Below, piece by piece: positions 1 through 64,000 of a stretch of 64,000 bases of DNA. Under the pieces are notes generated by a model. The model was given only the letters and a program-made list of their open reading frames with translations, ran no database searches and was not told where the DNA came from. The position numbers and the translations under genes are program-made. The stretch spans positions 951,745-1,015,744 of the forward strand of contig RHPI01000026.1 in NCBI GenBank assembly GCA_009103225.1, read 5' to 3'. Numbering within the stretch: the first letter of the stretch is position 1; the number at the start of each line of letters is the position of its first letter. This stretch comes from Chlorokybus atmophyticus (taxonomy: Eukaryota; Plantae; Mesostigma and Chlorokybus algae).

Positions 1-59
1 ATGTGCGTGTGCGTGTATGCTTGCCAATGCGAGTAGCATCAACCTTTAAGAAAGCGTCT

Positions 60-1010
60 GTAGACGCACGCGTGCAGTCGTTAGAGCAGCTGCGTGCTGG
101 TCATTCGTAGCGTCTTGCATGTAAGCCCAACAACTTGCTGTCATCATTGTCTTCTAACCCCAATTAGCTACTACCGACGCATACAACCTGCGCATGCATC
201 CAATGCAACCTTTGCTTTGTGTTCGCGCAGTTCGCAGTGTTGCCAAACCAATTTTGCCGTGCCGGGAGACTACACTCAGATCATCATTGAAGCTGCGGCA
301 TGCAATGACGCTCCAAAGTCCCGAGCATGGTGCGTGCTTTCAACATCAAAACATCTCTGTTCAAGCACAGGGTTGCATTCACACGCATCCTCTTTGTATT
401 GGTGCAATGCCGTTGACAATTCCAAGCTTAAGTTCAAGTGTTGTATGCAGGTGCGCCAGACTCTGACAGTTACACTCTTCAGGATTTGGGGCGAATGATG
501 CGAAGCCCTTGAACGGGGAGTGGATTGGCTGGTTTACGACTCTTTTGCAAGAAAGTATGAAGCAAAGCCGGAATTGTACCTATCCATACGGGTTGAACTT
601 CGGGACCACTTTGAATCACTAACGACATGCGAGGATATTGGTTCCGATGCTGCGCATCTGTTGGAGATGGCGGTCGAGTTGGGGATGCTGTGTGTGCTTC
701 CCAACACAGTCGTCAGAAACCCCGAGTGAGTGACTGTACCTTGCTGAACAATTGTTGTACATTGCAAACTCCTTTGTAACATTACCGTGCTGTGCGCAGA
801 GGTCCCATCCAGACGCAATGAGCGCCATATGGCCCATCACTTGTGTTCGGGCTTGCAGCCTTTCCTGGAGCGGTCTTATAGTGAATGCTGTATTGCATTG
901 CTATCTTATGCGGTGCATGCGAGCTTACAATCAATGCGCAAGTGTTTGTTGTTGTGGGAGTCTGACAGCACTGTGGTCCTCCCAACATGCAGATCACGAC
1001 ATACTGCATG
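60..1010 (+). pseudogene. Decayed copy A of unknown multi-exon 'gene X'
   Basis: Exon-like blocks (LEQLRA..VIRSVL 60-120; 230-330; WLVYDSFARK..TTCED..LLEMAVELGMLCVLPNTVVRNP 520-725 followed by gtgagt; GLQPFLERSYSECC 805-1000) recur at 1819-2700, 6330-7420 and 15540-16050. Stops and frameshifts are present. Confidence 0.55.
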
Positions 1011-1291
1011 AATAGTCCAGTTTATTCATAGCTGGAATAACCACTCCGTCGTCAAATTGTACAGGGCTCTGAACATAGCTTACTGTGTGCAGCTGCTTAC
1101 CTAATACAATGCACTGTGCAACCGCGAAGACTGCGCAGACCTTGCGCGACATTGACAATTCCACTGCAGCATTTACAAATTGCCATTTGAGCTGGCACGA
1201 GCCGAACTAGGCTACCAGGAATGGAGCAGTACACTAGACACTGCTAACCTGAGTGAGTAACTTCCGGTCTACAGCTATTCCGAATGTTATG

Positions 1292-1610
1292 TCACTTGGA
1301 TGCAGTGGCCAGCTCGCCGTCCAGCTTTTGCGTTGGCAATTGCTGTGTCAGTTTGTAATCAGCGCGCCCCCCCAACTTTTGTATGATCTGCAACACGCGC
1401 ACTTGTGAAGCTCAAACTGCACTGCAAAAGGCGCAGCATGCAAGACAGAAAGTTGCCCATCATCCTGTTGGCAACAGCCTTGGGCTCGGCTCCTGACCAA
1501 GCACGCGCTGTGCGAAGAAACAAAGCATTTGCTGCCTCGTCCGCCGGCAACAGCCCATCCGCAAGAGGCAAGCCGAGGTCAACATATTGCTGCCTCCTCT
1601 GGAAATGCAC
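1292..1610 (-). pseudogene. gatB: gatB 3' fragment (last exon fused by deletion to part of the [16 protein letters not shown] exon)
   Basis: [40 protein letters not shown] and the last exon match the intact gene at 16357-17245. About 0.6 kb of the intact gene is missing at the junction near 1450. Confidence 0.85.
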
Positions 1611-1818
1611 CATAATAAGAAACCTCACTAGCACGGCAGCAAGCATGCATGTGCGCACAGATGCACCAAAGCATGCTCACACTGCGCGCACGCACTCATG
1701 TGTGCGCGCACAAGGATACGCACGCACGCACCTCATGATTGATCAATTTATGAAGCTACTTGAGGTGCTGTGGTGCTGTCGCGCAAGCAATCATGTGCAT
1801 GCTGCTGTGCATAAGCAA

Positions 1819-2204
1819 AAACGCATCCTTTGCTTCGTGCTCGCGCAGTTCGCAGTGTCGCCAAACAGATGCTGCCGTGCCGGGAGACAACACCGAGATC
1901 ATTGAAGTTGCGGCATTCAATGACGCTCCAGGGTCCCGAGCATGGTGCGTGCTTTCACATCGTTGTCCCAGCATAGGATTGCATTTCACAAGCATCCTCT
2001 CGACGACATCACACCAATGCACAGAGGATGCTTGTAAAATGCAATCCTATGCTGGGACAAAGATGTAAAAGCACGCACCATGCTCGGGATCCTGGAGCGT
2101 CATTGAATGCCGCAACTTCAATGATCTCGGTGTTGTCTACCGGCACGGCAGCATCTGTTTGGCGACACTGCGAACTGCGCGAGCACGAAGCAAAGGATGC
2201 GTTT
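1819..2204. repeat. Near-perfect inverted repeat: 182-bp arms (1819-2000, 2023-2204), 22-nt spacer
   Basis: Direct comparison of the arms shows about 5 mismatches and no indel (manual count). The arms contain a gene X exon. Confidence 0.95.
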
Positions 2205-2700
2205 AATATATGCACAAGGTTGTAGGCGTTGCTGCTGGCTATTTGGGGCTAGAAGTCAATGATGACAGCAAGTCTTTGGGCTTACTTGCAAGACGCTGCG
2301 AATGACCAGCACAGCACGCAGCTGCTCGGACGACTGCACGCGTGCAGCGTTCTCAAAACCTGATGCTCATGTTAGAGGCAGGCGTGCGGCATACTCAACT
2401 CGCAGTAACCAACACAACGTGGCGAGTGCCGGCAGTAGCTAGACAAGAAGCTACGCAGCACCAGAGCAGGGACGTTTGCAGCAACATGACGGACCAGCAC
2501 CCCTACCGGTCTACTGTTGGCGCACGGCAACGAGCCAGCGGCAGAAGCAAGCGTTGGGGCGTGGACATCCACACACGCTGACCTTGCGTGCGTTGCCCCT
2601 GGCCCCTATCAGCCCCAGCGAGAGGGGGAGACGCCGCTGCACAGCGCGCCAGGTCCGGCCATGATGAAGGAGAGCGAGCGCTCGACTCGCCTACCGGCAG
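2023..2700 (-). pseudogene. Decayed copy B of gene X (5' exons)
   Basis: Blocks at 2040-2200, 2280-2340 and 2570-2660 are homologous to 6990-7420 and 60-330. Confidence 0.5.
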
Positions 2701-3079
2701 CAACAAGACCAGTACCGCCTCCGCCTCTGCCACAGCCGCGTCAATGAAGGAAGGAATGACCTCCGACTGCTGCTCCTGTGTCCGCTGGTAACCATGCCAC
2801 GCAGAGTGATGACGTGAGCGGTCATGTGAAACTCGTGTCTGTCGCCAACCAAGTGAATGCGCTGTCAGCAGTGGCTAATCTCGCAGTTCATTTCAGCACC
2901 AAAAGTGTGCACAGAATCGGTGGGAGCGGTCCGCAGTACTCTGTACGCCGATCTGTGTGCCTCTGTTGCACACAGGCACACAAGCTGGCGTTAACGGCAG
3001 CGGAGAGCATGCGTGGTACATGTATGCAGAGGGTACAAGTCATCTTGGCATGCATGCAGGTAATCGAGCCGGCATGCAC

Positions 3080-4030
3080 ACCCCTGCTGGAGATGTTGTC
3101 CGAGCCCGTCTTGCGTCCGGGAATGCATGCGCTGCGATGTCCACGTCTCAGTGCACCTCATGCAACCGAAAATGGAGATGCTCAACACGAACTGTTTCCC
3201 AGGTGCACGCCCATCTGCATGCGCGAGTGCATTTGTGCATGTGCGTGTGCGCACGCGTGTGTGTTGGCTTGTATGTTTACGTCTGCACTTCTGCGACTAG
3301 CACAGGCTTGTGGGTGGGTGTTGTGTTTCTTGTATGGCGTGTCCGTTGTCAGAAAGCGGCTGGCAGGTCTGAGTTTAAGCAGCGCGCAGCAGATTGTGAG
3401 ATAGCGAGGCACACAGCGCTGCAGATGAAGCGGGTCGGGGACACGAGTGAGACAAGGCGGGCAAAAGACGGTCACCATGCGAAAGAAGTACGCTAGCAAG
3501 CTTCTTGAACAGCAAACAGCTCCGGAAAGTCTGCATGTCAACTTAATGACTGCTATGTCTGCACAGAGCACAGTAGTCTGAGAGGCCATCTGTGCCTCTC
3601 AGACTATCGTTACTCCCCGAACCCAGGTCTTCCTGAAGTGCGGCATCACGATTGCTGTTCTGGCTGACGAGCGCAGCAAACCAACAGAGCTGCCAGATAG
3701 GTGAGCACTGATAGTAGAAAGCGACTACATAACCACAACAGCTCAAGTGTCGAAATAAAGAAATGGAAGTGACGTGCTGTGGCAATGTAGCCAGCTGTGC
3801 GTGCATGAGTGTATGCACGCACATGATTGCTTGCGCGACAGCACCTCAAGGCGTGTCCTGTCCATCACGGAGATCGCTCGCAAGCCAGAGAATCTGGCTG
3901 AACTTCTACAACTCATCCAGAAGGGCATTATCTCTGTGAAGATCGTCAAAGAGTTGCTGTCAGAGCTTCTGCGCAATTGGTTGTAAGGCTGCCGAGCTTG
4001 TCGAGGCCAAGGCCTTTCGCAGGTGCGATT
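3080..4030 (+). pseudogene. gatB: gatB internal fragment, plus strand, with introns
   Basis: Degenerate LLEMLSEPVLRPG / LRCDVHVSV, ..VTMRKK, SDYRYSPNPGLPEVR and LSITEIARKPENLAELLQLIQKGIISVKIVKELLSELLR, collinear with the intact gene and carrying frameshifts. Confidence 0.85.
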
Positions 4031-4429
4031 GCCTTGCTCACCACTTGAGGACGTTGCTGAATATTCTTCTTTCGCTGATTGTGTTTGCCTACTCGTCTAA
4101 TGGTGCAGATCGTCAACGTAACGCGGCCTCTGCAACGGCACTGTTATTACAAACCTGGCACGCAAGCAACCATGTGCACACCCACAGGCACAGCCGCGCA
4201 CGAAACCATGCACACACTCACGCACACATGCATGTGTGCGCGCGCACACAATTGCATGCACGCACAGCACCTCCGATTGTGATTTTACGTGCTGTGGCGC
4301 AAGTACACAAGCAAGCAAATGCACGCACAAGCAAATAAGCACAGAAGCATGCACGCACACAGAAAGTGACTACAACACCACAGCACCTCAAGTTGTGCTT
4401 TGAAAGTTGGGATACTGTGATGATGTAGT

Positions 4430-5250
4430 TGCTTTTGGATATCTGTGCTGGCCTCATCCGGCAGCTCTGGTGGTGTGCTGCGCGTCATGAGCCAAAAAAC
4501 AGCATCCGTACTGCGCACTTCAGGAAGATCTGGCTCGGGGAAGTACCAATAGTTTGCCAGGCCCTCTCTGGGCCGCCCAGAGATGTATGCGGCAGACATC
4601 ACAACTATCAATTGATGTTCAAACTTGCAGACCAGACCTATCTGCCAGTCAAGATGCTTGCGTGCTTGCTTGCTTGATATACATCTTTCGCATGGTGACC
4701 GTTGTCTGACCAGCTTCATCCCACAGCCTAGTCTCGTTCGTAATTTCCTGTCCCCGACCCACTTCATGCAGCGCTATCTGCCTTCCAATCTCCAAATCTG
4801 CTGCATGCCTACAGATTATCAGTTGGAACTTAGACCTGCCAACCAAGTTTGTTAAAAGGACACACGCGCAATATGAGAAGCAACTTGCTAAAGCAAGCTG
4901 GATTAGTCAAGCAACTGCATGCAAACATGCACGCCAAAGCACATCGCCAATGTGTACAGGTAACTACGCATGCATGTTGACTAACGGGGCAAGGGCTTAG
5001 CGAAGGTAGCTTCCTAGTATGTATAGGTAGCCCGGTGGTGTAACAAGTTGTTGTTTGCTGGCGTGTGCGAGTGCGCTTGTGTTTGCATGTGTCATGCATG
5101 TGCACAATGCAATGGGGTCACATGCATAGCATTGCATATACGCTGCACACGCACGCATGCAGACTCATGTGCACCTAAGAAAGAGTTCATGTTGTTTATC
5201 TCCACTTTGGTGCCCAGAGTCGTGCCGGGTCGGTGCACTGTTCAACGTAC
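4430..5250 (-). pseudogene. gatB: gatB internal fragment, minus strand, with introns
   Basis: LGTKVEINNMNSFLG (5165-5220), [40 protein letters not shown] (4690-4810) and [24 protein letters not shown] (4455-4570). Confidence 0.9.
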
Positions 5251-5351
5251 GCTCATGTATGTTTGCGTGAGCGCGGGCTTGTATTGAGTGCACTGGGTTT
5301 TCATCCCCAACATCACATGGTACTGCAGCTAGAGCATTACTGATGACGGCG

Positions 5352-5453
5352 NNNNNNNNNNNNNNNNNNNNNNNNNNNNNNNNNNNNNNNNNNNNNNNNN
5401 NNNNNNNNNNNNNNNNNNNNNNNNNNNNNNNNNNNNNNNNNNNNNNNNNNNNN
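5352..5453. other. Assembly gap (N run) abutting a G homopolymer
   Basis: N run followed by GGGGGGG. Confidence 0.95.
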
Positions 5454-5519
5454 GGGGGGGGTGTCTGTCGTGCACACTGCGCCTTGTGCAGTGCAGTTTT
5501 AGGTTCACAAGCGCGTGTA

Positions 5520-5600
5520 CTGCAGATTATGCAAAACTTGGGGGGACGCGGTCATCCTGAAGCACAAGTTGGACGGCCAGCTGGCAACTGCATGCAAGGG
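5520..5600 (+). pseudogene. gatB: gatB last-exon fragment
   Basis: tgcag-ATTATGCAAAAC..GGGGACGCG..AAGTTGGACGGCCAGCTGGCAACTGCATGCAAG matches the intact last exon ([21 protein letters not shown]) with an internal deletion. Confidence 0.75.
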
Positions 5601-6329
5601 AATTTATACTGTGAAAGAGATAGACACTGGACAGATCAGGATAGCAGTGTTGTATAATGCTCCATTCCTAGCAGCCCAGTGTCGCTCGCGGCAGTCATGA
5701 TGGCAACGTGTGTACAGGATATGCGCGTGGCTGCTGGTCACATGCATCACACAGCATACTACACGCGGCGTACAGAAGATGCAAGCTACATCACGCGCAT
5801 GCCAAGCATACTGCACTCACATGTCACACACATTTAGCATGATATTTCACATATAACACCACCGGGGGATATACTATCCTTTGACTACTACACTACTCGC
5901 TGAGCACATACCCCATTAACCATGTATGCATGGCAATTCACAGTCTGTACCTGCACGCATGAGCAGCTAGTTAGTCTCCGACATCTTTGCAACAGCACGC
6001 AGTATCAACAGCAGACAGACGCCCACTCCCACTCCCACTCCCACTCTCTCGTTCGCCTTCACCCACAGTCTCACTCATGCCATCCCCTGACAGTCTTGCT
6101 GCGTCAACCCCTCATCCAAGACCCCTCTACCCCGCCCCTCTGCCCCACCCCTTTACGTATGCTGCAGTGGAACTGTCAATGCTGCGCGACGTCTGCGTGG
6201 TCTTCAAAGCTGCACAGTGCATTGTGTACACGCTAAAGGCATTCACTGGCGCTGCACGCAGTAAGCCATGTTCAGGAATCATGCGAGCTGCGCGACCAAC
6301 TTGTTGAACCAACGGTATCTATAGCGTGG

Positions 6330-7420
6330 TTGTTGATGCTGAATGTCATAATCTGCTTGAGGGCCACACTGCAGTTCTCTCTGACTCTTACAAAAACAAA
6401 CATTTGCTATTACTGTACATTCTGGGCTCGCACGTGCTGCATAACATGGCAATGTAACACGGCAGTCACTATGGAACCGCTTCACGAAAGGCTGCAAGCG
6501 ACCAACCATGAGTGATGGGCCGCATGGCGCTCACTGCGGCCGCAGGATGGGAGGTCTGCGCACAGTGCAATAAAGTTGCAAAGGAGTTAGCAAAGCGCAA
6601 CGTTTGTTCAGCAAGGCAGAATGACTCACTCGGGGTTTCTGACGACTGTGTTGGGAAGCACGCACACAAGCCCAAACTCGGCCGCCAGCTCCAGCAGCAC
6701 AGCATCGGAAGGTGAGCCGTCCTCGCATGCCGTTTCGTGATTCATGTGGTTGAGTCCGAGCATCAAGTATTCGTAAAACGCTGCGTTCTCTTTTATCTTT
6801 CTTTTCAAGGAGTAGTAGAGCAGTTCATCCAGTGCCCGTTCCATGCTTTGCAACATTGCCCCCAATCCAGAACAGTACAATTGTCAGAACTTGGCGCACC
6901 TGCATACAAGATTTAGTAAGCTCCGAGCAGACTGTCAACAACATTGCACCAATGCAAAGAGGATGCTTATGAATGTAACCCTATGCTGGCACAAAGATGT
7001 GTTGATGATGAAAGCACGTACCATGCTTGGGACCCTGGAGCGCCATTACATGCCGCCGCTTCGATGATCTGAGTGTCGTTGCCCGGAAAGGCAGCATTGG
7101 TTTGGTGACACTGCGGACTGCACGAACACAAAGTAAGAGTTAAGTTGCATGCATGCAAGGTTGTATGCGTTGGTAATGGCTATTTGGGAAGGAAGACAAT
7201 GATGACAGCAAGTCTTAGGCTTACATGCAGGACGCTACGGATGACCAGCACAGCACGCAGCTGCTCTAACGACAGCAATGCGTCTACAAGCGCCCTCTCA
7301 AAGCTTGCTTCTATCGGCAATGGCAAGAATACGCGCACGTACATACCTTGGGTGCGTTTCTGCCCCAGCTTCAGCGACGATGAGACGCCGCCGACGTGTC
7401 TGGCCGTCATCATGACGACG
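6330..7420 (-). pseudogene. Decayed copy C of gene X (most complete copy)
   Basis: Exon series ..QKRTQ|gt, ASFERALVDALLSLEQLRAVLVIRSVL|gtaag, 6990-7140, ALDELLYYSLKRKIKEN..TACED..LLELAAEFGLVCVLPNTVVRNP|gtgagt, and GRLQPFVKRFHSDC. Convergent with the gatB last-exon copy at 5520-5600, as in the original locus. Confidence 0.6.
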
Positions 7421-7569
7421 GCGCTCGCCCCTGGACTCGCTCAACGGCAGCAGCGACAAAATGCTGTGGACGGCGAGAAGCAGGTAGGCACCACGGCGCT
7501 AACACCCCACTCCACAACCACACCAACTGCAGCCACTTTCGGCTGCTGATCACAGCGACGACACACCCC

Positions 7570-7745
7570 GCTCCTGCAGCCTACCCGCACGGCAGGCTGG
7601 CGTGGCCTAGCGACCCCACCCAGCACTCTCTTGCTACTCCTTGTGCTCCTGCTTCTCCTCCACCTCCCCCATCTCGTCCTCGTCCTCGTCCTTGTCCTCT
7701 TGCCCGCCCCCCCGCCGCCGCCGTCTACGCCTACTCCAGCTTCAA
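7570..7745 (+). repeat. Inverted copy of the gatB/TPS intergenic (promoter/5'UTR) region
   Basis: cctacccgcacggcaggctggc(g/a)tggcct..ccgccgccgccgtctac(g/a)cctac matches the reverse complement of about 19355-19520. Confidence 0.85.
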
Positions 7746-7889
7746 GGCGCGAATGCTGCTCTTGGTCTTAGATTTAGTTAGAAAAACCAGATAGGTAGGC
7801 CTATTTTCAGGCGGGTGGCCTGGCTCAGCCGTGGAGGCTGCCTCTGGCAATCATCAACCGAGGTGACGGTGTATATATCGACCAGCTTA

Positions 7890-8342
7890 GGGGCAAAGCC
7901 CTCAAAACGGCCAGTCCTTGCGTTGTCCGGGTCTGCGCTAGTGCAGCGCGGTCATCAGTGACCGGCGCTGAGTCGGCGTGGATATTGGTGTGATGGGTCC
8001 AGCGAGTCGGCATCGACCGACTGTTGGGATTTGCATAGACAGTGCCTGACAGGGTTATGACAGGCTGCCTTTGTCGACGCTGACGGCGGCAATTAACATG
8101 CTTCTCCTCAATGGATCCCAACTGATAGACGACACCCGCTTTGACGACCGCCGACAAAAGTGCTCGTAGTCTGGCGTGGTCACGCGGATCAGCACCGACA
8201 AACCACACCGGTCCGCGCAGACTCGTGCACGGTCAGCAACAGCGGTCACCGTAGACTCTCGACGTCCAAAACCCCCACGTCGGCGCAGACCGGAATAGCC
8301 GGCCAGCGACCCGGACAACCCAAGGAAATGAGGCTTTGCCCC
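7890..8342. mobile_element. Segment bounded by imperfect inverted repeats (MITE-like, uncertain)
   Basis: GGGGCAAAGCC(C)TCA..TCCTTG(C/G)GTTGTCCGGGTC at 7890-7933 and its reverse complement at 8308-8342. No target-site duplication seen. Confidence 0.35.
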
Positions 8343-9084
8343 TCGGCTGCGACGTGGGAGCTGTGAAGCTGTTGACTGTTGCCGTGTGGTGACCTGTGAC
8401 AGGTCGTGTTGGTGGTGTTGTGAGCGGCTGTGAAGCTGAGTGTGCTCGTCCGTGCTGCGCTGTGAGATGTTGTGATCCTTTAAGTCTGTCACGAGCACGG
8501 ATGCTGGTACACTGCTTTGGCCTTTGGTACACACCCCGTCAGGGTACACGCGATGTGCCATAGTACATGACGTAAAACATGACTTTCTTATGCATGCGTA
8601 ATAAGTGGTTGATGATAGCTTTTATCAACTTGATTATGTAAAGACAACGCGTAGTTGTGGTACTAGTCAAGAGTATGCAGAAGCACATGGCATCTACTTA
8701 CACACAAGCGCGTGAATGAGGTTTAAAACACATAGTGCGTGTAGCAAATGTCAATTGTTTTAAATATTATTTGCGATATTATTCTTGTTACGAGTAGTAC
8801 TTATAATATTCTTGCAAGCATGTGTGTGCGTACAATATATGATGTAAACATGTATACGTGTTGTTGTTAACTTGACGTAGGGCTATCATGCCTACATCGC
8901 CCGCGCATACCAGCTTTCATCGAGCATGCCTACATCGAAACCATTGCCCAGCTTACCAGTATACCAGCTCGCGCGCATCACTGATCAGTAGCGAGATCAT
9001 AGCTCTGGAGTAGCTCATGACCATAGCCTACATAGGCACCATGCGTAGCTGTCTATTTGCGAGTGCGATTATAGGTTATGTTCC

Positions 9085-9418
9085 ATATCGAGTGGGGGTT
9101 TTGTTAGAAATAGCCTCAATATGACAAATAGCTTATGTTCCGAGTAGTCATGATTTGACTTGTATAAGTAGTCAGGGTGTTCACCGGATCAGCTGGTGAC
9201 ACTGTGAGCGAGAAAGCAAAGAGCTTGTGGAGCAACTTGATGTATGCTTAGTTGTGAGTTGTGCTCTATATCAAGTGGGGGTTTCTTTGGAGGTAGCCTC
9301 GGCATGACCATTAGCTTAAGTTCTGAACATCATATTTTGACTTGTATAGTCATGGTGTTCAGCGGATCAGCTGGTGACACTGTGAGTGAGAAAGCTAAGA
9401 GCTTGTGAAGCAACTTGA
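9085..9418. repeat. Imperfect tandem duplication, period about 183 bp
   Basis: atatc(g/a)agtgggggttt..ggatcagctggtgacactgtgag..agagcttgtg(g/a)agcaacttga at 9085-9240 and 9268-9418. Confidence 0.9.
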
Positions 9419-10146
9419 GCTATGAATCACGCTGTCTCGATTGCCAAGAATCCCTTCACAGTGTGAGGGCCTGTGCATGCTCTTGTGCACTATGCTTGTC
9501 ATTGCTGTGAGCGCGGTGTGCTTGGTTGGCATCAGTGGCATCATTGTGGGTGTCAGTACATATGTCCACGCACACGTATGTCTAAGGGGCTAGTAGTAGC
9601 ATAGCGTAGCTGAGTTAGCGATTGAGCTACCCCGGTGGTGTTGGTTATGTGATAAGCTGTGTGGGCTGGTGATCATGCATGCCATGCACGATCTCCGCGC
9701 ACCATGCATGTTGGCATACGTACCATACCCCTTATATACGCACTGTAGCATGCATGCGGACTCCATATCTCAAGTATGTATACGATAATCAAATTTGGCT
9801 TGATGTGTGTTAGTGCATGCAGCCGCAGCTGCTCTTGCTGCTCTGGCAACAGCTGCTTGTGTTGCAATTGAAGTAATTGTGAAACTAACACAAACTGCAT
9901 GCAATAGCATCGTTAATATGGCAGATGGCACTTGACAAAACTTCTTGACGTCTTGAGTACCCCACATTGAAACTACCGGTGCAGGAAGTGTCTCATCACC
10001 CATTACTGCTGAGCTACACTGAAAGATCGACTCGCACTTATCCCTTATGCTATGCTCATCCATCTATCAACTGCCCAGCGTGTATGCAGTGGTTACAGCT
10101 TGCAGAACGGGTTAGTGCAGACAGAACTATGGGTCTACCGCTACTA

Positions 10147-12426
10147 CTACTTGCACAGCTTGCCAGCCACCCATGCATCGTCAACAACATTCAGCTCAGC
10201 GTTGCCGTAACACTTGTTGGCATAAACCCGTCCCGAAAGAGCTTGCACACCTGCGATCAGCAGCAGATGTGAGACACACATACATGTGTGTGCGTGTACT
10301 CGCGTGTATGTGCATTGTTGCAGTTGACAGAGTTTGCGCACATTGTTGTTGCGGCCCGTCCCGGTGTAGTACGCCCAGTACTTGCAGGCGAGGTTGGTCT
10401 TGCACTTGTGGCAGCAGGTGTCAGAGTCGCGGACGCCGTTGATCCACTTGATGCAGTCTAGCAGGAAAGTCTTCCACAAGCCCGTGGACACCGGCCTCGA
10501 GCAGAACGACTTACACTCCTTGATACCGTTGAGACGCTTCTGCACATGCCAAGATCCAATCATTTGTAGCAAGATGCATGTAGCCATTCACGCCTGCGCA
10601 CACGCGCCTGCGTACATACACGCCGATGTGCGCACACACGCACTTATAGCATTGTCAACACACCTGTTCGTAGAACCTATGTTCGCAGATGCAATCATAG
10701 CCGCTGGTCAGAGGCTGGCAGCGGCCGTAGGTGCCGCACGGGTTGGGGTTGCAAACTGTGCACACGGATAGTCAAAGAGCAAACACTGGCGTGTGACAGG
10801 CAGTCGCACGCCAGTGTGCATGTTTACGTGACCAATCTCCTCTTCACGTAGGCACTCACCATCAGGAGTAGGTGCCGGTGGCAGTGGCGGTGGTGAGGGT
10901 GATGGGGGTGGCGGCTGTGATATCTCTTCGAAGGTGCGCAGTGTAACTTTTGATGCATTGATGACCCACAGGGCATCTGCTGCGGGAGGATGATTATACC
11001 CCTGCACGCCCATGAAGGCGTGCGGGGCGTAGGCGCCAGGACCAGCTGACGTGACCGTCCATGCACCCCCATTATCTTGTGCTCCTGTTGATATACGCTC
11101 AATGTCAATACGAGATGTGGACGCAATGTTTGTGTGCGCCCTGGTCTAGCCTACGTGCGCAAATACGCGCGCACCTGACCCTCGGTCATCCCATACAGAT
11201 TGTGCTTGTCCAGGGCTGGCCAGGGCTGCACGCAGAGTGACGAAATATGGTGCCTCTTTAGGTGTGGGTGCTTCCTCATTGGAACCCCCCCCGGCGCTCC
11301 ACAGGCACCCCAGAGCCCGGTATCCTTGCGGCACGGGACACCAGATGCTGTACGTTCGGGGGCTTCTCATCCTCCACACGCGCTGCCAGCCGAAAGGGGA
11401 GGCTATTGGTGGCCATCCACGAAAAGCGGGTTGAGTGTTTAAGTCGATGGTGTCGTCGCTGCTGGGCGACGACACCATCGACTTAAGCAACACACCAGGT
11501 TTGCAAGCACATACAAAGTAAGTCGCTAGGCAGCCACAAGCACTGGCACTCAACACTCGGCATCAAAGACGGACCCCTCCCCCCCCCCGTCCCTTCGTAC
11601 AGTTTGATGTTTGGGTCAATGTGGCCAGCCGTCGCTGTTTGCCGAAGTATTAGCCTTGATGGGGCTTGAAGAAGGTCACATTCTTGTCAGCCGTGGAGCC
11701 CTCATCATCTCCCGCGAATGCAAGCTTGAACAAGTTGGCATTGATGGCTGACACGTCCCAAACTTATTGTGGGTCGGGAGCGGGAGGTTTGAGGGCAGGT
11801 TGACGAGTTGTGTTAAGCTCTGGAGCGGGACCCTAAGGCCATTGACAGCATGAAGAACTTCTTGAGGAGGAGGAGGATCGCATAAGGCCGCCCGACGAAG
11901 CTGAGTGGGGCATTGTTCCCTTGCGTGGCTGAGGCCTCTCACACAGTGCCGTCGTCCTGAGCACCTGCACATGTGCACGCGCAGTCGTACAGCATCAGCA
12001 TGGTTGTTGCGGGCATGTTGTGCACAGCGCGGGTGGCTGAACTGGGAGAGAACACACACAACACCGCAAACGCGCTCAACCTAAGCCCCGGTCGTTCAAT
12101 ATGAACCTTGCTTGGCCTTGGACCACCAGGTCGTCGCGCAGTGTGACGAGTCCCACGATTTCGCTGGGGTCAGGTGCAGCGGCGTCTGCCTGGCCGTTGC
12201 CTATACATGAAGTATACCGCCAGACGCACCCCAGGGTGGTGTAGCCAGGAGGAGGTACCGGGCACCAGATGCCAAAGGCCACATTGCTCCTGAGGAAGCC
12301 GCATTTGGTCATCCCCCAGATCCTGTTCCACCCCGCGGGAGGGGTGACAGCTGGCGTGTTGTCTTGGGGGGAGTCGAATGCGGGGCCCTTCCCGTACAGC
12401 ACCACCGGAGTGCCCTGGCTGCGCAC
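10147..12426 (-). pseudogene. Vps62/DUF946-like repeat + Pro-rich linker + EGF-like + PAN/Apple-like multidomain gene, disrupted
   Basis: Repeats W..IW..(S/G)IWCPVP.GY..LGC.W....VTLR.......W.DRG.G|AQD.G..W at 12426-12076 and 11450-10930, plus a third decayed repeat near 11780-11630. Spliced PTPD|VCNPNPCGTYGRCQPLTSGYDCICEH (EGF) and DTCCHKCKTNLACKYWAYY..|VCKLF (PAN). Contains in-frame TGA/TAA and frameshifts; 5' end unresolved. Confidence 0.7.
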
Positions 12427-12430
12427 GCTC

Positions 12431-12556
<126 letters not shown>

Positions 12557-12914
12557 AAAGGCCCTCCAATAACTGAGGCGGACGCGGTGCTCGCGTAGCG
12601 CAGTGACGTGCACGTGTGGGTGGGTGTTTAGGGTTGTATGTGGTGTATGCGGGCAGGCATGGTGTAGCACTGACAGCCAACACGTACGTGACCATCGTAA
12701 TAGAGATTTCTCATCAATTCAATAAAAAGAATCTTAATCTCACCGCTGCAGGAACTTTGCTTGTTGGCATAATGGCTCTGAGGTAGTAGGTGATCTTATT
12801 AAGCGGTCCTGTGCACATCACATGCGAAGTGTTAATATGCAACATGCATGCCAGCGCTGACATTTTGTTTCTCCATTTTGTTTATTCATCAAGCACACAG
12901 TATTATACAAGCTT

Positions 12915-12963
12915 ACACCAGCACCGGGCTATCACAGCGACTGTGATAGCCCGGTGCTGGTGT
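12915..12963. repeat. Perfect 23-bp inverted repeat with 3-nt loop
   Basis: ACACCAGCACCGGGCTATCACAG-cga-CTGTGATAGCCCGGTGCTGGTGT. Confidence 0.97.
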
Positions 12964-14580
12964 TGCATGCTTGTGTGCAGTATGGAGGTGCGCAAGACTT
13001 GCTGCATGTGATGCATGGCGTTGAAATGCATGTCTACAACATTGCCACGCTCATCCTGTACACTATTCCTGCATCACCTACTCCACAATACATGCCTTCC
13101 AGCATCTATACCGCAACACGATGCCGCACCATCATCTGCACAGTTGCATCTGTCGGCATCAGACCATGCTGTTGTACGCGTGCTGCAAGACCACATGATC
13201 CTTACACAGGTGGACAAGGCAGCTAATGCTTTTGCTTCTGTTTGCAAGTCATACTACCTCCGAGTGCTGCATGCTGAATTGTCTTCATCGACCTATCAAC
13301 TTGTGGCTCATGAGACTGCAGAACAGGTGTTGGCCAGGCATGACACTTCCAACGAACAACACGATCTCAAGACTGTCCAACACGGTAGCCCAAAGCTGCC
13401 ACACTTCTACATGACAGCTAAGATGCATAAGGCTCCACTAAAGCTGCGGTTCATTGCACCGCTTTTGCCACTTCTCTGGCTGATGTCTGTGTGGCTAACA
13501 CGTGCTTACAAGTTCTTGAGACCAGTCGCTGACGATTTGTGGGCACCATGTGTACATGACCCTATGGTGCGACAGTCATGGGTCCTGCAAGACTCACAGG
13601 GTCTCAAACGGTGGCTGCTCTACCTCAAGACATCCTGTACCATGCAAGAAAAGCAACAACCCGTACACCTGGCTACGTATGCTTTTACTACTCTCTACAC
13701 GTGCATACATCATGCTGAGTTCCTGATGCGCATGCAGAGTCTAGTTACTACAGCTTTCTTGTACATGCACATGACGACTCTTGCTAACACTCTGCAAATT
13801 ACGGTTTTCAATGGCATTGCGACGCATAGTTGGGCTGCTGAACACACCATCATTACTGAGGGGCAAACCAGAGTGTTTTTTATACCGCTGAGGGGTTGCA
13901 TGCTGTACTAACCCATGGTGAGTAACATGTATGTGCGTCTTGCAGCGGACAGGTTGCATCAACAGGTCATTGGGATTCCTATGGGAAATAGCGCAGGTGT
14001 CTACCTAGCCAACAATTTCCTGACATCCCTTGAGCTAGACTGGTTGAGGTTACTCAAACCTCTGATGCCTCGTCCGTTATTCGCACATTATGCACCAGGC
14101 ATTGCACACTTTGTTGATGATCTTTTTGTTGCGGGTGTGCCAAACTTTGCTGACGTGATGTACAAGTCGGAGGGTGCAATAGCAGGAGGCATCTATCCAC
14201 AAGACATGTTGACACTGGCTATGACCGCTCAGGGAGTGCAACTGCCTTATCTTGATATGCTTGTGTTTCAAGCACCTGACATTAATGTGGTGACCCGTTT
14301 GTACAGTAAGCGGAGAGAAGCTGCATTTGCACAACTGCCGATCATGAGAGCACCTCATCCGGCGTCCAACATTGCCAAGGCTACAAAGCAGAACGTGGTT
14401 GTGTGAAAGTGCTTTAGGTTCTCTCGGATATCCACATATCGTGCACACTTCCTGGCAGAGATCACGCGCCTCCTGGATGATATGCAGGCTATGGGCCACA
14501 GCTGGAGAACTTTGCTGTCTCGCTTGCGCACTGTGGTGTGGTCTAGGCCGGGATTTGTATTGAATGGCATTTACAGGTAA
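12960..14580 (+). mobile_element. Penelope-like retroelement reverse transcriptase, decayed (Naiad/Chlamys-type signature), no endonuclease visible
   Basis: Motifs VDKAANAF..CKSYY, LPHFYMTAKMHKAPLKLRFI, WVLQDS, TYAFTTLYT.IHH, QQVIGIPMG..LANNFL, HFVDD, GIYP, YLDM, LYSKR..P..SNI..RFSRIS. In-frame TAA at 13909-13911 and TGA at 14404-14406; final stop at 14580. Confidence 0.85.
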
Positions 14581-15011
14581 TTGCATCTGCTGCAGCAACG
14601 CCACAGGTGGGATGAACACTGGTAAGTGAGGTTAGTGAGGTGAGGATGAATGTGTGTATTAGCACACAACGGAGGGGAGCATTTTCGTGCCCGCTGATAG
14701 TGCATGACACACGTGACTGTGGGTGCTTAACACTGACACTAACGGCTACAAAATTATCCTGCAGCCTGCAGCCGTTGTGAGTTGTGAATGGCGGGTGTAA
14801 GCCGCGATTAAGACAGCTGGCAGCGAGGGGGCTGGTCGTGGTCGTGGTTCTGGTCGTCAGTCTGTCCGGGCCTAACCTCTCCCTCTCCCTCTCCCTCTGC
14901 CTCTACGCTGTACTGTGCAGGTACAGCTGCTGCGCCTCCTGTCGGCATCTTCCTTGGTTGGTTGGCGTGCACTTAGCTAGCCAGCCCTTACAGCACTTAG
15001 CTCTAGGATTC

Positions 15012-15086
15012 GTGGTCGTGGTCGTGGTCGTGGTTGTGGTTATGGTTGTGGTGGTTGTGGTGGTGGTGGTGGTTGTGGTTGTTGTT
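15012..15086. repeat. (GTGGTN)n/(GTG)n microsatellite
   Basis: Direct; a shorter related tract lies at about 14833-14858. Confidence 0.9.
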
Positions 15087-15243
15087 CTTGTAAATGAAAT
15101 TGCTGGTGGGAAGGAGTAGACATTGGGTATGTCACATACTAGCTTAGCGCGCCTGTCATGGGCCTGCGCTGTGAGGCCGCGTGTGTGTGATCCTTGGTGT
15201 TCTACCACTCTTGCTGTGCATATGTGTTGGCTTGGCTTGTGGA

Positions 15244-15494
15244 TTGGGGGCCCCTCTCTTTTACCTTATGCCTTCCAGCATCGGAGTGACTTGCTGGTGC
15301 TGCTATTGATTTGTAATGTTGAGTGGGGGTGGGGGCCAGTGTCCCCCACCTTGCATTGACACTGCCACTTGGGGGCCCCTCTCTTTTACCTTATGGCTTC
15401 CAGCATCGGAGTGACTTTGCTGGTGCTGCTATTCATTTGTACTGTTGAGTGGGGTTGGGGGCCAGTGTCCCCCACCTTGCATTGACACTGCCAC
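15244..15494. repeat. Two tandem 125-126-bp near-identical structured units
   Basis: Units start ttgggggcccctctc at 15244 and 15369; each contains ccagca..tgctgg and gtggggg-ccagtgt-cccccac..gacactg. Confidence 0.93.
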
Positions 15495-15539
15495 CAACCC
15501 CGATGTGTATACCAATCAACACCCTTACGATGCGCATGG

Positions 15540-16050
15540 GCAGACAACGACACTGCCATCATGTATATTATATTGGCTGCTGAGCGAATCCTTCAAAAGA
15601 CAAGTTATAGAGGCCGGCATTGTATCAGTCCCTGGTCAGACTCGTCCACTTGGAAACCACCAACGGCATGTGAGGACATCACCTCATGCTCCGTTGCTGT
15701 TGTTGAAGCTAGCGGTTGAGTGGTTGTTGTTGTCCCAACACAGTCACGGGAAACCCCGAGTGCCTACATGTACCTTAATTAAAGAACATATGTGCATTTC
15801 AAGATTCTTTGTACCTGTACCATGCTGTGAGCACACCTCCCATCCCGGGGCCGCAGTGAGCGCCCATCACATTATGTTTGGTCGCTTGCAGCCTTTCTTT
15901 GAAGCGGTTCCATAGTGACTGCTTTATGACATTGCTACCCTATTCGGCGCATGTGAGCCCAAAGTATACAGCAACAGCAAGTGTTTATTGTTGTAATAGT
16001 CCGAGAGAACTGCATTGTGGCCCTCTCAACATGCAGATCATGTATATACA
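15540..16050 (+). pseudogene. Decayed copy D of gene X (3' part), convergent with intact gatB
   Basis: WLLSESFKRQ..TACED..ccaacacagtc..gaaaccccgagtg and GRLQPF..KRFHSDC..SPRELHCG are homologous to copies A and C. The downstream spacer 16050-16350 is homologous to 1000-1290. Confidence 0.55.
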
Positions 16051-16356
16051 GCACTCAAAATCCACTTGATAAACACCGCTGCGTCAACAAGTCAGTCGTG
16101 CAGCATGCACGAGGGCTCTAAACAGTGCTTACTATGTGCAGTGCAGTTGAATTTCCTCCAAAGTGTGTACACTATGCTCTGTGCAACCATGAATACCACG
16201 CAGACGTTGCACATTGACGATTTCCACTGCAGCATATGCATGCTGTCGTGATAATTGGCATGAGCCGAACTGGGCTGCTAGGAATGGAGCATTATACTAA
16301 ACACTGCTAACCTGAGTGAGTAACTTCCAATCTGGCCTGTCTCAAAGTGACCCTTA

Positions 16357-19308
16357 TCACTTGGATGCAGTAGCCAGCTCGCCGTCCAGCTTTTGCGTTA
16401 GCAACTTCTGTGTCAGTTCGGGATCAGCGCGTCCCCCGGACTTTTGCATGATCTGCAACACACACGCTTATGAATCTGAAACTGCACTGCAACAGACGCA
16501 GCATGCAAGACAGGTAAACATACTTGTCCAACAAAGAAGCCTCGTACTTTTGTCCGTCCCGATCGGTACTGTTCCAACTGCAGTACCACATGGTGTTAAG
16601 GTGATGAAAACTCAATACACCCGATACAAGCACGCGCTCACGCAAGCATACATGTGCGTGCATCGAACACTGCCCTGAGCTAAGCCGGCAAGCTTAACAC
16701 TCCAGTAGTCTGCTATAGTCGTGCCCCCCCACCTGCTTTGGGTTGGAGTTGACTACCTCATCAATTATTTTCGCCAAAGCATCAACGTCCGAGATCTGCA
16801 CATGAGACGCGTTGGAGTAAACACAACGAAAGGAGGCAAAGAAGAACTCTGTCATGCATACACAGCAATATCCTCATGTGGCAAGCAAGGCAAAGTCACC
16901 TGTGAAAGGCCTTTGGCCTCGACAAGCTCGGCGGCACTCCCGCCAGTGCGCAGAAGCTCCGGCAGCAACTCTTTGGCGATCTTCCCCGAGATGGTGCCCT
17001 TCTGGATGAGATGTAAAAGTTCAGCCAGAGTCTCTGGTTTAAGAGCGATCTCTGCAATGGACAACTTCTCCTCCTTGAGGAACTTCGTAATGTCGCCCAT
17101 CATCCAATTGGCAACAGCCTTCGGCTCAGCTCCTGCTGAGCATGCGGTGTCGAAGAAAAGCGCATTGGTTGCCTCGTCCGCCAGCAACAGCGCATCCGCA
17201 AGCGGCAAGCCAAGGTCCAGGTACCGCTGCCTCCTCTGCAACAGGTATCGCTGTGATCAGAAACCTCTCTGGCATCAAGCAATCAAGTACACATGCAGGC
17301 AAGCAATCATGTGCACGCCCACAAGCACGGTAACGAAGACAGCATGCACACACACTCAAGCATACATGCAGGCAAGCAATCATGTGCACGCCCACAAGCA
17401 CGGTAACAAAGAAAGCATGCACACACACTCAAGCACACACGCATGCATGCGTGCGCACACAAATGCTCCACGCTCAGAACCTTAAGTTTTGAGGTGCTGT
17501 GACGACGGACTTGCACATGCATGCACGAACAGAGAGTGGATACAACACGACAGCAAAACACAACTTGAAGTGCTGTGGTGATGTAGTCTTTTTTGTAAGT
17601 CAGTGCTCACCTCATCCGGCAGCTCTGGTAGTGTGCTGCGCTCATTTGCCAGTACAGCATCCGTGATGCGCACTTCAGGAAGATCTGGCTCAGGGAAGTA
17701 CCGGTAGTCTGCCAGGCCCTCTCTGTGCAGACATAACTATCAAGTTAATTTGCCAACTTACCATTCCTATCTACCTGTCAAGATGCTTGTTAACGTACTT
17801 CTTTCGCATGGTGATCGTTTTCTGACCGGCTTCATCCCACAGCCTTGTCTCGTTCACAATTTCCTGCCCCCGACCCGCTTCATGCAGCGCTATTTGCCTT
17901 GCAATCTCAAAATCCGCTGCGCGCTGCATGCCTACAAACCATCAGTTAAAACTTGAACCTGCCAACCATCTGTTCAAGGAACACGCGCGCATTGTAAGAA
18001 AGACATTATTAAACTGTAGCTTGAAGCAGCCTGGGTTAGTCAAGTGCATGCAAACATACACGCCAAAGCGCACGCATGCAAACGCATGTGCACCTGAGAA
18101 AGAGTTCATGTTTTTGATCTCCACTTTGGTGCCCAAAGGCGTGCCGGGCCAGTGCACTGAGACATTGACATCGCAGCGCAGGCTGCCCTGACTCATGTCG
18201 CCCGCAGACACACCAAGATACCGCACAATGCGCCGTATCTCAGCACCATACTCGGCCGCTTCAACCCCCGACCGCAAGTCAGGTTCGGACACAATCTCCA
18301 GCAATGCCACGCCGGCGCGATTGTAGTCCGCAAGGCTGTGTGAAGACCCCGACAGCGCGCCCGCAGCTGACCCCTGATGGAGGAGCTTCCCCGCATCCTC
18401 TTCGAGATGGCAACGCACAATGCCCACGACACGTTGCTCACCGCCCACCTCGGCCGGGAGGGTTATGCGAAGCCTCCCCTCGTGGCCGAGCGGGGTGTCG
18501 CTCTGCGTGATTTGGTAGCCCTTGGGCAGGTCCGCGTAAAAGTAGTGCTTGCGGGCGAAGCGCGTGGTGGGGGCGACTGTGCAGCCGAGCGCGAGGCTCA
18601 CGCGTAGGCCCGCGCTCAGCAGCGACGCATTCAGTCTTGGAAGCGAGCCTGGCAAACCCAAGCACGCTGGACACACGTCCCCATTAACTGCTGCTCCGAA
18701 CCCTGCCGCGCACGAGCAGAACGCCTTGCTTACAGTGCTCACCTGCATACAAATCGCATATGCTCTCTGCTACCATAAACACCAGCTTGTGTGCAACTCT
18801 AAATTAAAGTGCAAAGCGCGCATGCGCGCACACTCTGTCACACACTCTGGCTGTACGAGCAGCGCCCACCTGGCTAGCAGCAAGCAAACGCTGCAATGCC
18901 AGGTTATGTGATGATCATCAACACTGCACGCAACAAGTGGCGTTTGGCCATACAGCAACTACTCCACCAAGCATTCAAACGCTAAGGTGTGAGATCCATG
19001 TACAGTCTAAGCATGTAACACGTAACGTGACCCATGCCACTGACCTGCACATGGGTTTCCACTCCAATGACGGCCTCCCACTCTCCAGCAGCAGCTGAAG
19101 CTGCCGCAAGCACTGCCGCATTCCCCCGCCCCTTCTGCAACCACCTCAACGCCGCAGGATTGTGCGCTTTCAGCTGCGCACCCGTGAAGGAGGAGCTGCA
19201 GGCGGTCGATGAAGACGACAACGGCGATGAGGACGGCAAAGGCGCCGCATGCACACGAGACACCCTCAAGCACACCCCCGGCCCAACCGCCGTCGCCGCC
19301 GCCTGCAT
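16357..19308 (-). CDS. gatB: Glu-tRNA(Gln) amidotransferase subunit B, organelle-targeted, 8 exons
   Basis: Transit-like N-terminus, [116 protein letters not shown]|[15 protein letters not shown] introns join in frame. Confidence 0.96.
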
Positions 19309-19340
19309 TGTGCGCAGGCTAAAGCCTACCGCTTCGCCTC

Positions 19341-19349
19341 AAACCCTAA
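19341..19349 (+). promoter_or_regulatory. Telo-box (AAACCCTAA) in the gatB/TPS divergent region
   Basis: Exact motif 33 bp upstream of the gatB ATG. Confidence 0.55.
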
Positions 19350-19632
19350 CCCGGTCGAGTACATGCTGGCGTAGGTGTAGACGGCGGCGGCGGCGGGGCG
19401 GGGAGGAGGACGAGGAGGAGGTGGGGGAGGAGTACGAGCGCAAGGAGGAGTACCAGGGCAAGTGGGCCGAAAGCAGGGTGGCGAGGCCATGCCAGCCTGC
19501 CGTGCGGGTAGGAGGCGGCAGGAGGGGACGGCGGTGACGTGACAGCAGTGGAGGCTAAGGAGGAGGAGCAGGAGGGGGAGGAGGCATAGGAGTAGGTGGA
19601 GGCGGAGGACCAGGACAGCGTGGCCGCCTGCC

Positions 19633-22600
19633 ATGGCGGGGTTTGGGATCCGCACCAGGCGGACGCAGTGGGACATGTCCGGGCTGGACGGTGCTCTTGC
19701 TGCAGCTGCTGCTGGAGGAGGGGGAGGAGCAGGAGCAGGAGCATTAGCAGGAGGAGCAGCAGCAGGTGCAGGAGATGGCAGAGGGGAGGACGGCGCGGCG
19801 GTGGACGACATGGATAGTTTGGAGCCATGGACGCCGACCTCATCGTCCCACCAGAGGCTGGTGATAGTGTCCATGCAGCTGCCGCTGAGGGCGAAACAGG
19901 CGCCTGAGACAGGGCAGTGGGAGTTTGAGTGGGATGAGGACTCACTGGTGGCGCAGATCAAAGATTGCATGGGCCTGGAGAGCCACCTCCGCGTGGTCCA
20001 CGTCGGCACCCTCCCTGTTTATATTGAAGATCCGGCCGAGCAGGACCGCATTTCCGCCCACCTCGCCTCCACCTTCGCCTGCCTACCCCTTTTCTTAGAC
20101 GAGCGCCTCTACGGCAGATTCTATGACGGTGAGTCGTCGTTGTGATTGTTGTGTCTTGATTATTGTCATCGTTGTCATTGCTGATTGCATTGCTTGCAAT
20201 GTGGTCCGCTTTGTCAACTCTAAGATCTGTATAGACTCACATCTTACCTGCAATGACATTGTCAGGCACAAGCGCCATGTCTGTTGAGAGAAGTGCATGC
20301 ATGTTGTGTAAATATGCATCGGCATGAGTTGCTGCGGGCTGTTTCATCAGTGCACTGTATGTACGACACGTTGAGTCTGCTGCCAAACAAGCATGTCAGC
20401 CTGTTAAGGTCAAGGAGACGGAGGTTTGCTTGTTGCATGTCGTTGCATAAGGTAGCTTGTGGTCTTGACTCTGACCTCTGCTTTCAAGTGCAGTGCATGT
20501 GTCAACAGCTTACTTAATTCGTCATGTAATGTTGCAGGCTTTTGTAAGCAGTACATATGGCCCCTTTTCCACTACCTGCTGCCACTGCACCCTGAGCACG
20601 GAGTGCGTTTTGAGCGCAACCATTGGCAAGCTTACGTCGCCGCCAACAAGAAGTTTTCCGACAAAGTCATGGAGATTGTGAACCCCGACAGAGACTACAT
20701 CTGGATACATGATTACCATCTGATGGCGCTGTCCACATTTATACGCAGAAAGTACAACAACGTGCGGCTGGGCTTCTTCCTGCACAGCCCATTTCCATCA
20801 TCAGAGATATACCGTACTTGCGTAGTGCGAGAGGTATGCACATATGTTGCATGGCTGCAAGCTTGCGCTCAATGTTGCATAGCAAGTGTGGTCAGTTGTA
20901 CTAATCGCTTTGTCTGTGGTGTACAGGAGCTTTTGCGTGCTGTTCTCAATTCAGACCTGATTGGCTTTCATACATTTGACTACGCTCGCCACTTCCTCAG
21001 CTGTTGCAGCAGGTGCATGCAAGTATTCATTGGAATTGTTGTTTTTTGCTGCTGTTTCGCTGATGACTTCTGCTTGCAGGATGTTGGGACTAGAGTTCGA
21101 GTCTAAAAGAGGTTACATTGGCTTGGAGTACTACGGGCGCACAGTATCAATAAAGATAATGCCGGTTGGCGTGCGCGTAGATCGTTTGATTGGAGGGTTC
21201 AAGTGGCCAGAATGCCAATGGCGGCTTGGGGAGCTGCGGTCACAGTATGAGGGCAAAACCGTGTTTGTCGGCATGGATGATGTCGACCCCTTCAAAGGGC
21301 TGGCTTTCAAGTTTCAAGCCCTGGAGATCTTCCTCGAGCAACATCCCGAATGGCATGGCCGCTTTGTGCTTGTGCAGGTCTGTTGTTTGCAGCAAGTTGT
21401 ATGTCTTAAGTTTGATGACGCATGTGCGAAGTATATGACATACTGACACCTGCGCGTGACTGGACAAATGCCAGGTTGCAAACTCAGCTCGCGGTAGCGC
21501 AAAGTTTGAGCAGTTGCGTGAAGAACTCCGGCATCAAGTTGCTCATATCAACTCGAGGTGGGTGAGGTGCAGCTCTTGACTTGTTTATTGGAGTCTTCAT
21601 TGGACTTATGGTTGATGTTTCATCTAAATGTAGATTTGGGTATGATGCTGTGGAGTTCTTGGAGCGCCATGTACCGCTACACGAGCGCATTGCACTGTAC
21701 CATATAGCGGAGTGCGCCATCGTAACCGCCGTGCGCGATGGACTCAACCTTGTGCCGTATGAGTACATTGCTTGCCGGCAAGGCTTGACAGACGAGGACG
21801 CGAATGCCCCTCGCTCATCGTCACTCATTGTTTCTGAGTTCATGGGCTGCTCTCCTTCCTTGTCCGGCGCCATTCGAGTCAACCCATGGGATGTCGAGTC
21901 GGTTGCAGATGCAATGTTCACTGCCATTTCTTTACCAGATGCTGAGCGGGAGTTGCGGCACGCAAAGCACTTTGCGTATGTTGCGCGACATACTGTTGGG
22001 TATTGGGCTCAGTCGGTTGTGGCAGATCTGCAACGCGCGTGCAGGCGGCACTCGCTGTTGCGTTGTTACAACCTCGGGCTTGGTCTGGGCTTCCGTGTCG
22101 TGGCGCTGAACCCAAACTTCCGTAAGCTTGAAGCCGGTGATGTGCTGTCGTCGTACGCGCGGTGTCGGAATCGTGCCATCCTGTTGGACTACGACGGCAC
22201 AATGATGGCAAGCAGCAATGCGCACGCGGGTGGGAGCAGCAGCGGGGGCGCGGGTGGCGCATCCCTTGCACACTCGCGCACACCTTCGCCAGATGTCCTC
22301 ACTGTGCTGCAGCAGCTATCTGCTGACCGCCGCAACCATGTGTTCATAGTGTCGGGACGCGACCGCCGCACGCTGCACAACTGGTTCGGGGGTATTGAGA
22401 GACTCGGTCTCGCCGCTGAGCATGGCTTCTTCTACCGTTGGCCTGGTGCTGACATGAAAGCCGCCAGCTGGGACCAGTTGTTGCCCGCCTCGCAACCGTT
22501 CTTGTGGAAAGAGGTGGCTCTCCCCATCATGCAGCAGTACATGGAGTCCACGGACGGGTCGTACATTGAGGAGAAGGAGAGCGCGCTTGTGTGGCATTAC

Positions 22601-23241
22601 GGGGAGGCCGACCCGGCCTTTGGTTCGTGGCAAGCCAAGGAGCTGCTGGACCATCTTGAGTCCGTGCTGTCCTCCACAGAGAATGTGGCCGTGGTGTCCG
22701 GCCAGGGCATCGTCGAGGTGAAGCCCAGCGGCGTGTCCAAGGGCGTCGTTGTGGAGCGCGTGCTCACCGCCATCTCGCAAGGCCCTTCCCATGTCGAGCC
22801 TGATTTTGTGCTGTGCATTGGTGATGATCGCTCCGATGAGGACATGTTCCAACAAGTTGAGACTGTTAATTTCTCCCCGCACCTCCCCGCACAGGTAAGT
22901 AGCTGGTTGCATGCATTTGGCGTTGCATTCCTCAAGTGTTATTGCATGTACACGCGGCGATTCTCCTGATAGCCGCCAGTACAGGTGTTTGCTTGCACTG
23001 TCGGCCAAAAACCCAGCAAAGCGAAGTACTATCTCAACGACACTGTTGAGGTATGTCGTTGTTCCGCAATGGTGATGTGAAGATTAGAAGTCTGAACTCA
23101 GAAGTCTTGTGCTCATGTGCGGGATCTTGTTGCCTTGCACGAACTAACCACTTGGATCTGCAGGTGATGGAGTTATTGCACGCTCTAGCGCAGGTTAGCA
23201 CATCACATCCACAGCACGAGCAGCAACAAATGGAGCAATAG
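19633..23241 (+). CDS. TPS: Class II trehalose-6-phosphate synthase/phosphatase (GT20 + HAD TPP domains)
   Basis: RLVIVSMQLPLRA, FCKQYIWPLFHY, WIHDYHLM, LGFFLHSPFPSSEIYR, DLIGFHTFDYARHFLSCCSR|MLGLEFESKRG, VRDGLNLVPYEY, SEFMGCSPSLSGAIRVNPW, ILLDYDGT, IEEKESALVWHY, VEVKP.GVSKG, CIGDDRSDEDMF, CTVGQKPSKAKYYL. Confidence 0.96.
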
Positions 23242-24770
23242 CCCAAAGCAGCATCAGCCGTCCGACGCCCTTGCCTGCACTTATGTCACTTGCCTGCTGT
23301 GCTTGTTGCCTTCTTAGGGCATTGTACTTTTTGGTTTCTTTTGCCGCATCAGTACAATGCGCGTGACCCTATGCAACCCTGTAGCTGCGCATGCAGACAC
23401 ACTTTCAACAACACAGTTTCGCTAACGCGTTCTCAACCGCACAATATATGTTGGCTTTATCCCGCCTCTGGTGCGGCTTTTCCACAGACGCGCTGCAGTA
23501 AACTTTGAGTGTACACAAGATTTTAAGCCTCGTAAGTGCTGTCTTGATCGCATGACTCCCAGGTCACCCAACCTCTGCCGCTGTCAGCAACTGTGTGGCA
23601 AGCCGGGAGTAATGCGCCAGACACATTGGAGGTCTGATCATGCTGGAAAGGGAGTCCATGAGCTGTAGACAAGTTGCTCATGCAGCCTGCTGAATGTGGA
23701 TTGCTAACGACATATGGATTGCTAACGAGGGCACTTGGCGCACGAGCATGTCACGTGCTGATAGATGCAAGCATTGCAAGCATTGCAGATCACAGTGTGG
23801 AGGTTTGCTATACAGGCTGAAGGTCACCTTACGACACGCGCCTCATGTCGACTGCGGTGTTGGCGTCACAGGTGAGCCAGTTGCTGTGTTCCACGCTGCA
23901 AGCGAGCACTGCATAGATTTTTCACTCAACCACTCTAAGCAGCATCAAACAATGGCATTAAAATATGGTGCAAGCCACCATTAACCACTGAGCGGCCCTA
24001 TTCTGTGAGTCAACATCAGAATCCTTGGCAGATTGTGGTACACGCCATCTTTGCTTAGCTAACCCCGAGTTGTTCACACAACGAACTTCTCTCGCTTGGC
24101 AAATGTCTCGGCCACATCACATATAGAACAAATGTGCAGGGTCTGGTTTGCAGTTCCAATAGGTCCATTTCCATACGCTGGATTTACACCATCACATAAA
24201 CAGTTCTGCGCCTGCGTCTACTTGTTCCCTCCTCCCCTCCACCTACCTCCACCTTGATACACGCACGCACGCACGCATCCCCCGCGCACGCGGTTGCAGC
24301 ATAGTACACCGCAAACATGCCGCGTTACTATCCTGTGCGGCGCCATCATCATCTTTGTCGTTTCTCCCCCTCCCGGCACTCCCACCATTGCCACATGGCC
24401 TGTCCGCATATCAGAGGTGGCAATCTACTCCAAACATAGGCTTTGCTGTTCATTGTCTTTGCAAGCACAATGCCAATCAGTGCCACAATGCAGTGCACTC
24501 TCGAAATTACACTCAAGGTGCGCATGCAGCACATTTCCTAGGATAAGCGCCACGCATATCACTTTCAGCACACCCTCTCGCGCGCTAGGTCTCGTGTAGA
24601 GCAAAATGCACCTGACACATCGTATATGCCCATTACTCAGGTGTACAAGCAGAAAGGTGTACAACTACACACCCCTGTTGTACCTACGCATGCACTTTGC
24701 CTATGTACTGTACTGGTATACACAACGCACTATAGACGAGCAACATATACAGTCGACATCAATATAGCGG

Positions 24771-26608
24771 CTACCGCATAAGCAATTTGGGCGCCGCCAG
24801 CGACAAAGCCAGCGCGAGTGTGACCGCCGCATGCCATCTCACAGCAAAATACTTCGCTTTGAACACAACTGAAGGGTCCGCATGGTTGGCCGACACAAAG
24901 CGCAGCATCTTGTTCACGATGGGCAGCGTGAGCGCAAAGAGGGCGAGAGCGGGGACAGGTAGCGCACCTGAAAACATACCCACTACCACCGACGTGTACA
25001 CGCCCCCCGCCGCCCACGGTAACAACCCCGCCGCCCTCTTTGTCCCGAGCCTCACTATCGGCGAGAGCTTCCCCGCAGCCCTGTCATCATCAATCTGATG
25101 AAAGTGGCTGCAGAATAGTATAGCTGTTGTGGTGATGCCCACAATTAGAGAGGCGATAACCGCGCCGGGAGAGATGATGGAGATGATATCTGCAGCTGCG
25201 GCTGCTGGGGTGGATATCGCCCTTAATGTGGCCATATAGAAGGCTAAAGTGGCCATTGGGCCGAAAGAGATGAAGCAGAGTGGCTCACCCAGACCCAAAT
25301 AGCCCAGCCTAAAAGGCGGGGACTGGTAAACGTAACCACAGGCTATTGCACCCGCCAAGAGCGCCATTGAAGTCTGATTGCGAACCTGAATGAAAGATTA
25401 CAAGAGATGAAGGTGTAGTGGTTGATGTCAGGCACATGTGTGTATGTGTCAGGCACGTGCGTCTGCGTGTGCACACATATGCATGCGTGTACGTGTGCCT
25501 GTTCTTGGGCACATGCGTGTGTGCACGTGCACGTGTATGTGTATGCGTGCCCGTGTGCATGTATATGTGTGTATGTGTGCGTGCAGGTGTGCACATGAGT
25601 GCGATCGTAAGAATCCACCTGCATGTACGTGTGCGTCCTTTTGTGCGTTTGTGTGTTCTGACCTGTGAGGCGATGAGGGCGATGCCGGCGGCAAGGGAGG
25701 CAAAAGACGCGGCGAGTGTGCCCCACATGCTACCGGTGATGTTCACAACGCTCTCGCGCTTATTCTCGTCCACGCCAGTCATCGCGTCAAACTGCAAACG
25801 CACATGCACAAGCGTACATCAAGCTTACAGCACCCGCATGCGGGCATCCAAAACTGCATCCAATATGCAGCCAATCAGTGACATGACTGACTGTCACACA
25901 CAATGCCGTATGGTGTGTGACGTGACTCATGTGTCACACAATGCAAACCTCAAAGAGAGGTTGTTGTACATGTTGTCAGCAAGCTGTCGTGACGGGTGAC
26001 GTTGTCCCATGCACAATAAACTTGTACGTCACTGTCATATATGCACATGTAGGTTTGCGGGCAAAGCATTGTGTATTTGTGTGTCACGAGCTGTGTCTCA
26101 CAGCATCGTTGGAGAGGTTGAGCCAGAGGATGACAAGAACAGCCCCGCCGGCGAGCGCTGAGAAGGCTGGCCATGGGAATGGCGTCATGGCCGGTGCCGC
26201 CGCCCACGCCGCCGCCACCCCCGCCGCCACCGGCGCCACCGCCACGCTGTACATGGGAGGCTTGGCGGCGGCCAGCAGCAGGCGGCGCTGCTCAGCTGGG
26301 GAGCACTCCGAGAACTTCGGCGCCCGCCTGACGCCTCCGTCCTCAGCCACGTCCCCAACGACGCTGGTGCTCCCGACGACCAAGCCACTCGGCAGCTGCA
26401 GAGCGTCCCGCCATCGTGGCCGCCGCCGCCGGCGGCCATGCAGACAACTTGCAGGCAGCCATGCGCAATGCCAGCGCAATGCCGCACCGGCGCAGCTCCC
26501 CCGCCGCCTCCCAGGAAGGTTTGCCGCACCCGTCCCAACGCCAACCACCACCCCCTCAGCCCGCGACGCACAAGACGGCGACACCGTCGCCGCCGCCGCC
26601 GCCGCCAT
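24771..26608 (-). CDS. menA: 1,4-dihydroxy-2-naphthoate prenyl(phytyl)transferase, plastid, 3 exons
   Basis: AAKPPMYSVA, LWLNLSNDA|FDAMTGVDENKRESVVN, YVYQSPPFRLGYLGLGEPLCF, ILFCSHFHQIDDDRAAGKLSPIVRLG, KYFAVRWH. Confidence 0.95.
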
Positions 26609-26609
26609 C

Positions 26610-26777
26610 GCCACGTGGCGACAGTGCACTAGTTGGCGCATAGCATTTGGTTCAACTTTCAGATATGGTTCGATCCAGGTTGGGACCTGTCCCGCTTATG
26701 CTTTAGGATCAGTGAAGCCGGTTTGGACAAGTTGGGGTTTGGGGCGGGAAGGGCGAGAGGACAGCGAGCCACGTGGC
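26610..26777. promoter_or_regulatory. Compact divergent intergenic region bracketed by two perfect G-box palindromes (GCCACGTGGC)
   Basis: GCCACGTGGC at 26610-26619 and 26768-26777; the two ATGs are 181 bp apart. Confidence 0.5.
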
Positions 26778-26789
26778 AGTGTCGGGTGC

Positions 26790-28915
26790 ATGACGGGCGG
26801 TGGGGGAGCGCCGGTGGTGGAGCAGGAGGTTGCGGAGAGGAAGGTGGTGCGGGGCGAGGCGGGGGCTGGGGTGGAGAGCTCCACACCACGGTCTATGCGG
26901 GCGAAGAAGCTCCTTGTGCTGGACATCAACGGTCTGCTGCTGCACAGCGAGTTCAAAAACAAATTCCCCGCCGCCACCGCCTCCCCCTCCACCGCCTCCG
27001 CCGTCTCGGTGAATGGCGACGTGGCCGTCGCTGTCCCCTCAGTTGCCGAGCCTGCAGTTAAGCAGCAAAAACTTAGGACGGTGGGGGGCAGGGCGGCGGA
27101 CGCTGTGCTGGGCGCCCACGTGGTGTTCGACCGCCCCTTCCTGCGGGACTTCATCACCTGGGCGCTGAACACCTTCAAGGTGGCCGTGTGGACCTCCGCC
27201 AAGGGCCACAACGCCCGCGCCTACGTGCACCACGTCTTCAGCAAAATTCTGCAGGAGGGGGGAGAGGAGAAGCAGGAGGAGAAGCAGGAGAAGGAGGATG
27301 AGACAGTGGTTGATGAGCGCCTGGCGTTCGTGTGGGACCAGGAGCGCTGCTCTGTGGCAGCAGGAGGCGCTGCCCGACACCCTGACAACCCCTACAAGCC
27401 CCTCTTCCTCAAGGAGCTATCCGCCTGCTGGGCGCTCCCGGAGCTGGGCGGCCTCTACGGACCCCACAACACCCTCCTCGTGGATGACGACGCCTACAAG
27501 GCCGCAGCTAATCCGGTCAGTGCCCCTTCTCAGCTGTCATTTTCTTGGTGTTCCAGTCAGTTTCGCTCAAATTCAACTCAGTACGCACTCAATGCTGTCT
27601 GGCTCGTAATCAGTCCATCAACTATGCAGCTAGTCTCAAGCACACGACATTGTCACCAACATTTGCTGTGTTTTCAGGGTCGCACATGCGCTGACACGTG
27701 ATTGCATGCTCACAAATCACAGTTGTTGGCCCACGCTAGCGGACATTGGTGTTTGCCTGAGTGTTTTTGGTTTCTCTTTTTGCTTACTAAGTACTTTTCT
27801 CTTCTCATTGCAAAACAGCCATACACAGCAATACACCCACCAAGGTACTTAGCCGACGATGCCCACGACAACGCCCTCAGTAAGCTGTTGCAATTATAGT
27901 TTATTTTTGTATCTGGTACGAGTCACGCCATTTGTTATTGTTTGTCAATATCTGATTATTTGAAGTTTGACATATATAGTAGGTCAACATCTTTCTCTGT
28001 TCAGGTCCTTTTGGTGCGATTCGTCTGTATTTGCAAGACTTGGCAGACGCGTCGGACGTGCAGGATTTTGTAAGGACACATCCATTCCACACATACTGCA
28101 GCGGGGCCAGCACGGTCACCCATGTCACGCTTGCGGACCTTCTCGAACGCTCCGCGCGCATCGCGCAAGCCGAAGAAGAGCCGAAGAGGCAGCTACAGCA
28201 GCAGAAGGAACATGCGCGGCAACAATGGGAACTGCAGCTACAACAACAAGCACAACATCATTGGCAAGCACAACAAGCAGCACAACAACAACAACATTGG
28301 CAACAGCAATGGCACCCACCGCAGCACCATAACCACCTTCTTCAACAACAACAGCCTGCAGCAGGCTCACTTGACCTCGACCGCAGTGCCATTGCTGCAT
28401 CAGCACGCTTTCACTTGCAGCAGCAGCACCCACACCCGCACCCGCATTCAAACAGTGCTCAGTGGACAGAACAACCACCACGAGAGACCCGCTGGGACGC
28501 GGCACGAGACCATACTCAACAATACCACACGCATCAAGACGCTAGGTGGGATGCAGGTACATACCAACATGAGGCCTCCTCCCATCCCCAACATGCACGG
28601 CACACCAGATGGGATGATAATGGCTACGAACACAGGTACTCCCGCCCTCATGTCGACATGCAGCAATGGCGTGTCAACAGATGGGAAGAAGTGGGTGATG
28701 AGTACTTGCCTCCACCACAACATCAACGTCTGCAACTTCAACAACCACAGCAAGCACAGTGTGCACCTTATGCACAGGCTTTGCAGTATAGTGGTGGTGG
28801 TAGTCAGCTTGTACATGGCACGCAGCAGCACTATCAGTACCAGCAGCAGCAGCAGCAGCAGCAGCATAACCCCATGCAATATTACGACCCCCGTCAACAT
28901 CGTTGGCGCCGGTAG
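26790..28915 (+). CDS. FCP1/NIF-homology HAD-fold protein with Gln/His-rich C-terminal tail
   Basis: KKLLVLDINGLL, RPFLRDF..F.VAVWTSA, FVWDQERC, KPLFLKEL..W, NTLLVDDDAYKAAANP|..YTAIHPP..DNAL|GPFGAIRLYL..L.DA.DVQDFVR.HPF. Confidence 0.85.
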
Positions 28916-29468
28916 CGAAGCTATGCTCTGGGTGTGGGTGCTTGCTTGACATGAATGCGTGTATGGTTGTCACAAGCGTTGTTGCTGCACTTCCCAACAT
29001 TGCATCTGTGCTGCGGCCAGTTTGATCAGTGATCTTAATTTACACCTCATGTAACACTATGCACAAGGCAGTTGGGAGTCACAATTGGTCTCAAGTCAAG
29101 GGACTTGCGTGTTTGTAACAATTACAGATGTTGTTCTTATGCGACACCATAATGCTAGCCGGACATCACTGGTTGCTGCGTGTGCGCGTGCTGAGGTAGC
29201 TAGGAAACTGGAATGCTCGACATCATGATGGTATGGTGTTCCCCTTAGCCAGCCCCTTAGGTCCAACATTGTGTACAAAAGAACGGCGAGGGGATGTGTG
29301 GTGTGTAACTCATGACTTACTTGCAGAAAATGTATGAGTTTGTGTGCGTCCAGTGATGAGTAATGCATCACACGTGCTTATATTTCGGGCCCCTATTAGA
29401 CTTGGTGTGTGTTGAACCTTTACGGTACCTTCAGTTAGCAACAAAGTGTTCACGTCGAGCATGCACCA

Positions 29469-32400
29469 TCAGCAAGCATGCTGCAAGTCTGCGCGCTGCG
29501 CCACCCGTTCTGTTTGCCTCCGCTCACTGTCTGCAGGCCGCAACAACAACGTCGCGCCAAATTGCCGGCAAAACTCGGCCATTGTGGTGCGAGCCACGGG
29601 AACGGCCCGCAAAGCCGCCGTGCTAACCGAACCCACCTGCAGGAAAGTTGCCATCATACGTCATGCATGCACGCATGCACATGCGTGTATGCGTGCCTGT
29701 GTGTTCATACTCGCACGCACGCGCGCGTACACACACACGCACCTCTACTGCCACATAGTCTCCCGGTCGCAGCCGCACCCGCGCCTCATCATCTGCGTCA
29801 CCAAGCCTCGCGGCCACAGTCCGATCGTCGAAGAACACTCGCTTGTTAGTGCACGTGCGCCCAGTGAGCGTGCCGTCCCCCCTGCGTCCGGGCCCCTCCA
29901 CGAGCACCAAGTGAGTGGCGCCGATTTCGGATGCGCTCCTTTCTGCAAGTTTCGCGCGGAATGTTGCAATCACCTCCTGCGTGACGAGCGTGAAACAAGC
30001 GCGAAAGACAATCCAATAACAGTGCATACAAGTGTACGCATGCGCAAGCATGTGTATGTGAGCGTACATGTGCGTGTGTGTGCGCATGGGTGCGCGTGCG
30101 GGTGCGGGTGCGTGCTTGCGAGTGGGTGTGCATGTGCACGTGTACATGTGTGCGGTTATGCGCGTGTGTGTTGAAGTCTGTGCTCCCGAGGGTATGGGTG
30201 CGTGTGCGTATGCATGTGTGCTGAGATGCGTGTGTTCAGGCAAGCTGTAACAGATTAATCAACCACAACGTGAATTTGCTAACTGGACCTGCAGTCGTCG
30301 TATCTTGACGGTTTGTGGCACATCGTCTGCGAATCTGCGCGCGGCACCGGTCTTCTCCCTCATTGAGTACGCAAACATAAACGCAGCGTCATACCCAACC
30401 TGCCTCAGCAACGACAGCGTGTCCTGGTGCTCTGCCTCAGTCTCACCGCAAAACCCTGCAAGCGCGGATGCGTGTGGGCAGGTCTGCTGCTGCTAAGTAG
30501 TGGTAGAACTACCTTACCAATCAAACCAACACAGGTTTCATTTCAAACACCCATTGATTTACGCAGCATGGACACCATGCTGGACAGGGGTAAAACAAAC
30601 ATCATACAAAGTGTTTCAATGGTACCTGACAAAAGAGCACGTGACTATAGGCTTGTGGACACGCATACACGCGCGCACACATGTTCACGTGCACACGCCC
30701 GCGCGCATGTGTGCACGCATGCACCCACGAGCACATGTGTACACGCACACACGCAAGTACACATATGTGCAATCACCTGAGATAAAGTCGCTTGACAACG
30801 CAACATTGGGGACTTGATCGCGGATGTGGTCAACAAGCTCCAAGTACGCCTCCCGTGAGTACCCTCTGAGAAATAAAACACGTCTGTCACACACGTACAT
30901 GCGTGCGCACGCGCACACACACACATGCACACATGAGTGACAAAACGCGCGGGACTCGCCTCCTCATGCGTTCGAGTACGGTTGTTGATCCGCTCTGCGC
31001 AGGCATATGTACGAACTTGCACACGTTGTCGCGCTCGGCCATCACGCACAGCACCTCATCGGGAAAGTCCTGCCTCACACGCACACGTCCAACACTCTGA
31101 GTGACTCACTGCTTGGATGAGTGGGTTGAGTGAAGAACGTGACTCACTTTGGGGTGGGGTGATGTGAATCGGATGCGCATTTCTGGGTCTATGTTGGCTA
31201 CGCGGTCCAGCAGCTCCGCGAACCTCACCGCGCCCTCTCGCCGAGGCTTGTACACGCTAGAATTACTCGAGGGGTGAGAATTCATCGCGAACTCACACAG
31301 TCCAATGCACGCCCACACGCGCGTGTACAGCAACCATGCGCCCACATGCGCACGCATGCACAGGCACATGACCGCGCACACAAAGAGCGAGTACAGACAC
31401 CAATACATGGTGGATCAAAGCATGATCAGATCCACAACATGCAATTGACATGCAATATGATCATAGTGATGTTTACGAGGTCGATCGCGAGTACCTTTGG
31501 AAGCCCTTGGCGTACACGTCCTCAATCGGTGTGGAAAGGCGCGTGGGTTCGGACTGCGCGTCGGCGTACGAGTTGACGTTCTGCCCGAGCAGCGTCACCT
31601 CCTTGAAACCCTCAGCCGACAACCTACGCACCTGCGAGAGATGGCGCGTCATACACTACATGCGCGCGCGCGCACGCACAAATGCGCATGCAACTAGACA
31701 CACACGCATGCACGCACGCACGACGCACGCACACGAGCGCATGTGTCCCATGCATGTGCACATGTCCCCACCCCCTCCTCTCACCTCTTCGACTATCGTC
31801 CCTATCTCCCTCGACCGTTCCCTCCCCCTGGTATACGGCACGACGCAGAACGCGCACATGTTGTTGCAGCCCCGCATGACGCTGACGAACGCGGAGGTGG
31901 CGCCCGACTCACGAACAGGTGCGATGTCGGCGTACGTCTCGTCTAGACTTAGTTGGACGTTCATGGCGGTGACAGGATTGCTATCATCGTCGTCGCCGGT
32001 CTTCTGCACGGCTTCAAGAAGGGTAGGCAGGTCTCGGTACGCATCTGGACTAGAGATGACGCACACGCACACGCACACGCACAGGGACCACCAGTGAGTG
32101 AGTGACTGGATGACAGAGGCGTACATCTTGACTTGCAACATGCCCAGCCCCTCTATCTCACCCCACGACGATGTCGACGAGTTTGTGCGTCTCAAGCAAC
32201 CTCTCTTTGAGTCGTTCGGCCATGCATCCCAGCACGCCCACCACGGGGAGGACCGGACTGTGTTGGAGCTGGTGTTGATGCGCGCGCCTGTCGCGCTTCA
32301 TGTTCTTGAAGAAACCGAGACGCTGCCAGATCTTGGACTCGGCGCTCTCGCGGATAGCACACTGGGAGGAGGAGGAGGATGTGGGTGGGAGGGTGCGTGC

Positions 32401-32944
32401 GTGCGTGCGCGTACGTGCGCATTGGCCTGTGCATGTGTGCGTGTGCGCATGCAGAGCCGAGAGAGAGACAGTCTGTGTGCGTGTGTGAGAGAGATGTGAA
32501 CCGCTCTGCTCACCGTGTTGATGAGTATTGCGTGCGCGTTTTCTGGCTCTCTCGTCCTTTCGTATCCCTCTCTTGCTAGTACGCTCAGCACCACCTCCGT
32601 GTCGCTCTCGTTCATCTGGCAACCGTAGGTCTCGATGTACACGCGCTTACCACCAACCTTAATTCCAACATCATCAACAGCGCTGGTGCTGGTGCTGGTG
32701 CTGGCATCATCTTCACATGCTGCATGCAAACAACTTCAACAACAACAATGATACCCACAACGATGACAACGACGATGATGACTACGATGACAGTGACAGC
32801 AACACCTGATTGCCGTAGGCGCTCCGTCGCTGCCTTCTGCAAAAAGTCCTTCAGCCCAGGCCCGGCCTTCAGCGAGGACGCGGACGAGGCGGAGGCGGCG
32901 CTGGAGCACAACAGTCTCCTCGCCGCCGCCGCCACCGCCGCCAT
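29469..32944 (-). CDS. miaB: tRNA-2-methylthio-N6-dimethylallyladenosine synthase (MiaB/CDK5RAP1, radical SAM + TRAM)
   Basis: [75 protein letters not shown]|[38 protein letters not shown]. Confidence 0.95.
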
Positions 32945-33067
32945 GCTGAACAAACAGCGATCACTCCCTGCCGCAGCTGTGACTGTGTTGTGGGCGTTGT
33001 TGTCGTCGGCGTCCGCGTTGGCGGCGGCGGTGTAGCTGTCCTCGTTGTGGTCGTAGTCGTCGTCGTT

Positions 33068-34075
33068 ATGGATCAGGTGATGCGCCTCAGCGTCGAGCAG
33101 CTCCAGGCCGCTCGCGAGCAGGGCGCCGCGGAGGCTTCTTTCCTAGCGGAGAACGCCGCTGCTCTGAGGGCGGCCGCCGCTCGCTTCGAGGCCGGGTCGG
33201 TGGCGCTGACGGATCTCGCCAGGCAGGACGACAACGCCGCCGCCGCCGCCCTGGTGCCACTGTCGCCAAGCCTGTATGTGCCGGCGAAGCTGGCGGATAC
33301 GCGGAGCGTGCTGGTGGATGTCGGCACGGGGTACTTTGTCCAGGTGAGCAACAACCACAACAATGACGACGACAACAACCATGATGATGACTATGGCACT
33401 GGGTTGAGACTGGAATGGCTGAGATATTGTTTTCCTGTGTTGAGCGATCGATTGCACACAATGTGTGTGCACGCACAATGCAGCATATATGGGGCATGCG
33501 TGTGCGTGTAGCAATCTCACTTGTGTTGTGCGCTTGCTGCTCGTGTTGCTTCATATTCAGGTGCGTGCGAGTCGAGCGCACGTGCTTGGGTTAAGCCTGC
33601 GTGTGTGCGAGGGCGTTCTGTAATACTCGCGTCTCTTTTGCAAGTGTGTGTTTCAAGGAATGCCCTCAACGTGTCGTGTGCTGCTGCAGAAAAGCACGGG
33701 TGCTGGGGTGGACTACTGCCAACGCAAGGTCGCCATGCTCAAGGAGAGGATAGAGAAGCTCGTCGAGGTGTGCACATGCACACATGCACGCGTGCGCCCA
33801 CGCGCACGCACACGCACACGCATGCGCACGGATGCATACACACACGCATGCACGCACGTACACACGCACACACGCGCATGCACACACATGCGTCAAGCAA
33901 CACAACCTGTGCTCGCAACATGACCTGACAGCGCGCTTACACTCACCTCACCACGCTCTTTGTTGTTTTCCCATCGTCTCCACAGCTCCTGAACCAGAAG
34001 CGTCAGCAGCAGGAGGTGGTCACGCTGGCGCTGCAGGCAAAGATGCGCGCGGCACCCGCAACCACCGCATCATAA
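33068..34075 (+). CDS. PFD5: Prefoldin subunit 5 (alpha type), 3 exons
   Basis: LSVEQL, LVPLSPSLYVPAKL...SVLVDVGTGYFVQ|KSTGAGVDYCQRKV..LKERIEKLVE|LLNQKRQQQE. Confidence 0.93.
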
Positions 34076-34917
34076 CAACAACAATATCGGAGCTTGATGC
34101 GGTGGTGCTGTTACGCGCAAAGTGTCGTGCCGTGTGAATAATTGTCATCGTATAATGGTTTATGTCCGTGTATATGTATGCGTATGAGTAAGGCAGGGAT
34201 CGTGGTTGCAATCTCTTGACCCCAACATGTTATGGTATGGGAGCCAGCCAAGGATTGATGTTGGGCTGAGTCATCCATGCACACCTCAGTTTGTCATGCA
34301 GCTCAGCAATAGGTAGTCAAGACAGCTTCAGTACAATCTTCCCTCAATGAACGCACAGCGCGTGTCATCCCCGTTGGCAGTCGATTAGAGTCCATACATA
34401 CACATCGCATGACTGATTGCTGCTCTGTGCCCTACTGCCACCTACTTCGGGGTTGGCCGCGTGCAACCTTTGTGTGTTATATGTACACAGAGTGTCCAGC
34501 TCATTACCATCCGGTGCACTACTACAACATCGGCAACTCCGCATGTGCCTCACTGGTGTGCACTCATGTGAGTGTATGGATATCGGACGCTGCAGGTTTG
34601 TGAGGTGTTTGTTATTGGCAGTGTGGGGTTTGCTTGGCCCTGCCCTGGCTATTGGTTTTGGGTTTGTAACAGTTGCTGCTGCTGCTGCACGACACCAGAA
34701 CTCCATGCAAGGTGAATATCATGTGTGCATGTCCATGCATGCATGAATGCGCGCGTGTGCGTGCATCCGCATGCGGGATGCATTGCACAAAGAGCGATGC
34801 TCTGCTTTTGCGTGTACTGCCAAAATTGTCTCACAACACCACAGATAACGGTACTGCTAATTAGTCAAAACCCCAACGCGCTGCATTGGCATAGCAGTCT
34901 CTTCATGACAGGCGCCG

Positions 34918-37085
34918 TCACGAGCGCGGCTGTGACTCGTCGGAGGAGGAGGAGGGTGATGATGATGAAGAGGTGAAGGGTTTGAGCATCTTCTTTCTGA
35001 ACGCGATCTCGATCGCGGCGGCGCAGAATCCCAGTATGAGCACCGAGTACCCCGCCGACAGCGCCGCCGCGCCCAACGCCGCGCCGTCGCCGGGGGACAA
35101 CATCTGCGCCACGTCAAGCTGCCCGAAACCTGTGTGCACACAAGCGCGCGCAGTTGAGTGTGTGCGTCAGTAGATGAGTTGGTAAAGGATCACGCAGTTG
35201 ACACATGCACACGGCGCGCGGCACCCCGATGGTCTTGTATGTAGCGCGCAGGTGAGTGCGATGTGTTGCATGTTCTATGTGCACATGTGTCTCTCATTTT
35301 ATGAACATCACACGTACATGCGCACATACACGCGCATGCGCGCGCGCACCCACTCCCCCACTCCCCCACCCTCACCTCTCGCTAGTCCGAACGCCGCGAC
35401 GGCTCCGCTCTTGAGCTGCACGTTCCCCGTGTCCCCCCTCACGACGTAGCGGTACGTCACGCCAAACAGTCCGCACGTTGCCACCAGCAGCGCCAGACTC
35501 AGCGCCGCGCTCGCGGGGCTGAAGGAAGGGTCGGCGCCGCCTGCGAGGACGGAGAGGCCGCCGGTCGCCAGCACAGGAAGGGCCATCACCGTGCCTGTGT
35601 GTGTGATCGTGATGTCAATGGTTGCGTTGTGAGCGCACGCACGCACCGACCGTACTCGCGTGCACACAAGCACACTCGCGCATGCAAATGCGCGTGCATA
35701 TGTACACATGTGCGTATACTTGCACAACGTGTGTGCACTTGACAAACGTATGCACAAACACGGTCACAAGTCACGCGCCACGCGCTCACACCTGCGATGG
35801 CCGAGTACGCCCCCGCTTTGACGGACTCGATCCTCTCCTCTCCGCGACCGGCGCCGATGGCTTCCAGGCGACGGAGCTCCGAGGCGCGCGAGGACACCTC
35901 GGCTTGGGCGGAAGCCAACTGCAAGTGAGATTGTGGAGTGGGGATGTTGAATGACTTGGGTGTCGTGCTGCAGGTGTGAGTGCATGGGAATTGGCGTATA
36001 CTGTGACGCTTGACGTCGCGTGTGCACATGCATGCGTACGAGTTGAACACACATTCGTTGAAAGAAACACGCACGCACGCACGCACGCATGTCACCACAC
36101 CACTTGATACCACCCAACACCCGCCCTCTTACTTGCACCGCTGCTTGTTGCAGTCTTCTGTCCGCCTGCAGCGCGGCGTTGAGGCTCACGCCGGAAGCCA
36201 CTTCAGACTCGTCGCCACCGCTGCGACGCGCGAGGTCCGCCTCGGCTGCCTGAGAAAGGGGTTGCGCAGGAGTTGTGACAATATTGCATATGGTGCGTGT
36301 GTGCGTGCGTGCGTGCGTGCGCCCACGAGTATGCGAGTGCATGCGCACGCGCGCGTGAATGTGCGTGTGTCAGCATGTGTTATGGCTTGAACAATGGGGT
36401 GTCCAACTGGTACGTGCATATGCGTTGCCAAAAGAGTGTGTGCATATGCGGGCATTCTCATGCATGCAATGCACGAGAAAGCGACCACCACCATCGTGTA
36501 TTGGTGGCAAGCATGTCATGCGTGTACTTGTCGCATAACAACACGAGACCCCTTGTGGCGCACGGCTCCCTGTTCTTCTGTTTCCTTTTCCCCATTGCCA
36601 TGGCCGTTGCTCCCACCGGGAAAGCAAGAAGCCAGGACACTGGAGTAATGAAACTAAAACAACTCAACATTGATAACAACTACATGCAAGCAGCTGACAT
36701 CGTGTCTGTCTACTCTAAGCTTCACAAACCCTCCCATGCACGTCGTTCTCACCTCAATGGCCTGCAGGTCCGCCCGCGCCTTGGCCACGCGTAGCGCCGC
36801 GGCCGTGACGCCAGCCAGGGCCTCGCGAGCCTCCTGGGAATCGAGAGCAGCGGCGAAGGCGCCCTCCACGTCCACGTCATTGTCATGGGGGGCGGCGCCC
36901 TCACCGCCGCCGCCGCTGGCTGAGACACGGACAGGCGTGCTCCTCTTTCTACTCCGCACGGACAATGAGAGGTTCTGAGGGACAGGCCTCGGCCTGCTCA
37001 CCCTGCTTCCAGCATGCAACCTCGCCTCGCACCCGCTCGTCCTCGAGCTCACCACCGCCGCCGTCGCCGTCGCCGTCGTTGCCAT
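34918..37085 (-). CDS. Conserved plastid-targeted membrane protein (plant/cyanobacterial DUF-type; resembles the Arabidopsis At4g24090 family, name from memory)
   Basis: Transit-peptide-like N-terminus, coiled-coil region, EERIESVKAG..SAIAG, CGLFGVTYRYVVRGD.GNVQLKSGAVAAFGLARG, several hydrophobic helices. Confidence 0.75.
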
Positions 37086-37556
37086 GGCTGCGCTCGTTGC
37101 CCGGGCTACAAGGCAAGGCATGACATAAGACACTTGTCTTGGGTATAAGACTGATCTTGCACAACGAGTTATGTAGTCACACACGAAAGTGATTAATGGC
37201 GCAATCACGTGAGATTCAGGTCTAATTGGCAGCCACGTAGATAAAGGTGTCGTCAGCTGGGCGGCTGCAGCGGCGGCGGCGGCGGTGTTGCTGGCGAGGG
37301 AGTTTGGCAGGGGGTGTGGAAGCTTTGGAGCATGCCGCATACGTCTGAAAGAGAGCTGGACTCTACCCAACCCTCTCTGAATCAACATGCCACTGACCAG
37401 TAGTAGTAGCGGTAGTAGTAGTTGTAGTAGTCGAAGTAGTAGTAGTAGTAGTAGTAGTGACTCTCTTTAGCAGAGAGCGTGTGTGCACCTGCTTGACTAA
37501 AGACACACACATTGACACTGCCATACACACCCTCCCTCCCTCCCTCCCTCCCAGTC

Positions 37557-39682
37557 ATGCCTACCGAGGCCACTCCTGCGTTCGAGGTGGGCGGCGCTCC
37601 CACCAAGCAGTTTCTGTCTCCGGAGTACGTCCTGCACGAGATCGGACACCTCAACGCGCACAGGGTCTGGAGCCTGTCCGTGCCGAAAATCATAGTGAGT
37701 GGGAAGAGTGTCGAGCTTCACGACTCGCATGCGCACATACATCAACACAAGTGTACGCATGCATATTCAGATACGTACACACAGTGACTCATGCACGCAT
37801 ACACGCAGCGCAGTTGCATACACGGCTCTCAGCACTCTCAGCAACAGATACGAACATGCACAAGTATGAGCACCTGCACAAACATGAGCATTTGGTCTCA
37901 CAGGTGCGTGCTGTCATGGCTGGCGCTTTCATCACTCTGGGCGCCCTTTTTGCTGTGCTTCTGTCCACGGGGGTGACCGCGCCGGGGCCGATGAGACTCA
38001 TGGAAGGACTGGTAAGTACTACACCACACTGATAATAGCTGCATCGGCATCAATTCAAGTTGTGGGAACACACGCGCGCATGTGCGTGTGTTTGCGTTTA
38101 TGGGCGCATGTGAGTGTTCGTGCATGCGATTGTGCGTGTACGCATGCACGCCCGTGCCTGCGCGCACATGCGCGCGTGCGCATGTGTGCGTAAACGCGCG
38201 TGCGAGTGCATGTGTGTGCGTGCGTGTGCGTGTGCGCGTGCGCATGCGCGTGTGCGTGTGCGTGTGTGCGTAACTGCCATCACTTGCACTCATCGTTGTG
38301 TGATCACTCTGCAGGGTTTTTCCGCCGGTTACTTCTTCGTGTTCCTGTCGCACTCCCTTCTCTTCACCGAAGCCAATGTACGTACCGCTGCATTGACAGT
38401 GATGCATAAGGGCATGAGTGAGTGGTTCATAATGCAATCACTGGGAAACGAGATCAGAGCATGACCATGTGTTGACAGCACTCATCCGCTGTCACGCACA
38501 AGTGATGATACTCATGGATCAGGGTGTGTGCATTGATGTACGTGTGTGCATGTCTACTTAAGTGTGCACGCAAGTGTGCTTTCGTGCCTGCGCTTGTTGA
38601 CATCTATGAGTGTGTGTGGGTGGGTGCGAGCACTTGCACGCGTTGGCACTCTCATATACACGTAAATGCGAACGCACGCACTTGCACGCACACACATATA
38701 TACATGCACACACACGTGCACATACAGGTGGTCATGCCGACAGCCTTCATAGTTAGCCAGGACAAGCGGCGGATATATTGGCGTGTTTTGGTCTTCTGGA
38801 CGCTGGCCTTCGCAGGCAACTTCCTCGGCTGCTTCGTCATGGGACTCGCCGTACACGCAAGCCAGTTCTACCCAGAAGACGTGCGTGTGTGGTAAATTGA
38901 TACATATATGATCGTACGAACCAAAAGGACACTCTATGCGTGCAGGTGTATAGTACTTTGCAGGAGATAGTCGGTTTGAAGATGCAGTACATGGCTGTGG
39001 GCGGTGTTGGCTCGTGGTTCCGCATCGTGTTGTCGGGGCTTTTCGCCAACTGGTTGATAGGTGAGTTAGGTTTGCACATTGGCTTAGTAGCACTAGCGTG
39101 CAGGAATGTTTGTTTCTGCAGTTGTGCTGACTTATGATGTTGCTGAATGACAGGCATGGCAGCGCTATTTGCCGTCATGGGTAGGACAATCATAGGTGAG
39201 CTCGCAATAGACATGCTTTTTGGCTACGAGGACACACATATAGAGATATGCATGTGCATGTGCACACGTGAACATGCGGGCATATACCCTCACGCGAGCA
39301 TCCACGCTTACACACACATGCACACCTACGTGCATACAGACGAGCGCGCACATGCACATACACGTACGCACACTCTTCAAAGTGCCGTCTGTCTCCCTTT
39401 CTTTTTTCTGAACCTCACACCTCCCCAGGCATGTTTGTTCCCGTGTGGCTCGCCGTGACCGCCTTCACCGCCGCCAATTTCCAGCACTGTCCCGCCAACA
39501 TGGGGTTCTTCGGTCTGGCGATGCCGATGGGGGTGGGACCCGGTTGGGGCCACGCCATCGTGTGGAACATGATACCCGCCGCCATAGGGAACATCATCGG
39601 GGGGACGTTCCTCGTCACGCTGCCGCTGTGGTACTCGCTCGCGGTGCACCCGGACCAGGTCAACATGGAAACCATCATCTAG
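37557..39682 (+). CDS. Formate/nitrite transporter (FNT) family channel, 7 or more exons
   Basis: RAVMAGAFITLGA, GFSAGYFFVFLSHSLLFTEAN, FAGNFLGC, VLSGLFANWLI, FTAANFQHCPANMGFF, WNMIPAAIGNIIGG. The ATG follows a pyrimidine tract and AG, so an upstream exon is possible. Confidence 0.88.
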
Positions 39683-40391
39683 GGGGTTGTCTTTTGATGG
39701 CCACAAGAAGATGACCACATGAAAGGAGGCAAGGAGGCGTCTCGCTTTGCTCCTTTCCGTTGTTGTTGGGGGTGTATGAGAGAAATTAGTGGTTATCTTG
39801 AGAGTATCTTGAGAGTAGATGGGCTCTGTCCATTCTTGACTCTGATGTGTAGATGCACAATTGGATGGGTGGCCAATTTCTGTTGCACGATAGTGGACAC
39901 GACAGTGCACCCAGGAGGAAAGTCGGGTTGTGTGATTCTTGAAAACAATTGTCAGCGAGGGATGGAAATGCAACAGCAATGTTGATATTGCTGAGCTACG
40001 AACAAGCCATCTGAGGTATTGTCGTGCCAAGTAGTAGTGTGGCTGCGGGGATATCCACGCATTAGAAAAGCACGCAGATGTGACATGGATCACTTAGCAG
40101 GTAACAAGATGTTGCCAGTTGTGATGCATCAAAGCGCACAAGCGCTGCACACAAGTTGCAGCCCATTGAGTGAAGTCACACCTTACATATAAGTATCCAA
40201 TCTGCTTAGCTGGAGCACTGCAGGCACCCTACATACCACTAGTCCTCCAGCATATTGGTAACTGAACATAAAGGTCAGCCCCACATCAGCACAGTCTTCG
40301 CAACTCGCTGCTGACAGGTCTGTATTTGACAAGCTATCTACATGCTACATACTGCTTGGAATGGTGTTGCACAACAGCAATCATTTAATCC

Positions 40392-43300
40392 TCACTTAAG
40401 CATTGACTCAATGAGCGCGCTGTGCCGCTCCGCTATGATGCTCCGCTTCATTTTAAGCGTGGGCGTGAGCGTGCCACTGTCAATGGAGAACGCTTCATCT
40501 ATGATCCTGAACCCGCCGAACCTCTCTTTGGTCGTGCGCTTGATGACCGCACCCAACTTGGACTCGAGCTCCGCTTTTATCAACTGATGCAACTTGTCAG
40601 TTTCGACATCTTCACCAACTTGAGACCTAATCTCATCCTTGTCTGGAACGATGAGTGCTCCGAGCCTGCGCTTGTCCTGGCCCACAATCATGATCTGTTT
40701 GATGAAAGGGGAGGCCAGCGCGGCCTCCTCCAGCGGGACCGGCTCGACGTTCTCGCCGTTGCTCAGCACGATTGTGTCCTTCTGCCGGCCCGCCAGCACG
40801 AGCATGCCGCCGGCGTGTCTTGCGGCCAACGGAAGGGCGGAGGTGGGAGTCAACCAGCCTAGATCGCCCGTGTCAAACCAGCCGTCGGTGTCGATCACGC
40901 GCGCTGTTGCAGCGTCGTCGTGATAGTAACCGCGCATGATCTGAACAGAGGTCAGCGTGTCATGTGAAGTCCTGTACATGTATGTGTGTTGATGCATGAT
41001 CAGTGTACCTGAGGGCCGCGTGCCTGTACAACCCCTTGTGAGCCGGCCGGCAAAGGGGTGCGCATTTCCGCATCAATCACCCGTATCTGCGTGCCTGGAA
41101 TTGGCGGGCCGACTGTGCCTGCCACATTGCACTCATCCCGCCTCACAGCCAGCACGGGTGAAGTCTCCGTAAGACCATACCTGTTGTTGCCACAAGTGAG
41201 ACAACATGACTGGTGAAGAACAACATGAGGGGTGGCACGCAGACATGTGTGTACAAGTTCATGTGCGTGTGCGTGCGTGCGCGTGTGCAAGTTTACCCGT
41301 TAAGGAGTGTGATGCCAACAGTGCTGAAGAAATCATCAACATGGCGAGGTAAGCTCCCGCCGCCACATATGGCTCGCTTGCGAATGCCGAGAGCTGAGCG
41401 TATCTTGCTGTACACGAGCTTGTCGCCGATAGCGTGGACGGGCCAGAGCAACAGCGCAAGCATGCAAGCGCCCACAAACCGCAGGTTTTCGAGTACAGCT
41501 GGCGGTGCCTCCTCTTGCAAGCTGCGCCGTAGTGCCGGTAATGACAGCCCCTGTGCTGCGCGCTTGCACTGCACAAATATCGCGCTCACCGCAAAGAATA
41601 GAGCCGCTATGCGTTGACGCACCTTCGAGGCCGTGGCCAACCTCTTCTGCACGTTACTGCACCAAATAACAACATGTGTCGGTTGCAAGCGTGCAGCAAG
41701 CAGCAGTTGCTATGCGGCACATGTTTGAAACAACATTGCGCTTACTTGTAGAGTGTTTCAAAGACGAGTGGCACTGCGACAAAGTAATCAGGTGGGTGTG
41801 CAGCCAGGTCCTGCTTGAAGTTGAGCACGGAGGTATATACAAGGCGCATGCCTCGAGAGGCAACAAAGAGCTCGCAGGAGCGTTCGTACATGTGCCACGA
41901 GGGCAGCAAGCACAGCAGCGCGTCCCCCGAGTTGGGGTTGATGGCAACCCTGTAGGCTGAAACTTGGTGCATAAGATTGGCTTGCGTCAATGCCACACCC
42001 TTGGGATATCCGGATGTGCCACTGGTGTACGCAATGGTTGCCACATCACGAGGGTGTCCCTTGGGTAGTTGCGCATCTGACACAAACAAGTCAAACGCTC
42101 AATCACTTGTGTCATAGCTAACTGCCACAGCAGCCAACCTGCAGATGCTATGACACGGTTCAACAAACTACTTCTGTTCAAGCAATGCAACACAAGTGTG
42201 CTTGCACGCTTACAGATTCATGCATCTTGGAGGAGCGATCAGCAAGCAAAGCAAGCTGGATAACCATAATGCAGCAAGTCTAGCACACCGAGCGAAATTG
42301 ACTATCTCGACGACTTACTGGGACTGTTGGCTATGGCTGCAGCCCCCGCTTCAAGAAGCTCCTCAAATGACATAACTGGAAATCTTGGCTGACATACACG
42401 AAACAAATAGTTGAAGGCAGGCTCTCAACCGGGGNNNNNNNNNNNNNNNNNNNNNNNNNNNNNNNNNNNNNNNNNNNNNNNNNNNNNNNNNNNNNNNNNN
42501 GGGGGGGGAAGGGAGTGTAGCTTAGATGCTGTGGCACTGCTGCCCTTTGTCTCTCCCAAACCAAGTACCTAACGAATGTCGGTGACACACTCTAAGAATG
42601 CACGACTGCTGCATGCTTCCATTCACCATGCTGCTGTAAATCGTGACGAGACACAAGGTCACCTGATGGCCTGATGTGACTTGCTTCTACTCTCAATTGA
42701 ACTAGCACTGCTGTTGTGTAACATTTTGCACTTCCGTGACGCAGCTACAATAGTCAAACAAAACACAAGCACAACACAAACACAACTACTGGTGGACTCT
42801 ACCAACGGACACCACCGCCGGGATGCCGTCCATGTGAAAATGCCAATGTCGCTTGTGACAGGAGAATGATGTGACTGCTATAGATATACCGACAAGAACG
42901 CGCTAGCTAGGTCCGTGCGAGATGATCATCACCGAAACGTGAAACAAATGTCACATCGCATGCCAACGTGTATGCTGCAATATGCGTTACGAATCCCACA
43001 ACTTGATGGCCGTGCGTGCTGAGCGCACCTGGGTGTCGGGCTTGTCGCCCCACAGAAGCACTGCAAACTTCACAGCAGTGGTGCTATCCAACTTTGAAGT
43101 CACCTTTTCAAGAGCTGTTGCATCCTCCGCCACCAGGGCAGTGCTGGCAAATCACACAAGTTGGCCAAGTTGTTGCAATTTGCTCACCAGCTAGCTCTAG
43201 GTGATAATCAGTCATGCTCACCACTCTGCCTTTCCAAAGAGGTATGCAAGCTCGTCTGCCGGGACTTTTGACCCTCGCACGGCGTCAATGGCACCACAAG

Positions 43301-44152
43301 CCATGATTCCTACGACACCGAACAAAACAACAATGTGTCAGCATCATGAATTGTCACTTGAGGTGTCACACAGAGGCATAAACTGACCCTGATCAGCAAT
43401 GAGCCACCGATGGGAGTTTTCCGAAAAGAGAGCAATAGTGTCTCCCCGCTGAATGCCGTTCGCGCGCAGTCCCCATGCAAATTTGCGCATGCATTCCCAC
43501 AACTCTGCGTAGGTGAGCTGCTTGCCCCCTCTATGCGGGTCGTACGTCGCCACCAGACTGCCGAACCGCTTGGCGCAAGTCTCAAACACCTCCGGTATGG
43601 TCGTCCATTCCACCTCAGTAGACTCGTTGCTGGAGACAACCCCGGTGTCATCCTCCTCAGTGGGCGCGCCGCTCACATGCAGGGGGTACTGGCCATCCGT
43701 CTTCTCGTGTGTGCCGTGCAGCTCACGTTGTATGCTTGCAGAGGATGATGGCGACTCGTGAGCTGACCGCTCCTGCGTGTGGATTACAAACAGAGTGTGC
43801 TAGAGGACAGCAAGCAACGAATAGCGTGTCTAGCTGCTCGTGCGTAGTGTTACACATGGCTGAAGCAGTCTGAGAGTATGTAAACCGTGAACTAAGATGT
43901 TACCGCAATGCAAGACGTAGGTAGGCGCTGGTGTCTACTGCGTCGCCGCCGGCTCTGACTACGCTGCGCTCCAGCATCCAGTAAGATCGGGCTTGAGCAA
44001 TTAGGCAAGGAGGAAGAGGAGGCAGATGACGGGACAGCAGCAGGCCGCGCTCTCTGCCGCACGCCATCAACCCGACTGACCACCTCGCATTGAGGCCTGA
44101 ACAACAACCTGGAACTCGCGACTATGCCGGCAGCGGCGGCGGCGGCAGCCAT
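40392..44152 (-). CDS. AAE15: Plastid long-chain acyl-ACP/CoA synthetase (AAE15/AAE16-like)
   Basis: W.TIPEVFE, LFSENSHRWLIADQG, IAYTSGTSGYPKGVALTQANLMHQV, LLPSWHMYER, GGGSLP.HVDDFF, GYGLTETSPV, GWFDTGDLG, GRQKDTIVLSNGENVEP, LTPTLKMKR. Contains an assembly gap. Confidence 0.92.
42435..42500. other. Assembly gap (N run) flanked by G tracts, inside an AAE intron
   Basis: gggg-N-gggggggg. Confidence 0.95.
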
Positions 44153-44833
44153 GGCTGCAACCTACTAAGCAGACAAGCAAGCCCAGAGGTGGCACCACTA
44201 CTACTGGGCAACTCAATCTATCCGCAACATCATCCAATCCCTCCTCACACAAGTCAACAGCAACCAACAGGCAACAGCGCCGCCAACCCGCTCTCCTCTG
44301 CAGGCGCACGCCGCCCCGCACTGCGTTGAACCACGTCGCCGCCCACACCCAAGAGGAGGGAAGACGGCACACAGCACTGAAACGTGATTACAATTGTTCA
44401 CACACATTTGTCAATAGACACCCTTTTCTCAATTGGAGAATTTGGCGGTTTTCTCTCCAAACAATATAACGCTTATATGGTTTGACATTGTAATGCACTG
44501 TGGGACAGTGCGAATGCATACTGAGACCAAGTTGCAATGCTCTGTTTAGTTGGGGTTTATCCCTTTGCCTTTTGGTGGACTTGTTGAAAAACCTTTGTTA
44601 TTCTTGCTGACTTTTCCTTTTTTCGCCCCTTGAAGGGCATTCCGTGTTTTCCGTAGGCTTTGTCAGAGATCGACGTCGAGGTATCTTGTGCTTATCGCTT
44701 CGCATCCGTGACGCCGGAGCGGCCGCAGCCGTCGGATCCGTTATGGGTCTGACACTTATCCAGTCGCGTGCTGGGCGCATGTATGCGCCGACCATTGACA
44801 GCTTGACTGAGTCAGCGGTCGGCTGATGTGCAA

Positions 44834-44842
44834 TTAGGGTTT
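44834..44842 (-). promoter_or_regulatory. Telo-box upstream of RPB8
   Basis: TTAGGGTTT about 65 bp upstream of the RPB8 ATG. Confidence 0.55.
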
Positions 44843-44907
44843 GCTGAGAAAGTTGCCGTTGTGCTTGCCGCCGCTGGCGGCGGCGGCGGCGGCGGCGGGA
44901 CGGTGAC

Positions 44908-45933
44908 ATGGCGTCCGGCCAGGTCGGCAAGGTCGTGCTGTTTGAGGACATATTTGATGTCCTGGATAAGGATCCTGACGGCAAGAAGTTTGACCGCGGT
45001 GGGTAGCAGCTATGCTAGCACTGCCTCGCACAATATGCATGTGTCTTCAGTTTTGCATGCATGCTTGCTGCGACAAGCTGGCAATTGGCATGCATTCACC
45101 ATTCATTACAGTGGTTGCAATGTGGTGTATGCACGAGAGATGCGTCAGCAATACACATCTCAGCAGTATAATGGCAACGCAGTCGTGTTGTGTGTAACGC
45201 TGGTGCATTGTGCACTGTTTGTCTCCAGTCTCCAGAGTGCGATGCCGCAGCGACTACTACGAGATGGAGTGCCTGCTAGACATAAATATTGACATCTACC
45301 CTGTAGAGGTGAGTGCAAGTAGCATGTTGTCAAGCATGCAATCTGCGTGTCAGCCAGCATGCAGCTAGCTTAACACTGGCATGTATGCGTGTAAATCTTG
45401 TTAGGTTGGTGAAAAGTTGGCTCTTGCGCTGGCAAGCACTCTTGACTTGAATGCCACGCCTGATGAAGGCACGTTTGACCAGGTACACGACCAGCACGTG
45501 CAATGATGTGTGTACTTCAGTTGCCTATTCTATAGCTATTGCTTCATGTAAACAAGCTGACACTAGCTTGCTCTGGATACGCTCTTGCTTGCGACTGCTT
45601 GTTGTCTACTCATATAAAAGCTTTGTTATGAAGTCTGGCAATCCTTCCCTTGCGGACAAGTACGAGTACGTGATGTATGGAAAGCTTTACAAGTACGCCG
45701 ATGACTCATCTGGAGGCCAGCCCAAAGTGTGAGTGCTTGCAGTCAAATTGTGGTATTCACAATATGGCATTTCAACGCACACATCCTTGTTGAAATGACT
45801 GTTGTTTGTCCACCACAGAGAGGTATACATGTCATTCGGCGGGTTGTTGATGATGCTAAAGGGCGATCCACGTAACCTGCAGAACCTTGACTTGGACCAA
45901 AGGTTGTACTTATTGTTACGTAAGATTGCGTGA
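44908..45933 (+). CDS. RPB8: RNA polymerase I/II/III common subunit RPB8 (RPABC3), 5 exons
   Basis: LFEDIFDV...DPDGKKFDR|[65 protein letters not shown]. Confidence 0.97.
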
Positions 45934-46911
45934 TGATGCATGTGTTGTTGAGTAGTCTGGCAGTAGTCCTGTAGTTGCTGAAGGTTTCAATAAGTATGCA
46001 GTTGCTGCATGTAGCATATGGTTTGCTCGCATGGCTCCCTGTCATTACCACACGAGGCTGCTTGTGGCTAATCATACATCATGCTGAGCACAATGCAGCG
46101 TCGACATTGTGTGCACGAGCACACACTGCACTGAGGTACTCTTGCTTGTTCTGGATGCTTTTGCGGCGACCAATCAGCACGCGTTTCTTTGCTGTCTGGT
46201 TTCCACGCACTTGCACGCATCTTCTTTTTGTAAGCACTCTAACCGGTCTCATGGTTGTGCATACAGCGCTCCGTACCCACAGGTGGCTCATTACGCACCA
46301 CTGCTTTGCCTGCCCTGCCCCGCCCTGCTCACCCGCCTTCACCCTCCCCCTTGCACGCACTTAGCTACGGCACGTAGCTATTCCTGCCCCTGCCTTGATT
46401 CTATTGCCCGCTTGCTGTTGTGCGTGTGTAGAGAGTGTGAGTGTGAAGTGTTTGAGTGTGCTTCCGCGGTACTGGATAGCTCATACAGCACAACTTATTG
46501 CGTCACCCGCTCAGCGCACAATTATACATTGTGCTTCGCTTTTGTGTCGCGTACGCATTGCCAACATGTTGTCAAGTGCAACCTTAGGCACGGCATGGCA
46601 GCACAATGAAGCAAAGCACACCCCACTGCTGTGACCATTGTCAAAAGCAGGACCAGATAAAAACATATGAGCACAACACTTCACACATTCTCATGCATGC
46701 CACAATTCTTGCATACTATATACAGTCCAGTTAGTGAAGGGTCTGTAATCGCGAGTTTGGGAGAAACCATGCCTTGTGTTTATTGTGGGTAGGTAAAGGG
46801 AGGTGCAAGCGCATTAGGAGGAGCATGCGGCGGCGACCAGGCCGTAGGCTGCGGCCTGGTTAGCATGTAGAGCGGCTCGGGAGCGGCTTTGGGGGCTATT
46901 GATTGGTTGGG

Positions 46912-46920
46912 TTAGGGTTT
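46912..46920 (-). promoter_or_regulatory. Telo-box upstream of the DUO3-like gene
   Basis: TTAGGGTTT about 30 bp upstream of the ATG at 46952. Confidence 0.5.
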
Positions 46921-46951
46921 CCTTGCTGCCCCTGGCCGGCAGGAGCATAGC

Positions 46952-49900
46952 ATGGCCGCTAGCAGCGACGGCGCTGAGGAGGCTGCTGTGGAGGAGGAGG
47001 AGGAGGAGGAGGAGGGCTGTGGGCTAGGCTCCGCCTCCCAGTTGGAGCCAGCGCCGTGGTCTGTGACGTCGCGGCCGTCCGGGTCGTCCGCCTCCGCAGC
47101 CGGCGACGACCAGCCACCTGCTGCAGGAGCCCCCCAAGAAGTATATGCTTTGTTTCACAACGGCTTCCCTTCCTGCTGTATGCAATTGACAACAACCAAT
47201 CTGCGACTCGCGCAATTGGCATTTACAGATATTGCGAACGAAATGTAGTCTCACACACAATATGGTTGCCAGGGTGAAGCCATGTCCAAGCATGCTCGCA
47301 CCAGGTATGCTCAGCAAACGTTTGACAAGTAGGCGTCAAAACCCGTTAGACTACATGGCAGTCGCTTTGTTACCACATTTTAACAATGAGTGCATGCTGT
47401 GTGCGTGTGTCCAGCAGTGCTGCAAGGCGTGGAGTCAGTGTTCGCGGGCGAGGAGGACAGCCGCGTGTGCAGCAGACCAGTACGCATGTTTCAAATCACC
47501 AATGGTAGCTACTGCTGAAAGCTTAGCTTCTTGAGATTTGGTTTGAAGTTCTCCAGCAGCTTACATACCATGCGAAAGCTTCTGTCCCACATGTGCGTGT
47601 GTGTGCTGTGTACGTCGCACCCACACACAACTCGTCTTGCGTATGGGCGGCAGCGCAGGTGACAATGCCGAGCCACAGCCTGCTAACAATGATGGTGAGC
47701 TGAGACACACACGCACGCACGCACACACATGCACATGCCCGCCGGCACACATGCACGCATGCACCCAACGACGCACGCACGCGCACCTACGCACACTCTG
47801 CTGGCGTGCACGAGCACGCAAGGTGTGCACGTGCACGCAAGGTGTGCACGTGTGTGCTCGTGGGGGGTGGTTGTGCGCACCCATGCACATGCACGCACGG
47901 ACGCTCATTTGTGCAAGCACAGACGCGTGCACACAAATACAGCCCATCACACTGTCATGGCATTGAGCTGTGCCTTCAACAACCTACCACAATCTACATG
48001 CGCAGTCAAGATGAAGAAGAAGCTCGGGAGACCGCGGCAGCGGCGTTCAAGTCCCTTGAAGCCACATCGTCCAAGCAAGCTTGCAGTCAAACCAACCCCC
48101 GTCACCCCAACGGCACCCATCGTGCCGTCTCACCCAATCTTCCTAGCAAAGCAGGTGAGGAGTGGTTGCTGCTTGACACCCAACTTGCTATAACAATTCT
48201 ATTCACTTTGCTCACAATGCTCGAGGTTCGACTGGCAGGTTGGGCAGCTGTACTGCATGCTTCATGAGGTCAGTTGTTTTGCTACTGTGCAATTACGTGC
48301 ACATGTGTGTTCATGGTTCTAGTTGTCTCATGTCTGTCATGTTGGTTTGTTGTCCTGCAGCATGTCCAGTTGCTTCTCCAGGTGTTTGCGCTCGCCGCTC
48401 GCGACCGCAGCACGGAGATAGTCTCAAAGACGCATCAGCTGATCGTAAGCTACCTGTTGGTTGTGTTATAGGTGCCTGGCAGTCCATGCCATGAGGCAGT
48501 AGTGTACGCCTACCACAAATGAGCCGTAACTGCGTGCCCTGCCACATACAGGTTCAACTGCTCGAAGCACGCTCCTTCCATCTTGCGCACTACAATTTTG
48601 GCTACGCTTTCCCACCTGAATGCGTGAGTATGCGCTGTGTGACAACGACATCATCACCATCAGCAGCAAAAGCATGTGTACACTGCCGAGTGTGTGTTTC
48701 ATTGCCTCGTGTGCATCCAGTTTCGTCCTCCAAACACGCAAGCATCCGTTCCATTCCATGACACCGCATTGTTCCCGCCCGCACGGCAACAGCTCGTTGC
48801 CGACTCGCCCGTGTGGCAACATCCCGTTGCCGACCCCGCATTGCTTCATACTACACCCGCCTCAACACAAGCGTGCCCTGGCACATGGAGCCCACATATC
48901 AATGGCTCAGGCCACGCTGTCTCCGTGCTCGACGTCGCGCCATTGCGCATCGCAGCAGAGTTCCTTGCAGAAATGGCCACAGGTGTGTTGCTGTTGCTGT
49001 TGTTGTTGTCATGCACGCTGCATTGGGGTGCAAGTGTTTTGCATTGGGTGGTATGTGTCTGAATTGTTATCAAAATCACTAGTGTTGTCTGTGTTTCTGC
49101 AGAGCTGCCAAGCCTTGCATCGTCTTCATCTGAGTTTGTGAACAGAGTGCCTCTGTTTGAGGTACACATTGCTCATTGAGCTATGTTGCTTCATGATGTG
49201 ACAATGCGACCATTTTAACAACCACCACAATAACAACAGTTGGCTCCCAAAGAGCGCGTGAAGAGTATGGCGCCCAAGGATGGTGCAGCGAGGACGGTGA
49301 CAAGGCCGAGCACAGAGCCGGTGATGGTCCCGCAGCGCATTGCCACCGCCATGAGACGCTTCCAGGACCTGTTCAACCCCCTATTGTTGCCGATCAGACC
49401 AGCCAAGAAGGACTTTGTCAAGCGCATGCTGTTCACTCCCGCAGAAGACCGGTGCGCACGCACGCACGTGCACAAGCACACACATACACGCATGCAACTA
49501 ATTGTCTTCACCTGGGGTCCTTCAAACTTAGGCTGCTGGCTTTGGGCATAGAGCGCTTTGGTGCTGACTGGAGGAAGATAGCGCAGCACTTCTTTCCAAG
49601 CAAGACCGAGCATCAGGTACTCACACACTTCGGCACACACAACACGCGGGTATGCTGTGTTGTTTTCCAGACTGTGCTTTTCACACAGCATCCTGCTGCA
49701 AACAGGTTGCTGCCAGACAGAAAAACCTGTGCTCCAGCCGTGCCGGCGACAACGTGGTGCGCGCAGCCAAGCTGAAAAACATGTCGCCACTTACCCCCGA
49801 GGTACACGCGCAGTGTTGTTTCAGCACAGGAGTTGTTGTAGTGTTGTGGTTGTTGCTTATCGTTGCTTGCACAGGAGTTGAGTGTGGTGGAGCAAAGGCT

Positions 49901-50916
49901 GCAGTGGTTTGGCCCCGACTGGGCACGGATCTGTGAGGGTTTCCCGTACAGAGACCATGACACGCTCAGGAGACTGTACGTCAAGGGCAAAGGTCCTGAG
50001 GCAGCGGTCCTGAAGCGCGGGAGAATGATTGGTCTCCCTCTGCCGCGGCATGTAAGAGTGTGCGTGTGTGCCTAGTGCTGTGCACAGGTGATAGAATATA
50101 TATATATTTGTCGCAAACTGCAGGGCATAGCACCATCTTTGGCGGGAGCTCAGCCAATGGCTTTGCTGCAACCTCTATACATGCCACATATGCAAGCACA
50201 GGCAAGCTGCAGTTAACAGCATCTTTGTGCTGTGGCATTTCCTGCACAACACGCTCACATGTCCATCTCTCTATAAACAGCCATTGTACATTCTTCCCCA
50301 GCAACCACCCCACGCGCACCCCGCCCTCTCTGCTACGCAACCTGTGCACCCGCGCGCACAACCACCACCACCGATGATGTCGAGGCACGTGCCACCACAC
50401 GCCGCTATTCAAACAGAAGGTGGGTGTTAACCACAAGAACCCATCAAAGCTTTTGTGTTTTGCTTTGGTGTATCATGTTCTTTCGCGCTGTGCAAAGCAG
50501 GTTTGAACTCGCCTGGCCGCAGTGGGCAAAGCAGCGGCTTCGTGCCATGGTCAGGTGGCAGCGGCAATGTGGACACGTTGATTGCATCACGTAGCAATGC
50601 CCGCAAGCGCCCTCAGTCCAAGTCTGAAAGGTTGCCGAAGAAGTCCAAAGCACCGGTCAGAGCAGCAACATATTTTGCAATGCCAGAGCCTCTCCCGCCT
50701 TCTGGCGGCCACATACGCATGCAAGAAGCGGGACTGGAGTTTGAGAGAGAGGAGTTGATTGACTCTGATTCGGATACGGACATTGGTGGCGAGGAAGACT
50801 TGCAAATGGCGTGGGAGCCGCCACAGGAAGAGTTTGAGAAGGAAGAGCTGCCTGACTCTGAGGACGAGGTGTTTGAGCGTGAAGAGCTGCCGAACTCTGA
50901 CTCAGATGCAGCTTGA
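46952..50916 (+). CDS. DUO3: DUO3/GON-4-like homeodomain/Myb-like nuclear protein
   Basis: FNPLLLP..P....LFTPAEDR|LLALGIERFGADWRKIAQHFFPSKTEHQ|VAARQKN..SSRAGDNVVRAAK...SPLTPE|EL..VEQRLQWFGPDW..I..FPYRD, acidic N-terminus and C-terminal EFEREEL.DSD. Middle exons not fully resolved. Confidence 0.8.
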
Positions 50917-51732
50917 CACTGCTTTTAAGAATCCGCGTGCGAGTGTACAGAAGGCTTCTGGCATATTTCCTGCATGCAAGTGGTTGAGCGGATTGCACTG
51001 CACAAGTCGATGACGCTCAATACTGATATACTCACACGCTTACGTTTTAGCATGTGTGTGACAGTGCAATAGGTTGCAAGCTATGCCCTTTCCAGCTGCC
51101 TCCCTTTTTGCATCTTACACAGGGAAAATCTCGCAGCATGTCAGCATTGTACATGCTGATGAGTTTGGCAACCTCGTAACCTCATAACTGTGAAACCCCT
51201 ATGTTGCTTGGCATCGCAGTTACTCTGTTCGTGCAACTATGAGAGCTCTCACAGTTTCATTACTATTGGAGAAAAGGACAATACACCCAAACCCTGTCTG
51301 GGCTTGTTCTGGTTCGTTTGCCTAATCGCAGGCTTGGTCAGTCAATCATGCTACTTCTTCCAGGGTGTTATGTGCAAAACGTGGTAATATAGTGTCTGGA
51401 CACTGCATGGACAAGGTACGCAACTACTATTCAATTGTGGTTTGCAATCCCAACATGTACAGATGCACTCTTAACAGGCTGCAGGATAGATGCAGGCAAA
51501 GGCGGAACTGGTGGAAGCATCAGGAGAGTTGCGCAGAGCGAGCCTGCAGCAACCACTCGTACTATACAACGATCGTGGTTGCGCTAACATCTAGACTGCA
51601 TCAATATCACACTACACCTCCACGCAAAACACGCCAACCCTCGAGGGTTGCACGCACTGCACACGCTATACTTTGCTCAAACATAAATTCGATTGTACAC
51701 TTTTTTGTACACTTTGGCCAGAACATGGGACG

Positions 51733-54690
<2,958 letters not shown>

Positions 54691-56295
54691 GTTCAACTCC
54701 CTTCCTCAGCCCAGCCCACAGCCTCCTCTCCTCACCGCTTCTATGCTCGCCTCACGGTGCTCCCGGCTGGCGGCGGCGGCGGCGGCGAGGATGAGCAGCA
54801 CGCTCAGGGCAACGTTGCTGAGCATTTGCACATCATGTCATGTGTGGACCATTCATGTTGTGCTCCCATGTAATACAATCACATTCATGCAGTGTGTGAG
54901 TTTCTGACCTTCACGGCATGCAAGTCACGGGTAGCCCGGAGTTAACTCACACTGTGGCACTACGACAACAATACCGGAAGCACCAATGGAACATTTCATT
55001 GCCTTTTCATTCTACACAAACAGTACAATGCATGTACTCAATGTGCTTAATTACATGCACGTCGCTATGTCCCATCAATTGCCCTTTGCTGTTGATCAGC
55101 CATTGCTGTATCAAATGCACATGATAAGAGTTAAGGCTGCCAGCTGTACATAAATGTGTGATATATCGTGTGTGCAAAGTTTGTGTCATTGCACCGAGTT
55201 AGCACATTAGTTCTTATCGCAATTATTCATGTATCACCTCGCTTATGATTAAAAACGTATTGCAATACAAGATGCGAGCAAGCACTATCAATGCAAGCTG
55301 GTCATATATCCCTTGCAACAATGCTGTTACAACAAAACTAGCAATAACGAAAGGGACATTATACGAACTTGTGACCTTGTGTGTAAATCTACGCACAAAG
55401 TCGCAATTCATTTGGATGCACTACAAGAATTGTGCTGCACGCCATGGCCAAATCTTCACACTATTTATACCTCACATGTCATTATGCCATCCTTCATTTG
55501 CGCGGCCTCTTTAGTACTAATTTTTACCGCAAGATGTGCAATATACCCACTGCACAGCAAACACATAGCAGCACATAGTTGCACTAGGTGAGTAGTTTAG
55601 AAGCGCGTGGGTCGCGTAATGATATGTGCGATGTCGACCTACATCTGCTTGTAACTGCTTTTGCTTGCGTGTGCTGCTAATTGTTGCACTGTGTGTGGTG
55701 TGAGTGCTACGTTGCAAATCGATTTAATGCGCAATATACCTTGCATGTTGTGGCACTGACCAATCAACTATATTTTTACATAGTATCGGGCTTTGTGTGC
55801 AGAGTAGCCGCCACTTGCATAGCATGGAACATATGACTCATTGTTTCACAAAAAGGCTTCGTATTGGGTTGATTCTTCCAACACTTATATCAACAAGGTA
55901 GCTACCAAATCTCATGTGCGTACCCAATATATGCATGACATGAATAAAAACACAACGCAACGCATGATATAATGCACGGCGTTGTGATTTTACTCATGTG
56001 GAAACGAAAAGCGCGTTTACATCAAGCAATAATATTGCTGATCTATGTGAACGCGCTCGAGCTCTTGGTCTTCAATACGCACAGCTTAATGCAAATCATA
56101 AACATGTGTACACTTACGCGTTATGTATATTTTAATCTACAAATGCAAGCTACGAGCGGAGGTGTTGTTGATATAAACATATCAGAAAGTTACAAACGTA
56201 TTATAATATAAGTTGATTTATAGTACAAATCAATTCGACGCTGTTAATACAAATACACATACACGCGCACGCATACACACACATACACGGTTGTT

Positions 56296-56363
56296 TGTTG
56301 TATATATGCATGTATACATATGCAATACATGTATTGCATATGTATACATGCATATATACAACA
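56296..56363. repeat. Perfect 68-bp spacerless AT-rich palindrome
   Basis: TGTTGTATATATGCATGTATACATATGCAATACA|TGTATTGCATATGTATACATGCATATATACAACA. Confidence 0.95.
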
Positions 56364-57356
56364 GCAAGATTTGAATCGATAACAAGACTCGTGACTTGCG
56401 ATGTGTGTGTGTCGCTACATGACTAATGGATTAGGCGATAATCACGCAGCCTATGTCATGTTGCCAAACAATGTGCGAACAGTCTTATGGCGGTGCTCCT
56501 TAAAAAGGGCATTGACTTTCAGCCCTCATTTGTCGTGAGTGCTTAAAGCTTGTTGCCAACATTGCTTAAACAAGTCATTGGTATCATTACTAGTTTGCTA
56601 TGCTCACCCACAATGACATTGATTAAGCAGCTCCTGCATGGGTATATGATATGCACGATACATTAACGCTTGGTTCAGCGTATGTGCATGCATGTACATA
56701 TGCATGCAACTATGCATCTACAAAACTACCAAGCTCCGAGCAAGTTGAACACCCTGGCAATCAACAACCAATGCCGGCATTTATGACTTACCATGCTACA
56801 TTGCAAGCATGACATATATAGTGATGCTAACTACCACAAAGGCAAGAACTACGCCAGCCATAAAGAAGCACAGATGCACCATACAAAGCTGATGGCAAAC
56901 CATAGCATGAGTGTGCGCGCTTATGCGACACCAATCAACACTGCACACGCTGCAAACCGCCATGCACACGCACACGAGAGTGCTGCAATCAGTGTTGGCG
57001 TGAAGGGAACAAAAAGGTGAGAAGCTAAGCTACTTGAGCCCGCTTGATTCAGCTGGTCCTGTCAGGCAAACTGCTGCAGATAACTCACCGTACACGCAGC
57101 AAAGTTCACAGGGTTACAAGCTGTTGCCTGTGTATGAATCGCGAGGCCCTGCATGCGTGCGTATGCAAGCTTTACACTGCTTGCAAGTTTGTGAGGTAAG
57201 AAATGACATTGTTTGTCACTTGGCTGTTGTTTCTGTGTGAGTGTCACTAGCAAATGCAATTATTAGATGACACCGCGTGTTGGTGTGTGGACTTTATATT
57301 GATGTCACCAAGTTTGGATCTCCAAAGACGGAAAACCAACCCCCAGCCATGGGGGG

Positions 57357-57410
57357 AGAGCGCGAGCGAGCGAGCGAGCGAGAGAGCGAGAGAGAGAGAG
57401 AGCGAGAGAG

Positions 57411-57458
<48 letters not shown>

Positions 57459-57459
57459 N

Positions 57460-57495
<36 letters not shown>
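57357..57495. repeat. Compound (GAGC)n/(GA)n microsatellite
   Basis: Direct. Confidence 0.97.
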
Positions 57496-57497
<2 letters not shown>

Positions 57498-58999
57498 CTA
57501 AGCACACAAAAGCTGCAAGCCACCATGACACGTTTGGCGACAACAGCGCCAGCATGCATGCAACCATGAGCAAGCCCAGGCAAGCCTAGCCCGATCGCTG
57601 GAAACCCACTCTACGATTAGCCTAAGCAACCCAAGGCGACTAACTGACTCCATGCCTGCCCCAAATAGCAATGTGCACGCTTGTACAGTGCAACAGGCAG
57701 GTGGGTGGGACTCACGAGCACGTCACCTGCCATCAATTGGGGCAGGCCTTGCTTTGGACAACCTCGCTCGTCTCGTGTCAGCACGTGGTAGACTGTCCCC
57801 GTCGGCTCCTCTACCGCCTGTAAAGCTGAAGCATTGGATAGCACGAACAACAACTGAGTACACATGTTTTTGCACAAGGGGGCTACGACAACAGCATACC
57901 TGCCTGGCCAGGTCCATAGAGTGTCTGTCTGCTGCTGTCGAAGATGAGTATGTTCTGCATGTCAGTGGGCTCACGATGAAGCCAATCAACAGCTGCTAGA
58001 GGTTTGATTGGAATCTTGCAGTAGTCTGCTACTTCTTCTCTCTCTTACATACATGTGCGCATGCACATGTCTTGGATGCTATATTTTACAGAACTCTCCA
58101 TGTTCGTGCGCTTGACCGGGCCGTTGTGCATGTGTGATCGGTTTGCATTTGGAATGTGAATCAGCCCAGTGTATAGAATATGCAATGTGGTGTGTTATGG
58201 CACGACACGTGCATGAGCAACATTAGTATGCACAGTCTGCAAGCACTACAATTACCGGTACCGGCTGTATCAATTCGCTCACTACCTATTTACCTTGACT
58301 ACCGCCCTCAATGCGTGCGCCGGCAGGTTGGTGGCACTCATGTATATGCCTTGGTGCAGAGAGGTGTCACACCCATGTACATATTTGTATAGAGTTTGTC
58401 AGAGGCACACTCCTGCTGCTGCTGCTGCTCCTATGGTTGTGGTCGTTGTGGTTGCTGTTGCTGCTGCTGTGCATGTCTGCATGAGAGTCTTGCACGCACG
58501 CACGTGCACGTGCCCATGCGCAACAGATGTATTGCGTTGTAATGTGCACGTATTTGATTCAGTGCGACAGCAACATCTGCGCAAAGAGATGCCATGCTGC
58601 ACGCAAAAACCTTGGGAACTGCAGCTGCACAATGCGCTAACATGCGTGTTTCATTGCCAACTGCGCCACGTTGGCTGTGCGTATAGTTGTGCAGCTCAAC
58701 CAGTGGTTACAGTTAAATGCAATGTGCATGGAGCAGATTTCCCCACTCCACACATGCCGACACGCGATCGTCGTGTCTCAGCGGGAGGCCAGGCATAAAC
58801 CAACGCGAACTTGTGTATTGAACATGCGCACGGACAGCCTCAGACGGTACGGTACGAGTCAGTCACTACCACACCCGTGCACTCGTACACACACAGCTGA
58901 TCACACAGAGCCGAGAGCCCCCACACCGTGACACCTCAACCTATGCACCACCACACATCCTTTGGGCTACTACTCTCATAGGTACCCCGCACTCCCGCT

Positions 59000-60185
59000 C
59001 TCACCGTCATGGCGGGCAGCTGCAGCCTGCCAGAATGTGCGGCAAGAGTGTTAGGCGAGAGGTCAGATACATGATACGTGTGTGGTCACAGTATGGCTGT
59101 GTAGTGGGCAACTAGAAGCAGCAGCTAACTCTTCTCGTTCTGTCTCCCCTCACACATTGCTTGCCAGCGCCTGATCTACGAGTCCGCCCTCCTCGATCAA
59201 TCCCCCGCTCTGCACCGCCTCCGCGGCCGCAAGACGCACCGCAGCATCCTGACATAGTAGCACCAGTCATGCTGTGTGGTGTCTTGACTTTGAATTGAGT
59301 TTAGAGACACACTGCATGCATGCATGCTTTGCGTGTGTGTTGCCATTTTCATGGGCACCCCGCCGAGGTACTCGGGCGGACCCGCTGCGTTCTCCATAGG
59401 GTATCTACACACGCAAACGCACATATGTTGGCAACCACACGTTGGCAAATACGAAGGTGTGGAACAAGTAACTGTGCACAAGCCATCATGATTACTCACT
59501 GAGGGATGCGGGCGGGGAAGTCACCTCGCGCATGGAGGTCGGCGGCGGACTGTGCACACGAGGAAGAATGGAGGCAAGTTCTCAGATATAAACACAACAA
59601 CAAGTGTGTTGTTGAGGCGCATGCAAAGAAGCGAACTCCTGTGCACAAGTGCGTCCAAGTACGCTGGAACAACTCATGATTGTGTACACGTGCAGGTGCA
59701 GCAGCCTGCAAGTATGCACTGTACCGCCAGACACAATTGCGTTTAAGAGTGTTATCATCATCACATTCACATTCCCACCCACCTGCGCCTTTGCCGCGAA
59801 TCCCCCCGCCCGTCTGATGCGCCTTAGCAGACTCGATCCACGCTGCCCCGGCCTGAACACAGAGGGCGCGGGTGTGTGCGCATGAGTGTTAGGCATAGAC
59901 ATGCATGCAACGAGCAAAACGTGTGCGCGAGTGCATGTTTTGAGTCAGTCCATTTGAGCATGCAGTCTGTGCTCGCACTCGCGCTCGCGCACAAGGGACA
60001 GCATCGTGCTAGCTGGTGGCATGCCAAACGTTAGAAGCTGCAAGTACTAAGAGTAGAAAGGCTCGCATACTCGGTACCATCATGGTACCGCCCGGAAAAC
60101 GCACCTTGGTCATGCCATTGGGCACTCCGGTAGGCAGGTACTCCGGCGGGCGCAGGTCGGGATTGAAGTTGACCTTGGAAGACAT
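59000..60185 (-). CDS. Hypothetical small multi-exon protein with two internal PPEYL-GVP repeats; 3' end unresolved
   Basis: Manual splice model: MSSKVNFNPDLRPPEYLPTGVPNGMTK|AGAAWIESAKAHQTGGGIRGKGA|VRRRPPCA|RYPMENAAGPPEYLGGVPMKM|DAAVRLAAAEAVQSGGLIEEGG. Early junctions are canonical; later ones would need GC donors. Confidence 0.45.
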
Positions 60186-61103
60186 CTTGGCTGCTTGTGT
60201 ACTCGCGCTCTCGCTCTCATCGCTCTTGAACCTCAAAGCAACAACAACAGCGAACAAAAGAAAAATATAGGAGGACAAGAAGAAAGAAGCCTCCTTGTTT
60301 TGGTTTGGCTAGCCCACCCCTGGTGTGCAGAAGGCACTTGAGCTCACTTGCTCACTCACTCACTCACTCACTCATTTCTTCGCTTATGGGGACGCTATGC
60401 TATGCTGGGCTGGGCTGGGCTGGGTTGCAATGGTGCGATGAAAGGGATGTAACAAAGCGTCAGTGATGTACGAGACTGAGTGCTGGGCTGAGCTGCTACA
60501 CCCCAAACAGGTGCCGATCACGATGCTTCTGTCAACGACATGCACAGTACTGCTGAGGTCAGCACACGCGCATATAGGGACGTCAGCAGTGCAACAGGAG
60601 ACGTTGTGATGCACACACAACCCGTAGACGTGCACAAACCCCGTACACTTACACAGTTGCCACAAGTCATCAACGTGCATGCACTTGCTGGGAAACGGAG
60701 ATGCAGGCAACTGTTACCTCCTCCTGCGCATGCATGCAAGGAGACGGCGGGTACTTATCTACAATCAGTGCGCTGAAATCAACCTCCCAAAACAACCTTC
60801 CCTCGAGGCATTGATGTGCCTTTTCACGCATCCATGCGACTGTGTGTGATGTGTGCATCGTGCACACAAACTACATACCCGCTGCACATGCCAGATGCTT
60901 CGTGCTGTCGTAGTCACAAGCAGAAGTGGATTGGTTGGACACACAGAGTTCGGAGTACAATGCTTAACGGAAGAGTCTGAGCCCTTTTTGTTACTACCTA
61001 CTACTTGTCCCTCTAAAGTCCACAAGGCCAAGACAGCTGCGACACGTTTGTGTACCTTCCAGCACACGGCAGCCATTGTGCTGGGGATGCTTCAGCAAAG
61101 CTC

Positions 61104-61559
61104 TCACACCGCAGTGGGGCACCAGACGAACGCAACGCCCACGGTGAGAGGCGCGGACCACAGGTTGTCGTTGGACCAGGTGCATATGGCAGTGCCTTCA
61201 TAGATCGTAGCTTCAAGCAGAGCAACGCCCGGTGGTGCCATGTTATTTTTGCGGCATAGGACCTGCACGGACCTTCCGGAGCTCTGGTCGTCGGGCTGGA
61301 CCTCAATGACGTTAGCTGTGCTTCCGCTGAAGCTATAGGCAGCCTCGAAGTAGTAGCTGGAACATCCATCTGCCACCAGTGACGGAGGCAGTGCAATACA
61401 CGGTCCGGTGGTGCTTGCTGAGCATGAAGAGGCGCGGACCCTGGAATAGACGTTCTTCAACATGTTCACTGGCCTGCAGGTTTTCGTGGTGGTAGCATGA
61501 ACACCCGCAAGTCCTGTTGTCAGCATGATGACTGCTGCCAGAAGCAGCGCCGTCTTCAT
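61104..61559 (-). CDS. Secreted Cys-rich protein, 151 aa, unknown family (paralog 1)
   Basis: Intact intronless ORF with signal peptide MKTALLLAAVIMLTTGLAGVHA and 7 Cys; conserved with paralog 2. Confidence 0.85.
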   Translation of the reverse strand: MKTALLLAAVIMLTTGLAGVHATTTKTCRPVNMLKNVYSRVRASSCSASTTGPCIALPPSLVADGCSSYYFEAAYSFSGSTANVIEVQPDDQSSGRSVQVLCRKNNMAPPGVALLEATIYEGTAICTWSNDNLWSAPLTVGVAFVWCPTAV

Positions 61560-62930
61560 CGCGTTCTGCATCAAGAGCAGAAATCCACAAGTGAGCAAGT
61601 CGGTTTTCTCTATGCAAACCGAAGGCCAAGCAGTTGCTGATGTCCACATACTTACAAAACGTATGCCAGAACGTATGTCATCCATCACAGTGGCAGTGTG
61701 CAAGGCAAGACTTACAGGTGCTAGAGGGAGCCTGATGCGTAGAGGACGCAGATCACCAGGTTGTCAACGGCAGTGTCTTGAAGCTCGCTGTGTGCATTGC
61801 CAGGAAACCTTCCCCTTTTTGTACGCGACTGAGACTGAGGCCTTTTCGTCTGTCCGTCTCGACGGCTGCCGCGGCAGCACTGAGGGCATGGCGGCGCCTT
61901 GCTCAGCTCTGGGCATGATGGCCCGCCTGCAAGGAGTGGATGGCGCGCGCTGTGACGCGGCACGAGGCCTATTGCGGCTGCTGCGTCATCTTCCTCAGCC
62001 CAAGGCAAGCCCGCCGGCCGCCAGGTGAGTAAGCTGCTGTCAGCAGGGAAAATGTAGTAGTACCTTATCCTAACTGCTGTGTGTTGTGTTGTTCTGCTCA
62101 GACGCTCTCGGAGGAGTTGAAGTTGACGTGACGTGTTGTGCTGTCAACTGGTTGCATGCGACGAGAGCGGTACTGAGTCTTGATAGTGCGGCTAGGCGTG
62201 ACTGGTGCTGACGCGGATCTTTTGGCAGCACGTGGTGGTAGCCTATACCCTACACCGTGTTTGGCGCGGTAACAACAAGGCGACCGTATTGATGCGTCGC
62301 GGAGTCGCTTTGTGTGGACGAACTCGACGCCTTATCTTATCGGGCTGTGATACACAGCCTATAGGATATACGTACTATTATACTATTATATTTCCCCTGC
62401 TGACAGCTCAACTACCTGGCTACCAGCTGAGTAAGATGCCGGCGGCAGCATCACGTCATGCCGCAATAGCCACAACTTTTGATTTTTGAACCACGGCACA
62501 GCGCGCGCCATCCACTCTTGGCAGGCGGGCTATCTTGCACAGAGCTGAGCAAGGCGCCGCTTATCTGCGCCATGCCCTCTGTGCTGCGTTGTCAGGCCGC
62601 GGCAACCGGCCAAAAAGACAGTCAGTCTCAGTCGAGTATAGAAAGGGGAAGGTCCTCCTGGTAACGCATACTGCGAGCTTCAAGACACTGCCGTTGACAA
62701 CCTTGTGGTCTGCGTCCGCCACTCACCAGGCTCCCTCTAGCACCGGTAAGTCTCGCCTTGCACACTGTCATTGTGGTAGATCACATGCTGGCATGCGTCT
62801 TGACAGTACGCGTCTTGACATTGATGAGTTATCAATGTCAAGACGCGTACTGTCAGCTGCTTGGCCTTCGGTTTGCACGGGGAATACCGACTTGCTCACG
62901 TGTGGATATCTGCTCTTGATGCAGATGGCG

Positions 62931-63386
62931 ATGAAGACGGCGCTGCTCCTGGCAGCAGTCATCATGCTGACAACAGGACTTGCGGGTGTTCATGCCACCA
63001 CCACGAAAACCTGCAGGCCAGTGAACACGTTGAAGGACGTCTTTCGCGAAGTCAACGCCTCTCCATGCACCTCAGGCGACAATGGCGTGTGTATTCCAGT
63101 GCCTCAGTCACTGGCGGCAGAAGGATGTTCCAGCTACTACTTCCAGGGTGCCTATAGCTTGGACGGAAGCGCAGCCAACGTCTTTTATGTCAGCCCTAAC
63201 GATCAGAGCTCCGGAAAGGCCGTGCAGGTCCTATGCCGCAAGAATAGCTTGGCACCACCGGGCGTTGCTCTGGTTGAAACTCAGATCTCAAACGGCGCTG
63301 CCGGATGCACCTGGTCCAACGACAACCTGTGGTCCGCGCCTCTCACCGTGGGCGTTGCGTTCGTCTGGTGCCCCAATGCGGTGTGA
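62931..63386 (+). CDS. Secreted Cys-rich protein, 151 aa, unknown family (paralog 2)
   Basis: Same length, signal peptide and 7 Cys as paralog 1. Preceded by a 5'UTR intron (gtaagt near 62745 to tgatgcag near 62924); an alternative ATG lies at 62925. Confidence 0.85.
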   Translation: MKTALLLAAVIMLTTGLAGVHATTTKTCRPVNTLKDVFREVNASPCTSGDNGVCIPVPQSLAAEGCSSYYFQGAYSLDGSAANVFYVSPNDQSSGKAVQVLCRKNSLAPPGVALVETQISNGAAGCTWSNDNLWSAPLTVGVAFVWCPNAV

Positions 63387-64000
63387 GAGCATTGCTGAAG
63401 CATTCCCAGCACTATGGGGGCTGCCGTGTGCTGGGTGCCGGTACACAAACATGTCATGTGCAGTCGTCTTGTCCTCTTGTGGACTTTGAGAGGGACAAGT
63501 GGTATAGTGATAATGGCTCAGCCTCTAGAGGAATGAGAGTCCACTAATTGTGAGTGGCATGGCACTAGCTCGAGCTCTGCACAACAAAGAATAGTTCTAT
63601 GACTCTTCTGTTCAAGCATTACTCCATACTCTGTGCGTGTCCAACCAATCCACTTTTGCTTGTGACTGCGGCAGCACGAAGCATCTGGCACGTGCAGCGG
63701 GTATGTAGCTAGTGTGCACGATGCACACAAATCACACACAGTCACATGGATGCGACAAAGGCACGTCAATGCTTGCTTTCCTTGAGGGAAGGTTGTTTTG
63801 GGAGGTTTATTTCTGCCAAGCGCACTGATTGTAGATGGATACCCGTCGTCTTCTTGCATGCATGCGCAATAGGTAACTGCCTGCATCTCCGTTTTCCAGC
63901 AAGTGTACGTTGATAACTTGCGGCAACTGCGTAAATGTACAGGGTTTGTGTACGTCTACGGGTTGTGCGTGCATCATAAAGTCTCCTTTTGCACTGCTGA

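Follow-up and report, generated by a model that had tools for sequence, protein, structure and literature searches.

Two intact genes of 151 codons, each with a predicted signal peptide, lie in opposite orientation within an inverted duplication at the end of the window, by which we mean the whole 64,000-nt stretch of Chlorokybus DNA that was analysed. This arrangement, first proposed in a sequence-only reading, was reproduced. The arms span positions 60583-61960 and 62491-64000, with a spacer of about 530 nt between them. The duplication measures at least 1.4 kb per arm, and the right arm is still homologous at the window end (64000), so that the starting point of 60580 proposed earlier is not a true boundary, but merely the mirror image of the place where the window stops. 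Gene A is a single uninterrupted open reading frame on the minus strand (61104-61559 with its stop codon, 61107-61559 without), and gene B occupies 62931-63386 on the plus strand (62931-63383 without the stop). The 3' flank of gene A (60583-61103) shows inverted homology to the 3' flank of gene B (63387-64000), with about 88-91% identity and several indels. The 5' flank of gene A (61560-61960) mirrors that of gene B (62491-62930) with about 84-88% identity and one 33-nt indel. The spacer between both 5' flanks (61961-62490), which we presume to hold a divergent promoter region, is largely unique, and its sole mirrored patch is about 27 nt long (62036-62062 against 62381-62407). Across the non-coding arms the two copies differ by 12.9% mismatch and 19 indel events. 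An assembly artefact or a pair of collapsed haplotypes is ruled out by arms that stand 13% apart with 19 indels, and by the published Chlorokybus genome, which is reported to be homozygous. Chlorokybus is an early-branching streptophyte soil alga, which lives subaerially, embedded in mucilage, and belongs to the streptophyte lineage most distant from land plants.

The two coding sequences align without indels and differ at 62 nucleotides overall. Residues 1-32 are identical, with two synonymous nucleotide differences at CDS positions 18 and 66, and a single nucleotide difference, at position 446 (T149N), is found in the last 26 codons. Of 39 amino-acid differences, 38 fall within residues 33-125 (61185-61463 in gene A, 63027-63305 in gene B), where about 40% of the residues have been replaced. 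All of these counts agree with the earlier ones, as do the seven cysteines at residues 28, 46, 54, 66, 102, 126 and 147 of both proteins. Neither copy carries a stop, a frameshift or a cysteine loss, and the absence of coding indels stands against 8.2 expected from the 19 indel events of the arms (P=0.0003). From the sequence we infer a signal peptide of residues 1-22, MKTALLLAAVIMLTTGLAGVHA, with cleavage before TTTK, leaving a mature chain of 129 residues with seven cysteines, an odd number that implies one cysteine either free or bonded between molecules. A single N-X-S sequon, NAS, occurs at mature residue 20 of the gene B product and is absent from gene A and from the relative described below. 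An exact-sequence look-up with nine start variants found neither A nor B in the public protein collection.

The sole relative of A and B, in a word search of 5.8 billion proteins and a HMMER search of 1.84 billion representatives, is another Chlorokybus protein, Chrsp6S07462 (JGI Chlat1 7453; EukProt EP00898_P007169; here P0001). It is collinear with both across 151 residues (76% identity to B and 71% to A, which are 74% identical to each other), shares the seven cysteines and the signal peptide, and has a related 5' flank. It departs from them in an annotated start 35 codons upstream, where the A and B codon is TTG rather than ATG, and the sequence upstream of the gene B start lies in another frame. 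P0001 is a third variant, likewise varying mainly in the centre, although its ends differ too. A word search with a 590-aa NIF-like open reading frame, made to place the window relative to P0001, gave no match, and tblastn with A, B and P0001 found no further copies in the whole window. The protein family, which the sequence-only reading did not recognise, is indeed an orphan, with no Pfam or PDB sequence match, and judged by sequence it is restricted to the genus Chlorokybus with three known members. A repertoire of many variants or alleles was not found, as the window and both protein sets together yielded A, B and P0001 only, and three known members are not a recognition repertoire.

Three-way comparison gives a divided picture. 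In the centre there are 17 sites where B and P0001 share a residue that A lacks, 16 of which lie in the stretch 33-97, whereas A and B share a residue not found in P0001 at 7 sites only. Unique changes number 17 in A and 6 in B, and in residues 106-123 all three proteins differ. At the ends P0001 stands alone at 8 sites, and there is no site where A or B does so. The flanks and ends group A with B, although the central sites group B with P0001, and this disagreement calls either for a strong acceleration on A or for an exchange with a third copy.

Structure prediction offers a general view of the protein. Two AlphaFold2 runs returned the same seven-strand topology, a beta-sandwich, with moderate confidence (pLDDT 70.6 and 74.8, pTM 0.63 and 0.70). 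Strands 67-76, 96-104 and 137-147 are kept between A and B, as are all cysteines and the reading frame. Among the best fold matches are the PCSK9 C-terminal module (7anq, Z 6.6-6.7), the R-pyocin fibre foot (6cxb, Z 5.7-6.1), the PliG lysozyme inhibitor (4dzg, Z 5.1-5.7), and, from the six-stranded H-type lectin sandwiches (a class that includes the discoidin C-terminal domain), SLL-2 (3wmp), Helix pomatia agglutinin HPA (2ccv) and 2w94 (Z 4.5-5.7, 5-8% identity, below background and with no Pfam match). All of these matches have Z below 7, while a best Z of 7-8 is typical for models without a clear match. The lectin-like and receptor-binding sandwich domains (6cxb, 3wmp, 2ccv, 7anq, 4dzg) are of similar size and all-beta sandwich topology, and were returned in the same order by two independent models, but at Z 4.6-6.7, TM 0.32-0.47 and 5-11% identity they come without sequence-level support, and we read these model-based matches as generic. 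In Pfam (hmmscan, E up to 10, with A, B and P0001) only a chance PUA match appeared (E=0.12). A PDB sequence profile search gave no match, and neither the whole protein nor its mature part produced a usable hit among the named clusters of the ESM Atlas.

Two domain assignments were considered and found no support. The MD-2-related lipid-recognition domain (ML/NPC2/Der p 2, PF02221) was suggested by the signal peptide, the sandwich of some 130 residues and a motif resembling 'EVNxSPC'. For this domain hmmscan returned no match up to E 10 with A, B or P0001, and NPC2, Der p 2, MD-2 and GM2AP are absent from the best 50 Foldseek or VIA-align matches of either model, an exclusion of the fold that is not firm with models of moderate quality. 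Homology to the FG-GAP repeat (PF14312) was dismissed as well, since the other proteins returned by the profile search of representatives, P0002 and P0004 (seven-blade FG-GAP_2) and P0003 (other repeat-type domains), are summed repeat-motif matches. These three proteins match query residues 54-97 only, with an hhalign probability of 18%.

The claim that the centre evolves unlike the ends is borne out by an excess of replacement over silent changes. Central dS between A and B is about 0.135-0.158, equal to the non-coding arm divergence of 12.9%, which means that the centre is no older than the sequence around it. Central omega is 1.84 by NG86 (Fisher p=0.051), 1.8-2.2 by the Biopython implementations of NG86, LWL85 and ML, and 2.3-2.4 in a pairwise codon ML fit (LRT p=0.018-0.021). 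Taken together, the tests for dN/dS above 1 give p of about 0.02-0.05 for the centre and p=0.055-0.074 (LRT) for the whole gene, where an omega of 1 is not rejected; since the centre was chosen post hoc, positive selection is only borderline once that is allowed for. In the centre pN reaches 0.235, where the non-coding arms have 0.129 (p=1.4e-4), a contrast that could be inflated if the arms are themselves constrained. The mutational spectrum is also different, with transitions to transversions of 30:32 in the CDS against 85:50 in the arms, so that transversions are enriched in the CDS.

The overall explanation that we lean towards, by a modest degree, is an inverted duplication that has given rise to diverging extracellular binding proteins with constrained ends and a diversifying centre. 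An inverted segmental duplication in Chlorokybus produced two divergently oriented, intact, single-exon genes, with neutral divergence since then of about 0.13-0.15 per site in the arms and central silent sites alike. The signal peptide and the last beta-strand have remained under purifying selection. Residues 33-125 have taken replacements at about twice the rate seen at silent positions or in non-coding DNA, and copy A accounts for most of them. The paralogues may be growing apart in what an exposed surface binds, a surface that in the predicted structure would comprise strand 1, the loop at 46-64, strand 3 and the hairpin at 112-130. The protein would be an extracellular ligand-binding protein, lectin-like or inhibitor-like, whose most plausible place of action is the mucilage or the cell wall, on microbes or matrix polymers.

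A rather unlikely, yet by no means negligible, alternative is relaxed constraint, in which one copy, probably A, is redundant, tolerant surface sites drift about neutrally (omega near 1) around a constrained core, and A may be nearing loss. The whole-gene test leaves room for this, and random placement of the 59 nucleotide differences yields 36.5 +/- 3.0 amino-acid differences, where 38 were observed. The concentration of unique changes on A and the absence of both genes from public protein sets are in keeping with it too. However, the total nucleotide divergence of the centre (21%) surpasses that of the arms (13%), and pure drift is insufficient to produce this, since drift cannot surpass the neutral rate. 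Omega was estimated at 1.8-2.4 by every method, and both copies have kept their reading frame and cysteines.

The sequence-only reading had instead proposed that gene conversion homogenises the ends. In that model, short-tract conversion between the inverted arms would hold the ends constant while the centre is driven apart, the genes would serve as recognition-type hypervariable cassettes, and crossovers could flip the promoter spacer or swap cassettes; we consider this quite improbable. It is true that the coding ends carry no more than 3 mismatches over 177 nt, when the non-coding arms show 12.9% (P=8e-8). The further claim that they are more alike even at synonymous sites is numerically right (differences at 2 of 46 silent positions, or 4.3%, compared with 12.9%), but as a borderline trend (P=0.053); the corresponding values are P=0.10 against central silent sites and P=0.07 for the C-terminal end alone (0 of 19). 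Of about 59 end positions, 9 set P0001 apart from A and B, which differ from each other at 1 of 58, so the ends are able to change in this family, and the three-way patterns of ends and centre disagree. Against conversion stands the placement of the divergence. High identity begins at the ATG and drops just past the stop codon; the 56 nt ahead of the ATG hold 8 mismatches, the 33 nt that follow the stop hold 3, and arm-level mismatch density is regained within 5 nt upstream and 7 nt downstream. A conversion tract would ignore coding limits, and divergence right up to the coding boundaries is instead what protein-level selection predicts. A tract clearly more identical than the surrounding duplicated DNA, and not bounded by the coding sequence, was not seen. 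Arms that are 13% diverged with 19 indel events argue against any general homogenisation, central dS is not above arm divergence, and only three family members are known. The near-identical blocks measure 96 and 81 nt, which are short recombination substrates. The pattern is therefore explained by purifying selection that acts on the ends together with diversifying selection that acts on the centre. There is no need to invoke gene conversion, and nothing found here supports promoter flipping or cassette swapping. No sexual reproduction is known in Chlorokybus (PMC7027972, PMC8611356), which weighs against the cassette proposal and makes a mating or pheromone role unlikely.

A bolder extension, to which we give little probability, takes A, B and Chrsp6S07462 as those members that have so far come to light of an extracellular family, specific to Chlorokybus, that serves recognition or defence. 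Its sandwich would be one that has not so far been placed in a known fold family, its exposed strands and loops would be driven apart by diversifying selection, and constant and variable blocks would be shuffled by short exchanges, with A and B trading ends and B trading its centre with a P0001-like copy. If true, the earliest-branching streptophyte lineage would have an algal counterpart to variable ligands of the cassette type. Most remote is the reading in which the centre of B (or of P0001) was converted from a P0001-like (or B-like) copy elsewhere: the 17 central sites shared by B and P0001, the mere 7 shared by A and B and the opposite grouping at the ends fit it, but the central silent divergence of A and B (0.14-0.15) is not above that of the flanks, where the centre of an older lineage should be higher, and residues 106-123 differ in all three proteins.

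Returning to the duplicate pair with constrained ends and a diversifying centre, the case that A and B are a young duplicate under diversifying selection is credible but modest, and a recognition or cassette system is not demonstrated. As matters stand, the evolutionary pattern is an ordinary one, in which a young duplicate keeps its scaffold and diverges at its surface; what is unusual is the organism. The orphan family, restricted to the genus, gains two unannotated genes, and its predicted sandwich has no convincing match to a solved family. If diversifying selection holds with more sequences, the genes would be among very few candidates for fast-evolving extracellular binding proteins in Chlorokybus, and would provide a concrete handle on biotic and matrix interactions in this lineage.

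Conotoxin superfamilies, plant SCR/SP11 and defensin-like genes are small secreted cysteine-containing families that combine a conserved signal peptide with a fast-evolving mature region. A and B have no sequence or fold relation to them, and are unlike them in having a 129-aa mature protein, predicted to be a beta-sandwich, instead of a short knotted peptide, in having only three known members, and in a C-terminal stretch of 26 residues conserved as strongly as the signal peptide. What they have in common is a conserved signal peptide, a fixed cysteine framework, replacements concentrated in the mature part, an omega above 1 (borderline in A and B) and an origin by local duplication. In keeping their signal peptide and cysteine scaffold while varying over the mature surface, A and B show a combination that marks the hypervariable class of secreted recognition or effector-type proteins.

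Two genes for small, putatively secreted proteins, A (61104-61559, minus strand) and B (62931-63386, plus strand), lie head to head within an inverted duplication. The reading frame of each stays open for 151 codons up to its stop codon. The left arm of the duplication, on the side of gene A, spans 60583-61960, the right arm, on the side of gene B, spans 62491-64000, and a spacer of ~530 nt, mostly unique sequence, separates them. The right arm alignment runs to the last base of the window, and the extent of the duplication there is a lower bound. The sequence-only reading was correct in describing an inverted duplication, but its left coordinate of 60580 reflects where the window stops rather than a true boundary: beyond 60583, the left arm has no right-arm counterpart inside the window. 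A (CTCA)8 microsatellite (60343-60374) and GCCCA-type short repeats (60390-60440) lie beyond 60583 and could mark the duplication boundary. The inverted layout is probably not itself a device.

The DNA of the window is eukaryotic. Ordinary nuclear genes are represented by long ORFs or exons, namely GatB (PF02934; 17945-18748, minus), a trehalose-phosphate synthase/phosphatase (PF00982 and PF02358; 21581-22966, plus) and a 590-aa ORF (25929-27698, plus) that contains part of a NIF-type phosphatase domain and for which a protein word search found no relative. Two ORF pieces at 51733-52657 (minus) resemble what we take to be the C-terminal part of methionine aminopeptidase 2, the 130-aa piece having no Pfam match. 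A (GA)n microsatellite of ~70 copies at 57356-57495 contains one ambiguous base, which becomes X in ORF translation. Adjoining the left arm, an 89-codon ORF (60012-60278, minus) has MSSKVNFNPDLRPPEYLPTGVPNGMTKVRFPGG followed by a hydrophobic stretch; it has no Pfam match and may, from its sequence, be one exon of a gene for a small membrane protein.

Constraint is heterogeneous along the two genes, and all the counts first made by eye were reproduced. Residues 1-32 do not differ between A and B, with 2 synonymous changes at CDS nucleotides 18 and 66, and the last 26 codons carry 1 nucleotide difference (446), giving Thr/Asn at residue 149. Residues 33-125 hold 38 of the 39 amino-acid differences. 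There are no indels in the coding sequence, and both proteins have cysteines at 28, 46, 54, 66, 102, 126 and 147. In the non-coding arms, by comparison, 111 of the 860 positions that align are mismatched (12.9%), with 19 indel events. Against this background, the deficit of mismatches at the ends (3 in 177 nt, P=8e-8) and the absence of indels from 456 nt, where 8.2 would be expected (P=0.0003), establish A and B as real genes that are under selection.

For the centre (codons 33-125), the Nei-Gojobori method gave Sd 9.3 over 67.5 S sites and Nd 49.7 over 211.5 N sites (dS 0.153, dN 0.282, omega 1.84, Fisher p=0.051), and a pairwise Goldman-Yang-type likelihood fit gave omega 2.3-2.4 (LRT 5.3-5.6, p ~0.02), the centre p-values being optimistic because the limits of the centre were set after inspecting the data. 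Applied to the gene as a whole, the same likelihood fit gave omega 1.8-1.9 (p=0.055-0.074). With the Biopython implementations of NG86, LWL85 and ML, omega was 1.8-2.2 in the centre and 1.4-1.8 over the full coding sequence. The diversification of the centre proposed by the sequence-only reading is therefore upheld in omega point estimates above 1, at these levels of significance. Divergence at replacement sites of the centre (0.235) also exceeds that of the non-coding arms (0.129; p=1.4e-4), a test that has more power but leans on assumptions. Additionally, transversions are enriched in the CDS, with 30 transitions to 32 transversions as against 85:50 in the arms. Random placement of the 59 nucleotide differences yields 36.5 +/- 3.0 amino-acid changes, which the observed 38 match, so the selection signal is one of total change above the neutral rate, not of an extreme replacement-to-silent ratio.

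The sole database relative of both ORFs is the Chlorokybus protein P0001 (Chrsp6S07462 of EukProt/JGI Chlat1), which aligns without large gaps and keeps 7 of 7 cysteines. The extra N-terminus of its gene model matches non-conserved DNA upstream of A and B, which points to the MKT methionine as the common start of all three; at the annotated start of P0001, A has the codon TTG, not ATG, and the equivalent in B lies in another frame. From this start, A and B read MK, a hydrophobic stretch, VHA and then TTTK, a predicted classical signal peptide.

The three-way comparison draws on three protein sequences, with DNA for A and B only. Where a single sequence departs from the other two, it is always P0001 at the ends (8 positions) and never A or B. 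In the centre, the deviating sequence is A at 17 sites (16 within residues 33-97), B at 6 and P0001 at 7. A further 15 central sites have a different residue in each of the three proteins, and these take in nearly all variable positions in 106-123. By their flanks and ends A and B pair together, yet the centre of B is nearer to P0001, with 28 differences, than to A, with 38. These sequences would be read most simply as showing that copy A evolved fastest once the duplication had occurred; an exchange of B with a P0001-like copy, which could also bring their centres together, is conceivable.

Gene conversion was the earlier explanation for the likeness of the ends. The repeat is not being homogenised, however, as its arms are ~13% diverged and rich in indels. 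Arm-level mismatch density reaches the coding limits (8/56 nt before the ATG, 3/33 nt after the stop); start and stop codons are not respected by conversion tracts but are respected by purifying selection on the protein, which argues against conversion and fits purifying selection. Silent divergence of the centre (0.14-0.15) equals that of the arms, so the centre is no older segment between rejuvenated ends. A hint of conversion persists in the deficit of silent change at the ends (Sd 2 over 46 S sites, beside Nd 1 over 128 N sites), their greater synonymous likeness being numerically right and statistically borderline (P=0.053 relative to the rate in the arms and P=0.10 relative to the centre).

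AlphaFold2 models of full-length B and mature A, each built with a three-sequence alignment, agree on an all-beta topology of seven strands plus one short helix (pLDDT 70.6 and 74.8; pTM 0.63 and 0.70). In Foldseek and VIA-align searches, the two models drew the same weak matches: the PCSK9 C-terminal module (Z 6.6-6.7), the R-type pyocin fibre foot (Z 5.7-6.1; Foldseek E 4e-3 to 1e-2), the H-type lectins SLL-2 and HPA (Z 4.6-5.7), the PliG lysozyme inhibitor (Z 5.1-5.7) and phage tailspike C-terminal domains. Since every match falls below the tool's stated background, the models suggest a small beta-sandwich of lectin or receptor-binding type and no more. Predicted strands 67-76, 96-104 and 137-147 are nearly invariant, and the variable positions fall in strand 1 (36, 38, 39, 40 and 42, mainly alternating), the 46-64 loop, strand 3 and the 112-130 hairpin. 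Such a layout in the predicted secondary structure is consistent with variation on an exposed surface around a conserved core.

No Pfam family, PDB sequence relative or ESM Atlas neighbour was found for A and B, and the public protein collection contains neither of them with any of nine possible starts. Among 1.84 billion representatives, an exhaustive HMMER profile search, run without a length filter and thereby open to fusions and longer kin, left P0001 as the only relative. Three repeat proteins (P0002, P0003 and P0004, of which P0002 and P0004 are FG-GAP proteins) matched only residues 54-97, through summed repeats, with an hhalign probability of 18%, and are chance matches. A suspected resemblance to the ML/NPC2 domain found no support, and a literature search found no paper on the family, which appears on these searches to be an undescribed, genus-restricted orphan.

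We propose that A and B are a young inverted duplicate pair encoding a secreted, disulfide-stabilised putative binding protein, whose scaffold would be held by purifying selection and whose exposed surface would be diverging faster than neutral, under post-duplication diversifying or directional selection acting mainly on copy A. The proteins might bind a ligand in the extracellular matrix or act against microbes. With three family members found in the window and the protein sets searched, they differ from secreted cysteine-framework families in lacking the large repertoire that characterises these, and are unrelated to them by sequence and fold, but share with them a conserved signal peptide followed by a fast-evolving mature region.
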